From: a virus
Taxonomy: Duplodnaviria > Caudoviricetes
Direction: 5' to 3' (one strand)
Length of the DNA stretch: 57,901 bases
Virus record (IMG/VR): IMGVR_UViG_3300010042_000197
Location: 1-57,901 of that record
The position numbers were made by a program, and so were the translations under genes. The notes below the pieces were generated by a model. The model ran no database searches, was not told where the DNA came from, and saw only the letters and a program-made list of their open reading frames with translations. Positions within the stretch are counted from its first letter, which is position 1. Each line of letters begins with the position of its first letter. Positions 1 to 57,901 of this stretch are shown here, in pieces.

Positions 1-1034
1 CCCGCCGGAGTCTCCCCTTCGCCTTCGCTCTCGTGTTCGCCCTTGGGGCCTGTGGCCCCACTCAGGACGAACCCGACGAGCGCCCCCGCCCGTCCGTGCC
101 GCGAGACGGCGGGACACCCCTGCCGGACGGTGGCACCTCCTCCAGCGAGGATGCTGGCACTCCTCCTCGGGATGGCGGAGGAGGCAGCCCGCCGCTCGAT
201 GGAGGTCCTCCGCCACGCCCGTGCACGCCGAGCTGTTCCGGCAAGCAGTGCGGCACCGACGGATGTGGTGGCACCTGCGGCACGTGCGGCGCCGACCAGG
301 CGTGCTCCGACGGGCGCTGCGTGTGCGTCCCCCGCTGCGACGGGCGGCAGTGCGGCCCAGACGGGTGCGGAGGGAGCTGTGGCACCTGCCGCTCCGGCAC
401 CACCTGCACGGCTGGCGGGGCCTGCGTCTGCGTGCCCCAGTGCCAGGGCAAGGTGTGTGGGCCGGATGGCTGTGGCGGTACGTGCGGCACCTGCCCGTCC
501 AACTCCACCTGCTCCGCTGCGGCGGACGCCTGCGGGTGCAACCCGGGCTACGTGCCCGACGCGGCCGGGGAAGCCTGCATCCGCATCGGTGGCCCATGCC
601 AGGGCGTCAGCGAGTATGGGCACTGCGCGGGCGACACCTGGGTGCGGTGCGATGCCCAGGCCGGTGTCGTCGCGCTGCCGTGCGGCGCCGGGCAGTGCAA
701 GACGGTGGACGCCCAGGGCACCGGGGCCTGCAGGTGCGGCAGCATCGACGCCAACGGCGTCTGCGCGGCGGCGGACGGCACCAGCACCGCCAGGCCCGGG
801 ACGCACTTCACCTGTGCGACAAGCCTGGGCATCCTCATGGCCGAGAACTGCGCGGCGAGCACGGGCTCGTCAACGGCGCTGTGCTCCACCTTCGTGACGT
901 CTGCGGGACACGTGACGTCCTGCTTCTGCGGCACCTGCTCCATGCCCGCTGGCGGGCAGTGCCGGACGCTGTGCAGCAACCCCAACGCCTGCCAGTACTA
1001 CCCCTCGGGCAACGTCCACACCTGCGGATTCTGA
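1..1034 (+). CDS. Cys-rich myxobacterial lipoprotein, 5' end outside window
   Basis: Frame is open from base 3 (RRSLPFAFALVFALGAC, lipobox LGAC). A Pro-rich DGG linker is followed by three C-x-P-x-C-x-G-x-x-C-G-x-D-G-C-G-G-x-C-G-x-C repeats. Confidence 0.8.
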   Translation, partial: RRSLPFAFALVFALGACGPTQDEPDERPRPSVPRDGGTPLPDGGTSSSEDAGTPPRDGGGGSPPLDGGPPPRPCTPSCSGKQCGTDGCGGTCGTCGADQACSDGRCVCVPRCDGRQCGPDGCGGSCGTCRSGTTCTAGGACVCVPQCQGKVCGPDGCGGTCGTCPSNSTCSAAADACGCNPGYVPDAAGEACIRIGGPCQGVSEYGHCAGDTWVRCDAQAGVVALPCGAGQCKTVDAQGTGACRCGSIDANGVCAAADGTSTARPGTHFTCATSLGILMAENCAASTGSSTALCSTFVTSAGHVTSCFCGTCSMPAGGQCRTLCSNPNACQYYPSGNVHTCGF

Positions 1035-1153
1035 CGTCTCCCCGCTGGGACCGCTGCGCAGCCGTGCCCTCCCCGTCCGTCCTGCGCGGCCCGACTCCGT
1101 CGGCATGGAGAACGCCCCTTGCAGTCGGAGCGAGCCTTCCACCCGGAGCATCC

Positions 1154-2209
1154 ATGCAATCCATCCAGTCACGAGTCCTTTCGCTGCTGGGCGCTGCCCC
1201 AGAGCCAGACGGCGGCCCGTCGCGCAAGGCCCCGCCGCCACGCAGCACCACCAGCACCGGCAACAGCATCGAACCCTTCCCGACGCGCTCGCCGACGGCC
1301 ACCAGGTCGTCCACGGAGAACAGCACGGCGCTCGCGCGCACCAGCCTCGCGCCGCCGGAGGCAGCTCCCGAAGCAGCGCTCAAGCCGCCCTCGGCGACTG
1401 AGGAGCAGGCCACTCCCAAGGCGGCTCAGAAGGGCTTCTTCAGCCGCATCGGGTCGGCCATCGGCGGGGTTGTCCGGCGCGTTGCCGACGGCGTGGGCGG
1501 CCTCGTGACGGGCGCCGTGGAGGCCACGGTCGGCACGCTGCGCAACACCGTGGAGTCGGTGAGGACTGTCCTCGGCGGCCTGGGGAACATCTTCACCGGC
1601 CGGTTCCGCGAGGGCTTCACCCAGTTCGGGGCCGGGCTCGTCAAGGCCGTGCAGACGCCGCTGGACGCCACCCTCATCATGGGCGGCCGGGCCGTCAGCG
1701 CGGTCCAGACGCTCCTGGGCATCGAGCCCGTGCGCAGAAGCCTCACCGACGACGAAGTCGCGGCGCTCCGCACGGTGTACGGGGACTCCATCGACTACTC
1801 GCGCATCAGCATCAAGGAGGGCGACGCGGGGCTCCTCACCCTGTCGAAGCGGCCGTTCACACACGGCGACACCATCTACATCCCCTCCGGCCACCTCCCC
1901 TTGCAGCTCGACCTGCTCGTCCACGAGGTGGCGCACGTCTGGCAGCACCAGAATGGCGGCACCGACTACATGAGCGAGGCGCTCTTCGCGCAGTTCTTTG
2001 GCGACGGGTACAACGTCCTCAAGGCGCTGAGGGAGGGGAAGTCCTGGGAGGAGATGAACCCGGAGCAGCAGGCGGAGTTGCTCGAGCTGGGCTTCAAGTC
2101 GGGACACATTGCAGACGCGTCCCTCCCCTTCATCCTGGAGGGTGAGGACTACACCGCTCACCTCGACGCGGCACTCCGCGAGGTTCGCGCGGGCCGGGGG
2201 GCACCGTAG
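1154..2209 (+). CDS. DUF4157 / eCIS-core-like zinc metallopeptidase-domain protein
   Basis: ATG at 1154 (MQSIQSRV). C-terminal RSLTDDE..YGDSIDYSRI..PFTHGDTIY..LLVHEVAHVWQHQ carries the HExxH motif typical of DUF4157. Confidence 0.75.
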   Translation: MQSIQSRVLSLLGAAPEPDGGPSRKAPPPRSTTSTGNSIEPFPTRSPTATRSSTENSTALARTSLAPPEAAPEAALKPPSATEEQATPKAAQKGFFSRIGSAIGGVVRRVADGVGGLVTGAVEATVGTLRNTVESVRTVLGGLGNIFTGRFREGFTQFGAGLVKAVQTPLDATLIMGGRAVSAVQTLLGIEPVRRSLTDDEVAALRTVYGDSIDYSRISIKEGDAGLLTLSKRPFTHGDTIYIPSGHLPLQLDLLVHEVAHVWQHQNGGTDYMSEALFAQFFGDGYNVLKALREGKSWEEMNPEQQAELLELGFKSGHIADASLPFILEGEDYTAHLDAALREVRAGRGAP

Positions 2210-2211
2210 CC

Positions 2212-2622
2212 ATGGCTCTACGCCTACGACTTCCCTTCCTCGCCGTGCTGCTCGTGGCGGCCCTCACCGGCGCCTGCGAGCCGCCCCTCCACGTGCAGCT
2301 CGCATCCTCCGGGGAGTCCCTGCCCTCCCCAGCGTTCATCATTCGCGAGCCATCCCGGGCCGAGGGCCTTCCAAGGTACGACCTCGTCCGCATCAGCCGC
2401 ATGGACGGGACTGCGATGTGGGCCATCCGCGCTCGCGGCTCGTTGGGAGGCACCGGCCCCGCGCGCCTCGTGTACGGGGTGGTGCCCGACGGCTTCGAGG
2501 AGGCACAGCCCGCCCTGCCGTTGGAAGCAGGCCGCACCTACTCCATCGCGGTGTCGGCAGAGGGACGAGGTGGGGAGCACTTCTGTGTTCGGCAGGACGG
2601 ACGAGTTGTGCACAGACCGTAA
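2212..2622 (+). CDS. Lipoprotein, unknown function
   Basis: Signal peptide with lipobox LTGAC; starts 2 nt after the previous stop. Confidence 0.7.
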   Translation: MALRLRLPFLAVLLVAALTGACEPPLHVQLASSGESLPSPAFIIREPSRAEGLPRYDLVRISRMDGTAMWAIRARGSLGGTGPARLVYGVVPDGFEEAQPALPLEAGRTYSIAVSAEGRGGEHFCVRQDGRVVHRP

Positions 2623-2890
2623 GGGCGGTGCCACACCTGATCCGTCCGCCAATTGGCCTGGTCTAAGTCCAAGTCTTTGCTGCGAGAATCACCCGATGGA
2701 CTCGACGTAGACTCTCAGCGCGTCTCCAACTCACCACTTCTCCCATCAACCCAGCAGGCGCCTCTCAGCGAAGAGCACCGCACTGCTGATGTAGTCAACC
2801 ATGCCCCGCCTCACTCAAGCGGGTCACATATGACATATTGTTTTTTAAACAGCTCATGCAATCATGCACTCACCAAGGATGGGGGGCCGC

Positions 2891-4339
2891 ATGCATTGCC
2901 TTACACAACAACGAGTCAGATTCCTCCTGGCAACTCTGGGTACCCTAACTATCCTGGTTAGCAGGACCACTTACTCACAGGAGGCTAGTCAAGGCGACGG
3001 AGGAACCAATGCCGCTGCGGCTAGCCCTACCACTCCTCTCGTACCATCGGCGCAGGAGACTATTCAGCCATCGCAGGAGGCACCTAGCAGCCCTCGTACC
3101 GCACCGCCAGCGGCACGTACACGTGTACCCAATCCTCCAGCACCACCAGTCGCCCCCGTCGAGCGACAACAGGCTGCCCCAGCGATAGGTCTGGATGCCG
3201 TCAAGGACGAGGAAAGAGCAGAGCTTGCGTCTGCCAAGCTTGAAGCCGCAGTCTCTAAACTAAAAGAAGAAATCGCAACTCAAAAAGCCGAGGATGCAAT
3301 AGGCGCCAAAGCAGTAACCGAAAACGCCAAGCTCCTCAAGAGCGGCATTACCATTGGCGTTAGCGCTGGACTTCAGTTCCCACTCTTCGCCAGGAAAGGT
3401 ACAAGCCTCCAACAAGCCGCGTTTGTCGGAATGCCCTATGTACTTATTTTGCCAGGCTACTGGGGAGGCTCTGATGCAAGGCGCGAATACTGCGCAACCG
3501 CATGGGGTGGAGGGGGCGAGAGTGAAGCCACGTCAGCGGCGATGGAGGTAGCTCGACGGAAAGCCCTGACCAAGTTCGAAGCCTTCGTCAACTCAATCAA
3601 CGCTGGCCTACCAGATTCACAGATTCTCGCCTGGGACGACGTTAACGTCAGGGTAGCCTGGGAAGAATATGAAGGTGCCGAGATCGCCTTCAAATCAGCT
3701 TCAGACGAACTCAAGAAGTCCGACAATACTCTATCCAAAAAACTCCTCACCCTACAGGCACTATCAAAAAGCAAGAAACCTAACGACCCGACCCTCCTCA
3801 GCGCCTTGCAAGACTTCAACAATGCGCGCACCGACTACCTAGCCTCACAAGAAGCATTTCAAGATGCCGCCCAAATATACCTCAAAACAAAATCGCCAGA
3901 TCCCACGGCAATCCTTGTTGCAGAAACACGGATCTGGCAAACCACGCCACCACAAGACCCTGATGCCCGCGATGTCAAGAAGGCCAGCATTATCAATTCT
4001 CTAGCAAACACCGAGTGGAACTCCAATCTTCGAGGGAAGTGCTGGTGGACGAGATTTGGAGGATTCATTGGCATGCCCCTCGGAAACGAAGTTCGAGCCA
4101 AAGTTCGGGGCATCGGAATCGAGAAACGTGACTTCAATTCACATCTCGCATTCGGAATTACCTTCACTCCCAATGCGTATGTCTCCCTGCTCCTTGGCGT
4201 GACGGTTGGAGAAGTCACCCGTAAGGAGAGTGAGACAACAACGCCAGACCCGCGAACTGTGTGGGCGGGCAATTTCTCGCTCGGAGGAAATTTTGACCTA
4301 GCCGCAGCACTCCTCAAGGGAGCCCAATCCATCCCATAG
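2891..4339 (+). CDS. Exported protein, low-GC cargo (Pro-rich linker, coiled coil, C-terminal amphipathic beta strands)
   Basis: Long ORF with a hydrophobic N-terminal segment (FLLATLGTLTILV) and atypical codon usage; start may be 2864 or 2891. Confidence 0.7.
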   Translation: MHCLTQQRVRFLLATLGTLTILVSRTTYSQEASQGDGGTNAAAASPTTPLVPSAQETIQPSQEAPSSPRTAPPAARTRVPNPPAPPVAPVERQQAAPAIGLDAVKDEERAELASAKLEAAVSKLKEEIATQKAEDAIGAKAVTENAKLLKSGITIGVSAGLQFPLFARKGTSLQQAAFVGMPYVLILPGYWGGSDARREYCATAWGGGGESEATSAAMEVARRKALTKFEAFVNSINAGLPDSQILAWDDVNVRVAWEEYEGAEIAFKSASDELKKSDNTLSKKLLTLQALSKSKKPNDPTLLSALQDFNNARTDYLASQEAFQDAAQIYLKTKSPDPTAILVAETRIWQTTPPQDPDARDVKKASIINSLANTEWNSNLRGKCWWTRFGGFIGMPLGNEVRAKVRGIGIEKRDFNSHLAFGITFTPNAYVSLLLGVTVGEVTRKESETTTPDPRTVWAGNFSLGGNFDLAAALLKGAQSIP

Positions 4340-4383
4340 AATACAGCAAGGGTGAACCAAGCAGCCAACGACTCCGTCATACA

Positions 4384-4415
4384 GATGGCCTGCTTATGAC
4401 TTACAGCAGGCCATC
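4384..4415. terminator. Hairpin between convergent genes, possible bidirectional terminator
   Basis: GATGGCCTGCT-N10-AGCAGGCCATC, perfect 11-bp arms; no clear U-tract. Confidence 0.45.
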
Positions 4416-4631
4416 CGAGCTACCATCCAAACGTGAGCCGAGCACCAATACCGGCCACCCGCTCGCGCACGTTCGCCTCGGCAAACCCAAACAGGACCAA
4501 GTTGTCCCTGACCCGGGCCCCTGCCTCCACGCGTGCGAACGCGCCCGTGAGAGAGGAGACGCCCGCATGGGCCTCCAAGTAGCCCGCCCCCACCGGGACC
4601 TCGGCGAGGACGCGGTCGAGCCCCGCGGCAA

Positions 4632-5195
4632 CTACGAGCCGCGGGGCGTCTGAGGGACCGCCGCCACCACCTGCTCCAGCGCGGCCTTGCTGCCGATGGC
4701 GCCCATGCTGAGCGCGGCATTGATGGCCTGGTTCGCAAGGGCTCCAGCCCCCTGCGACGCAATCTTCTCGGCGGTCAGCTCTGCGCCGTGCATGGCCGTC
4801 CAGGCCGCCTTCGCCTGGGCCTCCTCGGAGCTGGTGGGCACGTAGCCTTTCGTCGCGAGGTGCTCGCGGAAGACGCGCAGGGCCTCGGCCACCTTGTCGT
4901 CCACCTTGTTCTCCGTACGGAGCGCCAGGTCGTTGATGGTGTAGTAGGCGATATTGACGGCGTTGCCGAAGGTACGCAGGCGCTCCTCGGCCTTGTCCTT
5001 CCAGATGGTGCGCGCCAGCGCGATGACGCCAGCGACGGCGAAGCCGGCAACCAGCACCAGCACGTCGGGGTTGGTGAGAATGCCGACGAGGATGCCGCCA
5101 GCGACACTGCCGGCCGTGCTTCCGGCGTCGGCGAGAGCCACGGGCGCGGTGAGGACGGCCGCCGCGAGAGTGGCGAAGGTGAACAGCTTCTTCAT
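4632..5195 (-). CDS. Putative holin (LL-H-like topology)
   Basis: ATG at 5195 with upstream GGAG. N-terminal hydrophobic segments, then AVNIAYY..KVDDKVAEAL; adjacent to the endolysin. Confidence 0.55.
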   Translation of the reverse strand: MKKLFTFATLAAAVLTAPVALADAGSTAGSVAGGILVGILTNPDVLVLVAGFAVAGVIALARTIWKDKAEERLRTFGNAVNIAYYTINDLALRTENKVDDKVAEALRVFREHLATKGYVPTSSEEAQAKAAWTAMHGAELTAEKIASQGAGALANQAINAALSMGAIGSKAALEQVVAAVPQTPRGS

Positions 5196-5266
5196 GTGGG
5201 GGACTCCTTGCGACTGCGAGAGGACTGCGGGGGTGAAAGCGAGCGCCGCGCGACAGGTCATGGCGC

Positions 5267-5719
5267 TCACGGCCAGAACGGCAGGCGTCGGATACCCATG
5301 CGACGAGCGCGGTAGTCGAGACTGGAGAACGTCTTCACGTACGCCCTGGCCTTGGCGGCGTCGGCCAGGGTGAGCGTCGTGCTCCCGCCTCCGGAGGCGC
5401 CCACCACCACGCCTCCGCCCACGTGCACCATGACGTGCTCCGCGTCGGTGGGGTCGCCCTTGCGGTGGTACAGCACCAGGTCTCCAGGGAGCAGCTCCGC
5501 CTTCGGCACGGGGGCGCACCGCGTCCACAGGACGTCCGTGTTGGCGTGTGCGCGCCAGTCCGGCCCACCCACCTCCTGGAAGGCCCAGGTGACAAGCCCC
5601 GAGCAGTCGAAGACGCGCTGGCCGGTGGCACTGTCGCGCTCGCCCTTGCCGTTCCACCGGTAGGGCGCATGCATCTGCGAGAGGACGGCGACGAGGAAGG
5701 CGTTGCGCTGGGCGGACAT
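5267..5719 (-). CDS. NlpC/P60 (C40) peptidoglycan endopeptidase, probable endolysin
   Basis: PYRWNG..FDCSGLVTWAF..LLPGDLVLY..EHVMVHVG motifs. Confidence 0.85.
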   Translation of the reverse strand: MSAQRNAFLVAVLSQMHAPYRWNGKGERDSATGQRVFDCSGLVTWAFQEVGGPDWRAHANTDVLWTRCAPVPKAELLPGDLVLYHRKGDPTDAEHVMVHVGGGVVVGASGGGSTTLTLADAAKARAYVKTFSSLDYRARRMGIRRLPFWP

Positions 5720-5747
5720 GGGGACTCCGAAAGTGGACCGGGGAAAC

Positions 5748-6338
5748 TCACTGACGGCGCCGGGGCGGGATGGCGGGCTCCTCGACATGGACGACAGGCG
5801 GAGCGACCTGGACGAACCAGCGCCCCAACTCGCGCAGCCCCGCCAGCCCCAGCACCGCGACGAGAGCGCCCACCACCCAGAGGGCGCCCGCTATGCGCGA
5901 GGCGCGGTGCTCGCCACCTGTCATGCGCACGGACAGGTCGGGGATGGACTTCACCAGCGAGTCCTGGGCGCCGAGCCGCTCCTCCAACTCGTCCATGCGC
6001 TCGACGAGCTTGGGCACAGTCTCGACGACGGACTTCTGCTCGGTGACGCGCCTATCGACGCTGTCCACGCGCTCGTCCACCCGGCGCACATGCTCCTCGA
6101 GGCGTCGGACCTGCTCGGCAGTCGCCACCCGCTCGGCGAGCGCACGCAGCTCGTCGCGTACGCCCTCGATGAGGCGGTGCGTGTCGACGGCGTACCGCTC
6201 AGCAGCTCGCTTCGCCTCGTCGGAGCGGAGGCCAACGGACTCCAGCTTCTCCGTGGTGCGGAGGGCGACGGCCTCCAGCTTCTCGTCGAGCCTGACGACG
6301 TCCTCGCGGAGGGGGGAGCGGTGGGGCGTGGGGGACAT
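5748..6338 (-). CDS. Coiled-coil protein with C-terminal TM helix (lysis-module accessory)
   Basis: Heptad-rich body ending ALWVVGALVAVLGLAGL; immediately upstream of the endolysin. Confidence 0.6.
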   Translation of the reverse strand: MSPTPHRSPLREDVVRLDEKLEAVALRTTEKLESVGLRSDEAKRAAERYAVDTHRLIEGVRDELRALAERVATAEQVRRLEEHVRRVDERVDSVDRRVTEQKSVVETVPKLVERMDELEERLGAQDSLVKSIPDLSVRMTGGEHRASRIAGALWVVGALVAVLGLAGLRELGRWFVQVAPPVVHVEEPAIPPRRRQ

Positions 6339-6409
6339 GCGACGGCATGGTCCGTGCCCATGCGGACACCGTCCGGGGCACGGCACACCCTGTGCTCTCC
6401 CTCCCCTGC

Positions 6410-6658
6410 ATGGATACGAAGCAGGCGGAGGCGCTCGCACAGCGCATGGAGGAAGCGGAGGCGCGGTACCAGGATGCCGTCTCCAGCATGGACGGCAGTC
6501 CCGAGGCCGAGGCGATGGTGGCCTGGGCGCGCGAGCGCTACCGCGCGGCGGAGCACGACGCAGTCGCCACACTCGGCGTGCTGAGCGCGCTGGACCGCGT
6601 AGAGCGACTCCACGCACTCAGGGCTGGTGGCGCCAGCGCGCCCGCCGCAGATGCGTGA
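6410..6658 (+). CDS. Small helical hypothetical protein
   Basis: MDTKQAEALAQRMEEAEARYQDAV..., GC3-rich codon usage. Confidence 0.55.
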   Translation: MDTKQAEALAQRMEEAEARYQDAVSSMDGSPEAEAMVAWARERYRAAEHDAVATLGVLSALDRVERLHALRAGGASAPAADA

Positions 6659-6781
6659 TGGGCCTCGTCCAGCCGAGCGCCCAGAACCGAACGTTCCGCC
6701 CCATCGAGGGATGCAACACTCTGCCACCCTCTGGGTACGGTGGCGGCCTGTCGTCGCCGTCGCAACCGCAGGGGGGATTCT

Positions 6782-7492
6782 ATGTCTGAAGGCATCAAGT
6801 CAGTCGGTGTGTCCGCCGCCAAGACGTTCATCAATTCCGTGGTCGTCGCCCTCGTCGCGCTATCCGCCCTGGCTATCGGGTACCGGGCGCTTCGGCCCAC
6901 CCAGCCGACGGGCGAGGACCTCGCAATTGCGCTGGCAAAGCAGAGCCTCCAAAGCGGCGTCGAGGACTTCGCCACCATCGTCGCGCGCTACATGAACGTC
7001 TCCGATGCGGCCCGACTCGACAGCATGGTGCAAGCACGGCTCGGCGAGCTGAGGGGTGAGATTATGGCGAAGGGATGGACTGCCAAAGAGGTCGCGAGCG
7101 ACCTGTACGTCGTCAGCTTCACATGGGCCCACCCCACCAATGGCGAGCGTGGGTTCTTCTTCGAGGTCGACACCAAGAGCAGGTTCGCCCGCCCCATCGT
7201 TCCGGATGACGACCTGGCGCTGAAGTATGGGGTGCGTACCCAGGATGACTTCCAGAAGGACGAGGCGCTCACGCGCGATTTCATCAAGAAGAAGTTCCCG
7301 GAGGGTGCCGTCGAATACGCCAACCACGTTCTCACCATCAAGGGGAAGCCCGAAGGCGACTATGACCCGCGCGAGGTTGCGCAGCAGGTCCACCAAGGAC
7401 TGAAGGGCGCGTTCGAGCACCGCAAGGACCAGTACCTCCAGGTCAAGATGACGAAGGGGTCTCTCGTCGTCGAACACGCTGCGAAGTATTAG
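6782..7492 (+). CDS. Membrane-anchored hypothetical protein (moron)
   Basis: GGGGGA upstream of ATG; N-terminal TM (VVVALVALSALAIGY); orientation opposite to the late operon. Confidence 0.7.
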   Translation: MSEGIKSVGVSAAKTFINSVVVALVALSALAIGYRALRPTQPTGEDLAIALAKQSLQSGVEDFATIVARYMNVSDAARLDSMVQARLGELRGEIMAKGWTAKEVASDLYVVSFTWAHPTNGERGFFFEVDTKSRFARPIVPDDDLALKYGVRTQDDFQKDEALTRDFIKKKFPEGAVEYANHVLTIKGKPEGDYDPREVAQQVHQGLKGAFEHRKDQYLQVKMTKGSLVVEHAAKY

Positions 7493-7517
7493 GGCAGACT
7501 CCGGCCACCGAGGTCCG

Positions 7518-8096
7518 TCAGCGGAACGCTGAGGAGTCGCTCCACTCTTCCACCGGGATGAACCGGAGCCCCTCCGGCTGCGGGGTCATCGACTGCACCC
7601 GGTCCACCACGGAGCGGTGGAAGAGATGCACCACCGACTCCTCCAGCCTGAAGGCAAGGCGCTCTTCGAGGGGCACCTCTCGAAGTACCGCCTCGTCGAG
7701 CACGAGGCTGTCGATGCCCACCACATCCCCGTCATCCGGGTCGACGGTGAGCCGAGAGCGCTGCCGGTCCGCACAGGCGAGGCGCCTCCACATGTGGACC
7801 AGCCAGTAGCGCAACACAGAGTCAGCGACCTGGACATCTGCAGGAACGAACTGGACGCCCCGCAGATCCGCCGCATCAAGCACTTCCTTCAGCCGTGGCG
7901 ACACCACCGGGGCAGGCAGGCTGTGGTGGTCCACCATTGCCGGCGACGACGGCACCGGCTCCCCCAGGCGCAGCTTCACGGGAACCGATGCGTCCACCGG
8001 TCGTCCCTTGCGGAATGCCGAGGCGGACTGGTCCCACGCCAATATCGGATGCTGCTGGGAGCGAGCCCGCAGGAGAACGAAGTAGTCCCGCTGCAT
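7518..8096 (-). CDS. Imm11-family (DUF1629) immunity protein
   Basis: PVVSPRLKEVL..GVQFVPADV..YWLVH..CADRQRS..LVLDEAVL..AFRLEE; directly downstream of the AHH nuclease. Confidence 0.8.
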   Translation of the reverse strand: MQRDYFVLLRARSQQHPILAWDQSASAFRKGRPVDASVPVKLRLGEPVPSSPAMVDHHSLPAPVVSPRLKEVLDAADLRGVQFVPADVQVADSVLRYWLVHMWRRLACADRQRSRLTVDPDDGDVVGIDSLVLDEAVLREVPLEERLAFRLEESVVHLFHRSVVDRVQSMTPQPEGLRFIPVEEWSDSSAFR

Positions 8097-8099
8097 GGC

Positions 8100-8834
8100 C
8101 TACGTCCCCACCTGAAGTGGGCGGCGGACGAGGGGCTTCTTCGTCGTCCCATGACGTACTCCGTGGCGCCTTCCGCTGGGGCATGCCCGAATTGGCTTGT
8201 CCGAGATGCTCCGAACGCCTCCGCATCCTTTCCCGCCGGGTAGGTAGTCGAGGCCATCCGAAGTGATCGTCCATGAGCCGCTCGACAACTTGTCGAGGAT
8301 GTCCTTGCTCGTGCGGTCCAGCTTTTCAACCAGACGAGTGGGCTTCCCGCAGTATGCGCCCGCCTCCACGGACTCAGCGAGCTTCTCCAGCTTGGCCACC
8401 ACCGCAGAGGGGTAGGCCATGTTCAGGTCGAAGGCCCAGCCGTTGGAGTGCGGACCACGATGGACGGGCACGTGCAACTCGCACGCGACCGCCATGTTCA
8501 TCGGAAGGAAGACGCCATTTTCCGCTTTGTTGATGTCGTACCCGAACAGCCAGCAGTACCGAGTCCAGTCCTCATCGTCTGCCATGGCCTCAGAGCAGAT
8601 GAGGTGGTGAGCCGCGATGGAGCGGCGGCCCGTGTACCAGGGATGCGACGCAGGCTCGGCGCCCCTGAGGATGTTGCTGCCCAGCTTCTCGGGGTCTCCC
8701 ACACTCCAACCAGGGGCTTCTGCCGTTGCATGCGCTGGCTTCCCGCAGAACCGGCACGGCTGCCACTTCGCCGGCTCGGGCCACCCCTTCGACGTTTTGA
8801 CCGAAAGCGTCCGCTCCCACGTACCGACAGGCAT
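8100..8834 (-). CDS. AHH-family (HNH/EndoVII) nuclease toxin
   Basis: IAAHHLI, GYDINKAENGVFLP and HRGPH motifs. Confidence 0.85.
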   Translation of the reverse strand: MPVGTWERTLSVKTSKGWPEPAKWQPCRFCGKPAHATAEAPGWSVGDPEKLGSNILRGAEPASHPWYTGRRSIAAHHLICSEAMADDEDWTRYCWLFGYDINKAENGVFLPMNMAVACELHVPVHRGPHSNGWAFDLNMAYPSAVVAKLEKLAESVEAGAYCGKPTRLVEKLDRTSKDILDKLSSGSWTITSDGLDYLPGGKGCGGVRSISDKPIRACPSGRRHGVRHGTTKKPLVRRPLQVGT

Positions 8835-8951
8835 TGCACCAGCAGACTCCCAGCCGAGCGAAAATTAAACACCCTGAAAGAACGTCAAATCCAGACAAGC
8901 CCCCTCAGGTAGGGCTGTCCGGGACTCAGCGCTCCAACCCGGCATCTCCTC

Positions 8952-9485
8952 TCACAACATGCCCCCGAGGGCAGCGTCCTTGCCGATGAGGAGGAGGTAG
9001 TCCCGGAACGCTTCCCACGTGTTGCCGGCGACGTGCCCCCGCGCGACGGCGTTGGCCTGCCACTCGCGCAGCAGCCCGTCCGCGCGCCACAGCAGCCAGG
9101 GCCGGCCCGCCGCAGTTCGCGCCTCCAGCATGAGGCGCTCCAGCTCGCCCGCCGTCTCCAGGAAGGTGGCCGTCGGGTGCGCCACCAGCCAGTCGTAGGC
9201 GAGGGCCTTCGCGGGGTAGCGCTCCGCCTGGGCCGCCAGCTCGAGCGCGCTGTACTTGCCCCAGTCGTCGGTCAGCCCGGCCACGCCGCTGGCCGCCAGC
9301 GCCTGCAGCTCGCCCTCCAGTTCCGCACGGCGCACCTGGAGCGCCTGGCCAACGGTGGCGAAGTGCCGGGCGGAGGCGCCCGCGGCGTCGAGCTCTCCGC
9401 GCACACGGGCCAGCGTGCACGACACGTCGCGCTTGCGGGACTCGACAGCGTTTCGCCGGTACACCTCTTCGGACGTCAGTGACAT
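8952..9485 (-). CDS. Hypothetical protein downstream of tail fibre (possible fibre chaperone)
   Basis: GGAG RBS, 177 aa, co-oriented directly after the fibre gene. Confidence 0.6.
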   Translation of the reverse strand: MSLTSEEVYRRNAVESRKRDVSCTLARVRGELDAAGASARHFATVGQALQVRRAELEGELQALAASGVAGLTDDWGKYSALELAAQAERYPAKALAYDWLVAHPTATFLETAGELERLMLEARTAAGRPWLLWRADGLLREWQANAVARGHVAGNTWEAFRDYLLLIGKDAALGGML

Positions 9486-9501
9486 GGCGTCTCCGGGCGC
9501 G

Positions 9502-11607
9502 CTACTCGCGGGCCTTGATGTTGTGGGACAGGAGCCCCCGCACGTTGTACGTGCGTGCCCCGTGGACGGTGAGCTGCACGACGTCGCCCTCTCCTGCTTC
9601 CTCTACCCGCTGCACGCGGCCGGGCTGCACCCCTTGGATGGCGTCTCCCGGACACAGCGCGGACAGCGGTGTCCAGCCCCGCTCCTCCAGGTAGAAGCGG
9701 TGCCCCTCAGAGGCCACCACCTCTCGCCCATCCTCCAGCACCAGGCGCAGGCGCTCGGCCCGTGCCGGCCGCGCCGCCATCACCGAGTGCACGTCCCACA
9801 CCAACGTCTCGTCGTGCTGGGTGAGCACCTGCATGCCCGGCCGCACCGCGTCCGCGCGCAGCTCCGTCCCGTCCGCCATGAGGATGGGCTCCCATGGCGC
9901 CGGGCACGGCCGCGTGTCGTCTCCTCCGCCTCCACCGCCGCCACCGTCTGGAGCACCGCCGCCCACCGGCGAGTTGTACTGGGAGGTGAATGCCGCGTTG
10001 CGGCTGGCGACGGGGATGAACCACTTCGAGGCGCTCGGCCCGTACGCGTTGACGACGGACACCAGGAGATACCAGACGGACGTCGTCGTGGTGCTGAGCC
10101 CGGACACCGAGCCCGCTAGCATGTAGTTGAACGACGCGCGGCCCTCGTTGTTCGCCGAGGACTCGGTGGCGTCCCGGTACACCCTGTCCGTCAGCGCGAC
10201 GTGCAGCACCTGGTGGCGGAAGGCGCTTCCGGCCGTCGGCCGCACCCACAACTCCACGCGCGCGTACCGCATGGCATCGAAGTTGTCGTCCAGCGCCTGG
10301 GGCTGGAGGAAGAGCTGCCACGTCGCCCAGGACAGGGACGCGGTGGTGATGTTGTCCGCGCACTCCACGCGCACGCGGTCGATGTTGGGCGCGCCCCCGC
10401 GCACGGCGCCCTGGTTGTTGCCACGGTAGAAGCAGCGGTTGCCGGGGCCGGGGCCGTCGAGGCTGACGAGCCCCTTGTAGAAGAGCGCCTCCAGAGGGTA
10501 GCGGCCCACCTGGAGATTCTGGCTGGCCACCTTCAACGCCACCCCCACGTTGTCCAGCTTCGCGCCCGCTACGGGCACTCCGCTACCGTCCTCCGCGTAG
10601 TTGGACGTCTGCAACGTGTTGGCGCTCAGCAAGTCGAACGTCACCGACTTCCGCAAGCTGATGGCGTCCAGGTACACCGCCTTGCCGATGTCCGCGGCGG
10701 CCGCGTTGAGCTCCCAGACGAGAAGGAGTCCCGTGCACCCGGCCGGGCACGCCCCCTTCACCTTGTACGGCTGGTACGCGGTGGTGAGGCCGGACACCAG
10801 AGTGACGGTGTTGGCGCCCGCATAGTTGCCGGAGGCGTCCAACCAGAAGAAGTAGAGTCCTCCTCCGAAGTTGCCCGACAGCGGCGCGGAGGACTTCAAC
10901 CACGCCTCCGCGAAGAACTCGTCGCCCGCCGCGCACGAAATCCGCTTCGTCCAGACGACGGTGCGGTAACCGGCGGCGTTGAGAGGCACTCGGCGGCACC
11001 ACCGGCCCTCGCGCGCGTTGGCCGGCTCCTCCACCAGGAAGTCCCCCTCGGGAGAGATTCCCAGCGCGGCGGCACCCGCCTCGCCGTACCCGTTGGGCAC
11101 CAGGTTGTCCGAGGGCGGCAGGAGCAGGTGCTGCGTGGCGATGGCGGCCGGCGCCACCTTGCTGGACGTCACCGCCCCCGGGCTCAGGAGGGCGGTGTCG
11201 ACGCTGCCGTCGGGCACGTTGGAGAGCGTCTCGGTTGCCATTCCGATGGTGTCCGGGTCCGCCACTACGACGCCGCCCAGGACGCGCCAACTTCCCTGGT
11301 TGCCGTTGGAGTAGAGGGCCTGTACCGCCGACTTCGCGCTGGTGGTGGCCTTCACCCGCAGCGTCACCACCACGCGCCGCTCCGCGGGCCCCAAACGAAT
11401 GGGCGCCACGAGGTAGTTGTCCGTGTTGTTCGGGTCATCCCCCGTGAAGACGGCCACCTGGAAGCCCTCCAGGAGGTGCAGCGGAAGCGTCTCCTCGTGC
11501 GTCCAGCGGATGTCGAGGTACGTCGGTTTGATGACGCGCGGGCGCGGGAAGCCCGGCTCCCCGTCCTCGACAACGCCCCCCTGCATCTCCTGCTCGCGTG
11601 AGCGCAT
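9502..11607 (-). CDS. Tail fibre / receptor-binding protein with carbohydrate-binding-like domain and C-terminal Hint domain
   Basis: Follows gpJ. FN3-like start, GAVTSSKVAPAAI repeats, NLVPNGYGE..VYLDAISL CBM-like block, Gly linker, then CPAPWEPILMADG...SEGH...GLLSHN (9906..9520). Confidence 0.8.
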   Translation of the reverse strand: MRSREQEMQGGVVEDGEPGFPRPRVIKPTYLDIRWTHEETLPLHLLEGFQVAVFTGDDPNNTDNYLVAPIRLGPAERRVVVTLRVKATTSAKSAVQALYSNGNQGSWRVLGGVVVADPDTIGMATETLSNVPDGSVDTALLSPGAVTSSKVAPAAIATQHLLLPPSDNLVPNGYGEAGAAALGISPEGDFLVEEPANAREGRWCRRVPLNAAGYRTVVWTKRISCAAGDEFFAEAWLKSSAPLSGNFGGGLYFFWLDASGNYAGANTVTLVSGLTTAYQPYKVKGACPAGCTGLLLVWELNAAAADIGKAVYLDAISLRKSVTFDLLSANTLQTSNYAEDGSGVPVAGAKLDNVGVALKVASQNLQVGRYPLEALFYKGLVSLDGPGPGNRCFYRGNNQGAVRGGAPNIDRVRVECADNITTASLSWATWQLFLQPQALDDNFDAMRYARVELWVRPTAGSAFRHQVLHVALTDRVYRDATESSANNEGRASFNYMLAGSVSGLSTTTTSVWYLLVSVVNAYGPSASKWFIPVASRNAAFTSQYNSPVGGGAPDGGGGGGGGDDTRPCPAPWEPILMADGTELRADAVRPGMQVLTQHDETLVWDVHSVMAARPARAERLRLVLEDGREVVASEGHRFYLEERGWTPLSALCPGDAIQGVQPGRVQRVEEAGEGDVVQLTVHGARTYNVRGLLSHNIKARE

Positions 11608-11618
11608 GGTGAGGCCCG

Positions 11619-14138
11619 CTAGACTGGCGGCGTGGACGACACCGTCATGGTGATGGAGGACGGCACCGTGGGCGCCACCACCACGGTGAGGCTGGGAGCG
11701 TTGGTGGAGTAGTTGCCCGAGGTGTCGATGGCCTTGATGCGCACCACCTGGTTGACGCCGAGCGCCGGCAGGGCCCACTCGAAGGAGGTGGCTCGCACCT
11801 TGGCGATGAGGGAGGCCGTCTCCCAGCTCGAGCCCCCGTGCCGCAGCTCGTACATGTCCCTGTCCAGGTCGGGGATTTCCGCCCACCGCAGCGTGGCGGT
11901 GACGCCGTTGAGGGAGGACACGAAGCCGGCCACGTCCGAGGGCGGGGCCGCCTTGCCCAGCACCGTGTACGCCGCCTCGGCGAAGGCGGTGGTGAAGCCG
12001 CCCAGCTCGGCCGCCACCTGCACCCGGTACGGGCCCGGCGCCACGTCCGCCAGCTCCCAGAAGTGCGTCTGGAGGCGCTCCTCGGCGCTCCAGTTGCCCT
12101 CGGACAGGCGCCAGCGCACCACATACGCGACGGCGCCGGGCCGCTGCGTCCACCGCGCATTGAGCTGCACCCTCACGCCGCCGTTGGTCGTCTTGTAGAG
12201 GCCTTCGCCCACCACCAGTCCCTCAGGTGGAGACGACGAGGGCAGCACGGAGGTGGGCAGGGGCTGGAGCTTCACGCCCTGCTCCACCGCGGCGTACTTG
12301 CCTGGGTGGTGCGCCAGCGCCGTCACCTCGTAGACGTGCGGCTCCACCTCGGCGACGGCCAGCACGCGCCAGAGGGTGGGCACCAAGTCCGTGGCCGCCA
12401 GCACCCAGACGGCCTGGGGCACGGGCGCGGCGGAGAATGGCGCCGCCAGCGTGAGGGCGCGGTACGGCGCCGCCGGCAGGGCCGCCACGGGCCGCTCTTC
12501 CACCGTGCCGTCGGGCAACACCACGGAGAGGGTGTACGTGTGCCCGGCTTCGAGGGTGACGTCCGCGTCCAGTTCCACGCGCGACGCGGTGGCCTCCACC
12601 ACCCGCCCGCCCCAGCGCCTGCCCGCGCGCGTCGGGTCCACCACCTTCACAACGGCCCCGGGGTTGCGCAGCGCGCCCTCCAGGCCCGTCCTGAAGACAA
12701 TGGTCTCCGTCTCCAGCCGCTCGGTGTGCAGCAGCCACCGGCCCACCCGCTGCGCCTGGCTGCGCGAGGTGCACCCCAGCGCCACCACGTCCGTGGGGTT
12801 GTAGCCGTAGTCGAGCATCCCCTCCTCGTCCGGCACGTGCTCCACCGCGGCCTTGTACTGGTTGGCCGGGTCGTTCCAGGTGACGAGCGCGACGGTGTGC
12901 CGCGCGCGCCGCGAGGTGCCCGAGTAGGTGAAGAGGCCGTCCACCACGTTGGCGGGCGTGAAGAGGTACTCGGCGTCCCGGGGCGCGTCCTGGGCGACGT
13001 ACACCGCGCCGCTGGCCCAGTAGACGAGGCCTCGGAAGACGGAGGCGAGGTTGCCCACCACCTGGTACGCGTCCGCCTGCGTCTGGAGGTAGAGGTTGCA
13101 GGTGAAGCGCGGCTCCATGCCGCCCTTGCCGTCCGGCACCAGCTCGTCGCAGTAGCGGGCCACCGTGTACAGGCCCCACTTGTCCACCTGGGCCTCGTCC
13201 AGGTAGCGGCCCAGGCCGTACCGCTTCGTCGTCAGCAAGTCGTACAGGCACCACGCAGGGTTGTCCGTCCACGCCACCTGGAAGGTGCCGTCCCACGTGC
13301 CCGAGTACTCGCGCGTGGCCGCGTTGTAGTTGCTGGGCACCCGCACCTTGAGGCCGCGAATCCGGTAGCTGCGCGTGGGGACGCTGCCGAACTGCCGGGC
13401 CGACACCTCGAGGGCCACAATGGCCGTGTTGGGGAAGCTCAGCTTCTCGTCGATGAGCGTGGCGTAGGACTTCCAGAACGTACGGTTCTGCAGGACGACG
13501 TATTCCGAATCGGGAGTGAGGCGCCGCACGCGGATGTCCCACGGCGGGCTGCCGGTGAGCTCCACGCGGTACGTCCTCTCGTAGGGACTGGTGCACTTCC
13601 CGCGGATGACGCCAGCGCCCTGCAGGTCCTGCTCCACCCAGCCGCCGCCGTTGCTCTGCAAGTCGATGGCGATGTTGAGGGTGGACGGCTGCAAGTCCCC
13701 CGTCTCCGGGTGCTGGTACGTCAGCTGCGGTACCTGCAAGGTGACGCGCACCGCGTCCACCTCCGAATCGAAGATGGTGCGGACGGCCGGCAGGCTCTTC
13801 TTCACCTCCGCGTTGACGCTGAACTCCGCCTCGGCCGCGGTGAAGCCGGGGATGTACTCCTGCCCCTGGGTGCCCGGCACGTCGTACACCGTGACGTCGC
13901 GGAAGTTGGGCGTGTCGTTGATGGTGTGGACCGGGACGCCGTCCAGGAAGACGCCCTTCAGCCCGCCGACGAGTCCTTCGATTTCCCCCTCACACAGCAC
14001 GTCCAGCACGCGCGCGTGCGCGGCGGACTTCAGCGTGTCCGGGGACTCCACGGGCGAGCGCTGGGCGTCGCCTCCGCCCTTCCCTCCGCTTCCTCCGCCC
14101 GCGCCTCGCAGCGCTCCCCGCTCAAGGTGCTTCGTCAT
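11619..14138 (-). CDS. J: Central tail tip / host-specificity protein (lambda gpJ-like)
   Basis: PVESPDTLKS..LDVLCEGEIEGLV, WTDNPAWCLYDLLT..RYGLG, GCTSRSQAQRVGRWLL, C-terminal FN3 repeats. Confidence 0.93.
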   Translation of the reverse strand: MTKHLERGALRGAGGGSGGKGGGDAQRSPVESPDTLKSAAHARVLDVLCEGEIEGLVGGLKGVFLDGVPVHTINDTPNFRDVTVYDVPGTQGQEYIPGFTAAEAEFSVNAEVKKSLPAVRTIFDSEVDAVRVTLQVPQLTYQHPETGDLQPSTLNIAIDLQSNGGGWVEQDLQGAGVIRGKCTSPYERTYRVELTGSPPWDIRVRRLTPDSEYVVLQNRTFWKSYATLIDEKLSFPNTAIVALEVSARQFGSVPTRSYRIRGLKVRVPSNYNAATREYSGTWDGTFQVAWTDNPAWCLYDLLTTKRYGLGRYLDEAQVDKWGLYTVARYCDELVPDGKGGMEPRFTCNLYLQTQADAYQVVGNLASVFRGLVYWASGAVYVAQDAPRDAEYLFTPANVVDGLFTYSGTSRRARHTVALVTWNDPANQYKAAVEHVPDEEGMLDYGYNPTDVVALGCTSRSQAQRVGRWLLHTERLETETIVFRTGLEGALRNPGAVVKVVDPTRAGRRWGGRVVEATASRVELDADVTLEAGHTYTLSVVLPDGTVEERPVAALPAAPYRALTLAAPFSAAPVPQAVWVLAATDLVPTLWRVLAVAEVEPHVYEVTALAHHPGKYAAVEQGVKLQPLPTSVLPSSSPPEGLVVGEGLYKTTNGGVRVQLNARWTQRPGAVAYVVRWRLSEGNWSAEERLQTHFWELADVAPGPYRVQVAAELGGFTTAFAEAAYTVLGKAAPPSDVAGFVSSLNGVTATLRWAEIPDLDRDMYELRHGGSSWETASLIAKVRATSFEWALPALGVNQVVRIKAIDTSGNYSTNAPSLTVVVAPTVPSSITMTVSSTPPV

Positions 14139-15195
14139 GGGGCCGCTCCGGGTCCTCGTTCTTGGTGTTGTGCGAGAGGAAGCCCACCGTCTGGTAGGTG
14201 TGCGCGCCGGCCACGGTGATGCGCACCACCGGGCCCCGCCCGGCCGCCTCCGCGCAGGCCACCACGCCCGGGCGCTCGCCGACGAGGCGCATGCCCGCAT
14301 CCAGGTGCCGCAGCTCCTCCCATGCGGCCTCAGTGCGCACGCGGTGGTTGTACGTGCCCACCAGCTCCCGGCCGTCCTCCAGCACCAGGCGCCAGCACTC
14401 CGCCTCCAGCGTGGAGGCGTGGGAGACGGGGTAGTCGCCCCACTCCAGCGTCACCTCGTCCTGGGTGCGCACCCACGCGCCCACGCGCACGTCACCCGCG
14501 GGCACCTCGCGGCCGTCCGAAAGCAGAATGGGTACCCACGGCGCCGGGCACCCTCCGCCCACGGGCCCCTGCCCTCCCGGGCCGTGCTGCCCTCCCGCGC
14601 CTCCGCCGAAGCCGCCGCCCGCGCTCCACTCAGTGGAGATGCCGGCGGACACCACGCAGCTCCCCACCACCATTTCCCCGTAGCAGAGCGGCACCGGGTG
14701 GCCCTGGGCCAACGTATTCACGGGCCCGTTGAAGACGTAGTTGGGCTGGGCGTCAGGCTTCTCCAGTGGCCCCGTGGCCGGGGGCGGTTTGAAGAGGAGC
14801 TGCGCGGCGCCTCCCACCATGAGGCTGCTGCCCAGGGCGATGAGCTGCCCGCCCACCGCGCCGTAGTCGTAGACGGAGAGCACCGCACCGCCAGCGATGA
14901 GCACCGCCCCCAGCACCACCTGGAGGACGCCCGCCTGCTTCGCGCCCGCCAGCGCCGGCAGAATCGTGATGCGCTTCCCCGTGGTGACGCCCAGCTCCTC
15001 GGCGCCGACGTCGCGCTCTCCGACGAGGACGTGGTAGCCGGGAGCGCTGTTCTCCGCGAGGTAGCGGCTGAAGCCCTCGCAGACCGCGCAGAGGGCGCGC
15101 ACCGCCTCCGCGGGCGTGGGCACGCCCAGCTCCAGCGTCCACTCCCGCCCGAAGCGCTGGCCCAGGGGCCCGCCGAGCACCACCGTCGTCAGCAT
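14122..15195 (-). CDS. I: Tail assembly protein (lambda gpI-like, N-terminal ubiquitin-like fold) fused to C-terminal Hint domain
   Basis: LGGPLGQRFGRE..TPAEAVRAL..ILPALAGAK, TM-like segment, NYVFNGPVNTLAQGHPVPLCYGE, then GGG|CPAPW...TYNH...GFLSHN (14550..14167). Confidence 0.88.
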   Translation of the reverse strand: MLTTVVLGGPLGQRFGREWTLELGVPTPAEAVRALCAVCEGFSRYLAENSAPGYHVLVGERDVGAEELGVTTGKRITILPALAGAKQAGVLQVVLGAVLIAGGAVLSVYDYGAVGGQLIALGSSLMVGGAAQLLFKPPPATGPLEKPDAQPNYVFNGPVNTLAQGHPVPLCYGEMVVGSCVVSAGISTEWSAGGGFGGGAGGQHGPGGQGPVGGGCPAPWVPILLSDGREVPAGDVRVGAWVRTQDEVTLEWGDYPVSHASTLEAECWRLVLEDGRELVGTYNHRVRTEAAWEELRHLDAGMRLVGERPGVVACAEAAGRGPVVRITVAGAHTYQTVGFLSHNTKNEDPERPHDEAP

Positions 15196-15929
15196 AGGGT
15201 GCGATGCCGCACAACCTTCCGAGTCACCCGTGCCCAGAAGCCGCTGTACGTCTCCCTCTTGGAGAGCGAAGCCTGGAGGTGGTGGAGGACGACGTCCGCG
15301 CCCAGGTACACGCCTGCGTGGTTGGGGACCTTCGCGCGCAGCTGCATGAGGAGGACGTCGTGCTGACGCAGCGACTGGCCGGTGACGTCGACGAAGCCCG
15401 CCTTCTCGTAGCCCTCCAGGTAGAGGTTGGCGCCCTTGGCCCACCAGTCGTCGGGGCGCTCGAAGTCGGGCAACTCGAGCCCCAGCGTCTCGCGGTAGTA
15501 GTCGCGGATGAGGCTGAAGCAGTCCAGGACGCCGTGGGAAAACTCCCGTCCCACCAGGGGTGCTCTGTAGCCCGAGGGGTACAGCACCTGCCAGTGCCCC
15601 ACCGGCACGTTGACGATGAGCCAGGGCAGGCCCCAGCGCTCGCACATGACGCGGTCCGCCTCGCTCGGCTCCGGGGAGGCGTTCGGGTGCGAGTGCACCA
15701 CCGCCACCACCTCCCCCTCCGCCTCGGCGCTGGCGAAGTCCTCGGGCGCCAGGTGGAAGTGGGCCTGGCCCTCGGCGAGATTGCGGCAGGGCCGATACGC
15801 CAGCTCGCCTGCGGCGCGCACTACGAGGCCGCAGGACTCGCGGGGAGCCTCCGCGCTGGCGTGCTCCAGGGCGGCGATGACTGGGGCACAAGGCAACGCG
15901 AAGCCGGATATCATACCAATAATCCCCAT
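15189..15929 (-). CDS. K: Tail assembly protein (lambda gpK-like; JAB/MPN + NlpC/P60)
   Basis: PRESCGLV..HSHPNASPEPSEAD (JAB) and GVLDCFSLIRDYY..NHAGVY (NlpC/P60); exact start uncertain (15914 or 15929). Confidence 0.92.
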   Translation of the reverse strand: MGIIGMISGFALPCAPVIAALEHASAEAPRESCGLVVRAAGELAYRPCRNLAEGQAHFHLAPEDFASAEAEGEVVAVVHSHPNASPEPSEADRVMCERWGLPWLIVNVPVGHWQVLYPSGYRAPLVGREFSHGVLDCFSLIRDYYRETLGLELPDFERPDDWWAKGANLYLEGYEKAGFVDVTGQSLRQHDVLLMQLRAKVPNHAGVYLGADVVLHHLQASLSKRETYSGFWARVTRKVVRHRTLC

Positions 15930-16108
15930 TTCGGGCGCACGGCGAACCGCACCAACTTCACCCGCCCAGGGGACAAATTCCGAGCCGCTCAGAACAAACT
16001 ATCGGTCTGACATCGACAGCCACACCAATAGACACACCCCTTCCTCGATGCGCGAAGGGTGGAACGAGTGGTGCTTCACGATGACAAACACCACTCGTTC
16101 GCTCGCAA

Positions 16109-16339
16109 CTACATTGGACGACCACATCCAGGACAGGCCTGCGCCGAGGCAAAATACCCACCCGATGCGACATTCGCAGATTTCTGCATCAACTGAGGCA
16201 TCCCCTTGACGCCCTCGCTCAACTGCGCAATCAAAAAACGAAGCTGCTCTTGACTGAGTCCCCCCTTGAGTTGCGCAGCAACGGCAGCCAATCGCGCCTT
16301 CTCAGCAGCATCAAGCATCACAACCCCCTGGACTTTCAT
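16109..16339 (-). CDS. Small protein with C-terminal CxxC (CPGCGRPM)
   Basis: ATGA overlap with the upstream gene's stop at 16336-16339. Confidence 0.6.
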   Translation of the reverse strand: MKVQGVVMLDAAEKARLAAVAAQLKGGLSQEQLRFLIAQLSEGVKGMPQLMQKSANVASGGYFASAQACPGCGRPM

Positions 16340-17049
16340 TTTACTCTCTCCTGCGCACACCGCTTACATCTTGAAGAAAACTTCCCTGCTTGCCATTTTT
16401 TCTTAAACTTCCGCGCCTCCGCAAGGCGACTAAACATATCGGAGCCCGCGCCCCACTTCTGGCTACAGAACGGGCACGACATCCACAAATGAGACGAGAG
16501 CGCTCGCTGCGCCGCATAGATCTCAATCTCTTCCGAAACATGTGCCTGCTTCGCCTGGAGCAACCCCAAAACGCGCTCAAATTCCTTCGCAATAAGACGG
16601 ACCTTCTCGATGGCTGGCGCACGTTCCGCTGGTGTCGTAGCGCTCACCACCTCAGCGAGCGCGGTTTTCATCTCATTCTCCGCCGTATGCAGCGGCATCT
16701 GAACCGTCTGACTCGCCTCCAACTGCGAGTCCAACTGATTAGTCAAACTAAAAATAGACCAAGCAAACGACAGCACACCCAGAATACCAGACGTCACCAC
16801 CGCAGCTTTAAACATTACTGAACCCGCGTCCGCCAACCCCGTACCAGCAAGCATGAAGACAGCGGGCCCCAGGCCAATTCCCACGAAGTTCGCGCGCCTT
16901 TGCCACCTAGTAATCTGGGCAGCGCGCTGCTCATAGGCCACCCTGGAATGGGTACCCTCACCGGCCAATCGATTAGCTGTCGCAAGCAGAGCGTTGTCAC
17001 CGGGCGACAAAGGAAGTGACGCTGAACCTTCTGGCAGACTTGAAGTCAT
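16336..17049 (-). CDS. SLATT-like 2TM protein with C-terminal CxxC..CxxC (mobilome CxxCx(11)CxxC-like)
   Basis: AYEQRAAQITRWQRRANFVGIGL (TM1), SGILGVLSFAWSIFSL (TM2), YAAQRAL..CPFC..CKRC; lower GC than flanks. Confidence 0.65.
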   Translation of the reverse strand: MTSSLPEGSASLPLSPGDNALLATANRLAGEGTHSRVAYEQRAAQITRWQRRANFVGIGLGPAVFMLAGTGLADAGSVMFKAAVVTSGILGVLSFAWSIFSLTNQLDSQLEASQTVQMPLHTAENEMKTALAEVVSATTPAERAPAIEKVRLIAKEFERVLGLLQAKQAHVSEEIEIYAAQRALSSHLWMSCPFCSQKWGAGSDMFSRLAEARKFKKKWQAGKFSSRCKRCAQERVK

Positions 17050-17457
17050 TGGATGGCCTCCGCAACCTGCAAGGAGTCACGCTGCAGGGTCACACAATCC
17101 GACTACGCCACTCCGCATTGTTAGACTTACTACCTAGGATCGACCCAATTGCATGTCCACACCTTTCCACATGCCACATGCACCCACCAAGAACGCCATG
17201 TCCAGCGCACTTGCCGCAGCAGTCCGCCCCCCCTGACACCTGGGACCTGAATCGGGGCCACGCCCTGCATGCTTAGTCTGTAAGGCGCCACTGGCTGAAT
17301 GGCCTAGCGTGGCTTACCCCTGGGTCACCCCTATCCCACCACCCGTCCAGTAGCCCCAGCCCCTCTTGCACAAGGTGTTTCGGAACAGGAATACCCTTGA
17401 CGACCGCATTGGTCCCGATGTGCCTTATGGGCGCATCCACCAGCAACGGAGAATGCC

Positions 17458-17973
17458 ATGTCGACGTATGACCCACGCGAAGCATTGCTGCTCATGGCCG
17501 ACGCGCAGGAGCGCGCCACGCCAGATGGCAAAGCAAGACACAACGGCGCGCTGAAGTTGTTGGAGTCGCTGCTGGAACTCAACGGGAAAAATGGCTTCAT
17601 CATCAATGCGGAGAACAGCACCGCAATCCGGATGTCGTATCCAACTCCCCAGCCACCACAGCGAAGAGCCGACGCGGTGCTCTCTTACATGGCGGGCGCC
17701 TTCATTGTTCGGCGGGACCAGACGAACAGCCCCGTCGAGGGGCTTACCTGGGATCATCGGAGCGGACAGTGGCAGGGCCCTCCACTGGGCGAGAAGGACG
17801 GCACGCCAGTGCGATGCTCGGCGCTGGCGGTTCTCGTGGGAGCAGCACTCGGGCTCCCCGACGCCGCCCTTAGAAACGCACTCGGCCCATCACCGGTTTC
17901 CCCTCAGGACTGGAGCAACACATTTGGGTCCGAGGTCATCCCAAGTGAGTCTCGCTGGGGGGATGACGAGTAG
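17458..17973 (+). CDS. Hypothetical protein (moron)
   Basis: GGAG RBS, 171-aa ORF opposite to the tail operon. Confidence 0.6.
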   Translation: MSTYDPREALLLMADAQERATPDGKARHNGALKLLESLLELNGKNGFIINAENSTAIRMSYPTPQPPQRRADAVLSYMAGAFIVRRDQTNSPVEGLTWDHRSGQWQGPPLGEKDGTPVRCSALAVLVGAALGLPDAALRNALGPSPVSPQDWSNTFGSEVIPSESRWGDDE

Positions 17974-18220
17974 TTTCCGCAGTCCGAGAGGACGTCCGGG
18001 GCTCTCGACGACGAGTCCTCGGAGGACGAGGCTTCCGTCATCATCAGCCCCGGAGCATCCCGTGCCCGTCCCCGTTGCACTCCAGGCCACACCACAAGAG
18101 TTGGCCGCCATCACCGCTGCGGCGAAGGTCAGCTCGCTCCCAATGGAGCGTTTCATCGAGCATGCCGCCGTCGACGGCACCTCAATGGAACTGCGGGGCG
18201 TGATGAATCGCCCGACCTGA
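17963..18220 (+). CDS. Ribbon-helix-helix-like small protein (DUF1778-like)
   Basis: VPVALQATPQELAAITAAAKVSSLPMERFIEHAAV fits the RHH pattern. Confidence 0.45.
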   Translation: MTSSFRSPRGRPGLSTTSPRRTRLPSSSAPEHPVPVPVALQATPQELAAITAAAKVSSLPMERFIEHAAVDGTSMELRGVMNRPT

Positions 18221-18402
18221 TGGCCAAGCCCCCGCACGTCGACATCGGCAACGCCGAATACGAGCAGGCCTCCCAAACAGCTCACCGATTGAATGTCCCT
18301 GTCGGGAGGTACGCCGTCCTGTCCGCGCTGCGCTACATTCGCATCATGCAGATGAGCCACTCGCCCGAGTCCGCTTGGCGGGGAGTCTCCCTGCCGGCCT
18401 GA
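18220..18402 (+). CDS. Second small RHH-like protein
   Basis: TGATG coupling; HVDIGNAEYEQASQTAHRLNVPVGRYAVLSAL. Confidence 0.4.
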   Translation: MAKPPHVDIGNAEYEQASQTAHRLNVPVGRYAVLSALRYIRIMQMSHSPESAWRGVSLPA

Positions 18403-18432
18403 AGCATCACGGCCAGGTACCCCAACAATCCA

Positions 18433-19056
18433 TCATGACTGCGAGTCCCTCACCGGCTCCGACAATGCCCGCTCGATGGGCCACCCCAACCTGAGCCGGT
18501 CGTAGACGGTTGCCCTCTTCCGACCAAGACGCTCACACCACTCCAGGACGGTCAGCGTCACTCCTTCAAGAGTGACACGCCTGTTGGAGCGCTTGTTTAG
18601 ACTCTGCTCTCGGAGGCTAGCCCAGCGGCAGTTCTCCGGCGCGTAGGGGCCGTCGTTGTCGATGCGGTCGAGCGTTGTACCAGGCGGACGCTCGCCCATG
18701 TCCGCCAGGAAGTTCTCGAAGGAGCGCCACCGCTCGCACACGGTGATGCCGCGCGCTCCATACTTCACATAGCCCGGGTACTTCGGGTTCGTACAGCGCG
18801 TGAGCAGCGACTTCCAGGTCCGGTGGGTGGGGGAGCCCGCCCGACCATGGGTACGGTTCCGCGTCGCAAGTTGCTCACGCCGCAGACACCCGCATGACGA
18901 GGTGTGCCCGCGCTGAAGATTGGCCGCGGCTACCGCCTTCATCGAGCCACAGGCACACCTGCACCACCGCCGCACCGTCCTTCCCGTCTTCGGAGATTCC
19001 TCCACCACCACGAAGCGACCGAATGTCCGCCCAGTGAGGTTAATCTTGCACGGCAT
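18433..19056 (-). CDS. Free-standing HNH homing-endonuclease-like protein
   Basis: NLTGRTFGR..WCRCACG..TSSCGC..YGARGITVCERWRSFENFLADMG..TLDRIDNDGPYAPENCRWA. Confidence 0.88.
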   Translation of the reverse strand: MPCKINLTGRTFGRFVVVEESPKTGRTVRRWCRCACGSMKAVAAANLQRGHTSSCGCLRREQLATRNRTHGRAGSPTHRTWKSLLTRCTNPKYPGYVKYGARGITVCERWRSFENFLADMGERPPGTTLDRIDNDGPYAPENCRWASLREQSLNKRSNRRVTLEGVTLTVLEWCERLGRKRATVYDRLRLGWPIERALSEPVRDSQS

Positions 19057-19071
19057 CGAGTCCGCCCTCTC

Positions 19072-19767
19072 TCACCTGAGAAGTCCACAACCGGGAAAGC
19101 CTCCGAAGGGGAGAACAGCCGTCTGCCCGAAGCGCGCCTTGCAGCTTGAGAGGCGCTTGCCACACCTGTCCTGGGCCGGGTCCGACGTCGGCGTGTCGTC
19201 CGCCTTCGCGGCGGGTGGCCCCGCGTACCCGCACCCCTCGCCCCGGTACTGCCAGCCGCACATCTGGGTGATGACGCGCAGGGGAATCCGGACAGCCTCC
19301 AGGTCACACCGGGCCGCGAGGGTGAACTCGATGAGGTGCTTGTTCTCCGTCGTCTTCGCGTCCACGACGAACTCGTCGTCCGGGAAGCCCTCCGATGGGC
19401 TCGCGGTGGGGTTGACGCCGCCGGGGAAGTTCACCGCGTCCAGGTAGCGGACGAAGGTGCGCTTGCGGATGACGCGCGCGCCCAGCAGGTCGTTGCAGTC
19501 CCGCGCGAGGGCGCCCAGCGTGCCCTGCAGGTTGGCCATGGTGAGAGTGGGCCGGGGGAAGCGCCCGGTGCCCGACTTCTCGAAGCCGCGGGCCTGCACG
19601 GGCCAGGGCTGGTAGGAGGCGCCCTGCCACACCACGGGCCCGCCCAGGCCGTTGGTGCCCGCGTGGAAGTGGCTGATGCCGCCTCCGGGGATGGACGACG
19701 CGTCCAGGACGAAGAGCTCCACCAGGGCACCTGGCTCCAGCTTCTGGATGTCCTCGGCGATGCTCAC
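19072..19767 (-). CDS. L: Minor tail protein (lambda gpL-like)
   Basis: IQKLEPGALVELF..VVWQG..RPTLTMAN..KRTFVRYLDAVNF..CGWQYRGEGCGY..DRCGKRLSSCKARFG..LPFGGFPG. Confidence 0.93.
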   Translation of the reverse strand: MSIAEDIQKLEPGALVELFVLDASSIPGGGISHFHAGTNGLGGPVVWQGASYQPWPVQARGFEKSGTGRFPRPTLTMANLQGTLGALARDCNDLLGARVIRKRTFVRYLDAVNFPGGVNPTASPSEGFPDDEFVVDAKTTENKHLIEFTLAARCDLEAVRIPLRVITQMCGWQYRGEGCGYAGPPAAKADDTPTSDPAQDRCGKRLSSCKARFGQTAVLPFGGFPGCGLLR

Positions 19768-19884
19768 GGGTGGTCCCCGGGACTGGGCCCCGTGGGCAGG
19801 ACGTCAACGCGTGACTGAGCGGCGGCAGCAGGGGCATGGCGGTGCATGTCCCCTGTCTTCGCCCTCGGCGTGGACGTCGTCCGC

Positions 19885-20232
19885 TCACCCCACCTGTGAG
19901 AGCTGCGCGCCCTCGGCCGACCGAGAGGCAGCCACCGCAGCATCGGCAGCCCGGCGCGTGTTGGCCTCGATGGCCACGCTACACAGCGCCGACTGCGCCT
20001 GGAGCTGGAGCGCGAAGGCGCGGCTTCTCGCCATGGCGACGCCGATGATGGCCAGGAGAATCCCTCCAACGACGGCCAGGGTGGGCCCCGCATTGTTCCC
20101 ACCGACAGCGTATCCAACGAGCGCTCCCACAGCGAAGCCAGCGAGGCCACCGCGCACAACAAGTCCCTTCGCTTGCGCGTAGAGGGCCTCGGCGTGCGTC
20201 TGGATGATGTTCGGGTCGTAGTGGACAGGCAT
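19885..20232 (-). CDS. Two-TM membrane protein (moron)
   Basis: MPVHYDPNIIQTHAEALYAQA followed by two hydrophobic helices. Confidence 0.65.
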   Translation of the reverse strand: MPVHYDPNIIQTHAEALYAQAKGLVVRGGLAGFAVGALVGYAVGGNNAGPTLAVVGGILLAIIGVAMARSRAFALQLQAQSALCSVAIEANTRRAADAAVAASRSAEGAQLSQVG

Positions 20233-20413
20233 GTCATTCCCCCAAGGGTTGAGCGCTGCGCTCGCAGGCTGACGCACCCTCGCATAGCAAGGCGCGCCGT
20301 GTAAGCGAGGCAACCACCACCCCCCCGGGTAGGCCATACCACCCGCGAGGTATTCCATTGGGACGAGCGACGGGCCTGGGGCAGAGCGGCGGCGCTGTGT
20401 CTGTCCGCAACCG

Positions 20414-21001
20414 CTACCCCGCCACTTCCTGGAACTCCGCGCTGACGTCGTGGGAGTTGAAGCCCTTCACAGTGGACGACCAGCTCTCGCAGACGACGCG
20501 CGCCACACGCTCGCCGTTGGCCGTGAAGGAGAGCGCCGCGCTAGGCGCTGGGGCAGCGGTGAAGGTGACGAGTCCGGAACTGGAAAGCACGTAGTCCACG
20601 CCCGCGGATAGGAGCACCCCGTTCCGGTACACCTGCGGAGGTGCCGTCCAGCCAGTCGCCGGCACCCTCTCGCCGGGCACTTCGGGCGCCACGGGCCGCT
20701 CGAGGAGGTACTGCGTACGCGCGCCATCGCCGGTGCCCAGCGGGAAGCCGGTGACGTCCCAGGCGCTGGACGGCACGACGAACTCGAAGGACTCCACGCC
20801 CCTGCGCGCAAGGAGAAAGGCCTCGATGGCGTCGGCCTCCTTCTTCCGGCGGGCGTTGAACTGAAGAGCCCATCGAGGGAGGACGGTCCGCATCCCATCC
20901 TCCGAGCGCTGGGCGTAGCCATCACCGAACTGGGCCTTCAGGACGCGCGGCTGGGTTTGTTGCTGGGCGCCGTAGTCCGGCGTGAAGTAGAAGGTCTCCA
21001 T
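20414..21001 (-). CDS. M: Distal tail protein (lambda gpM-like) with inserted DUF2460-like domain
   Basis: PRVLKAQFGDGYAQR..IEAFLLARRGVESF and VVCESWS..SAEFQEV flank an insert GTGDGARTQYLL..YRNGV..GLVTFTAAPA. Confidence 0.85.
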   Translation of the reverse strand: METFYFTPDYGAQQQTQPRVLKAQFGDGYAQRSEDGMRTVLPRWALQFNARRKKEADAIEAFLLARRGVESFEFVVPSSAWDVTGFPLGTGDGARTQYLLERPVAPEVPGERVPATGWTAPPQVYRNGVLLSAGVDYVLSSSGLVTFTAAPAPSAALSFTANGERVARVVCESWSSTVKGFNSHDVSAEFQEVAG

Positions 21002-21060
21002 GCCCTGATCGTCAAAGCCCAGGAGGACGTCGTCCACGACGACGCATTGCGTCGCAGCGG

Positions 21061-21318
21061 CTACATCCTCTCAGGGCATGGACCGAACGATGCGAGCAGC
21101 TTGCCGAGGAGAGCCTTGTCGTCGCTCTCCCACGTTCTCTCGGTGCTCTTGTTGAGCCCCGAGAGAGACTTGTTTACGCTCTCCTCATACCGATAGGTCG
21201 CCACCCGATCCCCCGGAGTAGGCTGCGACCTGCTCGGCTGACCATCACGCCTGAAGCTTCCCTTCTCCCATCCACGCGGAGTCAGGTGGTACTCCGTCCA
21301 CTCATCGCCAAGTCCCAT
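21061..21318 (-). CDS. Hypothetical protein
   Basis: MGLGDEWTEYHLTPRGWEKGS...FGPCP, protein-like composition. Confidence 0.6.
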   Translation of the reverse strand: MGLGDEWTEYHLTPRGWEKGSFRRDGQPSRSQPTPGDRVATYRYEESVNKSLSGLNKSTERTWESDDKALLGKLLASFGPCPERM

Positions 21319-21617
21319 GTGCCCAATCATCGCGCACATCTTGGTGCGCACGCCATTAGCACACGAGCATTCAAGAGTCTGCTGGCGGCGGCGTCCCGCC
21401 GAAGGGCACCGAGTATGTCTGGACCTCATGCACAGGATGTCCCTCGCCCGCGCCGTCGGGCAGCCACGCCGCACAGGTGACACACCGGTGGACGGCGAGC
21501 CCACCCGCGAGCACCTGCGCGGCCAGCTCGGCGTGAACGAGGAGAAGGTCCAAAGTGCCCCGATGGCGCGCTCCTCCACCGCAAGCGCGCCATCGGAAAC
21601 CGAGTCACATCAAGCTG

Positions 21618-22133
21618 TCACGCGGCCCTACGGCTCTCGTTCGGCAGATACCCCCAGCGCCGTTGGTAGTCGAACGGCCGCCCGTGACGGAAGATGCCGC
21701 CCGACGTCGCCTCGATAAGGAACCACCCCAGGTGGTCGAGCCCCTCGACCCATGCGTGCTCCCCCCACCCGCGCTCCGTCCACATCTGCCCAATTGTGAG
21801 TTCAGCGGTGACGCCACGCGCAGTCAGAAGCGAGAGCACCACAAGAGCGAAGTCTTCGCAGTCCCCGACGCCACCGCGCAGGGTCTCAGCCGGGGAGCGC
21901 CAGTAGTCCCAACTGCCACCAGGATCGAGCCTGTAGGCGAACTTCCCGGATCTGTAATGCTCAACCAGCCATTGCGCGACCCGCTCGGGAAGGGGGGCCG
22001 CCCACGGTGACTCGTGACGGGGCAAGAGGTGTTGAACTTCCCACGGCCTCACCAGCTCTTGAACAGCACGGTTCTGGTTGACGAACGACGGTTTCATACG
22101 AACGACGGACGGCGAAAAGAGCCTTCGCAACAT
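21618..22133 (-). CDS. Transglutaminase-like cysteine proteinase (BTLCP/C93-like)
   Basis: DYWRSPAETL..GVGDCEDFAL..EHAWV; start 22133 or 22211. Confidence 0.8.
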   Translation of the reverse strand: MLRRLFSPSVVRMKPSFVNQNRAVQELVRPWEVQHLLPRHESPWAAPLPERVAQWLVEHYRSGKFAYRLDPGGSWDYWRSPAETLRGGVGDCEDFALVVLSLLTARGVTAELTIGQMWTERGWGEHAWVEGLDHLGWFLIEATSGGIFRHGRPFDYQRRWGYLPNESRRAA

Positions 22134-22482
22134 GTCAGCGATCTCGATGCCCTCGTTGAGGGCGCAAGGTGAGAACAAGCTGCGGCAGGAAGCGATGGCC
22201 GCCTCTGGCATGCCGCAGCGAACGACGCAGGTTTAGGGCACCGGCACCCCATTCGGGACACCGGAACCACACATGAAGGGCGACGATGTGGCCTACGTAC
22301 TCACGTTCATTCTGGCCTCCAGACAGCGAAGGCCCGCTCTCAACCCCGCGCCGTATAGGACAACCCGCTTCAAAAATCCGGGCTGTTGCTTGACGGCAAT
22401 AGAGGTTCGGCTCTATTACGCAGATTAGCGTGTCGCGTATGAACCTGTTAGCTGAGAAGCGGGCATGGTTTGCGCCAAGAGG

Positions 22483-22508
22483 CCCCATGGTGGTGAGACA
22501 CCATGGGG
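22483..22508. promoter_or_regulatory. Perfect inverted repeat (10-bp arms)
   Basis: CCCCATGGTG-GTGAGA-CACCATGGGG, intergenic. Confidence 0.45.
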
Positions 22509-22606
22509 TACCTCGGTGGAACGGCTTCCTCTAGATACTATCAGGGACCGTTTCACAAACGCGCAGCCTTGTCAAGCATTAAGCGCGGTTGGCTTCACTA
22601 CGCGTT

Positions 22607-22795
22607 CTAGTGTCTGGCTCCGTTCCCGCGCGGCACATGTAAGCCCCGGACGGGCAGGTGGCACTTCCCCTCGTGCTGCACCGACGCGTCTGGGCAGTCC
22701 GGCGCCTTCGCCGCCAACTCCGCCCAGCACGCCTTGCGGATGGCGACGTAGCCTTTGCCGCACGGCGGGGTGTCGGCCGGCCCGACCCTCAGCAC
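22607..22795 (-). pseudogene. Remnant resembling the Cys-rich C-terminal domain of myxobacterial Ser/Thr kinases
   Basis: TPPCGKGYVAIRKACWAEL..PDCP...HEGKCHLPV pattern, with no kinase domain upstream. Confidence 0.5.
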
Positions 22796-22815
22796 TACTT
22801 AGGGTCGGAGCACCA

Positions 22816-22842
22816 AAGGGTCTCAGTATTACTGAGACCCTT
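22816..22842. terminator. 27-bp palindrome just downstream of P63C gene (terminator or operator)
   Basis: AAGGGTCTCAGTA-T-TACTGAGACCCTT, perfect 13-bp arms. Confidence 0.55.
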
Positions 22843-22849
22843 CGCGGGC

Positions 22850-23761
22850 TCACGCGCGCATGGGCTGGCCGGGAGCGGTGCCACGGAGCTGGTCGGTCCA
22901 GTCCAGTTGGAGTGGCGTGTTCTTGAAGACGTGCGCGAACCTGCCCCGGAAGTCCCACATGCTGTGGCATGTCTTCATGACGCCGATGACTTGCCAGAGG
23001 TGCTTCACGAGCCTGTCCTTCCCGTACTCGGCCAGCCACTGGTGGTGGTTCTTGCGGAAGCGGGGGTTGGGGTTGATTTCGCGCAGCTTGTTCCCCACGT
23101 CCTTGTCCATCGCGTCGTAGATGAAGGCCATCACGTACTTGCCCCACCGCAGTGGCCGCACCTTCGGTGCCTCGTCGAGTCCCTCCAGGCGCGCCATTTC
23201 CTCCCAGAAGTCGTCGGGGAACATCTTGTCCCACTCGCGCATGTCGCCGGAGATGTACGCGTCGAGCTTGCGCTGCATGGCATCTGCGGCGCGCTCCTTC
23301 TGGTAGCCAGTCGCCTCGTCGACGAGTGCGATGATGCCCAGGTTGGCGAAGGCACTCAGAAGGCGTCCGGCCTGCTGGCCTATGTGCTCCTGCTGCTTCT
23401 GGAGACGTCTTTCTGCCATCGCCACCACGACGGCTCCGCAGATGGCGGCCAGGGCCGTGGCCTCGTACCCACTTCCTGCCGGCCCACCGTCCTTCGGGAT
23501 GAAGGGAATCGGCACTTCGATCCGCGCCGCCAACGCCTCGGAAACAAAGGGCTTTATCCGCTTCTGGCCGACGAAACGGCCCAAACGATCCGCACCCCCC
23601 TTCGCGCTACTTCCGAAGGACATTCCGAGCGCCGTCAACACCTGGCCCTGCGAGAGCACTCGAGTCCCGTCACTCAGGACGTGGCAGGCCAGCTCAGCAC
23701 CGCCAACGCGGAGAACACCGGAGTGGGTGGCTCTGAGGGGCGGGGCGATGCAGTTCGTCAT
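22850..23761 (-). CDS. P63C-domain protein (antirepressor-like)
   Basis: ATHSGVLRVG..CHVLSDGTRVLSQ..GYEATAL..GIIALVDEATGYQKER..WDKMFPDDFW..HHQWL. Confidence 0.88.
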   Translation of the reverse strand: MTNCIAPPLRATHSGVLRVGGAELACHVLSDGTRVLSQGQVLTALGMSFGSSAKGGADRLGRFVGQKRIKPFVSEALAARIEVPIPFIPKDGGPAGSGYEATALAAICGAVVVAMAERRLQKQQEHIGQQAGRLLSAFANLGIIALVDEATGYQKERAADAMQRKLDAYISGDMREWDKMFPDDFWEEMARLEGLDEAPKVRPLRWGKYVMAFIYDAMDKDVGNKLREINPNPRFRKNHHQWLAEYGKDRLVKHLWQVIGVMKTCHSMWDFRGRFAHVFKNTPLQLDWTDQLRGTAPGQPMRA

Positions 23762-23926
23762 GCGGGCTCCTGGGCGGCTGGGATGGGGCCAGCGGAGGGC
23801 GTGCCTCCGGGCCGTACCCGCATACCAGTCAAGTCTGACATGCCTAGGACACCCGCTAGGTTGCCGGATGTACGACTACGTCACACCTCGTTGACCGCCA
23901 CACGGACAGTGCGGGAGTCTGGTGGG

Positions 23927-24679
23927 ATGCGACATCTCATCGCCTTGGTCCTCGCGCTGCTAGCGGCGCGGTCGAATGCGGCCGCCCCCAAGCCGGAGGC
24001 GCCACCCCTGTTCGTCAACATCCCTGCGGTGGCAGAGAACGCGTGGCTGACGATGGACTGTACGGGGACTGGCAGCCTCCAGACGGTTCGCTGTCGGTTC
24101 ACTCAAATCCGCGTTCATCGCAAGAGCCCGGAAGAGGTCGCTGCGGCCGTTGCGGCGGCGAAGGCCGAGTTTCAGTCGAAACCCGATGAGCCTAACAAAC
24201 TCCTTGAGGAGGTCTGCTCTGAGTGGAACATCATCGGTGACGGCTATCTGACGGGGACAGAGGAATGGAGCGCCGCACGTCAGCGCACTCGTGCCCTTGC
24301 CATCCAACGGATAGCCAAGATGTGCGGCTGTCCCGATGATGCATGCAGGCTTGACTACTTTCTTACCGAGGTGGAGGACGCGGCGAAGGCCTGCCGAATA
24401 ATTTCAACTCAATTCGAGGCGACGCTAAAGCGTGTCGGCAAGAACAAATGGATCAACGAGCCGAAGCCCGTGGGTGCGTGCAATGCGGTGACGGCCATGG
24501 TGGCCGAGAAGGCCGAGGACAATTCGTGGACGTTCACCCAGACCCGCCTGACGGTGGACACAGAGATTCCGCTCTGCGTTGGCATGGCACGGAACGTGAA
24601 CCAACCGTTCGTTTTCAAGACAGATCCGAACGTCGACATCTCGCTCGACTGTTCGACAATCCGGGCCGACATTCTTTAG
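23927..24679 (+). CDS. Secreted Cys-containing protein (moron)
   Basis: Signal peptide MRHLIALVLALLAARSNA and several Cys; opposite strand. Confidence 0.7.
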   Translation: MRHLIALVLALLAARSNAAAPKPEAPPLFVNIPAVAENAWLTMDCTGTGSLQTVRCRFTQIRVHRKSPEEVAAAVAAAKAEFQSKPDEPNKLLEEVCSEWNIIGDGYLTGTEEWSAARQRTRALAIQRIAKMCGCPDDACRLDYFLTEVEDAAKACRIISTQFEATLKRVGKNKWINEPKPVGACNAVTAMVAEKAEDNSWTFTQTRLTVDTEIPLCVGMARNVNQPFVFKTDPNVDISLDCSTIRADIL

Positions 24680-24865
24680 TTGGGCTGAATTGAGCACAGC
24701 CAGCCCACGCGATCCGACCTCATGGCGTCGCATCTCCATGCTGGGCCACCATGGCGCGCCGCCTGTTCGCGTACTCCGGACTCGACTGAGCGAGCATGTA
24801 GTCCTGGAGGGCGCGCCCGGCCCTGACATCAAAAAAGCGACCGACTGACTTGCAAGACTTTACAG

Positions 24866-27800
24866 TCAGCTCCGCTGCCTCCTGATGCCATTGTAGAGGA
24901 CGCCACCAGGCTGGAGTTGCTCGACCAGCACCTTGAGAACGACCGTGCCCAGGCCACGCGCCAGCTTCTCTGACTCGGCCTTTCCTCCAGGAGACTGCAC
25001 CTCGGACTTTACAGTGCCGTCCTGGTGGACGTGGATATGGAGGGTGATGGGTGCCGCTCCTCCGCCCTCCCCCGCCGGCGGGAGGATGTCCGCCTTGCTG
25101 GGCACGTAGAGCTTCGGCACCTGGGCCGCCCCGCTTCCCAGGCTCAGCTTCCCCGCCCCTCCCAGCGAAGCCCCACCCGAGGCGCCAACCGGTGACGCTG
25201 TCGCACCAACGAGCGCAGTGGTGGCCGTGTCCACCAGCGCGACGAAGGCCTTGTGGGCCAGCAGGCGCGCCAGGTCCTTCAACATGCCGTCCACCATGCT
25301 CCGGAAGCTGAACTGCCCGGTGGTGGCGAAGGTGACGAAGGCGTCCTCCATGTTCTGCGCGGCGCTGGAGACGGCGTCCTGGGCGAGCGCGAAGCCCGCG
25401 GAGAGCTGTTCCTGGAGCTTCGCCACCTCCTTCCGGTACGCCGCAGCGCTGATGCGCTGGTTGTCGAAGAGCTTCTGCACGGACTCCATGCGCTTCTGCG
25501 CGTCGGCCAGCGGGTTGAGCTGCCGCTCGAGCTGCTCCAGCTCCTTCGCGAGCTGGGCCTCGGCGCGCCCCTCCGGCGTCCACAGACTGCGCGCCTTGGC
25601 GAGCTGGGCGTTGTACTGCGCCATCCCCATCCGGCCCGCGTCCACCTCCACACGGAGAGCCTTCTGTGCCTCGGCGTACTTCATGCCGGCCGGGTCCCCG
25701 AGCTCTCGGTTCAGCTCCTGGAGCACCTGGACCCGCTTCTCCTCGGCCTTGGCGAGTTCCTTCGCGACCTCCGCCTCGCGCAGCTTCGCGATGGCCACGT
25801 CCGCCTGCTTCTTCTGCGCGGCGGAGAGCGCCTTGTACTCGTCGGTGAGGTTGAGCGCCTCTGCCTTCGCCTTTCCAACAGCGCGCGTCTCTTCTTCGAT
25901 GCGCTCAAGCCACGTCTTCGCCTTCCTCGCCAGCTCCTCCCGCGCCTGGGCCTGCTTCTTCGTGGCCTCCGCGTCCTGGAGCTTCGCAATGGCCACGTCG
26001 GCGAGCTTCTTCTGCTCCTCCGTGAGCGCCTTGTACTCGTCCGACTGGTTGAGGGCGCCCGCCTTCGTCTTCCCGATACCCCGAACGTCCTCCTCCAGCT
26101 TCTCCAGCCACGCTGTGGCCTTCTTCGCCTCCGCGGCCTTGGCCCTGGCCCCGTCAATCATCTCGGTAGCCGAGCGCGTGGCGGCTGCGCCCGCACGCGC
26201 GTGGGCATCAGCCACTCCGTTCACGACCGCCGCCTCCTGCTTCGCGGCGTGATCCAGGATAATGAGTGCCTTCTGAATTTCGGCAGCACGCTGTTGATGG
26301 ACGGCGAGTTCTTTCTCCAACGGGACAAGCTTCTCCTCGATCTGTTCAGCGAACTTGGGATCCTTTCGGTTCTCTGAGAACGGCTTCCCCGCGCCCATCC
26401 ACTTATAGTTCACTGCCACGATGTAGCTCTGCTTGTCCTTGACCGCCGCCGTCAGCCTCTCGATCTCTGCGGTTGCCACCCGAAGATCTTCAGCTGCGAC
26501 GTTCCGAACGACCGCCGAAAGCTCCTTCACGGTGTCGACTTCACTCGTCAGCAAGTCTTGGTACTTCCCCCCGAGGGCAGCAATCTCTTCCTTCGCGATC
26601 TTGAGGCGCTGAAGCGCCTCAGTCTGGTCGTTGGTGGCCTTGGTCTGGCTCATGAGGTCCACCACGATCTGCGTGCCACGACCCACGGCAGCAGCGGACT
26701 CCTGTGCGTGCTGCATCGCTTTTTCCCGGGCCTCCTCCGCAGCCCGCCCAAATTCGGCGAACGCTGTGACCGCCGCGCCGAGCGCGATGACCACCACGCC
26801 GATGGGACCACCCATGGCCGCGAGCGCGGCGGAGCCCGCCCGGGTAGCGAACGTCGCGCCTTCAATTGCAATTGCCTCGCGCACCTTCGCCTGGGCAAGC
26901 GTGTTGGACGCGATGGCTGCCCGCGTGTGCGCCACGGTGAACGGCCCTTCGATGGCGGCAGCGGCCTCGAGCATGGCCTGCCGCTTTTCTAGCTGGGCCA
27001 GGGCAGCCTTCAGCGCTTCGGCCCGGCTCTCCACCTGGACCCGCTTGTAGCTGGCCTCGGCCAGCGCAGCATCGGAGACGGCATCCCGCGCCTTCTTCGC
27101 TGCGGCGGCCTTGTCCAGCAGCGCCTTCGTCCACTCCTGCCCCCAGGCCGCTCCGCGCGCGGCACCGAGCACAGCCAGCGCCTGGGCGAGATAGCGCGCT
27201 GCCGTCGTCACATCGTCGAAGTTGCGCAGCAGCCCATCCATCGCGGGCGAGATGGTGTCGAGCAGGTCCTCGCCCACCGCGATGCGCAGCGCGGCGAAGC
27301 GCGCTCGTAGCTGGTCCACCTTCATCTGTGGCGTTTCCGCCATCTTTCTAAAGGCGGACTCCGTCTTCCCCGCCGACGTCTCCATGTGCTGGAGCGACGC
27401 CGCGAAGTCCGCCGAGGCAGTCCCCGAGAGGGTCATCGCGGGGAGTAGCGCCTCGACTCCACCGACGAGCGCGGCGAGCAACTCGGTGCTGCCACCCGTC
27501 TTGTCCTTCATGTCCTGGAGGAAACCCGAAAGCCCCTTGGACTTCAGCCCCGCGGTGTCGAACTGGATGCCAAGCTCCTGCGCGAGGATCGCCGCCTCGC
27601 TGGAGGGCTTGGCCACCTGGGCGAGGATGCTCCGGACGCCCTCCATGGCCGTCTCCGTCTTGATGCCGGCCTTTGTGAGCGCCGCGTTCGCCGCGAGCAA
27701 CTCCTGAAGGGACACGCCCGTCTGCGACGCGATGGGAGCCACCTTGCCGATGTGCCGGGCGATGGTCTCGATGGACGTCTTCCCGTCAGCGGCGGAGATG

Positions 27801-28744
27801 AACATGGCGTCGGCGGCCTGGGTGGCGCTTCGGAGTTGGTTGCCATAGCTGGCCATAATGCTGGTGAGACCGTCCGCCGCGACGCTCACATCGGTCACGC
27901 CGCCTATGGCCAGCTTGTTCGCGACGGCGAGCATCTCCGTGGCCTTCGCCGCGTCGGCCGCGCCAGCGCTCATGATTTCGTACAACGCCTTTGCCTGGTC
28001 GGTAGGCCCTCGGCCGAACTCCGCCCCCAAACGCTTCGCGCTGTCGGCGAGTTGCCCCATCATCCCGAGCTGGTCGTCCTCCAGCAGAGTGCTCACCTGC
28101 GCCATGGCTGTGGAGAACCCCAGCGCCTCCGTGGTGACGCTGCGGAACGTCGCACCCACCGCAACCATGCCCATGAGGCTGCTAGCGACACCTCCGATCC
28201 CCTTCGAGAACTGGTCCAATGGCGACTGCGCCGTCTCTGCCGCCGTCGCCACCTCTCGGATGGTCTTCGCAGCACGCGTGTTGTCGCTCATTTGCGCCAG
28301 CGCGGACGCGGCCCGGTTCATCTCCGTCATGAACCGACTGATGATGGCCGTGTCACCGAGTGCGGAGGAGAGCCGCCCGGTCGCCCCCTCAAGCGCAGCC
28401 ACCTTGGCGTGGAAGGCATCCACTGCCTTTGTATCTGCCAGAGACTGCTGGAAGCGCTTGGCCGCCTCGGCCATCTGGTTCATGTGCTTCGTGATTGAGC
28501 TCAGCCGCTCCAGGTCCTTGAGCTTGCTCCGCATCTCCTCGAAGGCCCTAACGTTGGCCTCCACCTCCTTGTTCATCCGCGCCAGCTCCTTCTGGAACTG
28601 TTCGGACGCTGTCTCCGTCTTCTTCGCGGCCGTCTCCGCCTTCTCGGAGGCCTTCGTCAGGTCGTTGAGTCCCTGAACTCCGGCGGCAGTCTCAGAGGTA
28701 TCGATGCGAATCGACAACGCCGCCAGGTCGACCCCCTCAGACAT
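24866..28744 (-). CDS. Tail tape measure protein (TP901-type core, lambda-like C terminus)
   Basis: 1292 aa, Ala-rich helical. AKALYEIMSAG..GKTSIETIA core and MEDAFVTFATTGQFSFRSMVDGMLKDL C-terminus. Confidence 0.93.
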   Translation of the reverse strand: MSEGVDLAALSIRIDTSETAAGVQGLNDLTKASEKAETAAKKTETASEQFQKELARMNKEVEANVRAFEEMRSKLKDLERLSSITKHMNQMAEAAKRFQQSLADTKAVDAFHAKVAALEGATGRLSSALGDTAIISRFMTEMNRAASALAQMSDNTRAAKTIREVATAAETAQSPLDQFSKGIGGVASSLMGMVAVGATFRSVTTEALGFSTAMAQVSTLLEDDQLGMMGQLADSAKRLGAEFGRGPTDQAKALYEIMSAGAADAAKATEMLAVANKLAIGGVTDVSVAADGLTSIMASYGNQLRSATQAADAMFISAADGKTSIETIARHIGKVAPIASQTGVSLQELLAANAALTKAGIKTETAMEGVRSILAQVAKPSSEAAILAQELGIQFDTAGLKSKGLSGFLQDMKDKTGGSTELLAALVGGVEALLPAMTLSGTASADFAASLQHMETSAGKTESAFRKMAETPQMKVDQLRARFAALRIAVGEDLLDTISPAMDGLLRNFDDVTTAARYLAQALAVLGAARGAAWGQEWTKALLDKAAAAKKARDAVSDAALAEASYKRVQVESRAEALKAALAQLEKRQAMLEAAAAIEGPFTVAHTRAAIASNTLAQAKVREAIAIEGATFATRAGSAALAAMGGPIGVVVIALGAAVTAFAEFGRAAEEAREKAMQHAQESAAAVGRGTQIVVDLMSQTKATNDQTEALQRLKIAKEEIAALGGKYQDLLTSEVDTVKELSAVVRNVAAEDLRVATAEIERLTAAVKDKQSYIVAVNYKWMGAGKPFSENRKDPKFAEQIEEKLVPLEKELAVHQQRAAEIQKALIILDHAAKQEAAVVNGVADAHARAGAAATRSATEMIDGARAKAAEAKKATAWLEKLEEDVRGIGKTKAGALNQSDEYKALTEEQKKLADVAIAKLQDAEATKKQAQAREELARKAKTWLERIEEETRAVGKAKAEALNLTDEYKALSAAQKKQADVAIAKLREAEVAKELAKAEEKRVQVLQELNRELGDPAGMKYAEAQKALRVEVDAGRMGMAQYNAQLAKARSLWTPEGRAEAQLAKELEQLERQLNPLADAQKRMESVQKLFDNQRISAAAYRKEVAKLQEQLSAGFALAQDAVSSAAQNMEDAFVTFATTGQFSFRSMVDGMLKDLARLLAHKAFVALVDTATTALVGATASPVGASGGASLGGAGKLSLGSGAAQVPKLYVPSKADILPPAGEGGGAAPITLHIHVHQDGTVKSEVQSPGGKAESEKLARGLGTVVLKVLVEQLQPGGVLYNGIRRQRS
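25760..26130 (-). repeat. Tandem ~66-aa internal duplication in tape measure protein
   Basis: WLEKLEEDVRGIGKTKAGALNQSDEYKAL..ADVAIAKL versus WLERIEEETRAVGKAKAEALNLTDEYKAL..ADVAIAKL. Confidence 0.8.
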
Positions 28745-28835
28745 GGGCGCCTCCCATCAGCGAAGGGCTGTAGCCGGCCGCCTGAACGCGCGACCAGTGG
28801 ACCGCCTGGGCCCGGCTGTGGTCGCCTCCCGACCC

Positions 28836-29276
28836 ATGCGTGCGCCCTACGCCTTCCTGGCCGTGACTCTTCTCGTGGCTGCTTGTGACCTCCGCACTGA
28901 GGAGGCGAAACAGCTCGAAGCCAAACGGCTCCAGATGATCCAGCAGAGCAACGACACCGAAGGCACCCCTCAACTTCGCTGGGCCACCAAGGGAAAGCAC
29001 CACACGACCTTCCTCCGCATCCAGCCGTTTGGCTCGCCGGACCCGAACGAGATTCGAGCCGCGATGATGAAGGAGATGCCGAACTACGACGCTGGGAAGG
29101 AGCTGATGGAGGAAGAGGGCTGGACGCACGTCGGGTTCCGCGACCGAGACACCGGCATCGAGTTGGTCAAACCAGTGTCCGAGCTTCGCGGGGTCGACGC
29201 CGTCATGGCGGACCTTGCAGCCAAAAAGCGAGCCGAGGAGGAGCGCCAGCAGAAAGCCGTCCCCGCTAAGCAGTAG
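28836..29276 (+). CDS. Lipoprotein moron
   Basis: MRAPYAFLAVTLLVAAC lipobox; antisense, between chaperone and tape measure genes. Confidence 0.75.
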   Translation: MRAPYAFLAVTLLVAACDLRTEEAKQLEAKRLQMIQQSNDTEGTPQLRWATKGKHHTTFLRIQPFGSPDPNEIRAAMMKEMPNYDAGKELMEEEGWTHVGFRDRDTGIELVKPVSELRGVDAVMADLAAKKRAEEERQQKAVPAKQ

Positions 29277-29301
29277 CAGCCACGTCACCACGAGCACCTC
29301 C

Positions 29302-29664
29302 TCACTTCGGGTTGAGCTCCTCGCGGAAAACGTCATCGAGCTGGCGGAGCAGCCCCACCTCCGCGGGTGAAGGTCGGTGTCCGGTGAGCCGGGCCCAGGC
29401 CTCGATGTCCTGGAAGGTGATGGGGGCCAGCGAGTACATCCCCGCCCCGCGCGCGCCGCTCAGCTCGCAGAACCAGGCCCAGACGTGGGCGAGCGCGGGC
29501 GGCAACGAGTACTCGCGCACCAGCTCCGCCGGCACCTGCCCCGTCGCCTTTTGCACCTGCTCCAGGTGAGCCCGGAGGGAGACGTCACCTCCCTCCGGTG
29601 GCTTGCTCAGTCGGAATTCGTGGCGAGCGAAGCCGAGGAGCTGCTCACCGAGTCCTCGAAAAAA
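29302..29664 (-). CDS. Tail assembly chaperone frameshift extension (gpGT-like C-terminal part)
   Basis: -1 frame after the slippery site: LAHVWAWFCELS..R..APITFQDIEAWARLTG..EVGLLRQLD. Confidence 0.8.
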   Translation of the reverse strand, partial: FFRGLGEQLLGFARHEFRLSKPPEGGDVSLRAHLEQVQKATGQVPAELVREYSLPPALAHVWAWFCELSGARGAGMYSLAPITFQDIEAWARLTGHRPSPAEVGLLRQLDDVFREELNPK

Positions 29665-30047
29665 CGGGCGCGGTCCGCGCACGCCTCGTCCACCTGCCGG
29701 CGCAGCCACGGGAGGGCGATGTACAGGCGCCGGGCGTTGTCCGGGGTGTGAGGCAGCGGCTTGCCACCCTCCAGCACACCGCTCCAGGACACGGTGCGGC
29801 GCACCAGCAACTCCAGGGCCTCGGACTCCACCTCCTTCGCCGTCAGCGCGGCGCCACGGTTGAGCTGGTAGCGCGCCATGGCCTGATCCCTCAGCTCCCG
29901 CTCCGCCTCGCGGCCGCGAGAGGAGTCGGCGCTGGCCACCTCCACCTGGACGCCGAGGGGCTTGGCGGTGACGGGGTGGCGGACTTCCACCACCGAGGTG
30001 TCACGGTGCTGGATGGAAGCGAGATCAAAACCGGTGAGTCCATTCAT
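29607..30047 (-). CDS. Tail assembly chaperone (gpG-like)
   Basis: VEVRHPVT..TVSWSGV..TPDNARRLY..PWLRRQVD..RARFF; AAGGAG RBS; follows tail tube. Confidence 0.85.
   Translation of the reverse strand: MNGLTGFDLASIQHRDTSVVEVRHPVTAKPLGVQVEVASADSSRGREAERELRDQAMARYQLNRGAALTAKEVESEALELLVRRTVSWSGVLEGGKPLPHTPDNARRLYIALPWLRRQVDEACADRARFFEDSVSSSSASLATNSD
29658..29664 (-). other. Programmed -1 ribosomal frameshift heptamer T TTT TTC
   Basis: Minus strand reads GCC CGT TTT TTC GAG; the -1 frame joins ORF 29302. Confidence 0.8.
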
Positions 30048-30107
30048 GGGGTGCTCCTTCAGGAACAGCAGGGGTGAGCGCGCACGTGCAGTCGCGCCGA
30101 GGAAGGG

Positions 30108-31259
30108 CTACGGGTTGCTGCGCTGGTAGACGAGGGTGGCGCCGGACGCGGAGTCGATGAGCGCGGTGAATGGCATCGAGAGGACGACGGGGCCCTCCTT
30201 CGGATTGTCCAAGTCGCCGCCCGTGTACTTGATGCGGGGCAGGTAGAGTCGGTGGAAGTCCACGCCGTTGACGTCCTTCAGCAGCACCTCCAGGGAGGAC
30301 TCCTCCTCGTTGATGAAGCGATTCACGAGGGTGCCGTCCTGGAAGTAGGCGCTGAGGGTGCCGGACACAGCGAAGCCGCCCTCGTGCACCTCGGTGGGCG
30401 ACGCCTGGCCGACGACGCCCTTGGTGGTGCGGCCGTTGCTGATGTCCAGCTCCACGCCGGTGACGTTGGCCACCACCACCCCGCCCTCCAGCAACGTGCC
30501 GGTGAAGGCGTCGAAGGGGCTGCCGGTGCCAGGAGGAGTGACGGTGGTGGCATGCGAGGCCGTGGCCTGCACCATGTCCTTGCCCAGCAGGGTGACGCTG
30601 CCTGTGACGATTTCCCCGGGCTGGATGGAGAGCTTCAGCCCGTTGACCGCGCACCCCCGGTACAGCAGGAACTGGGAGATGTCGGTGAAGGCGCGCTCGA
30701 AGCTGTACGTCTTCAGCTCCGTCCCATTCTTCAGCCGCCGGCCCACCAGCGCCACGGTGCGCCCCGCGGCGGCGGCGTCCGCGAAGAGCAACTTGTCCAC
30801 GGTGAGGGACAGCGCGGTGACGGACACCACCTTGGCGCGGCCGTTGTTGCCCGCCGTCGCGAAGCCGGTGGCGGCCACCTCGTCGCCCGGCAGGAAGCCG
30901 TCCGCGAGGAAGCTGCCGGTGGTGCGGACGAAGGACTCGTCATCCGCATCCGCCTCCAGCGACACCGCGCCCGTCGTCACCGCCTCCCAGGTGCCAGAGA
31001 GGGCCCCCGCGAGCATCTCGTCGAAGGTGCCCCGGGAGAGCTCGAAGGAGATGTCGCCGGCCGCGCTGCGCATGCCGTGACGGAGGTCCGCCACCTGCCT
31101 GTCCGCGCGAATCTCGTTGGACTGGAACGTCTCCTTGCCGAGGTTGAGGCTGGTGCCGGTGAAGCGCAGCGCCTGGTACGTGGTGCTGGCGGGGACGCCG
31201 TAGTCGCCCTCCGCGACGAAGCGCACCGCGGTGCGCTGCCCTGAAGCCGAAGAAGCCAT
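30108..31259 (-). CDS. Major tail tube protein
   Basis: AGGAGG RBS; QSNEIRADRQVAD..GDISFELS..YSFERAFTD..VSGTLSAYF..YLPRIKY. Confidence 0.88.
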   Translation of the reverse strand: MASSASGQRTAVRFVAEGDYGVPASTTYQALRFTGTSLNLGKETFQSNEIRADRQVADLRHGMRSAAGDISFELSRGTFDEMLAGALSGTWEAVTTGAVSLEADADDESFVRTTGSFLADGFLPGDEVAATGFATAGNNGRAKVVSVTALSLTVDKLLFADAAAAGRTVALVGRRLKNGTELKTYSFERAFTDISQFLLYRGCAVNGLKLSIQPGEIVTGSVTLLGKDMVQATASHATTVTPPGTGSPFDAFTGTLLEGGVVVANVTGVELDISNGRTTKGVVGQASPTEVHEGGFAVSGTLSAYFQDGTLVNRFINEEESSLEVLLKDVNGVDFHRLYLPRIKYTGGDLDNPKEGPVVLSMPFTALIDSASGATLVYQRSNP

Positions 31260-31287
31260 GTGAGTACCTCCTGCCGCGCATGGCGGC

Positions 31288-31713
31288 TCAGTCGATTGAG
31301 TGCACCAACCACCAGACGGAGACGGGCACCGCCCACCACGGCTCGTCCCGGAAGCCCGGGGCGACGGAGGCGGACTGGACACGGACGGTGGTGTCCCCGC
31401 GCGTCAGCGTGGTGCCCCGCTTGAAGCCGTCACACACCGACTGGGCGGCAGCGAGGGACGGCGCGGCGCCCGCGCCCAGGGGAAAGAAGAGGGACACCTG
31501 GAGGACGCCAGGGCGGCGCGTGTACGCGTCCACGCCCGCGCTGCCCGGCCCGGTGCGCGCCGGCAGGTGGTCCACCTTCGCCCACGGGGTGCCCGCCACC
31601 GGGGTGAAGGGCACGTTGGGGAAGGCCAGGCGGGCCGGGCCCAGCACGGGCTCCAGCACCTCCAGCACCCGCGCCTCCAGTGCCTGGGTGATGTCCAAGA
31701 GGACGGTGCTCAC
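31288..31713 (-). CDS. Tail terminator-like protein (DUF4128-like)
   Basis: LAFPNVPFTP..PGVLQVSLFFPLGAG..FKRGT..WWAVPVSV. Confidence 0.8.
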   Translation of the reverse strand: MSTVLLDITQALEARVLEVLEPVLGPARLAFPNVPFTPVAGTPWAKVDHLPARTGPGSAGVDAYTRRPGVLQVSLFFPLGAGAAPSLAAAQSVCDGFKRGTTLTRGDTTVRVQSASVAPGFRDEPWWAVPVSVWWLVHSID

Positions 31714-32177
31714 GTGCCACCGCCCCCGTTGTCCCCACCCTGCTTCGCCGCGTCCACCGCGCCCTCGAGGATTTCTCGCAGGCGGGCGACGGTGACGCGC
31801 ACCATGCCGCGAGGGGCCTGGGCCGAGTGGCCGAACTCCAGCCGGCGGGCGTACGGCAGGTTGTTGGTGACGTACACCGAGTCACCCAGCTTCGCGGCTT
31901 CGAGCTGGGACGCCGCGGCGGTGACGACACCGCTGCCGTCCTTGTCCGAGGCCTCCGTGGTGCCCGAGGGCCGCGCGCCGATGCCCACCTGCCAGTTGCC
32001 CCGGAAGCGCCCGGTGTCCACCGGCGACGCCTCGACGACGTTGGCGAGCAGGCCGAGGGCCGTCTTCCTCACCACGACGTTGGCCTTCTCCTTCGCCATG
32101 CCGACGAAGGCCTCCACCTGCCGGGAGAAGCTGGCGCCTTTGCGGACCTTGGCGTCCGTACGGTTGAGGGTGCTCAT
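31710..32177 (-). CDS. HK97 gp10-like neck protein
   Basis: SPVDTGRFRGNWQV..NNLPYARRLEFGHSAQAPRGMVR. Confidence 0.88.
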   Translation of the reverse strand: MSTLNRTDAKVRKGASFSRQVEAFVGMAKEKANVVVRKTALGLLANVVEASPVDTGRFRGNWQVGIGARPSGTTEASDKDGSGVVTAAASQLEAAKLGDSVYVTNNLPYARRLEFGHSAQAPRGMVRVTVARLREILEGAVDAAKQGGDNGGGGT

Positions 32178-32563
32178 GTCGAGGCCACCCGCAGCGTGTA
32201 GAGGATGGGCGTCCCACCAAGCTGGACGGGCGGGTCCGTCGCCAGGACAGTCCAGGCGCGGCCCTCCAGCGGGCCCACCTCGTCACCTGGCGCCGGCACC
32301 ACAGCCAGGCCGCCGGCCGCCACCAGCAGCTTGCGGCGCGCAGCGCGCACCGTGCTGCCCTTGGCCAGCGAGTCGCCCTCCTTGTCCTGCCCGCTGTCGG
32401 CCTGCACCTGCACCGTCACCGGGTAGGTGTCCACCACCACGGCCGGCGCCGAGGTGGCCACGTCGTACGCGCCCGTCGTGCGCCGGGTGAGCGTCGCCTC
32501 CTCCCCGTACTTCTTCAGCAGGGCGAGGGACTTGCGCACCAGCCTGTCCGCCTGGGCACTCAC
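32174..32563 (-). CDS. Head-tail joining / closure protein
   Basis: GTGA coupling; LLKKYGEEATLTR..GAYD..PAPGD..ILYTLRV. Confidence 0.75.
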   Translation of the reverse strand: MSAQADRLVRKSLALLKKYGEEATLTRRTTGAYDVATSAPAVVVDTYPVTVQVQADSGQDKEGDSLAKGSTVRAARRKLLVAAGGLAVVPAPGDEVGPLEGRAWTVLATDPPVQLGGTPILYTLRVAST

Positions 32564-33051
32564 CCTCGCACCACCTGCAGGGAGCCAATGCCGCTTGGCC
32601 GCGAGCGCACCAGCGGCGCCAGCATCTGAGCCACCTGGGCCGGAATGGGCACGTGCGTCTCCGCCGTCGTCTTCAGGGGGCCGACCTGGACGCCGCTGTC
32701 CACCACGGGCCCCAGCCCCGCCGTCCAGTCCTCGGGCATGAGGCGGAAGGCGAACTCCGCCACCGCGCCGCGCAGGCGCAGCGGCACCGTGAGGGGCGAC
32801 ACGTCCACGCCGTCCAGGCGCACGCCACGCCGGGGCCACGCCAGCGCCTGGGCCTCGCTGACGCGCGCGCCCAGGTACTGGTAGTGGGTGTCCAAGAGAC
32901 TCGTGGCCCACTTCAGGTGGCGCTCCTTCTGCTCCACCGTGGCGGCCTCCCACGCGGCGTTGTGTGCGCGCGCGGAGTGGTAGGCGTCCGCCTCCACCAC
33001 GGTGCAGTACGAGTCGGCGGCAGGCCCGCCCGGCGTCGCGTCGAGAGGCAC
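32560..33051 (-). CDS. Head-tail adaptor (DnaT-like family)
   Basis: ADSYCTVVEADAYH..YLGARV..QALAWPR. Confidence 0.82.
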   Translation of the reverse strand: MPLDATPGGPAADSYCTVVEADAYHSARAHNAAWEAATVEQKERHLKWATSLLDTHYQYLGARVSEAQALAWPRRGVRLDGVDVSPLTVPLRLRGAVAEFAFRLMPEDWTAGLGPVVDSGVQVGPLKTTAETHVPIPAQVAQMLAPLVRSRPSGIGSLQVVRG

Positions 33052-33054
33052 GGG

Positions 33055-33540
33055 CTACTCCGCCTTGCCCTTCGCGCCCTTGCCCTTCGGCGCGGGAGGC
33101 TCTTCGGTGGGCACCGGGGCGGAGGCCTTCGCCACCTCGGCGAGCTTCGCCTCCGCCGCCTTCTTCGCCTCGCGCTCGGTGCGCAGCTCCGCCCGCAGGC
33201 GCTCCGCCTCGGCCTGCTCTTCTTCGAGCACGGACCGCGCCGCTGCGAGCCGATTCTCCAGCTCCGAGCGCTCGTCCTCCAGAGCGGACACCAGCTTCGG
33301 GTCCACCGGGACAGCCTCCGCTCTCGCCTTCGTCTTCCTCCACTTCGCCTGGGCCTCCTCGTACTCGCGCGAGTCCACCTGGAAGGCGTTGTGGTACTTG
33401 CCGAGGATGTGGAGGGCCACCGTCGCGCCTCTCGGCACCGCAGCCACCCCGTCCTTGAAGTCGAAGCCCGCGAGGCTGCATGTCTCCTCCTCGCGCGGCC
33501 CCACCAACGCCACGTCCACCGTCAGTCGGTTTCCAGCCAT
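33055..33540 (-). CDS. Hypothetical protein downstream of capsid gene (coiled-coil C terminus)
   Basis: GGAG RBS; position typical of head accessory proteins. Confidence 0.65.
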   Translation of the reverse strand: MAGNRLTVDVALVGPREEETCSLAGFDFKDGVAAVPRGATVALHILGKYHNAFQVDSREYEEAQAKWRKTKARAEAVPVDPKLVSALEDERSELENRLAAARSVLEEEQAEAERLRAELRTEREAKKAAEAKLAEVAKASAPVPTEEPPAPKGKGAKGKAE

Positions 33541-33649
33541 GTCCTGCTCCACAGGGAATGCGCCCAGCACATGCCGGGCGCGAGGTTGAGGGCCGCGCCC
33601 GCCCAGGCAGGAAGTCCCCGCGGGCAGGCCCTGCCGAGAAGCGCGTCGC

Positions 33650-34570
33650 TCAGTTCTTCACGCCCTGGAGCACCGCCAGCCCCAGGTCGCTGAACACGGC
33701 CAGGCCGCAGTAGAACTTCACGCGGGTGATGGACTCGTCCTTGTCCTCGGACTCGCCGATGTCCGCGACGTGGATGCCCATCTGCTTCTTCGCGTGCAGG
33801 CCGGCGATGCCCACCTTGCGGGTGCCGTCGTCCAGGCACCCGGCGAGGATGCTGGTGCAGGTGGTGCTGGTGCCCTGCGTCTGGTTGGTGGGAATCCAGT
33901 CGTTCCGGAAGATGGGGACGCCCTCGTACACGAGGACCTCCTCCACACCATCCGCGAGTTGCACCGTCTCGATGATGCCGGCACCACCCTGCGTGCGCAG
34001 CAGCGTCTTGAAGGAGCGGATGGTGCGGCCCGGCATCATGTAGAAGTCGAGCTTCCCGTCCTTCGCGGTGACCTTCTGCCGGAGCTGGTCCAGCAGGTCG
34101 AAGGAGAGGTCGGCGCCGTTCGGCCCGGCCACCAGCGTCTGGCCCGGGCTCACCAGCCCCAGCAGGCCCTCGAACTCGTCATTGGCCCCGGTGCCGTTGA
34201 CGAGCAGGTTGGCGTACTTGCGGCCCACCGCCTTGGCCTTGCCGGCCACCTGGAGCGCCTTCTGGTCGGTGGTGTCCGAGTGCGTCGCCTCGATGAAGTT
34301 GTCCACCTCGGCGTCGCCGATGATGCGCTTCAGGGCGCTCGTCACCTGGACGAAGGTGGTGGGCGACTTGGCGGTGATGGTGCCGCCGACGCCCAGCATC
34401 TGCACGTCGCCCAGCGAGGACTCGCGGTTGTAGACGATGGCCGGCCCTTCCACGGACTCCCAGCGGAGGCGCTGGTAGAAGGCGTCGACGGTGACGATGT
34501 TGTCGATGATTCCACCGACCAGGTCGTCCTGGCTGAGCTTGGCGGCTTCGACAAGGGTGATTGAAGGCAT
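33650..34570 (-). CDS. Major capsid protein
   Basis: MPSITLVEAAKL..YNRE..IIGDAEVDNFI..EFEGL..YEGVPIFRNDWIP..RVKFYCGLA; AGGAG RBS. Confidence 0.9.
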   Translation of the reverse strand: MPSITLVEAAKLSQDDLVGGIIDNIVTVDAFYQRLRWESVEGPAIVYNRESSLGDVQMLGVGGTITAKSPTTFVQVTSALKRIIGDAEVDNFIEATHSDTTDQKALQVAGKAKAVGRKYANLLVNGTGANDEFEGLLGLVSPGQTLVAGPNGADLSFDLLDQLRQKVTAKDGKLDFYMMPGRTIRSFKTLLRTQGGAGIIETVQLADGVEEVLVYEGVPIFRNDWIPTNQTQGTSTTCTSILAGCLDDGTRKVGIAGLHAKKQMGIHVADIGESEDKDESITRVKFYCGLAVFSDLGLAVLQGVKN

Positions 34571-34683
34571 AGGAAGGCGCTCCTCCTCGGAGCGAGGGAA
34601 AGAAAGACAGGCGGTGGGTGCGCCAAGGGCGGGGCTGTCAGAAGCCCTCGGTCATGTCTGGCTTTGAGGAAGAGTGACTGCTG

Positions 34684-34806
34684 CCGGGAATCCCTCCCGG
34701 TTTGTCGCGGGCCGCATCACGCGCACCTGCGACGGGTGCTACTTCTTCAGCCCCTTGGAAATGCGATCCAGCGGGGTCAGCTTCGTACTCCCGGGAATCC
34801 CTCCCG
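34684..34806 (-). repeat. Two copies of 16-mer CCGGGAATCCCTCCCG forming GGGAU-loop hairpins on the mRNA
   Basis: Copies at 34684-34699 (capsid 5' UTR) and 34791-34806 (end of scaffold gene). Confidence 0.65.
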
Positions 34807-35494
34807 AGTTCGTCCCCGGCGGCGTCCCGCCGCCCGAGGAACCCGTGCCCTTGAAGGCACGAGCGAAGCGCGGATCCTTCTTGAGCTCCAGGACGTACTC
34901 TTCAACCGTCATGGGGCTGCCCGACTTGCTGTCGCGAGGGTTGCCCTTCTCGTCAGTAATTCGGACCAAAAACTCGCCGTCTTCCTCCACCAAAGTCACG
35001 TTGGGCGCGACGATTGGTAAGAGAAGATCGACAGCTCCTTCATTTTTCACGAGCGCGTCTCGGACAGCGGACTCGGCGATGCGGGTGTGGAGAACGGACG
35101 TCAGCCGCTTCACCTCGGCATCTTTCTCGCCCAGGGTCTTGGTGTGGTTCGACTCCAGCGTGGTGCGCTGCTTCTCCCACGCCTCCGCGCCCTCCTTCCC
35201 CTTTCGCGCCTCGGCCAGCTCGGCGCGCAAGTCGGCCAACTGCCTCTCGACATCCTCCGGCGCCTTCCCCAGCTTCGTGAATCCGGCGAGCTGATTCTTC
35301 AGCTCCTTGCCGATGTCGCGCTCCTTCTTCAGCGTGTTGGCGAGGGCGGAGGTGTCCAGCCGCTTCGCCAAGTCACCGTCGAGGGTGAACTTCGGGGCCT
35401 CGCCCTCCGCGCCGTCCTTCTTCGCGTACAGCCCGCGGTACGTCTCGGGCACCTCGTCCAGCTTCTCCAGCTCCGGCTGCCACTCGAACGGCAT
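34739..35494 (-). CDS. Capsid scaffolding protein
   Basis: LDEVPETYRGLY, coiled coil, C-terminal FKGTGSSGGG; directly upstream of the capsid gene. Confidence 0.82.
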   Translation of the reverse strand: MPFEWQPELEKLDEVPETYRGLYAKKDGAEGEAPKFTLDGDLAKRLDTSALANTLKKERDIGKELKNQLAGFTKLGKAPEDVERQLADLRAELAEARKGKEGAEAWEKQRTTLESNHTKTLGEKDAEVKRLTSVLHTRIAESAVRDALVKNEGAVDLLLPIVAPNVTLVEEDGEFLVRITDEKGNPRDSKSGSPMTVEEYVLELKKDPRFARAFKGTGSSGGGTPPGTNSGGIPGSTKLTPLDRISKGLKK

Positions 35495-35529
35495 GTGCGT
35501 CTTCTCCTCTCGTCCTGCGCGCGGGCCCG

Positions 35530-36729
35530 CTACAACTTCGCCCGCTTGAAAGCCGCGGCTTCCACCGCGTGCAGCTGCTCCAGCGTCAGCGTCTTCCCGC
35601 TGGCATCGGTGAAGCGCCCCAACGGCAAGCGGCCGTCGCGCCACAGCCGGGCGCGCGTGGGCCCGAGCACCACGTCCTGGAATGGCGTGGGCTGCTTCCG
35701 GAGCCACTCCTCGTAGGACAGGCCCTTGGGCACCTGGCCGACGTTCTCCCGCGTCCACTTGTCGCGCTGCCGGCCAATGGCCGCGCGCCGCTCCGCCTCC
35801 GACATGCGCGCCCAGCGCGCCTCGCCGGCCTTGGCCTTCGCGTCCGCGCGGAAGTCGATGTCCCGCTGACGCCTTGTGCGTGTGTCCGTGACAGAGGGCC
35901 TGTCTCCCACCATTTTCACGCCGTCAATGACTGGCGACGTGGTTGTGCGACAGCCTCGGTGGAAAGGAGGACGGCGTCCGTCGCGCACGGGGAACACCTT
36001 CCCGTCCAGCGCCATGCACCCCAGCGTGGTGCGGCCATCGAGGGTGGCCACCATGCGGACGGACTGGACGATGTCTGCGTTCGCCTTGAACACCTCCTCC
36101 CGGGCCTGGGTGGCGACGTGGCTGGTGGCGGTGCGAATCACCGACTCCGCGTTGCGCCGGCTCGTCTCCAGGATGCCGTTGGAGTAGCCCTCGGCTCGGG
36201 TGCCCATGACTTCGCGCACCATCTGCTGCGTCGTCTTTCCCTCCACCACGCCCTGACGCACGACACGCCCCAGCCTGTCCACGTCGGCGGGGGCGAGGGC
36301 GTCCGCCCAGTCCTTCAACACGTGCCCCTCGAAGGGGCGGGAGAAGGCGGCCGCGCGCAGCACCTCCGCGGAGGGCGTGGCCACGGACAGCTCGACGATG
36401 AGCGTCTCCTGCAGCACCGCCGCCTGCCACCTGGCCTCGTGCAGCGCGAAGGCGCCAAGCTCCTCCGTCATGAGGCCCATCGCCGTGCCGTACGCCTCGG
36501 CGCGCACGCCGCCCACCCTGGCCAGCATCTCCTCCAGGCGCTTCGTAACCTGGGGCCCGGCGTCATACCCGCCCGCCGCCTCGATGCGGGACAGGCGCTT
36601 CGTCAGCTCGGCTTCCAGGTCCTCCTCGGACTCGTTGAGGACCTCCACCACGCGCCGAACGAGGCCCGCCTTGTAGCGCTCGACCTGCACCCCATGAGCA
36701 ATGGAGCGCTCCAGCAGCTCCTCGTTCAT
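35530..36729 (-). CDS. Minor head / head morphogenesis protein (SPP1 gp7 / MuF-like)
   Basis: NAESVIRTATSHVA..VATLDGRTT..CMALDG..RPPFHRGCRT..YEEWL..LGPTRARLW..TLEQL. Confidence 0.9.
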   Translation of the reverse strand: MNEELLERSIAHGVQVERYKAGLVRRVVEVLNESEEDLEAELTKRLSRIEAAGGYDAGPQVTKRLEEMLARVGGVRAEAYGTAMGLMTEELGAFALHEARWQAAVLQETLIVELSVATPSAEVLRAAAFSRPFEGHVLKDWADALAPADVDRLGRVVRQGVVEGKTTQQMVREVMGTRAEGYSNGILETSRRNAESVIRTATSHVATQAREEVFKANADIVQSVRMVATLDGRTTLGCMALDGKVFPVRDGRRPPFHRGCRTTTSPVIDGVKMVGDRPSVTDTRTRRQRDIDFRADAKAKAGEARWARMSEAERRAAIGRQRDKWTRENVGQVPKGLSYEEWLRKQPTPFQDVVLGPTRARLWRDGRLPLGRFTDASGKTLTLEQLHAVEAAAFKRAKL

Positions 36730-36841
36730 CGTCGGGCCGGCGCTCACCAGCAGCCCCAGGGAAGGCAGTCGTAGGACCCGACGGCGGTCTCCACCCGGAC
36801 GTCCGTGTCGGAACTCGACGTGGCTATGAGGGTGGGCCCGC

Positions 36842-37183
36842 TCACCGTCCGGCGCCGTCCTCTGACGCTGGCACCGTCCCCTGACGCGGCGCGAACTCCA
36901 GGCTCGCGCTCCACATGTCCGATGGGTCGGCCATGTACCGAATGCGCCGGACGAGGTAGCGCGTGGAGCCAGGCCCGTTCCGGAGCAGCAGAAAGTGGCC
37001 TTCCTCGATGCCGCAGCCCCACCCCATGGCAGTGAGGTTCCGCCCATCGTCGCGGACCTCCTGAATGACGTAGTCGTGCCCCCAGTACCTCTCCGTGTAG
37101 TCGTGCGTCTTCGGGGAGTTGGAGAGTGCGCGAAGAGCCGCCCCCGTCGCCTTCAGCAACGCATCCAGGCCGAGAGCCCTCAC
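36842..37183 (-). CDS. Hypothetical protein
   Basis: GTG start coupled to upstream stop; THDYTERYWGHDY..GWGCGI..IRYMADPSDMW. Confidence 0.55.
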   Translation of the reverse strand: MRALGLDALLKATGAALRALSNSPKTHDYTERYWGHDYVIQEVRDDGRNLTAMGWGCGIEEGHFLLLRNGPGSTRYLVRRIRYMADPSDMWSASLEFAPRQGTVPASEDGAGR

Positions 37184-37431
37184 GCCTCGCCCCCTCGCAT
37201 GCACTGGCACTCGGTGGAGTCCGTCCAGGTGGGGCACCCCGTCTCCTCCGGGTGCCACCGGGCGCCGGCGAGCACCATGAAGAACTCGCTCATGTGCCGG
37301 ACGAAGAGCGTGTCGCCCCAACGGACCATGCGGCCCGATGGAACAACTGCTGCAGAGACCTGGACAGACACACCGGACAGGAGGCGCCCAGCATCGGGAA
37401 CCTCGGGCTGAACGGCCGCGCGGAAGCTCAT
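37180..37431 (-). CDS. Small hypothetical protein
   Basis: 83 aa, coupled to the next gene. Confidence 0.4.
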   Translation of the reverse strand: MSFRAAVQPEVPDAGRLLSGVSVQVSAAVVPSGRMVRWGDTLFVRHMSEFFMVLAGARWHPEETGCPTWTDSTECQCMRGGEA

Positions 37432-37589
37432 GCGCCCGAGGCTGGCCTACGTCGAGGACGCCGTCCGGGCGGGGCACTAGGGACTCACGCCGCTGGGCTG
37501 ACCCGGGTTGCCCGCAGGAATCGAATCCCGGAGGATGCTGCCAGCCCGGTCGCCCCCCTCTCGCACACCTCCACGAGAGAAAATCGGCA

Positions 37590-38030
37590 ATGAAGAGCTT
37601 GAAACTGTGGCTGTTGGCCTGTGCGGTCAGTCTCGCGATGGGTTGTGGTGGCACGCCGACCGATATGGCCAGCGAGGGCAAGGAGATGAGTGTTTCCTCG
37701 CAAGAACTGACGGGATGTACCGCCACCTGTGCGCTGGGCACGGTCAGCTGCCCGTCGTCGACTCAAACCTGTTCCGCGACGAACAACGTGGGCGTGACAT
37801 GCGACGGCGTCGCAATTGCCTGCCCACCCACGGGATGCACGCAATGGATGATGAGCTGTGCTGTCATGCAGACCTTGCTCTGCTCCGAGGCCGAGACTAT
37901 TCCATGCTGTAGGGATGACTCGGAAATCGGTGAGTGCATTTGCACCGAATTCGGGCGACGCCCCCCGGTGCTTCTAATACTACCCGGTCAGATGAATCGA
38001 GCGTTGGCGCCCCGTGTTGATGAGGCATGA
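37590..38030 (+). CDS. Cys-rich lipoprotein, C terminus probably disrupted by IS
   Basis: MKSLKLWLLACAVSLAMGC lipobox and many Cys; the pattern stops at ~37975, where IS-like sequence begins. Confidence 0.65.
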   Translation: MKSLKLWLLACAVSLAMGCGGTPTDMASEGKEMSVSSQELTGCTATCALGTVSCPSSTQTCSATNNVGVTCDGVAIACPPTGCTQWMMSCAVMQTLLCSEAETIPCCRDDSEIGECICTEFGRRPPVLLILPGQMNRALAPRVDEA

Positions 38031-38320
38031 CACCCGCAAAGTTACGCAAGCTCGACCGGGAACTGAACGAGTTTCTGGACTCAATGACGGTGGGACTGGG
38101 CCGCACCGAGGGACGTCGCGCCCTCGGCGGCTACGTCACGGACCTGCTGCTGGACGGAGAGCGCAAGAGCATCGAGCCCATGGCGGCCCGGCTCGTTGAG
38201 GAGCCGGGCCAGACGGAGGCCATGCGCCAAAGGTTGCAGCAATGCGGGTCCGGCGCGAGCTGGGAGGATTCCGAAATGCGACGGCGCCTGGCGCAGCAGC
38301 TTGAGCGAGAGCTGCCCCCC
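38027..38320 (+). pseudogene. IS701-family transposase N-terminal fragment
   Basis: YVTDLLLDGERKSIEPMAARL..QRLQQ..ASWEDSEMRRRLA; no DDE core follows. Confidence 0.8.
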
Positions 38321-38440
38321 GTATATGGAGCGGGACTTCGGCAGGTACCTGGAATGCGGAGTGCTGGCGCACGGCTTCGCGCGGGTGCGCTGCGAGAGTT
38401 GCAAGGACAAACTGCTCGTCGCCTTCTCGTGCAAGGGGCT
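38312..38440 (+). pseudogene. IS91-family transposase zinc-binding domain fragment
   Basis: PYMERDFGRYLECGVLAHGFARVRCESC...VAFSCKG. Confidence 0.8.
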
Positions 38441-38519
38441 GACTGCGTTGACTCGGTCGCCCACCGGCAGTATCTTGCGCTATCCGCAGTCTTTTACATT
38501 GTTTGATGAATGGGGGAAC

Positions 38520-38927
38520 ATGTCAGGTTCAGCGCTTGAATCACGTCGTATCATCGACATTTCGGAGCTCGGCCAGAACCCCGGCCTCTTTTCCTGCCCG
38601 CAAAGCCAGACGACCCAGTTTTTTTTCTTCGGGGTGCAGGTGAGTGGGTTGGCCGTGGGGACGACGAAGGTGACCATCAATCTGCTCTCCCCATTGCAGC
38701 TTGATGGCGACACGCAGGGGACTAGCACGACTGAGGTCCCAATAGTCGTACTGGCAGCGGCGGCCGTCATACCTGGTAAGGGTGGGGCCATCGTGGGTAC
38801 GGTCGATGTCACCTTCACGACCGACTTCAACGCACAGACCGTGACGGCGAAGCTCACGGGCAGGTACCTTTTCTCTTCCCTAGCGTACACGGGTATCGTC
38901 GCTTCCTGGGCCAACTCGGCCACGTAG
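38520..38927 (+). CDS. Hypothetical all-beta protein (moron)
   Basis: GGGGGA RBS, ATG at 38520, alternating beta-strand pattern. Confidence 0.55.
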   Translation: MSGSALESRRIIDISELGQNPGLFSCPQSQTTQFFFFGVQVSGLAVGTTKVTINLLSPLQLDGDTQGTSTTEVPIVVLAAAAVIPGKGGAIVGTVDVTFTTDFNAQTVTAKLTGRYLFSSLAYTGIVASWANSAT

Positions 38928-39281
38928 CCTGCGGTGCGCGCCGCCGACGGGCCCGGCCGCCCATCGACCTGCGACATGGTGATGGGCTTACGCATCCCAG
39001 AGCCAAAAGGCCCAGTCACCTACCGCGCACCCCATGGAAGCGCGGCCTGTCCACCCGCTTGGCTCACTGCTCGGGCGGCCCCTGCAGTTCCTCGCCGGGC
39101 GCGGGCTGCTGGGCACCTGACTCCACGAGCTGCGCCACGGCGTACCGCCAGCCCTGCTCCCGCGCCCTCACCTTCTGGGCCGCGCGGGCGCTGAACACCG
39201 TCCCGTCGGGCAGTAGTGAAGGGTGAGCGGCGTCGCACGCCCCCGGTACACCGCGTTGTGCGCCTGATAGATGTTCGGGGA

Positions 39282-39332
39282 TGACACGTCAGGTTTGCGT
39301 GTGGACGTGTCAATGCCCACGCTGACACGTCA
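39282..39332. promoter_or_regulatory. Three TGAC-N2-GTCA-like boxes, candidate operator array
   Basis: TGACACGTCA 39282-39291, GGACGTGTCA 39303-39312, TGACACGTCA 39323-39332; spacing 21 and 20 bp. Confidence 0.55.
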
Positions 39333-39495
39333 GCTCGAAGTTCTGAACGGTATCTCCAGACGAGCAGCGAATGACTATTCTCCTGGCATCTCGCTTGCTG
39401 TAGTCCCGGACCGACGTTCCTTCACCAAAGGCTGGCTGCAGACCACCACGCCAAAGGTCGCGTCGCCGTCCATTTTCCGCCTGGAGCTACAGACA

Positions 39496-39837
39496 ATGCG
39501 TATCCATCAAGCGGCCTTGATCATTCTCGCCCTGCAGGTTCTCGCCCCCTCCACCGCATTCGCTGAATTCTGGTGCGAGTGCCAAGGCGAGGGAAAGCTC
39601 ACCACAGCAGAGGCCAGCCTCACGTCATCAGTGGCCCAAGGCCTCTCTGGATGGGCAAACTTCAAGGTCGATAAGATTAGATTTTCAAGCTGGGGCCGTC
39701 TCTGGAATAATCCGGATACCGCCTGGACTGAATGCAAGCATTGCTTGTCCAGATGCGCTAACGAAAGGGCCCCCATTGGAGTATGCAAGCAAAAAGCCAG
39801 CCTTGCTTGGTTTGAAGCCAGCTACAGGCGTGAATGA
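39496..39837 (+). CDS. Small secreted Cys-rich protein (moron)
   Basis: GGAG RBS, signal peptide ending AFA, six Cys. Confidence 0.65.
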   Translation: MRIHQAALIILALQVLAPSTAFAEFWCECQGEGKLTTAEASLTSSVAQGLSGWANFKVDKIRFSSWGRLWNNPDTAWTECKHCLSRCANERAPIGVCKQKASLAWFEASYRRE

Positions 39838-39979
39838 CAGAGAGAGGCGACTCAAGCGCTGCGCTGGATGTAGCGATTGAGAACGTACCACACGACAGCG
39901 CAACCGAGGGCGCGCAACACGCTGCGCCGAGGTGCCGCTCCTACAGGAGGTGCCGACTCCGCGCCCACTGCCCGCACCT

Positions 39980-40288
39980 CTACGCTCGACACGTGGCACC
40001 TCCGCCCCTGGCGAACACCTGCGGCGTGACGAGCGCTGTGATGAACACTTCCCGCGTCAGCACCATGTCGCCGTCCAGCACCAGAGCCCGGCACTGCCGG
40101 TGGAAGAGTCGGGACAGAGAGTCCCGCGTCCATTCCCGCAGGACACGGCGCATCTTCCTCACCCCGCCCCGGTTCCCCTGGACGTCGAAGGCCGCGCGGG
40201 CCCGCGAAGGCACCAGGCACGGCAGCTCCGAGACGCGTTCCCCGCCTCCCAGCTCGTAGTGAACGAAGTGCCACTCCAGCGCCCTCAC
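39980..40288 (-). CDS. Hypothetical protein
   Basis: GTGA overlap with the portal stop; GGAGG upstream. Confidence 0.5.
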   Translation of the reverse strand: MRALEWHFVHYELGGGERVSELPCLVPSRARAAFDVQGNRGGVRKMRRVLREWTRDSLSRLFHRQCRALVLDGDMVLTREVFITALVTPQVFARGGGATCRA

Positions 40289-41841
40289 GCGACACCTCCA
40301 GCAGCGACACCATGCCCGCCGCCAGCGGGGGGCGGCTGCGGGGACGTCGTGCGGCCGGGAGGCCGGGGCTCGTCCTTCGGCGCCGAGCGAAGCGTGCCCA
40401 ACCTCGGCCCCTCGGCCGCCAGCTCCTCCTCATTCACTCCCACGTCGAAGTCCGCGGAGAGAGTCCCCCGCCGCTTGAGCTCCTTCAGGTAGTTCGGGCG
40501 GGAGAGGTCTTGCGCCTGGCGCGTCTTGAAGAGCACCTCCAGCCCCTGCGCGTCCCCCTCCTCCACGCCGAAGTCCGTGTGGACGGACACCTTCAGCTGG
40601 TCGTCCGGTACCTCCAGGGACACCCACCGGGCCGCGAAGTGGAAGGCCAGGGCCAGCGAATCGCCGAAGCGGCGGGCCATGGACTGGAGCTTCGAGTAGC
40701 TCTGGCCAGTGTTGATGTCCTTCTCCGTCGCCGTGGTGTTGCCCTTCCGCCTGACGACCAGCTCGATGCTGAGCGCCGCCATCTGGTCCTCCAGGCGCTC
40801 CAGGTCCTTCGCACCGGCCTCGATGGCCGCGCCGCCATGCTCGACGTAATAGAACTTCCCCTGGGGGTTGGTGGTGGTGAGCAGCGAGTGGGGGCCAATG
40901 GTGATGCCGGACCGCGCACCGGGACGCCCGAGGAACTCCACGTCCTCGGCGCTCATCCCTTCCGTGCTGGTGCGCTCTTCTCGCGGCGACTCCTCCGTCA
41001 CGCCCGAGGCCGCCAGGATGGGGAACCGCGCCACGGTGAGGATGTTTCGCTGGTCACTGGCGGACTGCCAGTGCTCCAGGTTCTTCTCCGCCAGGGACAG
41101 CAACGGCGGGCGGATGAGCATGAAGCCCTTCGGCTTGCCCGCGTACCAGGTGACGAGGGGGATGAAGCCCAGCGTGTTCTCCCCGCCATCCACCAGCGTC
41201 CAGGTGTCCTTCCCCTCCCGCTCGAAGAGTTTCCACGCCTCCCGCTCGATGACGCGCACCCGCTCCACGGCGGCTTCCTCGTAGCCAGACACCTTCGTCA
41301 CCACCTCGCGGATGCGGACCTGCGTCAGCACCTGGGCGCCGCCCTCCACGGTGGCGTAGGCAGCCAGGAGCGCGTCAGCAGGCACGTGGACGAAGTAGGG
41401 GCGGATGTCCGCCTCCACCTCGTCCGCCCGCGTCTGCACCCGGGCCCTGTCCACCTTGGGGAAGTCGACGAGGATGTGCGTCAGCCCGTTGGCCAGCCCA
41501 TCGGTGAAGACGTTGCGGGCCCAGGACGTCAGGTCGTTGCCCTGCCTGTCCACGTCGCCCACGAGGTTGTGCAGCTCCTCGGGCGCGGAGTCCGCCAGCA
41601 CCACCGGCTTGGTGAAGGGCATCTCCGCCAGCGTGGAGAGGGACGTCTCGAAGTAGTTGAAGAGGAAGCTGCGCTGGAGGCGCTCCTTGTAGGCCTCGTC
41701 GGACTCGCGCGCGTGCCGAGGCAGGTACGTCGTCGCAGCGGCGCGCATGGCCTCCGTGCCCCCCTGGAGGGCCTTCACCATGGCCCAGTGCGGCTCCATC
41801 GCCTTGTAGGCGCTGCTCTTGTTGCTCACGTCGGACGTCAT
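40285..41841 (-). CDS. Portal protein (DUF4055-type)
   Basis: GGTEAMRAAATTYLP..ESDEAYKERL..DVDRQGNDL..ILVDFP..IPLVTWY..PPLLSLAEKNLEHWQSASDQRNIL. Confidence 0.9.
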   Translation of the reverse strand: MTSDVSNKSSAYKAMEPHWAMVKALQGGTEAMRAAATTYLPRHARESDEAYKERLQRSFLFNYFETSLSTLAEMPFTKPVVLADSAPEELHNLVGDVDRQGNDLTSWARNVFTDGLANGLTHILVDFPKVDRARVQTRADEVEADIRPYFVHVPADALLAAYATVEGGAQVLTQVRIREVVTKVSGYEEAAVERVRVIEREAWKLFEREGKDTWTLVDGGENTLGFIPLVTWYAGKPKGFMLIRPPLLSLAEKNLEHWQSASDQRNILTVARFPILAASGVTEESPREERTSTEGMSAEDVEFLGRPGARSGITIGPHSLLTTTNPQGKFYYVEHGGAAIEAGAKDLERLEDQMAALSIELVVRRKGNTTATEKDINTGQSYSKLQSMARRFGDSLALAFHFAARWVSLEVPDDQLKVSVHTDFGVEEGDAQGLEVLFKTRQAQDLSRPNYLKELKRRGTLSADFDVGVNEEELAAEGPRLGTLRSAPKDEPRPPGRTTSPQPPPAGGGHGVAAGGVA

Positions 41842-42080
41842 GGGCGGGCCCTCTCTGCGTGGCCGGGGCGGCGGAGGTGGACGTACTGCCAGGCCCGGAG
41901 GGACAGCCGGGACAGGCGTCGGGAGGTGCGGTCCGCGAGGTAGGCGTAGAAGCGCAGCACCAACACGGTGGAGTCGCGCCGGGCCGCGCGCGGCAGGCCT
42001 CGCCCGCGCAGGCGCCAGGTGGAGGCGGCACGGCGGCGTCCGGCCACCGGCGGCGTGGGTGCGCGGCAGGTGGCGCTCAC
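41838..42080 (-). CDS. Small basic hypothetical protein
   Basis: Coupled at both ends (GTGA with protease stop, ATGA with portal start). Confidence 0.5.
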   Translation of the reverse strand: MSATCRAPTPPVAGRRRAASTWRLRGRGLPRAARRDSTVLVLRFYAYLADRTSRRLSRLSLRAWQYVHLRRPGHAERARP

Positions 42081-42613
42081 CCGGACACCACCCGGAAGGG
42101 GCCACGCACGCCCGCACTGAGTCGCTCAGCCGCGCGCAACGCCATGCGCACCCGGGACTCGGGCTTGAGGTGCCAGGACGCGAAGAGGGCCCCACGCGCA
42201 GCCTCGCTGCCACACCCCACGGCGTCGTAGCCGTCACGGGCCTCGCCCACCTGGTAGTCGGCCTCGAGGCGGAAGAGGTGTCCCGCCACGCCGACGAGAA
42301 AGGTGCCGCCCAGCTCCTGCTCGCTCTGCTTCGTCGCCCAGCCCTTGTCCTTCAGCGCCGCGCGCACGGCGTCGACGAAGTCCACCACCATGTACCGGCC
42401 CAGCGCCCCGGGCTTCCTCGGCGGCGGTGGCGGGCTGAAGGCATGCTGGAGCAACTGCCCCATGCGGTAGGACGAGGTGAAGCCAATGAGGAAAGGGCCG
42501 TTGGAGAACACCTTCACGTCCGAGCGGACGGTGAGCTCGTACCCACCGACTCCAGCGCTGTCCCCGCCCAGGTACACGCGGCCCTTCGCCACCACGCCAG
42601 CAATGCACGTCAC
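42077..42613 (-). CDS. Ntn-hydrolase, proteasome beta-subunit / HslV-like threonine protease
   Basis: AGGAGGT RBS and GTG start giving (M)TCIAG..LGGDS..KVF..IGFTSS..AVGCGSEAARGAL..ALRAAE..VRGPF. Confidence 0.82.
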   Translation of the reverse strand: MTCIAGVVAKGRVYLGGDSAGVGGYELTVRSDVKVFSNGPFLIGFTSSYRMGQLLQHAFSPPPPPRKPGALGRYMVVDFVDAVRAALKDKGWATKQSEQELGGTFLVGVAGHLFRLEADYQVGEARDGYDAVGCGSEAARGALFASWHLKPESRVRMALRAAERLSAGVRGPFRVVSG

Positions 42614-43113
42614 GTTGTCACCTCCTGCGCCATGCGGCGGACAGCGGACTCGCCGCGCACCAGGGTGAAGAGAGAGGCCATGGGGGCACCCATGTCGGCC
42701 GGGCCCGCCAGCAGCAGGTGCAGCACCTCGGGCCGGGAGGGCGTCAGCGCCCCTTGAATGGAGGCCACGTCCGTCGCGGACAGCACCGCGGGGCCGCCCG
42801 GGTGGGTGTGCCAGTCGCCCAGGTAGCCCAGCCGGGGGTGGATGCGCGCCACCAGCTGGGTGTCCCGCGCCCCGTCCGACTCGTAGCCCAGGCGGCTGCG
42901 ACGCGCGCGCCTTCCCGGGCCCGTCAGCGCCAGCACGTGGGCCTCGCCGTCCACCACCTGCCCCAGCAGCAGCCCGCCCGTCTCCAGCGGGGCGCGCACG
43001 CGGGCCAAGCGCTGGGCCTTCGCCAGCACCGCACTCCGCACCCAGACGCGGTACGGGCCGGACACGTACAGGGCGGCACCTGGTGCCGGTGCCATGGCGC
43101 ACGCGACGCTCAC
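42610..43113 (-). CDS. Stand-alone JAB/MPN (Mov34-like) metallo-isopeptidase
   Basis: PLETGGLLLG..TGPG..YLGDWHTHPGGPAVLSATD = E..HxH-x7-S-x2-D JAMM motif; start is GTG 43113 (coupled to terL stop) or ATG 43095. Confidence 0.85.
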   Translation of the reverse strand: MSVACAMAPAPGAALYVSGPYRVWVRSAVLAKAQRLARVRAPLETGGLLLGQVVDGEAHVLALTGPGRRARRSRLGYESDGARDTQLVARIHPRLGYLGDWHTHPGGPAVLSATDVASIQGALTPSRPEVLHLLLAGPADMGAPMASLFTLVRGESAVRRMAQEVTT

Positions 43114-44726
43114 CGGTAGCTCCCCACCTTGAAGGTGTCGGCATCCTTGCCCAGCATCAGCTCCGTCAGTGCCCACACCGCGGCGTCCATGCGGTTGGGG
43201 CTCCAGGTGGACTCTCCCGGCACCCAGGTCGTCATCTCGTCCTCGAGGGCAGGCAGCAGGCCCACGTGGTGCACCTTCCCGCGCTCGTACAGGGCGGCCA
43301 CGGGCTCGGCGCGCTTCGCCTTGCCGCGAGAGGCCGTCACCACCTTCACGTTGACGGGCTTGCGCATCTCCTTCGCCTTGCTGCGAATGGTGGTCTCCAC
43401 CATGTCGCCGCCGAAGTTCTTCTCGCCCACCACGGCGTCGGCCACCTCCCGCTCGTAGGCCGCCAGCGCCTTCGTGGCCCACGCCTCGGCGGAGAGCTTC
43501 CCAGAGGCGTCCAGCCACACGTAGGCGTGCCCGTTGGAGGCCTTGCCGGCGCAGACAATACCCACCTCATCGTTGCTGGGGCCGTCCCCGCCTGCCGGGT
43601 CCACTGCCACCACCACGCGCACCATGGGCAGCGGCTTGCCCTCGGCGTCCACAGGCTTCGGCGCGCGCGTGTTCTCCAGCGTCTCCGGCGTCCACAGCGC
43701 GCCCACCGCCGCCGCCTTGAAGGCCTCCTCCACCGTCGCCGGGTACTCGCGCCGGAAGTCGGCCACGCCCTTCTCGAAGCCGGACACCTTCGAGCGGCGC
43801 CACGCCAGCTGCCCATCGTCCAGGGCGTAGCCGTGCACCTGGTGGCACAGCTCCGCGTACCGCACCTCCTCCGAGGTGCGCTCGAAGCCCGCGGGCACCG
43901 CCAGGCGGTACTCGTCCTGCCAGAACCACGGGATGAAGATGAGCTCGTACTCGTTCTCCCCCTTCTGCGCCGCGAGGCAGAGCCGGTAGAAGAGTCCCTG
44001 CGGCCCGTCGCTGGTGGACTCGAGGATGATTTCCGTCCCCGGCACGTTGCCCACGGCCTCCAGCACGCCGCGCATGTGGCCCGAGGCGTTGGGCCAGAAG
44101 GCGACTTCCGAGCCGTGGAAATACTGCAGCGTCGACGAGCGCCCCGTCCCCTTGCTCCCTGCGGTGCCCACCTTGTATCCAGAGGCGAGCTTGTCGAAGA
44201 GCAGCTCCTTCGCGTTGGACGCGCTCGTGGTGGGCTTCACGAGCGCCGGGCAGTGCTCGTGGTACGTCTTCGCCATCTTGAAGAGGTTCGCCGTCGCCGG
44301 GTCCTCGTGCGTCAGGATGTAGGCGCTCACGCCCTTCCGGTGCGTCACCCGCCAGTAGAAGCGCGCCTCCACGTACGTGCTGCACCCCTGCTGCCGCCCC
44401 TTGAGGATGATGGCGCGCACCCTCCCCGTCTTCCGGAGCTGCGCCTCCAGCCTCTCGTGCAGGTACAGCTGGGCCTTGTTCAGCTTCAGCTGCGGCAGCT
44501 CCGCCCCAGACACCTCCTTCGGGCGAATCCGCAGGCACTTCTCCGCGTAGTGGGGGAAGTCGTCCTTCAGTCGCTGGCGGATGGCCTTCTCTCGCGGCGA
44601 CAGCTCCTTCTGCACCTCCTGCGCCGCCGGCCGCCCACCACGCCCCCTCAGCTCGCGCGGCTGACGGCGCCGAGCCACCTGCGACCGGAGGGAGGGCTTC
44701 TTCCGCGCCTGCCGGGCCGCGCTCAC
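43110..44726 (-). CDS. terL: Terminase large subunit
   Basis: LNKAQ..ILKGRQQGCST (Walker A), FHGSEVAFW, ILESTSDG, VVVAVDPA, GEKNFGG, SPNRMDA. Confidence 0.93.
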   Translation of the reverse strand: MSAARQARKKPSLRSQVARRRQPRELRGRGGRPAAQEVQKELSPREKAIRQRLKDDFPHYAEKCLRIRPKEVSGAELPQLKLNKAQLYLHERLEAQLRKTGRVRAIILKGRQQGCSTYVEARFYWRVTHRKGVSAYILTHEDPATANLFKMAKTYHEHCPALVKPTTSASNAKELLFDKLASGYKVGTAGSKGTGRSSTLQYFHGSEVAFWPNASGHMRGVLEAVGNVPGTEIILESTSDGPQGLFYRLCLAAQKGENEYELIFIPWFWQDEYRLAVPAGFERTSEEVRYAELCHQVHGYALDDGQLAWRRSKVSGFEKGVADFRREYPATVEEAFKAAAVGALWTPETLENTRAPKPVDAEGKPLPMVRVVVAVDPAGGDGPSNDEVGIVCAGKASNGHAYVWLDASGKLSAEAWATKALAAYEREVADAVVGEKNFGGDMVETTIRSKAKEMRKPVNVKVVTASRGKAKRAEPVAALYERGKVHHVGLLPALEDEMTTWVPGESTWSPNRMDAAVWALTELMLGKDADTFKVGSYR

Positions 44727-45316
44727 TCCAACTCCCCCAGCGCTTCCTCGTGGCTCTTCTTCACCTCCGTCAGCTCCACCTTGTCGGTGAAGAGCTTCAG
44801 GTACTTGCCCAGCAGTTCCAGCGCCTTGTCCTTCGGCCAGAGCTTCAGCTTCGTCACCGTGCCGACCTGGACGCGCTCCTCCCCCTTCCCCGCGAAGAGC
44901 TCTTCCACCTCGATGCTGGAGATGGCCCGGCGGAAGTCCTCGGGCATGTCCTTCAGCATGAGCACCCCACCGCGCTCGCCCACCCCCTGCCCGATGTCGG
45001 AGAACGCCAGGCGCCGCAACTCGCGCAGCACCTCTGACACCTCGACCCGGACCTCGTCCTGGACCGCCTCCTCGAGCGCGGCTTGGCCAGCCTCCACGGC
45101 CGCCAGAACCTTGGCATTCCTCAACAGGCGGGAGCCCTGCGACTCCGCCGTCTTCGCGGAGTAGCCGGCGCGAATGGCGGCCTGGGCCGCGCAGGAGTCC
45201 TTCAGGTACTCCCGGACGAAGGCGCGCTGCTTGGGCGTCAGCTCGCGCGAGGCATCGCCCGTGCCGTCGTCCGGCTCCGGGGCGTCAGGCGGGGTGGTGG
45301 GGGGCTTTCGTGCCAC
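44723..45316 (-). CDS. terS: Terminase small subunit
   Basis: LTPKQRAFVREYLKD..AAIRAGYSAKTAESQGSRLL..KDKALELLGKYL. Confidence 0.92.
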   Translation of the reverse strand: MARKPPTTPPDAPEPDDGTGDASRELTPKQRAFVREYLKDSCAAQAAIRAGYSAKTAESQGSRLLRNAKVLAAVEAGQAALEEAVQDEVRVEVSEVLRELRRLAFSDIGQGVGERGGVLMLKDMPEDFRRAISSIEVEELFAGKGEERVQVGTVTKLKLWPKDKALELLGKYLKLFTDKVELTEVKKSHEEALGELE

Positions 45317-45459
45317 GGCGCCGAGTGTTGGCGCGGGTGGGGACGGTGTCCGGGTCGCCGACCAACGACGGGCTGTCAACCGGGAGCCACCCGGAGTGGG
45401 CTACAGTCTTCTCGGTTGGGTCACCCACGCGGCAAAGCCGCATTGCCCGGACGAGTTGC

Positions 45460-45822
45460 ATGTCGATCATCGAGCGGTTGATCGAGTTGAAGGCAAAGGC
45501 TCGCAGGAAGCACGGGGGCGAGGAATTCTACCTCCGCGCTACCGAGGATATCGAGGGAGACCTCGCGTGTCTGCGCTACGACGACGTCGGCCCCCTCGCG
45601 ACAGAGATCGTCCTCAAAGGACCTGAAGCCGCGATTGGCGCTTCAATCCTTGGAATGACTGTCATCTGGCGCGCCTTACCCAAGGCGAAGGCGGTCGAAG
45701 AAGATGATTTGGTCGTCCCCTTCAGCGAGCTCAATGCTAGGGAGCGCGCCGACCTTGAGGGGAAGGGGCGCAAGGTGAAACAACCGCCCCCGGCAGCGCC
45801 AACCACAAAGCGCCGGAAGTAG
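45460..45822 (+). CDS. Hypothetical protein
   Basis: MSIIERLIELKAK..., 120 aa, opposite strand. Confidence 0.55.
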   Translation: MSIIERLIELKAKARRKHGGEEFYLRATEDIEGDLACLRYDDVGPLATEIVLKGPEAAIGASILGMTVIWRALPKAKAVEEDDLVVPFSELNARERADLEGKGRKVKQPPPAAPTTKRRK

Positions 45823-45899
45823 CCCGGCCCTCGCCAACTCCCCTCTGCGCAAGGCCACCAAGGTGCTGGCGCCAGGGGTTGACCGTGCCAGCGCATCCT

Positions 45900-46577
45900 T
45901 CAGCGAGTCCGCTCGGCCCACACACCGAGTGCTGACTCGCCCCGCACCGCCCTCACCCACGCAGCGAAGACGCGCTCCACCCGGGCCACCCGCTGCGCCA
46001 CAGCCTGGCGCGACACCCCGCGCCCCCGCCCCATCGTAGCCATGCTGCGGCCCTCCATCGCGCACCCCCACCAGGTCTCGAAGGCCTCGTGTGCCTGACG
46101 GCGGGCCACATCCCCATCCCGCCCTTGGACCAGCCGGGCGACAATCTCCGCCTCCGCCCGCCGAGCCAGCTCCCGGGCATCGCTGGCGGCGCCCTCCTCC
46201 TCGAGTTCGGCCGCGAGCCGGCTGGCGAAGGTGTCCAGGTCGCTGCCGGGGAGCAATTCGTCCAGGCTCGTCGTCTCGGGGTGTCGGTAGATGAAGCGCG
46301 ACATCACCGCGCGGACACGCATCCGGAGGTACCAGGGGAACCGGCTCTCGGAGGGCACCCACCGCTGGGCGGCACTCACCAGCGCATCGGCCGCCAGCCC
46401 CGCGGCCTCGTCCTCGTGGTGCCCGAGCCCAGCCCCGTGCAGGCGCTTCAACGTCAGCCCCAGGGCCAGCGGGCGCCACCGCTCACACAGGTGCTGCTGC
46501 TCCACCGTTAGAGGGCGGGCAGCCCCTTCTCCACCATCCCCCGACTCGCCCCGGGCACGGGCATCAACGCCTGCCAT
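45900..46577 (-). CDS. Sigma-70-like factor, probable late-gene regulator
   Basis: GGAGG RBS. Region-2-like ALVSAAQRWVPSESRFPWYLRMRV and region-4-like HTH GVSRQAVAQRV; upstream of terS. Confidence 0.7.
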   Translation of the reverse strand: MAGVDARARGESGDGGEGAARPLTVEQQHLCERWRPLALGLTLKRLHGAGLGHHEDEAAGLAADALVSAAQRWVPSESRFPWYLRMRVRAVMSRFIYRHPETTSLDELLPGSDLDTFASRLAAELEEEGAASDARELARRAEAEIVARLVQGRDGDVARRQAHEAFETWWGCAMEGRSMATMGRGRGVSRQAVAQRVARVERVFAAWVRAVRGESALGVWAERTR

Positions 46578-47657
46578 GCCTCCGAGCGTCGGTGTGAGCG
46601 GGGACGGCGTCCGGGAACCTGGGTGGCTTCCCCTGAGTCGAGCAAGGGAATACGCCATGTTACTCGCGGGCGAAGGCCTCCTGCTTCGCAGTCAGCGCGC
46701 GCAACGTGTCAGCCGGGGCAGACGTGCTCTCGGCCGTGCTCGACGCGCTGATGCGTTTTCGTGCCACGCGCCCGAGTCTCGGGGCGGGCGAGGACAGCGC
46801 CCGGGAACACTCCATACCTCGCAACGGCTGCGGACAGGATCCGCGAGCACTCATCTACGACGCCGGCAGTCCCCTTGTGTCACTTCCTACTTGTCACGGC
46901 AGTAAGTGAATGCCGTGTCTTGGCCGCAACCAGGAATCAATTACAACCGACACAGCAAAAACAACAACGCAGGGCAGGGCCCCAATTTGGGCGCATTTTT
47001 GAGCCCATCTAGCCGGGACATTGAGGAAATGAGTTGCCGGGACCTCGCCCAACAATCATGTAATCGCGGCCCCGATCCAACCCACTGGGTCCTACGCCAA
47101 ATAAGGGTGTGAGCGGGTACGCGCTGCGACTGTAGGTCCGGCTCACGAAGGAGCAGTTGCCGTCTCGGGATGACCCGGAAAGATTCAGCCAACCGGCTGA
47201 TTTTCTTCGCACTTTTGCAGTTTCATACCCACACGGTGCTGTAAGCCGGCTAGGGATGAACGGCAAGCGGTGCGTCCACTCGCAGTCCTTGACATGACCC
47301 CAGACGGCAGCTATCTGAGGCCACTACAGAAGGGAGGCGGCTCAACAGGCGAGCACACAAAGTCTTATCAAGCGGGGGAAAAAGAGCCCTTACGGTCTGC
47401 AAACCATAAAGGCTCCGAATTTCCCGCAAATCCTGACAAGCAATGCTCGACAGAGGCTGGCGGTTGGTCGTGATGGACAGACCGCGAGGATAGATATCAC
47501 CTATCCTTTCTCCGTCAAGCGCTGTGTCGTCAGGAAGTGGTTGTCTGTGCGCAGGCAGCGCAATCACAGCAGAATCGGACACCCCTGCCGCAAACAAGTC
47601 CTGCTTCAGTGGACGATGCGGCAAACACCTGACATCAAATCTATCCAGAACGTCTGG

Positions 47658-47951
47658 ATGAAGGCGCAAGACGTGAATTATCTGATCACTGGAGTTCGAC
47701 GCATCAGCCCCAAGAAGGGGATCGCGTATTACGCAGTGCGCGAAGTCGCGAATAATAAGGTGAGCGACACGGCCGTGCTGTGGACCAAGGAGCAGGTCGC
47801 AGGAGCGATTCTCAACGGGATCACGTTCACTACCGCTACGTGGAGCCCGATTTTCAAGAAGTGGATTGCCGGTGCAGCGGTCGAAGTAACCCTGCGCAGC
47901 CATGCCGACGGAACGCCCGTCGATAACCTCGAAAATCTTCCCGAGGTGTGA
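47658..47951 (+). CDS. DUF3892-domain protein
   Basis: YLITGVR..KEQVAGAILNGITFTT..GAAVEV..LRSHADGTPVDNLENLPE. Confidence 0.8.
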   Translation: MKAQDVNYLITGVRRISPKKGIAYYAVREVANNKVSDTAVLWTKEQVAGAILNGITFTTATWSPIFKKWIAGAAVEVTLRSHADGTPVDNLENLPEV

Positions 47952-48250
47952 GCGTCGTGGGCCGGGGGCATCCACCTCCCTGACCGTCCCATTTGGAGAT
48001 GAGAAGCCCGGCTGTACGCAGCCGGGCATGTAGTCACCGATGCCTGGGCGCCACGCACTAGGCACACTGGTTGCGTTCGACCTGTGGATACAAAGGCGAG
48101 AGGCGTCTGGCGGGTCGCGAGCAGCCCACGACCGCGTCCGCTCCATCCGGGTCCAGCGATCCAGGCCGATGAACCGACGTCTCCATGCTCACGTGACCAC
48201 CACCCCGGACGCGGGCCCTGCCAATCGCACAGGACCCGCGTCGCGTACCG

Positions 48251-48589
48251 TCAGCTCAACGGGAAAACGAGCCCGCAGGACGTACATCTCCCCCATCCAG
48301 AGGCACCTCCCCCCGACGTCAATCGAGGATGAACGCAGTTGGATGCCAACCACCGTTCGTACTCGTCCTGAATGACGAACACGTCTACCCAGGCATCGTC
48401 GTCGCTCTGGATGCAGTCACTCAGGTCCTTCAACTCATCCAGGCACTGCTTCGCACCTTCACAAGAAACAGGCTCGTCTAGCCTGGGCGTGGCGTATCCG
48501 GGCGAAAACACGCACTTCTCATCGGCGAGGTGGAAACCTCGCGGCTCCAAACAGCTGGTGCACGTCAACTCCTCTTTCGTCTTAGCCAT
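48251..48589 (-). CDS. Hypothetical Cys-containing protein
   Basis: AAGGA RBS; CTSC motifs at both ends. Confidence 0.55.
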   Translation of the reverse strand: MAKTKEELTCTSCLEPRGFHLADEKCVFSPGYATPRLDEPVSCEGAKQCLDELKDLSDCIQSDDDAWVDVFVIQDEYERWLASNCVHPRLTSGGGASGWGRCTSCGLVFPLS

Positions 48590-48675
48590 CCGTATCCGTC
48601 CTTAGCGCTTCTAGAGAAACCCACACCGTCGGTACCAACGGGGGGACGCTGAGATGCGCGGACAGTCGCGGCGTT

Positions 48676-49029
48676 TCACTTCTGAATTTCCGGCCACAGC
48701 TCAAGCTGCCCGCCCCCTCGCACCCTCCTCAGCCGGATACTGGGGGCGGGCGAGGGCTGGAGCAGAAGTCCGCGGGCGTAGGACTGGGCGGCCTTCCGGA
48801 GTCGGTCCTTCGCCTTCGCGAACTCCTCCTCGTCGTCTCCCGCGTCCGCGTAGGCCAGGGCGGCCGCGACGAGCCTCTCCCACGGGGTGGCGTACGTCTC
48901 CGCCACCGGCGTGGACAAGGGCTGGCCCCGCGTCGCTCGCTTTTGGTGCGCATGGCAGTGCTTCCGTCCAGGCGCGGCGTTCCGCGTGCAATCGGCCACC
49001 GTGCACTGCTCCGGGGGGCACGGCGTCAC
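48676..49029 (-). CDS. Small Zn-binding phage protein
   Basis: CTVADC..HCHAH; GTGA coupling. Confidence 0.6.
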   Translation of the reverse strand: MTPCPPEQCTVADCTRNAAPGRKHCHAHQKRATRGQPLSTPVAETYATPWERLVAAALAYADAGDDEEEFAKAKDRLRKAAQSYARGLLLQPSPAPSIRLRRVRGGGQLELWPEIQK

Positions 49030-49550
49030 GTCGCCCTCCCCTCGTGGGGCTTCGGGCCCTCCTCGAAGATCAGGTTGTCGAAGTTGAGCGCCTGAATGCG
49101 CTCCCTCAACTCACGGATGGCCGCACGTGCCGAATCGAACTGGATAGCGAGGCGCAGACGACCAGCCTCGAAGTCCGCGCGCGCCTCGGCGGCCACCGAC
49201 ACCTCGTCGTCCACACCATCGGCGGCACGGAGCGCGTCCCGCTCCAGGTGCCAGTCGTCGATGTAGGCATTTCGGCAGGGGGACGCGGCACACAAGAAGC
49301 GCTGGAGGCCCGAGAGCTGGCACTCGCAGTACACGCACAGCCCCTCCGGGACTTCGGCCCGTAGCTCGCGGATGAACCGCGGCTTCACTTTGATGGACCG
49401 CCCCGGGTTGGCCTCGTGCCGTCGGCGGCGTGCACTGGCCCGACGCCGGCACTTCGGCCCGCAGTAGGTCCCCGGATTGTCGTCGGCCAGGGCGGTGGCG
49501 CAGTGCTCGTCGGCGCACGCTCGCTTCCGGGGCTCCTCCAGGCACGTCAC
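49026..49550 (-). CDS. Zn-finger phage protein
   Basis: CADEHC..YCGPKCRR and CVYCE..FLC..CRNA; GTG start coupled to upstream stop. Confidence 0.6.
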   Translation of the reverse strand: MTCLEEPRKRACADEHCATALADDNPGTYCGPKCRRRASARRRRHEANPGRSIKVKPRFIRELRAEVPEGLCVYCECQLSGLQRFLCAASPCRNAYIDDWHLERDALRAADGVDDEVSVAAEARADFEAGRLRLAIQFDSARAAIRELRERIQALNFDNLIFEEGPKPHEGRAT

Positions 49551-50086
49551 CGCACACCTCCCTTCCGATAGGCCGGCGTCACCAGGTCCGCCCAGGACTT
49601 CGCGGGGCTGGCCTTCGTCACCTTCGGGGCCGGCACCTTCGCCTTCCTGGGCGCGCGCTCCGGCCGCGCCCGAGGGGCCAGTGCCACGGGTGGTGGCGGG
49701 GGCGCCACTGCGTCCTGTGCGCGGACCGCCGCCGCGAGCGCGTCCTCGCCCCAGGACAGCTCCACCAGCACGGAGGCCTCGCCTTGCGCTTGTGCGTATC
49801 TCCACCGCACCAGGGGTGAGGAGTCGTCGACGCGAAGCTGCCGGGCCACCTCGTCGCGGACGCTCTTCAGTGCGATAGGCAGGTTGTCGTCCTCGTCCAG
49901 CAGCCGCGGCGACACCCGCGTCAGCCGCACCACCAGCAGCGCCGGCCCCGTCCACCCAGGCCAGAGCAACTCCGTCGCCTGGCGCTGCCCCCTCGCCCGC
50001 TTCGCCCGCTCCTGGTGGTGCTCCCGGACGTTGCTGGTGTTCTTCGTGTCTACGGGCAGCACGAACTCGATGCGCGAGCACGTCAC
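49547..50086 (-). CDS. RusA-like Holliday junction resolvase
   Basis: NVREHHQERAKR..VRLTRVSPRLLDEDDNL..LKSVRDEVA..VDD. Confidence 0.7.
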   Translation of the reverse strand: MTCSRIEFVLPVDTKNTSNVREHHQERAKRARGQRQATELLWPGWTGPALLVVRLTRVSPRLLDEDDNLPIALKSVRDEVARQLRVDDSSPLVRWRYAQAQGEASVLVELSWGEDALAAAVRAQDAVAPPPPPVALAPRARPERAPRKAKVPAPKVTKASPAKSWADLVTPAYRKGGVR

Positions 50087-50625
50087 CGGAGGACCTCCAG
50101 CACCACGCGCACCGCCCACTTCCCGGACGCGCCCCGGTGGCGAGCCAGCAGCTCCGCCAGCACCTGGGCCTTCCACGCGTCCGCCGACAACCACCCGCCC
50201 GCCGCTCCCGCGTTGCAGTCGTAGACGGACAGCGCACCACCCGTCCGGTGGAGCCCCACCCAGTGCGTGTGCCGGTACTGCGCTCGCTCGGGTGCGGAGT
50301 CCCACGTGCCCCGGAGCTGGACGAAGGCCACGCCGTGGACACTTCCGCGCGGCATGCCCTGCTGGACGCGGTGGCGGACGCCCTGGGCGACGAGCGCGGC
50401 CGCCATGCTGGTGGGCGTCGTCCAGGGCTTCGCGGGGAAGCTGGGGAAGGACGCGCGCACCTCGCGCAGCGGAACCCCGAGCACCGCGGCGAGCGCGGAC
50501 GGGCCGCAGTTCGCCTTCCAGGTCTCGTTCTCCGCGAGGAGGTCCGGCGGTCTGTAGAGCTCGGGGCACGGCGTCATCGCGGTGGCTCCATCCTCATCAC
50601 CAGCCGCGCGCAGGAACTGCTTCAC
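50083..50625 (-). CDS. Papain-fold (C39-like) cysteine-peptidase-like protein
   Basis: NCGPSALAAVLG, THWVGL and VYDCN give a candidate Cys-His-Asp triad. Confidence 0.5.
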   Translation of the reverse strand: MKQFLRAAGDEDGATAMTPCPELYRPPDLLAENETWKANCGPSALAAVLGVPLREVRASFPSFPAKPWTTPTSMAAALVAQGVRHRVQQGMPRGSVHGVAFVQLRGTWDSAPERAQYRHTHWVGLHRTGGALSVYDCNAGAAGGWLSADAWKAQVLAELLARHRGASGKWAVRVVLEVLR

Positions 50626-51440
50626 GGCTTCCCTCCCCGCCGCAGGTCCACCTTCCCGCAGTCGGCCAGGTGGAACGTCCCCTGGCGGCTCATACGCGAG
50701 ACGACGCGGGCGCCCACGTGGACGGCGAAATCAGAGGGCACGCCGTCCCTCCGCTGCACGGAGAGGTTGGTGGTGTACGCCGTCACCATGCCGGGACTGT
50801 CCCGCCGGTCCACCAGCTCCTCGAGGAGTTCCCGGTGGCGCGGGCCCAGCTCCTCGCCCGGCAGCCCACCGACGTCGTCCAGCACCAGGACGCGCGCTCG
50901 GTGCGCCCGGTGGAGAAGCTGCCTGTCCTCCGCCTCGTAGTCGCTGACGCGCTTCACCTGCGACCAGCGCACGAAGAGCCCGGCGGACGCGTCCCACTCG
51001 GACAGCCGCTGGCCGGTGCGCGTCTCGTAACGCACCGCGGAGCGGAAGAGGTGGCACGCTCCGGCCGTCTTCCCCACCCCGGTGCCGCCGGACAAGAGCA
51101 GCGTGCGCAGCCCCTCCTGCAGGACGTGCCGCGCGGCGCGGAGGGCCGGCGTCTCCAGCAGCTTGTCCCCGGTGAGGGCTTCCACGGCCTCCGGAGGGGC
51201 GAGGCACAGCTTCAGGTGCAGCGGCCATGCGGCGGCCTGGGCAGCCTCGTGCCGGGCCCGCTCCGCCGCCTCGGCCTGCTGCAGCTCCACCTCTCGCTGC
51301 TTCCAGTCGGCCTCAAGCTGGGCCAGCCCCGCCGGAGGCTGCTCACGCGCCTGGGACATGGCCTTTCGCATCAGGTCCGCCAGCCGTTGGGGCCCCTGCC
51401 GCTGGGGCGCGGGCGGTGCCTTCGTGTCGTCTCGGCTCAT
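50622..51440 (-). CDS. DnaC/IstB-like helicase-loader ATPase
   Basis: LLSGGTGVGKT, LVLDDVG, YTTNLS, GARVVSRM; follows the initiator. Confidence 0.85.
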   Translation of the reverse strand: MSRDDTKAPPAPQRQGPQRLADLMRKAMSQAREQPPAGLAQLEADWKQREVELQQAEAAERARHEAAQAAAWPLHLKLCLAPPEAVEALTGDKLLETPALRAARHVLQEGLRTLLLSGGTGVGKTAGACHLFRSAVRYETRTGQRLSEWDASAGLFVRWSQVKRVSDYEAEDRQLLHRAHRARVLVLDDVGGLPGEELGPRHRELLEELVDRRDSPGMVTAYTTNLSVQRRDGVPSDFAVHVGARVVSRMSRQGTFHLADCGKVDLRRGGKP

Positions 51441-53179
51441 AGGCTGTCCACCACCCCTTCCTGGTAGTCGTCGTCGTTGAGCGGGCGTCCTGGCGCGCGC
51501 GCGGACGAGGGGCGCGCCTCGGGCGTGGCGTTGTCGTTCCATTTCCGCACCAGGTTGGCCAGGGTGTCGCAGCGCTGCTTGAAGTTGGCCCGAAGGCCGT
51601 GGCTCCACCGGCGCAACACCTCCAGGACTCCACCGCCGCCAGCGAGCGACAGCAGCGTCCGGGTGGCGTTGTCATCGAAGTGCCCCCACGAGTACTCGCA
51701 CCCCTTCACCTCGCGGAAGACGCGCTCCACGCCGTCGCGCAGGGACTCGGTGTGCGGCCCCTGCGGCGGCAGCTCGAATGGCAGGGTGTCTCCCGGCGCG
51801 GCCAGTGGGACTGGGGGCGCGGCCTGTGGGGGTTGCTCGTCGCCGTCCTGGCCCTCGACGACGAAGCGGACGCCCGCCAGGGCCAGGCGTCGGGTGTAGC
51901 CGTCCAGCAGCCCCCGGCAGGTGTCCTGCACCCAGTCCAGGGCGAAGCGGTCCGGCAGCGCCACCACGAGGCGCTCCTCCTCGATGGCCACCGCGCGGGA
52001 GCGCTGGAGTTGGTCGGCGGTGTAGCTCTTCCCGTCCCCGCGCATGGCGCCCAGCACCTGGGCCCAGGCACGCGCCGCTTCGGTGCCCTCGGGCACGCCC
52101 TCCCGGCACATGGCGGCCCCGGGCTCCTCATGGGGTGGCGCCAGAGTGCGCTCCGGGTCCAGGCTCCAGGCGCCGCCGAGGAGCTGCTCCGCCACCTCGA
52201 GGCCCGCGCGCGTCCAGCCCAGCACCCAGACGACGTTGGCGCGCAGGCGGTTGGAGAGCTCTCCGCGACATGCCGGTGAGCGCGGGACGAGGGCGAATAC
52301 ACGGCGCCACTCTTCCAGCGGATGGCGCCCCAGTGCGTCCAGGGCGTCCTCCAGCATGCGCCGCGACGTGCGCTCCCCCCACGCGGGGAAGCCGTGGGCC
52401 AGCGCCATGGCATTCCAGGCCTCGCGCAGCTCTCGGACGTCCACGGGGAGGGAGTCCGGCTTGCGGTGCTCCCGTACCAGCCCGCGGACGTCACGCTGGC
52501 TGTCACGCACCTTGCGCGCGTCCTGCGTGACAGCCACCAGCGCCCCCCTCGTTTCCGAGGCAGAGGGAGGGGGAGGAGGGGGTGACTTCTGGGGTGTCAC
52601 GCTGGTTGTCACGCTGTCACGCTGCGCTTTCCGCGCGCGCTCCAGTCGCTTCCGCAGCGTCGCAGGCTTCGGATTTTCCAAGGCTTTTACCTCCCCCCCT
52701 CCCCCCTCCACCTCCGGCGTCACGCTGACTGTCACGCTGGAATGGGGGGTGTCACGCTGGGCCTGCGTGACACCGAGCGCGGCTTGCGTGACAGGGCTGG
52801 CTGCGGTGGTTGAGGGCGTCACGGCGGCAGGAGCTGGTGCAGTGCGCGGGCCGGCCGCCGGAGCCAGCAGCGCCACGGCCCTCTCCCACCCGTGGCTCAC
52901 GCCGGCCGCGTAGCTCTCCACGCGCAGCCGCGCCTCGCGCTCCGCCAGCAACTGCGCGCGCAGCTCCGCGACCTGGGCCTGGGCGCACGGGCATGCGTCC
53001 GCGAAGAAGCTGTCGGGCACTCCCGGGTCCTCGCCGCGAGCACGGCTCGCGGTGCCGCTCCCCACGGGCGGAATCACCTGGTGCGCCTCGGCCTCGGTGA
53101 CGAGCTGGCCCCCCAGCAGGCGCACCATGCCGGGCGGCACCTCTTCCTCGGGCGATGAGGGGTGGTTGCAGACGGCCAT
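51437..53179 (-). CDS. Phage replication initiator protein
   Basis: Upstream of the DnaC-like gene, contains an iteron cluster and a DnaA-N-like segment (LVVALPDRFALDWV). Confidence 0.7.
   Translation of the reverse strand: MAVCNHPSSPEEEVPPGMVRLLGGQLVTEAEAHQVIPPVGSGTASRARGEDPGVPDSFFADACPCAQAQVAELRAQLLAEREARLRVESYAAGVSHGWERAVALLAPAAGPRTAPAPAAVTPSTTAASPVTQAALGVTQAQRDTPHSSVTVSVTPEVEGGGGEVKALENPKPATLRKRLERARKAQRDSVTTSVTPQKSPPPPPPSASETRGALVAVTQDARKVRDSQRDVRGLVREHRKPDSLPVDVRELREAWNAMALAHGFPAWGERTSRRMLEDALDALGRHPLEEWRRVFALVPRSPACRGELSNRLRANVVWVLGWTRAGLEVAEQLLGGAWSLDPERTLAPPHEEPGAAMCREGVPEGTEAARAWAQVLGAMRGDGKSYTADQLQRSRAVAIEEERLVVALPDRFALDWVQDTCRGLLDGYTRRLALAGVRFVVEGQDGDEQPPQAAPPVPLAAPGDTLPFELPPQGPHTESLRDGVERVFREVKGCEYSWGHFDDNATRTLLSLAGGGGVLEVLRRWSHGLRANFKQRCDTLANLVRKWNDNATPEARPSSARAPGRPLNDDDYQEGVVDSL
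52490..52792. repeat. Iteron cluster, probable replication origin
   Basis: GTCACGCTG at 52490, 52596, 52608, 52616, 52719, 52731, 52751; inverted GCGTGAC at 52525, 52765, 52786. Confidence 0.75.
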
Positions 53180-53182
53180 GGG

Positions 53183-53548
53183 CTACGGCTCCTCGGGGTG
53201 GACGGGCATGCCCTCAAGAAGGGGCGACGGAGGCGCGGAGCGCAGGTGGAGGCAGGCGGAGCCAGCGAGCAGCGGAAGGCGCAAGCTCAGGCGGGGCGGT
53301 GGCGTCCACGCGCAGGGCGGGTGGATGCAGCACGCGGGCGGCACCGGCTGGTCCTTGCAGCCCGCCCGCCAGTTCACGCCGTGGCGGCACGTCGGCCAGG
53401 GCGCCTGGTACTTCCTGTGGGCGGACGCGCCGCCGGCAGTCGCCGCGTGGAAGGACACCGTCCCCGCGTCCGTGACGTCTCCGCCCATCCGCATGGCACC
53501 GCAGCGCGGGCAGCGCTCGTATCGTGTCGGGTACAGGCACCGGCTCAC
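53183..53548 (-). CDS. Small Cys-rich hypothetical protein
   Basis: GTG coupled to the methyltransferase stop; CPRCG motif. Confidence 0.5.
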   Translation of the reverse strand: MSRCLYPTRYERCPRCGAMRMGGDVTDAGTVSFHAATAGGASAHRKYQAPWPTCRHGVNWRAGCKDQPVPPACCIHPPCAWTPPPRLSLRLPLLAGSACLHLRSAPPSPLLEGMPVHPEEP

Positions 53549-55173
53549 GCCGCCCTCCGGCCCGCGAAGGCGTCGCCCAGGTTCGCGCGCACCACTGCTT
53601 CGGCCGCCTCCGGGCACACGCTGTTTCCGATGAGTCTGACCTTCCCTGCCTTGCTGGAGACGGCACTCAGGTCGTAGCCCTCGGCGTACTTCCCGAACTG
53701 GGCGCGGAGCAACTCGTGGGGCTCCAGCATCCGAAGGCCGATGTCGACAATTTGGTGTTCGACACCCTCCACGAGCACCAAACCCATGCGCCTGACGGCG
53801 GTGATGGTCCGCAGCGGCGCCGTCAGGCGCTGCCCCTCGCTCCCGGACCCGTAGTAGGCGGTGAGGAAGGCGCGGACCTCCGCGACGTGGTTGCCGCCCG
53901 CGGTGATGGTGCCGAGCGGCTCCTCCACCGAAGGCGCGCCCGGCTGGTTCGCTGCGGTGCCGCGGAACGTCGCAAGCGTCACCGCAGCCAGGGCGTGGTG
54001 GTCCTGGGTGGTGATGGTGTCCAACGGCCCATCCGCCCGGATGCCGGGCGTCACATGCCCGCCGTACCCCTTGGCGATGAACGGGGCCACCAACTGGTGC
54101 TCCTGGAGGAACGTCTGGACGAGGGCGTGCTTGCGACCCTGCGCGACGACGGTGCCCAGCGGCGCGTGCAGATTGAGCGTCCGCGCCTCCTGCCCAGGTC
54201 GCTCGCCGTACCCCGCCTGGATGAGCGTGGGCGCCACCAGGGCATGGCCTCTGCGCGTCGCCGTCACCGTGGACAGCGGCGCGTCGATGGATTCACTCCT
54301 GTCCACCAGCCCGCCGTGGTTCACCTTGATGATGAACGGGCGCGGATTCTCGAACACGTACTTCCGGATGCCTTGCGCGACCCGCCACAGCGTCTTCTTC
54401 ACGAGAGGCTTCTTGCGCCCGAAGATGGAGCGAACCGGCAGGCTCCAGTCAATGCACTCCGCCGCGGTGTGCATAGGCAGGAGGCTGGGGCCGTGCGTGG
54501 GCTCGGGCCAGACGATGGGCTGGCCGTCGCGCCGCGCGACGAGGAAGAGACGCTTGCGATTCGTCGGTGCGCCGTACTTGCTCGCGGTGAGCAGGCGCCA
54601 CTCGATGTGGTAGCCAAGCAGATCGAGCTGGCCGCGCCACGTATCGAAGTACTCGCCCTTCCGCTCCGGGATGGGCATGTCGATGAGCTTGTCCCCCGCC
54701 TTCAGGATGCGCCCATCCGGCATGACGTGGCCCAGCTCGTAGAGCGGCCCCCACCCGACGAACTCCTCCACATTCTCCAGGAAGATGATTTCCGGCGCGA
54801 CGTCGCGCGCCCAGCGCACCACGACGTGCGCCAGCGAGCGGATGTTCTTCTGGCGGGGCTTCGAGCCGCGCGCCTTCGCGAAGTGGGTGCAGTCCGGGGA
54901 CGCCCAAAGGGCCCACACCTTCCAGGACCTCAACGGGCGTCCGGACCTGGCGCGGTGCTTTCGCAGCAGCTTCACCACCTCACGAGGCGGCGTCTTCCAG
55001 ATGTCCTCGGCGAGGCACAGCGTGTTGGGGTGGTTGGCCTTGTAGACGCGCATGGCCAGTGGGTCGTGGTTGAGAGCCACATCCGGGTCCCGCCCGACGG
55101 CAGCGGCAACCCCGGTGGACGCGCCGCCACCGCCCGCGAACAGGTCCACAATGATGCCCTGGCTGCAGCTCAT
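53545..55173 (-). CDS. C5-cytosine DNA methyltransferase (orphan, phage type)
   Basis: DLFAGGGGAS, WASPDCTHF, FLENVEEF, YGAPTNRKRLF, RMLEPHEL..IGNSVCP. Confidence 0.93.
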   Translation of the reverse strand: MSCSQGIIVDLFAGGGGASTGVAAAVGRDPDVALNHDPLAMRVYKANHPNTLCLAEDIWKTPPREVVKLLRKHRARSGRPLRSWKVWALWASPDCTHFAKARGSKPRQKNIRSLAHVVVRWARDVAPEIIFLENVEEFVGWGPLYELGHVMPDGRILKAGDKLIDMPIPERKGEYFDTWRGQLDLLGYHIEWRLLTASKYGAPTNRKRLFLVARRDGQPIVWPEPTHGPSLLPMHTAAECIDWSLPVRSIFGRKKPLVKKTLWRVAQGIRKYVFENPRPFIIKVNHGGLVDRSESIDAPLSTVTATRRGHALVAPTLIQAGYGERPGQEARTLNLHAPLGTVVAQGRKHALVQTFLQEHQLVAPFIAKGYGGHVTPGIRADGPLDTITTQDHHALAAVTLATFRGTAANQPGAPSVEEPLGTITAGGNHVAEVRAFLTAYYGSGSEGQRLTAPLRTITAVRRMGLVLVEGVEHQIVDIGLRMLEPHELLRAQFGKYAEGYDLSAVSSKAGKVRLIGNSVCPEAAEAVVRANLGDAFAGRRAA

Positions 55174-55349
55174 GACCGGCTCCGCGTGAAGGCGATGGCG
55201 CCGAGGAGTCCGGCGCCCAGGAAGAGGACGAAGGCCACCGCGGCGAAGGCGATGGCGTGCGAGAGGTGCGGCTCGCTGTGCGCGGCGCGCGCGGCCAGGC
55301 CAGAGCCACCCAGGGCGATGGCGCCGAGCACCATGAGGCGACAGCTCAC
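55170..55349 (-). CDS. Small membrane protein
   Basis: Two hydrophobic segments; coupled at both ends. Confidence 0.55.
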   Translation of the reverse strand: MSCRLMVLGAIALGGSGLAARAAHSEPHLSHAIAFAAVAFVLFLGAGLLGAIAFTRSRS

Positions 55350-56029
55350 CGGGGCACCTCGCGGAGTTGCGCCACACCGGCGCGCACCTGGTCGAGCACG
55401 CCGGCGGGGAGCTGCCAGAGCCCCTGCGCGCCCTTGCACGGCACCGGGCTGGGCAGCCGCACGACGTTGTCGAGGCGCCAGCCGAAGGGGCCGACAAACC
55501 AGGGCGAGTCGGACGACGTGATGACGGCGCCGAGCTGCGCGACGGCGACGATGACGCCGCTGCGATCCTCGTCCTTCGCGGGCACTCCGACGTGCCGGGA
55601 GTCCACCCGTCCGCGAATCCAGGGCACGGCGGAGGCGTCCCACTTCTGGCCCGCGTGAATGGCCAGCCAGCCACCAACGGCCGCGCGCGGCGCCTCCCAG
55701 GTGCGGTTCTCCACGTTCTTGCCGGCGCAGGCCACAGCCCACGCCCACGGGCGGATGAGCGTCACGCCGCGAGGGACGACGTCGACGGGGACAGCGGCGA
55801 GGCGCGCCTCGTAGCCCACGCTCCCGCGAGGCGGCGGCATCCCGTGTTCGGGCGACTTCCTGCCGCTCGCCTTGAACTCGCACGCGTCACAACGGCTGGT
55901 GTCCCCGTCCATGGCGAACCAGCCCTCGCAGTGAGCATCCACCCAGCGAAGGCAGGCCGAGCACCGGAAGAGGTCCGCATCGGGCAGGCCCACCGGATGG
56001 TTCAGGCTCTCGCAGCGGTGATCACTCAT
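55346..56029 (-). CDS. ASCH-domain protein with N-terminal Cys-rich segment
   Basis: TLIRPWAWAV..GKNVENRTW..LAIHAG..PWFVGPFGWRL..PCKGAQGLW. Confidence 0.85.
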   Translation of the reverse strand: MSDHRCESLNHPVGLPDADLFRCSACLRWVDAHCEGWFAMDGDTSRCDACEFKASGRKSPEHGMPPPRGSVGYEARLAAVPVDVVPRGVTLIRPWAWAVACAGKNVENRTWEAPRAAVGGWLAIHAGQKWDASAVPWIRGRVDSRHVGVPAKDEDRSGVIVAVAQLGAVITSSDSPWFVGPFGWRLDNVVRLPSPVPCKGAQGLWQLPAGVLDQVRAGVAQLREVPR

Positions 56030-57029
56030 GGGGCAACTCCCGGACGTGCAAGTCCTCGGGCCACTCGGCCATGTCCCCGCCCTTCTTGTCGTTGAGGCGC
56101 TGCGACACCATCTCGACGGCGTCCGCATTGACCTGGAGGAGCGCGCCCGCGAGGCCGTTCACTTCGTCGATGGCACGCGCGCCGAGCTGCTTCACGAAGC
56201 ACGGCACAGCGGCGGCGCGGCACTGTTGAACGACGTCCCGCACCCACTCGACCCGGCATGGCCGCGCCTTGCTCTGCGATTCGCCTCCGACGATGACCCA
56301 GTCGATGATGTTCTTGAGCGGTCGGTGCCACCGGAGCATCCGCTCGCTCTTGCGGTTCTGCTGAAGCCCCATGTCCACCGGGCTGACAAGCGGCTCCAGG
56401 GAGACGAAGAGCCGCCGGAATCCCTCTGCCTCGGCGAGCTTGTCCACGCCGTCTTCCCACGTGGCCTGGTCGCTCGCGGACGTGCCGAGCCACACCAGCG
56501 GGCGCACGTCCTCGGGCACCAAGGCCCAGTTCTCGGGGCGCTTCGTGAGGAGCAGCCAGTCGAGGCCGGGATAGTTCGTCCAGTGCGGCATCCCGAGGCT
56601 GGTTCCCCCCTCGACCACCGCCGTCTCGCGGATGACATCCCAGAGCCGCGAACGTGCGGCGTCGAGCGCCTTCCGTACCGCCCACACCTTGTCGCGCGCC
56701 AGAGACCGCCGTGACTCCGTCCACCCGGACGGCCAGGACGACGGCTCGCCGGGCACTTCCAGCACGTCCGCCAACGAGGCGCAGAACACGCGACGGCGCT
56801 CGCCAGCCTTCGCCGCGGCGCGTGCCCAGGTGCGCGGGTGCTGCCACGCGCTCTCGGCCGCGACGACGCGCTGGCCGCCCTGCCACACCTCGCCCCAGCG
56901 GATGCCGTGCATCGCCACGCCGACGTTGCGCTCGGCGTAGCAGTGCGTGCAGCCCACGTGTACCTTCGCGCACCCTCTCCAGGGGTTGAGCGTGTGGTGG
57001 CACCACTCGATAGAAGTCGCCTCACCCAT
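56022..57029 (-). CDS. DUF5131 (phage Gp37/Gp68) family protein
   Basis: TSIEWCHHTLNPWRGC..GCTHCYAE..RVFCASLAD..WLLLTKRPEN..FVSLEPL..DWVIVGGES..FVKQLG. Confidence 0.9.
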   Translation of the reverse strand: MGEATSIEWCHHTLNPWRGCAKVHVGCTHCYAERNVGVAMHGIRWGEVWQGGQRVVAAESAWQHPRTWARAAAKAGERRRVFCASLADVLEVPGEPSSWPSGWTESRRSLARDKVWAVRKALDAARSRLWDVIRETAVVEGGTSLGMPHWTNYPGLDWLLLTKRPENWALVPEDVRPLVWLGTSASDQATWEDGVDKLAEAEGFRRLFVSLEPLVSPVDMGLQQNRKSERMLRWHRPLKNIIDWVIVGGESQSKARPCRVEWVRDVVQQCRAAAVPCFVKQLGARAIDEVNGLAGALLQVNADAVEMVSQRLNDKKGGDMAEWPEDLHVRELPHE

Positions 57030-57384
57030 TCACGCCCCCGCCCCGCGCAGGGAACATCTGCCGCGCCACCGCCTCCAGGCGAGACACCTCGGAGGCGGAG
57101 AGCTCGCGGTACTCGATGAAGGAGCGCAGCCCGGCGCTCACGTCCTCCCGCGGATGCTCACCGACGGGCGTCAGAAGGGTCGCCACAGTCACCCCCAGCG
57201 CTTCCGACAGGGACAACAGCGTCTGGAGATGAGGCGCGCGCTCGCCACGCTCAATCATCGACAGGAAAGAGACGCTGATGTCGGCGCGCTCGGCCAGCGC
57301 CTCCTGCGTCAGCTTCCGCTCGGTGCGCTGCTGCTGGATGTACTTGCCCACCTGCTTGACCAACGACTTCGTGTTCACGTTCAC
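57022..57384 (-). CDS. XRE-family HTH transcriptional regulator
   Basis: RTERKLTQEALAERADISVSFLSMIERGERAPHLQTL. Confidence 0.88.
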   Translation of the reverse strand: MNVNTKSLVKQVGKYIQQQRTERKLTQEALAERADISVSFLSMIERGERAPHLQTLLSLSEALGVTVATLLTPVGEHPREDVSAGLRSFIEYRELSASEVSRLEAVARQMFPARGGGVNG

Positions 57385-57638
57385 GGCGACCTCGAGTTGT
57401 TGTTGGGGCGCGCATGCCCGCTGGGGCGACGCACCGGAGGGAGAGACAGCTCTTCGACGGGAGACGTGCTCAGCCAGCCGACGGCGGCGAGCACCAGCAG
57501 TCCGGCGGAGGCCAGCAACCAGCAGGCCGACGCATGGCCCGGGTGGTACGCGCGCAGGTCGGCGCCGAGCCACACGAGCGCGGCGGACGACACGAGCAAC
57601 CACGCGCACACGACGGGGAGGAGGAAGGGCCGCGTCAC
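57381..57638 (-). CDS. Small membrane protein
   Basis: Two TM segments; GTGA coupling. Confidence 0.55.
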   Translation of the reverse strand: MTRPFLLPVVCAWLLVSSAALVWLGADLRAYHPGHASACWLLASAGLLVLAAVGWLSTSPVEELSLPPVRRPSGHARPNNNSRSP

Positions 57639-57901
57639 GCGTCGTCCCTCGACTTCCGGGGCGGCATCAGCTCGAAGAGGGTGACCTGATTCTCCCTGTA
57701 CTCGCCCTTCTGCCGGATGACGGTGGCGAGCTTCCGGGCCTCGGTGGACAGGTCCCGCTTCCGGTCCGCGAAGTCCTTCGCCGCGGCCTTCCTCTGTTCC
57801 TCCAGTTCGTCGAGCTGCGTGAGGGCGGCGGCCAGCTCCGCGCCCTTCCGCTCCAGCTCGTGCTCGGTGAGGGGGACGAACTCCTGACTCAATTCGCTCA
57901 C
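57635..57901 (-). CDS. Small coiled-coil phage protein
   Basis: LTEHEL..LDELEEQRKAAAKDF..IRQKGEYRE; GTG start lies at the window edge. Confidence 0.6.
   Translation of the reverse strand: MSELSQEFVPLTEHELERKGAELAAALTQLDELEEQRKAAAKDFADRKRDLSTEARKLATVIRQKGEYRENQVTLFELMPPRKSRDDA

What the first reader, a model, noticed from the sequence alone, without database searches (positions are those of the whole stretch)
9502..15195. Two tail-tip proteins carry related C-terminal Hint (intein-like) domains
Seen: the gpI-like protein (Hint at 14550..14167) and the tail fibre (Hint at 9906..9520) both end in a Gly-rich linker plus a 128-129 aa domain. Both start CPAPW-x-PIL-x-x-DG, contain RLVLEDGRE plus a block-B-like T/SxxH (TYNH, SEGH), and end G-x-LSHN followed by x-K and a short tail. 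Known: Cys1, TxxH and terminal His-Asn are the Hint/intein catalytic elements, which form a thioester at the upstream junction; lambda gpI has no such domain. Inference: the same cassette on two structural genes, at the extreme C terminus and without a homing endonuclease, looks like a functional device rather than a parasite. It could be a self-removing assembly chaperone, or a way to activate each C terminus for covalent ligation to another virion protein, a lipid or a small molecule (Hedgehog-like chemistry).
Basis: partly seen in the sequence, partly recalled or inferred. Interest (0 to 1): 0.88.

Follow-up and report, generated by a model that had tools for sequence, protein, structure and literature searches.

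The report
Self-removing Hint domains on phage tail proteins
Two tail-tip proteins of a Myxococcus prophage end in an intact intein-like (Hint) self-processing domain from a large, unstudied phage-tail family. The family always keeps a lysine just after its cleavage site, which hints at an unusual lysine-based cutting or joining chemistry.

Summary
The gpI-like gene (14122-15195, minus) and the central-fibre gene (9502-11607, minus) each end in a Gly-rich linker, a 128-129 aa domain and a short tail. The two domains are 49% identical (E 2e-34).

A family profile matches inteins and BIL domains (E 1e-10 to 1e-12). The AlphaFold model (pLDDT 95.8) overlays inteins, BIL domains and Hedgehog Hint at TM about 0.8. 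So the domain is a Hint domain. It is not a splicing intein, and neither window copy matches Pfam PT-HINT.

The family is large: 2125 representative clusters. Every named PHROG family that its carrier proteins matched is a tail family.
- Cys1 is present in 146 of 146 domain starts, and the block-B His and terminal His-Asn are kept.
- 157 of 157 domain ends have a Lys within four residues after the Asn, and no protein stops before it.

Most likely the domain removes itself. Possibly the tail protein's C terminus is first passed to that Lys as an isopeptide, as Tetrahymena BIL2 does.

In evolution it behaves as an exchangeable, patchily distributed cassette. This is a new variant of a known kind, and none of it has been tested at the bench.

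The parts
14122..15195 (-). gpI-like tail assembly protein fused to a C-terminal Hint domain (357 aa precursor)
   Evidence: ORF and translation. The body matches phrog_32 tail assembly protein at E 7.5e-54. It aligns with 11 homologues.
14551..15195 (-). I-like body (about aa 1-190) plus Gly-rich linker (about aa 191-215, ...GGGFGGGAGGQHGPGGQGPVGGG)
   Evidence: I-like proteins without a Hint stop just after the motif GSQVISAGL, where this linker begins.
14167..14550 (-). Hint domain of the I-like protein (Cys216 to Asn343; block B TYNH; terminal His-Asn)
   Evidence: dN/dS is 0.12-0.21 against the three nearest relatives, the same as the I body.
14125..14166 (-). 14-aa tail after the terminal Asn (TKNEDPERPHDEAP), with the family-invariant Lys345 at 14163-14161. 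It overlaps the J start codon (14138-14136).
11619..14138 (-). J-like tail tip / central fibre protein. Its N-terminal arm reads ...GGGSGGKGGG....
   Evidence: phrog_31 at E 6.9e-283; Pfam FNIII-A_GpJ and Phage-tail_3.
9502..11607 (-). Distal central-fibre protein fused to a C-terminal Hint domain (701 aa precursor)
   Evidence: Homologues are fused to J in P0033 and P0096. NCBI names the homologues 'Hint domain-containing protein'.
9520..9906 (-). Hint domain of the fibre (Cys568 to Asn696; block B SEGH; terminal His-Asn), preceded by Pro at position -1
9505..9519 (-). 5-aa tail IKARE, with the invariant Lys698 at 9516-9514
9491..9960 (-). Mosaic patch. DNA identity to the closest prophage (L003, Myxococcus eversor) is 0.58-0.68 in six of eight 60-base bins here (0.85 and 0.87 in the two over conserved motifs). 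It is 0.75-1.0 in the rest of the alignment. The patch coincides with the end of the linker, the Hint and the stop codon.
8952..9485 (-). orf177, a protein of no known family that accompanies the Hint-type fibre
   Evidence: Found in all 10 fetched loci whose fibre ends in a Hint of this lineage, and in distant L027. Missing from the 3 loci with a Hint-less fibre. No match in Pfam, PHROGs, NCBIfam or the protein atlas.
15189..15929 (-). gpK-like protein (Prok-JAB + NlpC/P60), upstream neighbour

Best explanation
Both genes encode precursors whose last 128-129 residues before a short tail are a catalytically intact Hint (Hedgehog/intein superfamily) domain. It is most like A-type bacterial intein-like (BIL, PT-HINT-like) domains. 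It belongs to a large subfamily that no curated model captures and that sits on phage tail proteins.

Proposed mechanism:
1. The domain folds. This is predicted, not shown.
2. Cys1, helped by the block-B T/SxxH, turns the peptide bond at the end of the Gly-rich linker into a thioester. This is inferred from residue conservation.
3. The thioester is resolved in one of two ways. Water or a thiol may attack it, which is plain N-terminal cleavage. Or, the variant I favour among the non-trivial ones, the epsilon-amine of the invariant Lys 1-2 residues after the terminal Asn attacks it.
4. His-Asn cyclisation then frees the Hint.

The mature gpI-like plug and the central fibre would therefore lack the Hint. 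Their C terminus would be either free or capped by a 5-14 aa peptide linked through an isopeptide bond.

In evolution the domain behaves as an exchangeable cassette that sits in Gly-rich ends and seams of tail-tip proteins. Whether the phage gains from it, for example as a removable cap or a timing lock, or merely tolerates it, is open.
For: Identity of the domain:
- A 49-sequence profile matches solved Hint domains: 8w20 at E 9e-13, gp41-1 intein at 4.6e-11, C. thermocellum BIL 2lwy at 9.1e-11.
- Among relatives, 25 of 49 and 35 of 49 match Pfam PT-HINT.
- The AF2 model has pLDDT 95.8. Foldseek gives TM 0.78-0.81 to BIL2, DnaB inteins and the Cth BIL, and 0.77 to Hedgehog Hint.

Catalytic residues are kept across a deep family (2125 clusters at E<=1e-3):
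- Cys1 in 146 of 146 domain starts.
- The block-B His and the terminal His-Asn are invariant in the 49-row alignment.
- His-Asn was located at 157 domain ends.

This is not canonical splicing. Position +1 is Ser or Thr in 5 of 154 and never Cys.

The Lys:
- 152 of 157 ends have Lys at +1 or +2. The other 5 have it at +3 or +4.
- The shortest tail after the Asn is 2 residues, so no protein ends before the Lys.
- As a control, 7 of 8 loci with other Hint domains in Myxococcales genomes lack such a Lys.
- As a precedent, BIL2 of Tetrahymena forms a K(epsilon-NH2)-to-C-terminus isopeptide by Hint chemistry (passages of PMC8616854).

Purifying selection: the I-Hint has dN/dS 0.12-0.21, equal to the I body.

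Removal is structurally plausible. In lambda, gpI residues 135-223 form a trimeric plug in the tip lumen beneath the tape-measure C terminus (passages of PMC10721106).

Cassette behaviour:
- The Hint lies on the I side in 12 of 78 loci with I-like genes, on the J side in 9, and was found in neither in 56.
- Hint-less fibre alleles exist in 3 of 14 myxobacterial loci.
- The window's fibre Hint is a swapped allele.
- Only 2 of 32 members of another carrier family have it.
Against: - There is no biochemical or proteomic evidence. Cleavage is inferred only from residue conservation and analogy.
- Neither window domain matches Pfam PT-HINT or Hint at E<=10 on its own. The only match is Intein_splicing at E 0.016 for the fibre copy, below the curated cut-off.
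- The window's fibre has Pro at position -1, seen at 0 of 146 relatives' starts. From recall, Pro at -1 hampers N-terminal cleavage in inteins. The same allele does persist at 89% identity on another prophage's fibre.
- The position of the intein block-F Asp holds Arg, Lys or Gln (my own reading of the alignments).
- The conserved Lys could be structural, or could assist Asn cyclisation, rather than act as a nucleophile. I could not read coordinates from the model to measure its distance to Cys1.
- The Lys statistic comes from the best 150 hits of a profile that itself contains the xK motif. It therefore says nothing about the roughly 1975 weaker hits.
Confidence: 0.6

Rival explanations
1. 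It is a purely selfish or neutral BIL-type passenger. The Hint is an intein-like element that has settled in Gly-rich termini and seams of tail proteins. It spreads by ordinary homologous recombination and is kept catalytically intact only because failure to self-remove would cripple the tail protein. It gives the phage nothing. This concerns the biological role and is compatible with the chemistry of the best explanation.
For: - Distribution is patchy. In 56 of 78 loci with I-like genes I found no Hint. Only 2 of 32 members of a second carrier family have it, in a hypervariable middle. Hint-less fibre alleles sit next to an I-Hint in 3 of 14 loci.
- A discrete allele swap coincides with the domain borders.
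- A-type BILs are described as lying in hypervariable regions of non-conserved proteins (passages of PMC7765530).
- Only 1 of 50,697 deposited phage genomes has a match.
Against: - No endonuclease or other mobility function is attached.
- The I-Hint is present in all 12 complete I genes that are at least 67% identical to the window's body. That looks like stable vertical inheritance.
- His-Asn and the Lys are kept even where only 2-5 residues follow. Mere self-removal by N-terminal cleavage would not require that.
Confidence: 0.3
2. It is a removable assembly device. The Hint would act as a cleavable C-terminal cap, intramolecular chaperone or timing lock that keeps the plug and the fibre from assembling or binding too early. 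It would be shed once the trimer has formed. This would be a functional analogue of the Peptidase_S74 intramolecular chaperone of tail spikes (recalled).
For: - All carrier proteins identified lie on the three-fold axis of the tail tip, by lambda analogy: I, the J N terminus, the central fibre and tape-measure-like proteins.
- The I-Hint is under the same constraint as the I body.
Against: - Most lambda-like tails do without it.
- Hint domains solved so far are monomeric autoprocessing modules (recalled).
- The fibre already has its own linked accessory gene, orf177, which could be the chaperone.
Confidence: 0.2
3. It is a ligation device acting in trans. The thioester would be passed to another molecule. 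One candidate is the Lys in the Gly-rich N-terminal arm of J (GGKGGG), which would join I covalently to J. Other candidates are another virion protein, a lipid or a host surface nucleophile.
For: - The Hint sits exactly at the I|J seam, on either side of it.
- BIL2 conjugates to lysines of other proteins (PMC8616854).
Against: - A cis Lys right after the Asn is always available and explains the conservation more simply.
- The GGKGGG arm of J is also present in phages without any Hint.
- No sterol-recognition-like region follows the Hint.
Confidence: 0.1
4. It is a remnant or relative of a polymorphic-toxin stalk. Tail-fibre repeats followed by a HINT peptidase and a C-terminal toxin is a known architecture. 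Here the toxin would have been lost, or would be supplied by the AHH/Imm11 pair downstream.
For: - HINT peptidases occur with phage tail-fibre repeats in polymorphic toxins (passages of PMC3482391).
- An AHH nuclease and an Imm11 gene lie two genes downstream.
Against: - The genes sit in a complete lambda-like tail module of a provirus that also has portal and major head genes.
- No toxin domain was found after the Hint in any of the 49 proteins with C-terminal extensions.
- AHH/Imm11 also accompanies Hint-less fibres and is absent from other Hint-fibre loci.
Confidence: 0.04

Closest known systems
A-type bacterial intein-like (BIL) domains / Pfam PT-HINT (PF07591), e.g. the Clostridium thermocellum BIL (PDB 2lwy)
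   Same: Hint fold. N-terminal Cys, block-B TxxH and C-terminal His-Asn. No Cys/Ser/Thr at +1. Found in variable regions of non-conserved proteins and patchily distributed. Profile E 9.1e-11 and TM 0.78 to 2lwy. 25 of 49 and 35 of 49 relatives match PT-HINT.
   Different: Neither window domain reaches PT-HINT at E<=10. Here the domain is at the extreme C terminus, with a 5-14 aa tail instead of a toxin or other cargo. The carriers are virion tail proteins. The signature is CP[AD]P...SHN-x-K with an invariant Lys. PT-HINT-like domains from the same bacterial order read CF[VA]AGT...WVHN followed by [NTASC][SCT].
BIL2 of the Tetrahymena thermophila BUBL1 locus (PDB 6Y75/6TMM)
   Same: Best Foldseek match (E 1e-9, TM 0.81). 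It is a Hint domain whose thioester is resolved by a lysine of the C-terminal flank, giving an isopeptide (PMC8616854).
   Different: 16% sequence identity. BIL2 is flanked by ubiquitin-like domains and serves conjugation in a eukaryote. Lysine chemistry here is only inferred from conservation.
Mini-inteins (e.g. Ssp/Npu DnaB, gp41-1)
   Same: Fold (TM 0.75-0.81) and blocks A, B and G. No endonuclease.
   Different: No functional C-extein and no conserved +1 nucleophile. The window's I copy has Thr at +1, but its relatives have Leu, Ala or Val. The domain is not inserted in a conserved catalytic site.
Hedgehog C-terminal autoprocessing (Hog) domain
   Same: A C-terminal Hint that forms a thioester at a Gly-Cys junction and releases the N-terminal part. 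TM 0.77 to 1at0.
   Different: No sterol-recognition region follows. The terminal His-Asn is kept here.
Peptidase_S74 intramolecular chaperone of tail spikes and fibres (recalled from memory; not tested beyond Pfam)
   Same: A C-terminal, self-cleaving domain on trimeric tail fibres. It is the closest functional analogue if the Hint is a removable assembly aid.
   Different: Unrelated fold and chemistry (a Ser-Lys dyad in a trimer). No Pfam match here.
Lambda gpI (tail tip assembly / plug protein)
   Same: The first 190 aa of the window protein match the I family end to end. The gene order K-I-J is kept.
   Different: Lambda-type I proteins end where the window's linker begins. The Hint is an add-on.

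Membership tests
Hint (Hedgehog/intein) superfamily | Hint fold | tested here: met
   AF2 model with pLDDT 95.8 and pTM 0.88. Foldseek finds 60 PDB matches at E<=0.001, and the 49 listed are all inteins, BIL or Hog domains, with TM up to 0.82. The BFVD matches are intein-bearing or Hint-named viral proteins.
Hint (Hedgehog/intein) superfamily | Sequence homology to known Hint domains | tested here: met
   Family profile against PDB: 8w20 at 9e-13, 6qaz at 4.6e-11, 2lwy at 9.1e-11. NCBIfam: the intein part of NF038136 matches at E 1.5e-9 for the fibre copy and 7.4e-5 for the I copy, both far below the whole-model cut-off.
Hint (Hedgehog/intein) superfamily | N-terminal nucleophile and block-B T/SxxH | tested here: met
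   Cys1 in both window copies and in 146 of 146 relatives' starts. TYNH and SEGH align with the intein block B, and the His is invariant.
Protein-splicing inteins | Cys/Ser/Thr at +1 of a C-extein that must be rejoined | tested here: not met
   +1 is Ser or Thr in 5 of 154 and never Cys. The window copies have Thr and Ile, with tails of 14 and 5 aa. Relatives of the I copy have Leu, Ala or Val.
Protein-splicing inteins | Homing endonuclease, or insertion in a conserved site of an essential enzyme | tested here: not met
   The domain is 128-129 aa and has no insert. The carriers are tail proteins, and the insertion points are Gly-rich linkers.
A-type BIL / Pfam PT-HINT | Cys1 plus a C-terminal His-Asn, with no +1 nucleophile | tested here: met
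   The definition is taken from passages of PMC7765530.
A-type BIL / Pfam PT-HINT | Match to the Pfam PT-HINT model at its curated threshold | tested here: not met
   Neither window domain matches at E<=10. Relatives match at E<=0.01 in 25 of 49 and at E<=0.001 in 35 of 49. Only the first member's bit score against the cut-off was shown (P0007: 43.7 against 27.7).
A-type BIL / Pfam PT-HINT | Lies just upstream of a C-terminal toxin or other cargo that it releases | tested here: not met
   In 101 of 150 proteins fewer than 35 aa follow the domain. No toxin family was found in the 49 proteins with extensions.
Lysine-resolving Hint (BIL2 type) | A lysine of the C-terminal flank attacks the thioester, giving an isopeptide | not testable with these tools
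   Only the precondition is shown: Lys within four residues after the Asn at 157 of 157 ends, and never truncated away. The chemistry needs mass spectrometry.
Hedgehog Hog domain | A sterol-recognition region after the Hint that recruits the lipid nucleophile | tested here: not met
   Only 14 and 5 residues follow the Hint.
Lambda tail assembly protein I | Full-length match to the I family, and position between K and J | tested here: met
   phrog_32 at E 7.5e-54 over profile positions 2-198 of 203. K-like gene upstream and J-like gene downstream.

The most novel reading that the evidence does not exclude
This would be a large natural class of 'lysine-splicing' Hint domains. The domain would transfer the C-terminal carbonyl of a phage tail protein onto the epsilon-amine of the invariant Lys just after its terminal Asn, and then excise itself.
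- Tail-tip proteins would leave assembly with an isopeptide-capped C terminus.
- Where the domain is internal, as in tape-measure-like and other virion proteins, the two halves would stay joined through an isopeptide.
- At the I|J seam the same chemistry could tie the plug covalently to J.
Probability: 0.3. Interest if true: 0.85.

Novelty: new variant of a known kind. Interest (0 to 1): 0.63.

Why it matters
If the chemistry is as inferred, more than two thousand sequence clusters of uncultured phages carry a compact (about 130 aa), endonuclease-free Hint module. It would process the ends of tail fibres, tail-tip plugs, J proteins and tape-measure-like proteins.

That would add a second, chemically different solution to the known self-cleaving chaperone domains of tail spikes.

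It would also give the intein field a natural family in which a lysine, not Cys/Ser/Thr, may resolve the thioester. Such a domain could be useful for traceless C-terminal cleavage or for isopeptide ligation.

The family further shows that intein-like cassettes can live at protein termini and at gene seams (I|J), where splicing is not needed. This bears on how such elements persist without homing endonucleases.

Finally, automated annotation names the fibre homologues 'Hint domain-containing protein' but misses the domain on the I homologues.

Tried and rejected
- Single-sequence Pfam and PDB searches of the two domains gave nothing usable. Profiles were needed.
I used the two-row alignment A1 instead.
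- Homotrimer of the Hint domain: complex prediction with 3 copies returned 'no answer' (score 0.00). This is no evidence either way.
- Do the I-borne Hints have one origin or several? In a FastTree they are scattered among fibre-borne ones. In the IQ-TREE quick tree the label needs 5 changes, but no well-supported branch forces more than one. The AU test does not reject one clade (p 0.50). Unresolved.
- orf177 as a Hint partner: it travels with the Hint-type fibre. The I-Hint has no such neighbour, and orf177 matches no family. I treat it as an accessory of the fibre, not of the Hint.
- AHH/Imm11 as cargo of the Hint: rejected, because it occurs independently of the fibre type.
- The HNH endonuclease ORF 18433-19056 as a homing partner: it lies in a variable L-K cargo region, about 3.2 kb from the I gene and 3.9 kb from the I-Hint. 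A homologue was found in only 1 of the 17 related loci searched (L019). No link is apparent.
- A Hint-free homologue of the second carrier family (L122) had no match in the deposited phage collection, so I could not name that family.
- Literature searches found no paper describing Hint domains at the ends of gpI, J or tail fibres. The library lacks most subscription journals, so this does not prove absence.

Full report
**What is there.** The window is an IMG/VR provirus of 57.9 kb, about 68% G+C. It has portal, MuF-like head morphogenesis, major head and tape-measure genes.

On the minus strand lies a lambda-like tail-tip module:
- M-like gene, 20414-21037.
- L-like gene, 19072-19767.
- A variable cargo stretch.
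- K-like gene, 15189-15929 (Prok-JAB + NlpC/P60).
- I-like gene, 14122-15195.
- J-like gene, 11619-14138 (phrog_31, E 6.9e-283).
- A 701-aa fibre gene, 9502-11607.

In two relatives (P0033, P0096) the J and fibre parts form one protein. The 'tail fibre' is therefore the distal part of the central fibre.

**The observation.** It holds exactly. The I-like protein is a full-length I body (phrog_32, profile positions 2-198 of 203, E 7.5e-54). A Gly-rich linker follows, then a domain from Cys216 to Asn343, then a 14-aa tail. The fibre ends in a Gly-rich linker, a domain from Cys568 to Asn696, and the tail IKARE.

**Is it a Hint domain?** Single sequences are nearly invisible to curated libraries:
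- Pfam gives nothing for the I copy at E<=10. For the fibre copy it gives only a sub-threshold Intein_splicing match (E 0.016).
- NCBIfam gives only sub-threshold matches to the intein parts of intein-bearing enzymes.

A profile of the two copies found 2125 proteins at E<=1e-3 among 1.84 billion cluster representatives. Of these, 537 were at E<=1e-10 and 53 at E<=1e-30.

A 49-sequence profile then matched solved Hint domains: 8w20 at 9e-13, gp41-1 intein at 4.6e-11, and the C. thermocellum BIL 2lwy at 9.1e-11. Of the 49 members, 25 match Pfam PT-HINT and 17 match Intein_splicing at E<=0.01.

The AlphaFold model built on that alignment has pLDDT 95.8. Foldseek ranks BIL2 of Tetrahymena, DnaB/DnaE/RecA mini-inteins, the Cth BIL and Hedgehog Hint at TM 0.74-0.82. 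BFVD returns intein-bearing and Hint-named viral proteins. The fold and the homology are therefore settled.

**What kind of Hint.** I examined the best 150 proteins.
- Cys1 is present at 146 of 146 complete domain starts.
- Position -1 is mostly Gly, Thr, Ser, Ala or Tyr, and never Pro.
- +1 after the terminal Asn is Ser or Thr in 5 of 154 and never Cys.
- The block-B His and the terminal His-Asn are invariant in the 49-row alignment.

So this is not a splicing intein. It fits the description of A-type BIL domains: His-Asn kept, no +1 nucleophile, and a home in variable regions of non-conserved proteins (passages of PMC7765530).

One feature stands out. All 157 domain ends with a His-Asn have a Lys within four residues after the Asn: 152 at +1 or +2, and 5 at +3 or +4. 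The shortest tail after the Asn is two residues, so no protein stops before that Lys.

As a control, I looked at eight loci with other Hint domains from Myxococcales genomes. These are of the CF[VA]AGT...WVHN type and sit in very large ORFs. Seven lack a Lys at +1 or +2, and the exception is a tandem Hint.

A caveat applies. The 150 were ranked by a profile that contains the xK motif, and the weaker hits were not inspected.

**Where the family lives.**
- In 101 of the 150 the domain ends fewer than 35 aa from the C terminus. In 49 a longer extension follows or the domain is tandem.
- By BLAST, 41 share the window fibre's body, 6 are I-Hint fusions and 5 have J-like parts.
- I scanned 45 of the remaining C-terminal cases against PHROGs. 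Every named family they matched is a tail family: tail protein, tail fibre, central fibre J, tail spike, baseplate spike, tail fibre assembly.
- Some internal cases carry tape-measure motifs.
- Deposited phage genomes almost lack the domain: 1 of 50,697 records, by tblastn.
- Close relatives of the window's copies are in prophages of Myxococcus, Corallococcus and Pyxidicoccus.
- In a sample of 151 genomes of that order, 22 have a match at E<=1e-5 and 10 at E<=1e-30.
- NCBI names the fibre homologues 'Hint domain-containing protein'. It names the I homologues 'tail assembly protein' or 'hypothetical protein'.

**Co-occurrence and cassette behaviour.** I fetched 17 loci around close relatives; some are the same prophage recorded twice.
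- 14 have an I-Hint.
- Of these 14, 10 also have a fibre ending in a Hint. Three have a fibre with the same first 140-190 residues but a different, Hint-less distal part. One is cut by the contig end.

Among 78 viral loci found with an I-Hint alignment:
- 12 have the Hint on I. All I bodies at least 67% identical to the window's do.
- 9 have a more distant Hint at the start of J instead, after an 11-aa leader. The layout is M...GSGG|C...VHN|GGGGKGGG..., and the sequence after it is the normal J N terminus.
- One is cut.
- In 56 I found none.

So the Hint sits at the I|J seam on either side. [quoted passage not shown]

The I-Hint evolves like its carrier. Its dN/dS is 0.12-0.21 against the three nearest relatives, the same as the I body.

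The fibre Hint does not.
- Against the nearest prophage (L003), the fibre body is 92% identical (dS 0.26) and orf177 downstream is 96% identical. The Hint is only 64% identical (dS 0.68).
- DNA identity falls to 0.58-0.68 in six of the eight 60-base bins between 9491 and 9960. In the two bins over conserved motifs it is 0.85 and 0.87.
- The same Hint allele occurs at 89% identity on a fibre whose body is only 68-82% identical. It includes the odd DDTRP|C junction and the IKARE tail.

In a second, unnamed carrier family of uncultured viruses, 32 ORFs keep both conserved ends. Only 2 of them have the Hint, in the hypervariable middle.

Whether the I-borne Hints have one or several origins is unresolved (AU test p 0.50).

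**How it most likely works.**

Shown:
- The precursors are encoded.
- The catalytic set (Cys1, block-B His, His-Asn) is intact and under purifying selection.
- A Lys is always kept after the Asn.

Inferred: an N-to-S acyl shift at the linker-Cys bond, resolution of the thioester, and Asn cyclisation that frees the Hint.

Removal fits the lambda structure. There, gpI residues 135-223, up to its last residue, form a trimeric plug in the tip lumen under the tape-measure C terminus.

The unbroken Lys conservation would not be needed if only N-terminal hydrolysis mattered. I therefore consider it a real possibility (about 0.3) that the Lys is the nucleophile, as in Tetrahymena BIL2. BIL2 makes a K(epsilon-NH2)-to-C-terminus isopeptide (passages of PMC8616854) and is also the best structural match. 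The product would be a tail protein capped by a short isopeptide-linked peptide. For internal copies, the two halves would be joined through an isopeptide.

**Against.**
- There are no experimental data.
- The window's fibre has Pro at -1 (0 of 146 elsewhere). From recall, this disfavours N-cleavage in inteins.
- The Lys may be structural.
- The position of the intein block-F Asp is not Asp here (my reading of the alignments).

**Role.** The patchy distribution, the allele swap and the Hint-less sister alleles are what one expects of a BIL-type passenger.

On the other hand, two things leave room for a use, such as a removable cap, a timing lock or a ligation:
- The I-Hint is stably inherited in its lineage.
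- His-Asn-x-Lys is retained even at extreme ends.

A homotrimer test of the domain gave no verdict. The polymorphic-toxin reading is unlikely, although tail-fibre repeats + HINT + toxin is a known architecture (PMC3482391):
- No toxin domain follows the Hint in any of the 49 proteins with extensions.
- The AHH/Imm11 pair downstream is independent of the fibre type.

**Novelty.** Hint and BIL domains and their autoprocessing are known. HINT next to tail-fibre repeats is known in toxins. NCBI already labels the fibre homologues as Hint-containing.

New here:
- The size and the tail-protein specificity of this subfamily.
- Its terminal and seam positions on I, J, the central fibre and tape-measure-like proteins.
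- The invariant post-Asn Lys.
- The cassette exchange.

Five literature searches found no description of this. The library lacks most subscription journals, and supplements were closed.

**Verdict.** This is a new variant of a known kind. It is of moderate to high interest, mainly because of the lysine.

Noticed in passing
window 7518-8834 (minus): A toxin-immunity pair lies two genes downstream of the fibre. It consists of an AHH-family HNH/EndoVII nuclease (8100-8834, PF14412, E 7e-10) and an Imm11 protein (7518-8096, PF07791, E 3e-13). It is present beside both Hint-type and Hint-less fibres in relatives, and absent from others.
   Followed up: partly
window about 16000-19056: A variable cargo region lies between the L-like and K-like tail genes. 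G+C drops to 0.58. It holds an HNH endonuclease ORF at 18433-19056 (phrog_374, E 3e-68) and ORFs with no family. The L-K spacing varies from about 0.8 to 4.8 kb among relatives, and the HNH homologue was seen only in L019.
   Followed up: partly
window 8952-9485 (minus): orf177, immediately downstream of the fibre, has no match in any family library. It is present in all 10 fetched loci whose fibre ends in a Hint of this lineage and in distant L027. It is absent where the fibre is Hint-less.
   Followed up: partly
L047, L048, L049, L055, L064, L070 (two tandem I-like genes); L077 (locus begins within the I region); L089, L090 (single I gene): The J protein (2374-2470 aa in seven of these loci) starts with an 11-aa leader and a Hint domain inserted into its Gly-rich N-terminal arm.
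   Followed up: partly
proteins P0012, P0015, P0016, P0030, P0007, P0008, P0011: These proteins carry 2-4 tandem Hint domains separated by short Lys-containing, Pro-rich or Arg-rich linkers. Some have tape-measure motifs at the end. They may be self-cutting or self-joining polyproteins.
   Followed up: no
L114-L156 (family of P0021): An unnamed virion-type protein family of uncultured viruses has conserved N- and C-terminal parts and a hypervariable middle. Only 2 of 32 members carry the Hint in the middle. There is no match in deposited phage genomes.
   Followed up: partly
window 14122-14138: The I-Hint gene and the J gene overlap by 17 bases in different frames. This may explain why the I-Hint tail motif (DPExPH) is conserved among relatives.
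   Followed up: no

Follow-up and report, generated by a model that had tools for sequence, protein, structure and literature searches.

Independent accessory genes between the terminase and portal genes of a Myxococcaceae prophage, among them a Cap3-like JAB with a possible role in counter-defence

Why would a prophage interpose a JAB metallopeptidase, a proteasome-like protease and a small basic protein between the genes for its large terminase subunit and its portal? Such is the arrangement in the window (the whole stretch of 57,901 nucleotides analysed here), where the following genes succeed one another on the minus strand:

44723..45379, minus strand: 218-aa ORF upstream of terL, putative small terminase by position only
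43110..44726, minus strand: terL, large terminase subunit, 538 aa (Pfam Terminase_6C, 4.7e-13; phrog_38, 1e-26; phrog_979, 6.5e-24)
42610..43113, minus strand: orphan Cap3-like JAB/JAMM metallopeptidase, 167 aa, GTG start (Prok-JAB, 1.3e-11)
42077..42613, minus strand: HslV/BPH-like N-terminal-threonine protease, 178 aa, GTG start, without propeptide (phrog_1040, 9.4e-19)
41838..42080, minus strand: orf80, arginine-rich small protein, 80 aa (third-position GC and a conserved core)
40285..41841, minus strand: portal, 518 aa, DUF4055 type (PF13264, 6.3e-36; phrog_145 'portal protein', 7e-122)

Both PHROG families matched by terL are named 'terminase large subunit', and the 218-aa ORF upstream of it has counterparts in the same position in related proviruses, 49-93% identical. 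The junctions terL/JAB, JAB/protease, protease/orf80 and orf80/portal read, on the coding strand, GTGA, GTGA, GTGA and ATGA, exactly the four overlaps by which a sequence-only reading of this DNA had proposed that the genes from terL to portal are coupled; the stop of orf80 is overlapped by the ATG of portal, and the stop of the 218-aa ORF forms a fifth GTGA overlap with the start of terL. Third-position GC (0.83-1.0) tracks each of the proposed frames, including that of orf80 over 41840-41990; at the 5' end of orf80, over 41990-42080, the signal is equivocal. Since the inserted ORFs keep the four-nucleotide stop/start overlap, they are expected to be translated along with the late genes for packaging and the head; and as these overlaps on the terL and portal sides afford no space for a promoter of its own, the JAB should be expressed late in the lytic cycle and not during lysogeny. 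A search of sequencing runs turned up no RNA run with this locus.

The JAB scores 44.8 bits against Pfam Prok-JAB (PF14464; cut-off 25) and also matches the PADLOC JAB family (1.6e-16). Its E..HTH..S..D motif, earlier described as intact, is so throughout the family: E44, H102, T103, H104, S112 and D115, which make up this metal-binding and catalytic motif, show no variation across 19 aligned sequences. Cap3-type NCBIfam models match it under their cut-offs (NF050170, 31.7 versus 200 bits; TIGR02256, 41.7 versus 127.6) and, the scores being so far below those curated for Cap3, its substrate may differ from that of Cap3. The predicted structure (pLDDT 90) has the MPN fold, and the PDB entry that the JAB matches best is 9ild_A, 'Cap3 and CD-NTase', both by sequence (1.4e-5) and by fold (TM 0.77/0.84). 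With Foldseek, Cap3 (3.5e-11) is followed by Rpn11 (2.2e-8), archaeal Rpn11 homologues also being among the top matches.

Cellular relatives of the JAB were collected from one genome per species by the motif YLGDWHTH, giving 77 non-Myxococcaceae loci, 60 of which have a same-strand upstream ORF; 55 of these ORFs were scanned, five of 60-69 aa having been dropped. Cap2 E1-E2 proteins (PADLOC) account for 52/55 of the neighbours scanned, in a sample biased by the reliance of the JAB homologue scans on a single motif (YLGDWHTH/GDWHTHP). The connection to Cap3-type deconjugases, already drawn in the sequence-only reading, is borne out by this neighbourhood and by Cap3 being the best solved relative. 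A quick tree was computed for 93 JABs, four ORFs (108, 360, 566 and 605 aa) having been excluded by length. The 13 JABs of the prophages group together in it (SH-aLRT 98), their clade having a long stem and lying among JABs that are Cap2-adjacent; 'Cap2-adjacent' here denotes an upstream ORF of at least 280 aa, a label that is unverified for locus L030, whose 642-aa neighbour has no match in Pfam or PADLOC. Thus the likeness to Cap3 of type II CBASS lies in the JAMM motif, in the fold and in the place of the cellular relatives directly after Cap2 E1-E2, whereas the phage protein scores under the curated cut-offs, belongs to its own long-stemmed clade and sits in a late operon with neither Cap2, cyclase nor effector in the window. 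No Cap2-like ORF was found there by an HMM built from the 55 scanned neighbours, of which PADLOC assigns 52 to E1-E2, and instead of a CBASS operon with CD-NTase and Cap2, the JAB has terL and the HslV-like gene as neighbours. By sequence and modelled fold it is a Prok-JAB protein nearest to Cap3, with predicted deconjugase activity, and it is probably a deconjugase directed against Cap2/Ubl-type immunity.

The protease begins (M)TCIAG, and its T2, D18 (in GGDS) and K34, which become Thr1, Asp17 and Lys33 after removal of the initiator Met, are invariant across 14 sequences; G44 is invariant too, and G133 and G135 (in GCGS) are likewise conserved, so that the proteasome-beta pattern of Thr1/Asp17/Lys33 and Gly-Ser previously read from one sequence holds for the family. 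With this catalytic apparatus intact, the nucleophile would be exposed upon removal of the initiator Met. The PHROG family of the protease is named 'peptidase HslV family', and the protease matches 204 GenBank phage records. Pfam Proteasome (PF00227) gives 11.6 bits, under the cut-off of 22.4, and a single-sequence search of the PDB returned spurious matches only (E about 1); a profile was needed, and that of the family reaches BPH 5ovu (5e-7) and HslV 1m4y (7e-6). The model (pLDDT 88.7) displays the alpha-beta-beta-alpha sandwich of Ntn hydrolases with both helix pairs, its best Foldseek match being BPH 5ovs (TM 0.80, E 1.3e-10), with HslV chains at TM of about 0.70. Structure prediction, which had been proposed as a check for both enzymes, has thus returned a Cap3-like fold for one and a BPH/HslV-like fold for the other. 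The resemblance to HslV and BPH extends to the absence of a propeptide; unlike HslV, the phage protease has no HslU-type ATPase gene beside it in the cassette. Phage-borne proteasome homologues, termed PPH, AAH and CPH, have been described by Fuchs, Alva and Lupas 2021 (PMC8665760). According to parts of that paper, PPH is roughly 140 aa long and without helix H2, whereas the protease here has both helix pairs; and no informative gene context is reported in those parts, whereas the present subfamily often adjoins packaging genes.

The third inserted gene, orf80, encodes 20 arginines in 80 residues. Its core (residues about 32-79) is kept in seven related loci at 57-91% identity, no family match was found in Pfam, PHROG, NCBIfam or PADLOC, and an Atlas search gave no usable match. 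Only four matching protein clusters exist among 5.8 billion, both named ones being from Myxococcus; the product may be regarded as a lineage-specific, very basic protein.

Do these genes belong together? The lineage is present in 2/151 sampled genomes of the host family, and of 14 related proviruses from Myxococcaceae, 13 have the JAB, 7 the protease and 8 orf80. Five states of the terL-portal slot are seen: all three genes (4 proviruses), JAB and protease (3), JAB and orf80 (4), JAB alone (2) and none (1). In the last, L124, terL directly abuts portal and the slot is empty, yet the terS-terL-portal-MuF-scaffold-capsid module is shared, with terL and capsid 80% identical; the three inserted genes are thereby shown to be dispensable for this head gene set. 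Every junction examined in L021, L022, L025 and L124 is ATGA or GTGA. The protease of L007 is 99% identical while its terL is 73% identical, and the reverse applies to L009 (66% and 97%, respectively), the opposite identities suggesting separate exchange. In L123, L129 and L130, moreover, terL is a different gene, of T4 type and 462 aa, with JAB, orf80 and portal still following it as a block. The genes come and go independently and hence do not make up the minimal deconjugase and protease pair first proposed; JAB, protease and orf80 look like separate modular accessory genes, not one machine.

A survey of JAB and Ntn protease pairs beyond the lineage had been suggested, and it finds the pair limited to these Myxococcaceae prophages. 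At other viral loci of the protease family a JAB lies within 6 kb in 0/74 cases (HMM from alignment A1, E<=1e-3), and the protease is found by tblastn at 0/77 of the non-Myxococcaceae genomic JAB loci; the viral samples are motif-limited, at 23 Prok-JAB and 80 phrog_1040 loci. Each family by itself does recur beside packaging genes. The protease is within 3 kb of terminase or portal genes at at least 35/74 loci and within 150 nt at 18/74, and in two unrelated phages, L012 and L014, it lies between terL and portal; three GenBank phages of 92-177 kb that were inspected have, within 4 kb of the protease, no annotated neighbour named terminase or portal. Cap3-like JABs, for their part, recur in the head and packaging modules of unrelated phages: after a Mu-type portal, a 274-aa ORF and a gpG-like protein, where a head protease accompanies the JAB (L031); after a T7-type portal and Bbp19, together with a protease (L034/L035); immediately before a gpA-type terL (L037); and in MW202482.1, in the order terL, portal, carboxypeptidase, JAB, MuF. 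Full Cap2-JAB pairs are also present on viral contigs (L032/L033/L036, L038/L039, L260 and L263), in L038 with a cyclase. A scan of viral contigs with a back-translated GDWHTHP DNA pattern gave 25 stretches, five of them on new contigs: two are Cap2-JAB pairs, a third has a DUF4055-like portal about 1.1 kb away, a fourth falls at the edge of its contig, and the fifth has no JAB match.

Downstream of portal, ten ORFs were scanned, among them genes for a MuF-like protein, a scaffold (phrog_206), a capsid (phrog_212), an adaptor, a neck protein, a terminator, a tube protein and a chaperone. For none of these head and neck ORFs is a conventional prohead protease the best match, which upholds, for the ten scanned, the earlier remark that the head module shows none; the lone protease-named match is secondary, the MuF-like ORF matching phrog_595 at 2e-15 and head morphogenesis at 5e-129. 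The window also encodes, at 15189-15998, a K-like protein with JAB and NlpC/P60 domains.

The reading that leads, as far as sequences and models allow one to judge, is that of counter-defence: the inserted genes would be independent, late-expressed accessory genes and the JAB a counter-defence deconjugase, an account whose probability I would put a little short of even. The terL-portal junction of this siphovirus-type prophage would be a slot that takes single ORFs precisely, each keeping its four-nucleotide stop/start overlap, and that here holds three independent modules. The Cap3-like JAMM isopeptidase would remove conjugates made by Cap2-type E1-E2 proteins (CD-NTase or Ubl on a target), and so might dampen or reset type II CBASS, or related conjugation immunity, at the time when structural proteins are made. 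Such systems do occur in the hosts. M. xanthus is described as having type II CBASS with E1/E2 and JAB proteins (excerpts of PMC11506125), and, of three host genomes searched, one (G002) has a Cap2-like gene next to a JAB gene, this JAB being only 31-35% identical to that of the phage over 68-81 residues; a single-sequence JAB search in the three genomes returned the prophage copy alone, other JABs being revealed by the Pfam family search. Against counter-defence may be held that a Cap2-JAB pair was seen in only 1/3 host genomes, that late co-translation with terL is not an obvious timing for such a protein, and that the repeated placement near portal and terminase might point to head assembly instead. 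Nor is a deconjugase automatically anti-CBASS, for in the type II CBASS of Bacillus cereus Cap3 frees the cyclase and raises immunity (parts of bioRxiv 10.1101/2023.09.29.560134). A literature search on Cap3-like or phage-encoded Cap3 proteins retrieved no relevant paper.

The Bacillus result makes one think of the opposite service, namely that the JAB works for prophage and host by tuning or activating conjugation immunity, averting autoimmunity, or excluding superinfecting phages; the Cap2-JAB pairs on viral contigs fit this idea. Defence cargo is common in temperate phages. Yet the overlaps with terL and portal imply lytic rather than lysogenic expression, and the window has neither Cap2 nor a cyclase to go with the JAB, so that I regard this as rather unlikely. 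Unlikely, too, is that the JAB processes a phage protein, by cutting a C-terminal extension or a Ubl domain, in parallel with the lambda-type protein K: JAB enzymes do also trim the C-terminal extensions of Ubl precursors, the gene is nearly constant in the lineage (13/14), and the K-like protein of the window illustrates that phages use JAB domains structurally, but L124 has the same head genes without a JAB, the ORFs scanned yielded no recognisable ubiquitin-like gene or domain, and the JAB is nearest to Cap3, not to tail-type JABs. With protein K it shares being a phage-encoded Prok-JAB, whereas K has two domains and belongs to the tail module, and the present protein is single-domain and encoded in the packaging module.

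That the cassette serves virion maturation, the HslV-like protein being the prohead protease and/or the JAB processing a head protein, was one of the two roles originally envisaged. The lack of a prohead protease family as best match in the ten head and neck ORFs, and the recurrence of both families beside terminase or portal, speak in its favour, and nonetheless it appears improbable. Not only does L124 possess the same head genes with no insert, but a scaffold is separately encoded in the window, and scaffold-type heads such as those of P22 and SPP1 mature free of any protease; the GenBank phages in which no annotated terminase or portal neighbours the protease within 4 kb add to this. As a required prohead protease, the HslV-like protein was rejected as a candidate, for it is absent from 7/14 relatives and coexists with conventional head maturation proteases in L012 (phrog_80) and L014 (phrog_4523/133). 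More improbable still is a coupled machine of the Rpn11/proteasome kind, in which the JAB would strip a tag and pass the substrate to an HslV-like ring. Adjacency and translational coupling of the two genes, in the window and in six related proviruses, and two intact active sites recall Rpn11 and the 26S proteasome, where a JAMM enzyme is likewise joined to a threonine protease; the cassette, however, has no ATPase and no ubiquitin-like gene, and genetic coupling is not obligate, as JAB stands without protease in 6/13 JAB-bearing relatives, the two differ in recombination history, and they are not found together at the 74 and 77 loci of the survey. A complex prediction with both proteins given as alignments (score 0.01, mark 0.32) argues neither for nor against binding.

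An extension of the counter-defence reading is more speculative and I hold it to be doubtful, if conceivable: orphan Cap3-like JABs repeatedly captured into packaging modules might constitute an undescribed counter-defence class that reverses Cap2 conjugation, perhaps packaged in the capsid with the protease and orf80, entering the cell along with the DNA and so acting ahead of the host response, the protease then being a packaging-module-linked effector and not a housekeeping enzyme. When enzyme genes lie among portal, terminase and MuF genes, this has been interpreted to mean that their products are packaged and injected (Iyer et al. 2017, in sections of PMC5512222), and the JAB gene is similarly embedded; it differs from the effectors treated in those sections in being stand-alone, unfused to MuF or portal, and the JABs there are of RadC type.

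With regard to what counter-defence by the JAB would add, the Acb1 nuclease and the Acb2 sponge act on the cyclic nucleotide signal, and the known phage anti-CBASS measures act on that signal. So does Vs.4, likewise a nucleotide sponge (as excerpted from PMC10449767); the JAB would share with all three the proposed target pathway, CBASS, but would act on the conjugation step. If true, a phage deconjugase would hit the E1-E2 priming step, and would offer a simple reagent for the study of ubiquitin-like conjugation in bacteria. Phage proteasome homologues, for their part, gain from the survey a recurring gene context beside terminase and portal, so that their function becomes testable in a defined setting. 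Furthermore, insertions of one ORF at a time that keep the ATGA/GTGA coupling illustrate how accessory genes enter a tightly coupled late operon and, should the genes have no effect on defence, the locus would still be a clear case of modular cargo in a prophage lineage.

Three genes, encoding a JAB protein, an Ntn protease of the HslV type and an 80-aa product (orf80), occupy the slot between terL and portal in a siphovirus-type late operon on the minus strand of the window (IMG/VR provirus record, 57.9 kb, 68% G+C):

upstream of terL, minus strand: 218-aa ORF, putative small terminase, by position only
43110-44726, minus strand: terL
42610-43113, minus strand: JAB, 167 aa
42077-42613, minus strand: Ntn protease, 178 aa
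41838-42080, minus strand: orf80, 80 aa
40285-41841, minus strand: portal, DUF4055
first late gene past a ~3-kb lower-GC stretch downstream of portal: MuF-like head morphogenesis gene
next after the MuF-like gene: scaffold gene, phrog_206
next after scaffold: major capsid gene, phrog_212
after capsid: adaptor, neck, tail terminator, tail tube and chaperone genes
after the chaperone gene: 1297-aa ORF

From the 218-aa ORF through portal, the stop/start junctions read, in order, GTGA, GTGA, GTGA, GTGA and ATGA, which couples the inserts to the late operon via 4-nt overlaps. All proposed frames are matched by third-position GC, a signal ambiguous only in the first ~30 codons of orf80; since junctions and GC agree with the frames, the gene order and overlaps noted in the sequence-only reading are correct. 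The stretch between portal and the MuF-like gene (~37450-40285) has a GC of 0.62-0.65 and opposite-strand ORFs; in related loci (numbered L, mostly viral contigs or proviruses) this gap measures 2.9-4.6 kb (L120, L121, L123) or 50-470 nt (L124-L131), a MuF match being absent within 6 kb of flank in L122. Judged by these gap sizes, it looks like a second cargo slot.

Among PHROGs, the protease hits phrog_1040 ('peptidase HslV family', 9.4e-19); it does not reach the Pfam Proteasome threshold (11.6 bits vs 22.4). T2, D18, K34 and G44 are invariant across 14 sequences. The gene opens with GTG and its second codon specifies Thr; as the initiator Met is cleaved off ahead of a small residue, the mature protein would have Thr1/Asp17/Lys33 and no propeptide, E. 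coli HslV likewise having none ahead of Thr1. Against PDB, the family profile matches the bacterial proteasome homologue BPH (5e-7) and HslV (7e-6), and the nearest fold to the model (pLDDT 88.7) is BPH, TM 0.80, with HslV chains next at ~0.70. By tblastn, relatives occur in 204 GenBank phage records, each at <60% identity. The part of the work of Fuchs, Alva and Lupas (PMC8665760) considered here describes the phage-borne proteasome homologues PPH, AAH and CPH, its authors having found no gene context hinting at their function; membership of the ~140-aa PPH, as there described, is ruled out because both helix pairs are present in the model. Tandem HslV-like genes (L015:4431-4976 and 5001-5552) adjoin a tRNA nucleotidyltransferase on a 127-kb viral contig, their products 32% and 43% identical to the window protease; they might be a two-subunit form, and L247 also gives two HMM hits to the family.

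The JAB exceeds the Pfam Prok-JAB cut-off (44.8 bits vs 25) and is matched by 26 PADLOC families, mostly CBASS JAB models (top 1.6e-16). NCBIfam models for Cap3, the JAB deconjugase of type II CBASS, also match, but all below their curated cut-offs, and membership of the curated Cap3 equivalog is ruled out by scores far below these. Across 19 aligned sequences, residues E44, H102, T103, H104, S112 and D115 never vary. In the PDB, the closest fold to the model (pLDDT 90) is that of 9ild_A ('Complex structure of Cap3 and CD-NTase'; TM 0.77/0.84, E 3.5e-11), with Rpn11 (2.2e-8) next by fold; 9ild_A is also the top sequence match (1.4e-5). The predicted folds, Cap3 for the JAB and BPH/HslV for the protease, and the intact catalytic residues bear out the enzyme assignments made from sequence alone. 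No ORF resembling Cap2, the E1-E2 conjugation enzyme of type II CBASS, was found in the window, and this together with the Cap3-like matches marks the JAB, on sequence grounds, as an orphan, Cap3-like protein. A second JAB protein of the window (15189-15998, minus strand, 269 aa; Prok-JAB 4.5e-17, NlpC/P60 8.9e-13) has the Prok-JAB plus NlpC/P60 architecture of the lambda-type tail-tip protein K; three host genomes carry equivalents on the same contig, 21-32 kb away from the packaging-module JAB.

The third insert, orf80, has 20 Arg among its 80 residues and no Lys. Its core (~residues 32-79) is conserved in seven related loci at 57-91% identity, four libraries hold no family for it, and only 4 protein clusters among 5.8 billion are related, both named ones from Myxococcus; it appears to be a genuine gene restricted to one lineage.

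When 13 further proviruses sharing the portal type were set beside the window, the slot proved to exist in five states among the 14: JAB, protease and orf80 in four (window, L007, L008, L009), JAB and protease in three (L022, L023, L024), JAB and orf80 in four (L020, L026, L027, L042), JAB alone in two (L021, L025), and no insert in one (L124). In this last provirus terL, 80% identical, meets the portal start directly as GTGA, and the same MuF, scaffold and capsid genes (capsid 80% identical) lie downstream. Every junction checked in L021, L022, L025 and L124 is a 4-nt overlap, so the slot genes behave as exact single-ORF plug-ins; their gain and loss is modular, and all three fall outside the minimal head gene set. 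The portal match of L021 (5501-6982) has one in-frame stop codon, and that element may be decaying.

Between window and L007 the protease is 99% and terL 73% identical, between window and L009 66% and 97%; judged by these identities, the recombination histories of the two genes differ. In L123, L129 and L130 the JAB-orf80-portal block sits behind a different, T4-type terL of 462 aa (Pfam Terminase_6N/6C in L123, the other copies 87% identical to it), so mosaic exchange has taken place where terL meets the JAB. Two contig pairs with a common IMG identifier prefix suggest two related proviruses per genome, with unlike slot states. The lineage is rare: when 151 genomes from the host's family were searched, the JAB turned up in 2 (E<=1e-20). 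Among 21 distant phages with a DUF4055-type portal (L132-L152), 13 have a 340-520-aa ORF, presumed terL, that touches or runs into the start of portal; in seven a gap of 180-800 nt precedes portal (three with a 61-141-aa ORF), and the remaining locus contains no ORF upstream of portal.

Do the two enzymes form a unit? In an alignment-based scan of IMG/VR (best 80 of 359 protease relatives, 49-99% identity, 6-kb flanks), the HMM built from our JAB alignment found a JAB (E<=1e-3) at just the six Myxococcaceae loci and at none of the other 74. JABs were surveyed in genomes by the conserved YLGDWHTH motif, one genome per species; among the best 80 of 194 related stretches, three are prophages (Myxococcus eversor, Corallococcus carmarthensis, Myxococcus sp. 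Y35), and none of the other 77 loci has the protease. With five slot states and separate recombination histories besides, the minimal deconjugase-protease pair proposed earlier is not borne out. The alternative then offered, virion maturation machinery, is unlikely: L124 keeps its head genes without inserts, and L012 and L014 encode conventional head maturation proteases besides the HslV-like gene, which rules the latter out as their substitute.

Each gene does recur, on its own, beside packaging genes of unrelated phages. When ORFs of the 74 other protease loci (from the best 80 of 359) were compared with a set of 15 terminase and portal proteins, 35/74 had a match to terS, terL or portal on the strand of the protease and <=3 kb from it, and 18/74 had one <=150 nt away; these counts are not independent because some loci are near-duplicates. 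Examples are terL, protease, portal-MuF fusion (L012); terL, 125-aa ORF, protease, portal (L014); terS, protease, 113-aa ORF, terL (L010); and protease, two small ORFs, terL (L013). The nearest large ORF, scanned in 33 of the remaining 39 loci, is most commonly terL (phrog_9, 3) or portal (phrog_30703, 3), the others being replication and other genes. In GenBank, three annotated phages (92-177 kb) that carry the protease have no terminase- or portal-named neighbour <=4 kb from it.

On the JAB side, a same-strand upstream ORF was found in 60 of the 77 genomic loci; five ORFs of 60-69 aa were dropped, and 52 of the 55 scanned are PADLOC E1-E2 (Cap2) proteins. Twelve non-Myxococcaceae IMG/VR loci comprise five Cap2-JAB pairs on viral contigs (L032, L033, L036, L038, L039; E1-E2 family-confirmed only in L032 and L038, the latter accompanied by a cyclase), L030, assigned to neither class, and six head or packaging loci. 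In these the JAB follows a 'head closure' protein (L028/L029); a Mu-type portal, a 274-aa ORF and a gpG-like protein, ahead of a head protease (L031); or a T7-type portal and Bbp19, ahead of a protease (L034/L035); or it immediately precedes a gpA-type terL (L037). The sole GenBank phage hit, the podovirus MW202482.1, has the order terL, portal, carboxypeptidase, JAB, MuF; its D-alanyl-D-alanine carboxypeptidase and JAB genes (40676-41721) lie between portal and MuF. Ninety-three JABs were placed in a quick maximum-likelihood tree, with context labels assigned by ORF length. The 13 prophage JABs group in a single clade (SH-aLRT 98) whose long stem lies amid Cap2-adjacent JABs, and the head-module JABs are spread through Cap3 sequences. 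This spread would fit several independent captures into head modules; a single origin of the four head-module JABs, two of which sit on long branches, may also be compatible with the well-supported branches.

What the JAB might do there is plausibly counter-defence: it would act as a deconjugase undoing Cap2-type conjugation, and type II CBASS, or a kindred immunity based on Ubl proteins, could be disturbed as a result. The portion of PMC11506125 drawn on here describes a type II CBASS of M. xanthus that includes E1/E2 and JAB proteins, and an adjoining Cap2-like and JAB pair, probably type II CBASS, occurs in one of three host genomes searched, G002. The pair (L164, contig C344) lies in the Corallococcus host of a JAB-plus-protease provirus; its JAB and that of the phage share just 31-35% identity, which rules out recent capture from that host. 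Against the role stand the far sub-threshold Cap3 scores of the JAB and its expected late expression, an odd timing for counter-defence. Deconjugation need not benefit the phage either, since Cap3 raises immunity in a B. cereus system, according to the part of bioRxiv 10.1101/2023.09.29.560134 cited here. A literature search naming a phage-encoded Cap3 or a Cap3-like protein brought up nothing relevant, and the Bil preprint (bioRxiv 10.1101/2023.09.04.556158) does not mention a phage-encoded deubiquitinase in the passages reached by the terms searched. Iyer et al. 2017 (PMC5512222), in the section relevant here, read a location beside portal and MuF genes as indicating effectors that are packaged in the virion and injected; were the slot products packaged and injected, which is speculation by analogy, the timing problem would be removed.

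Both enzyme families are already known. Set beside main-text passages of the cited papers, what is new is the recurring packaging-module context of a compact phage proteasome homologue, and the fixation, within the late operon of a phage, of an orphan Cap3-like JAB that has parallels in other head modules.
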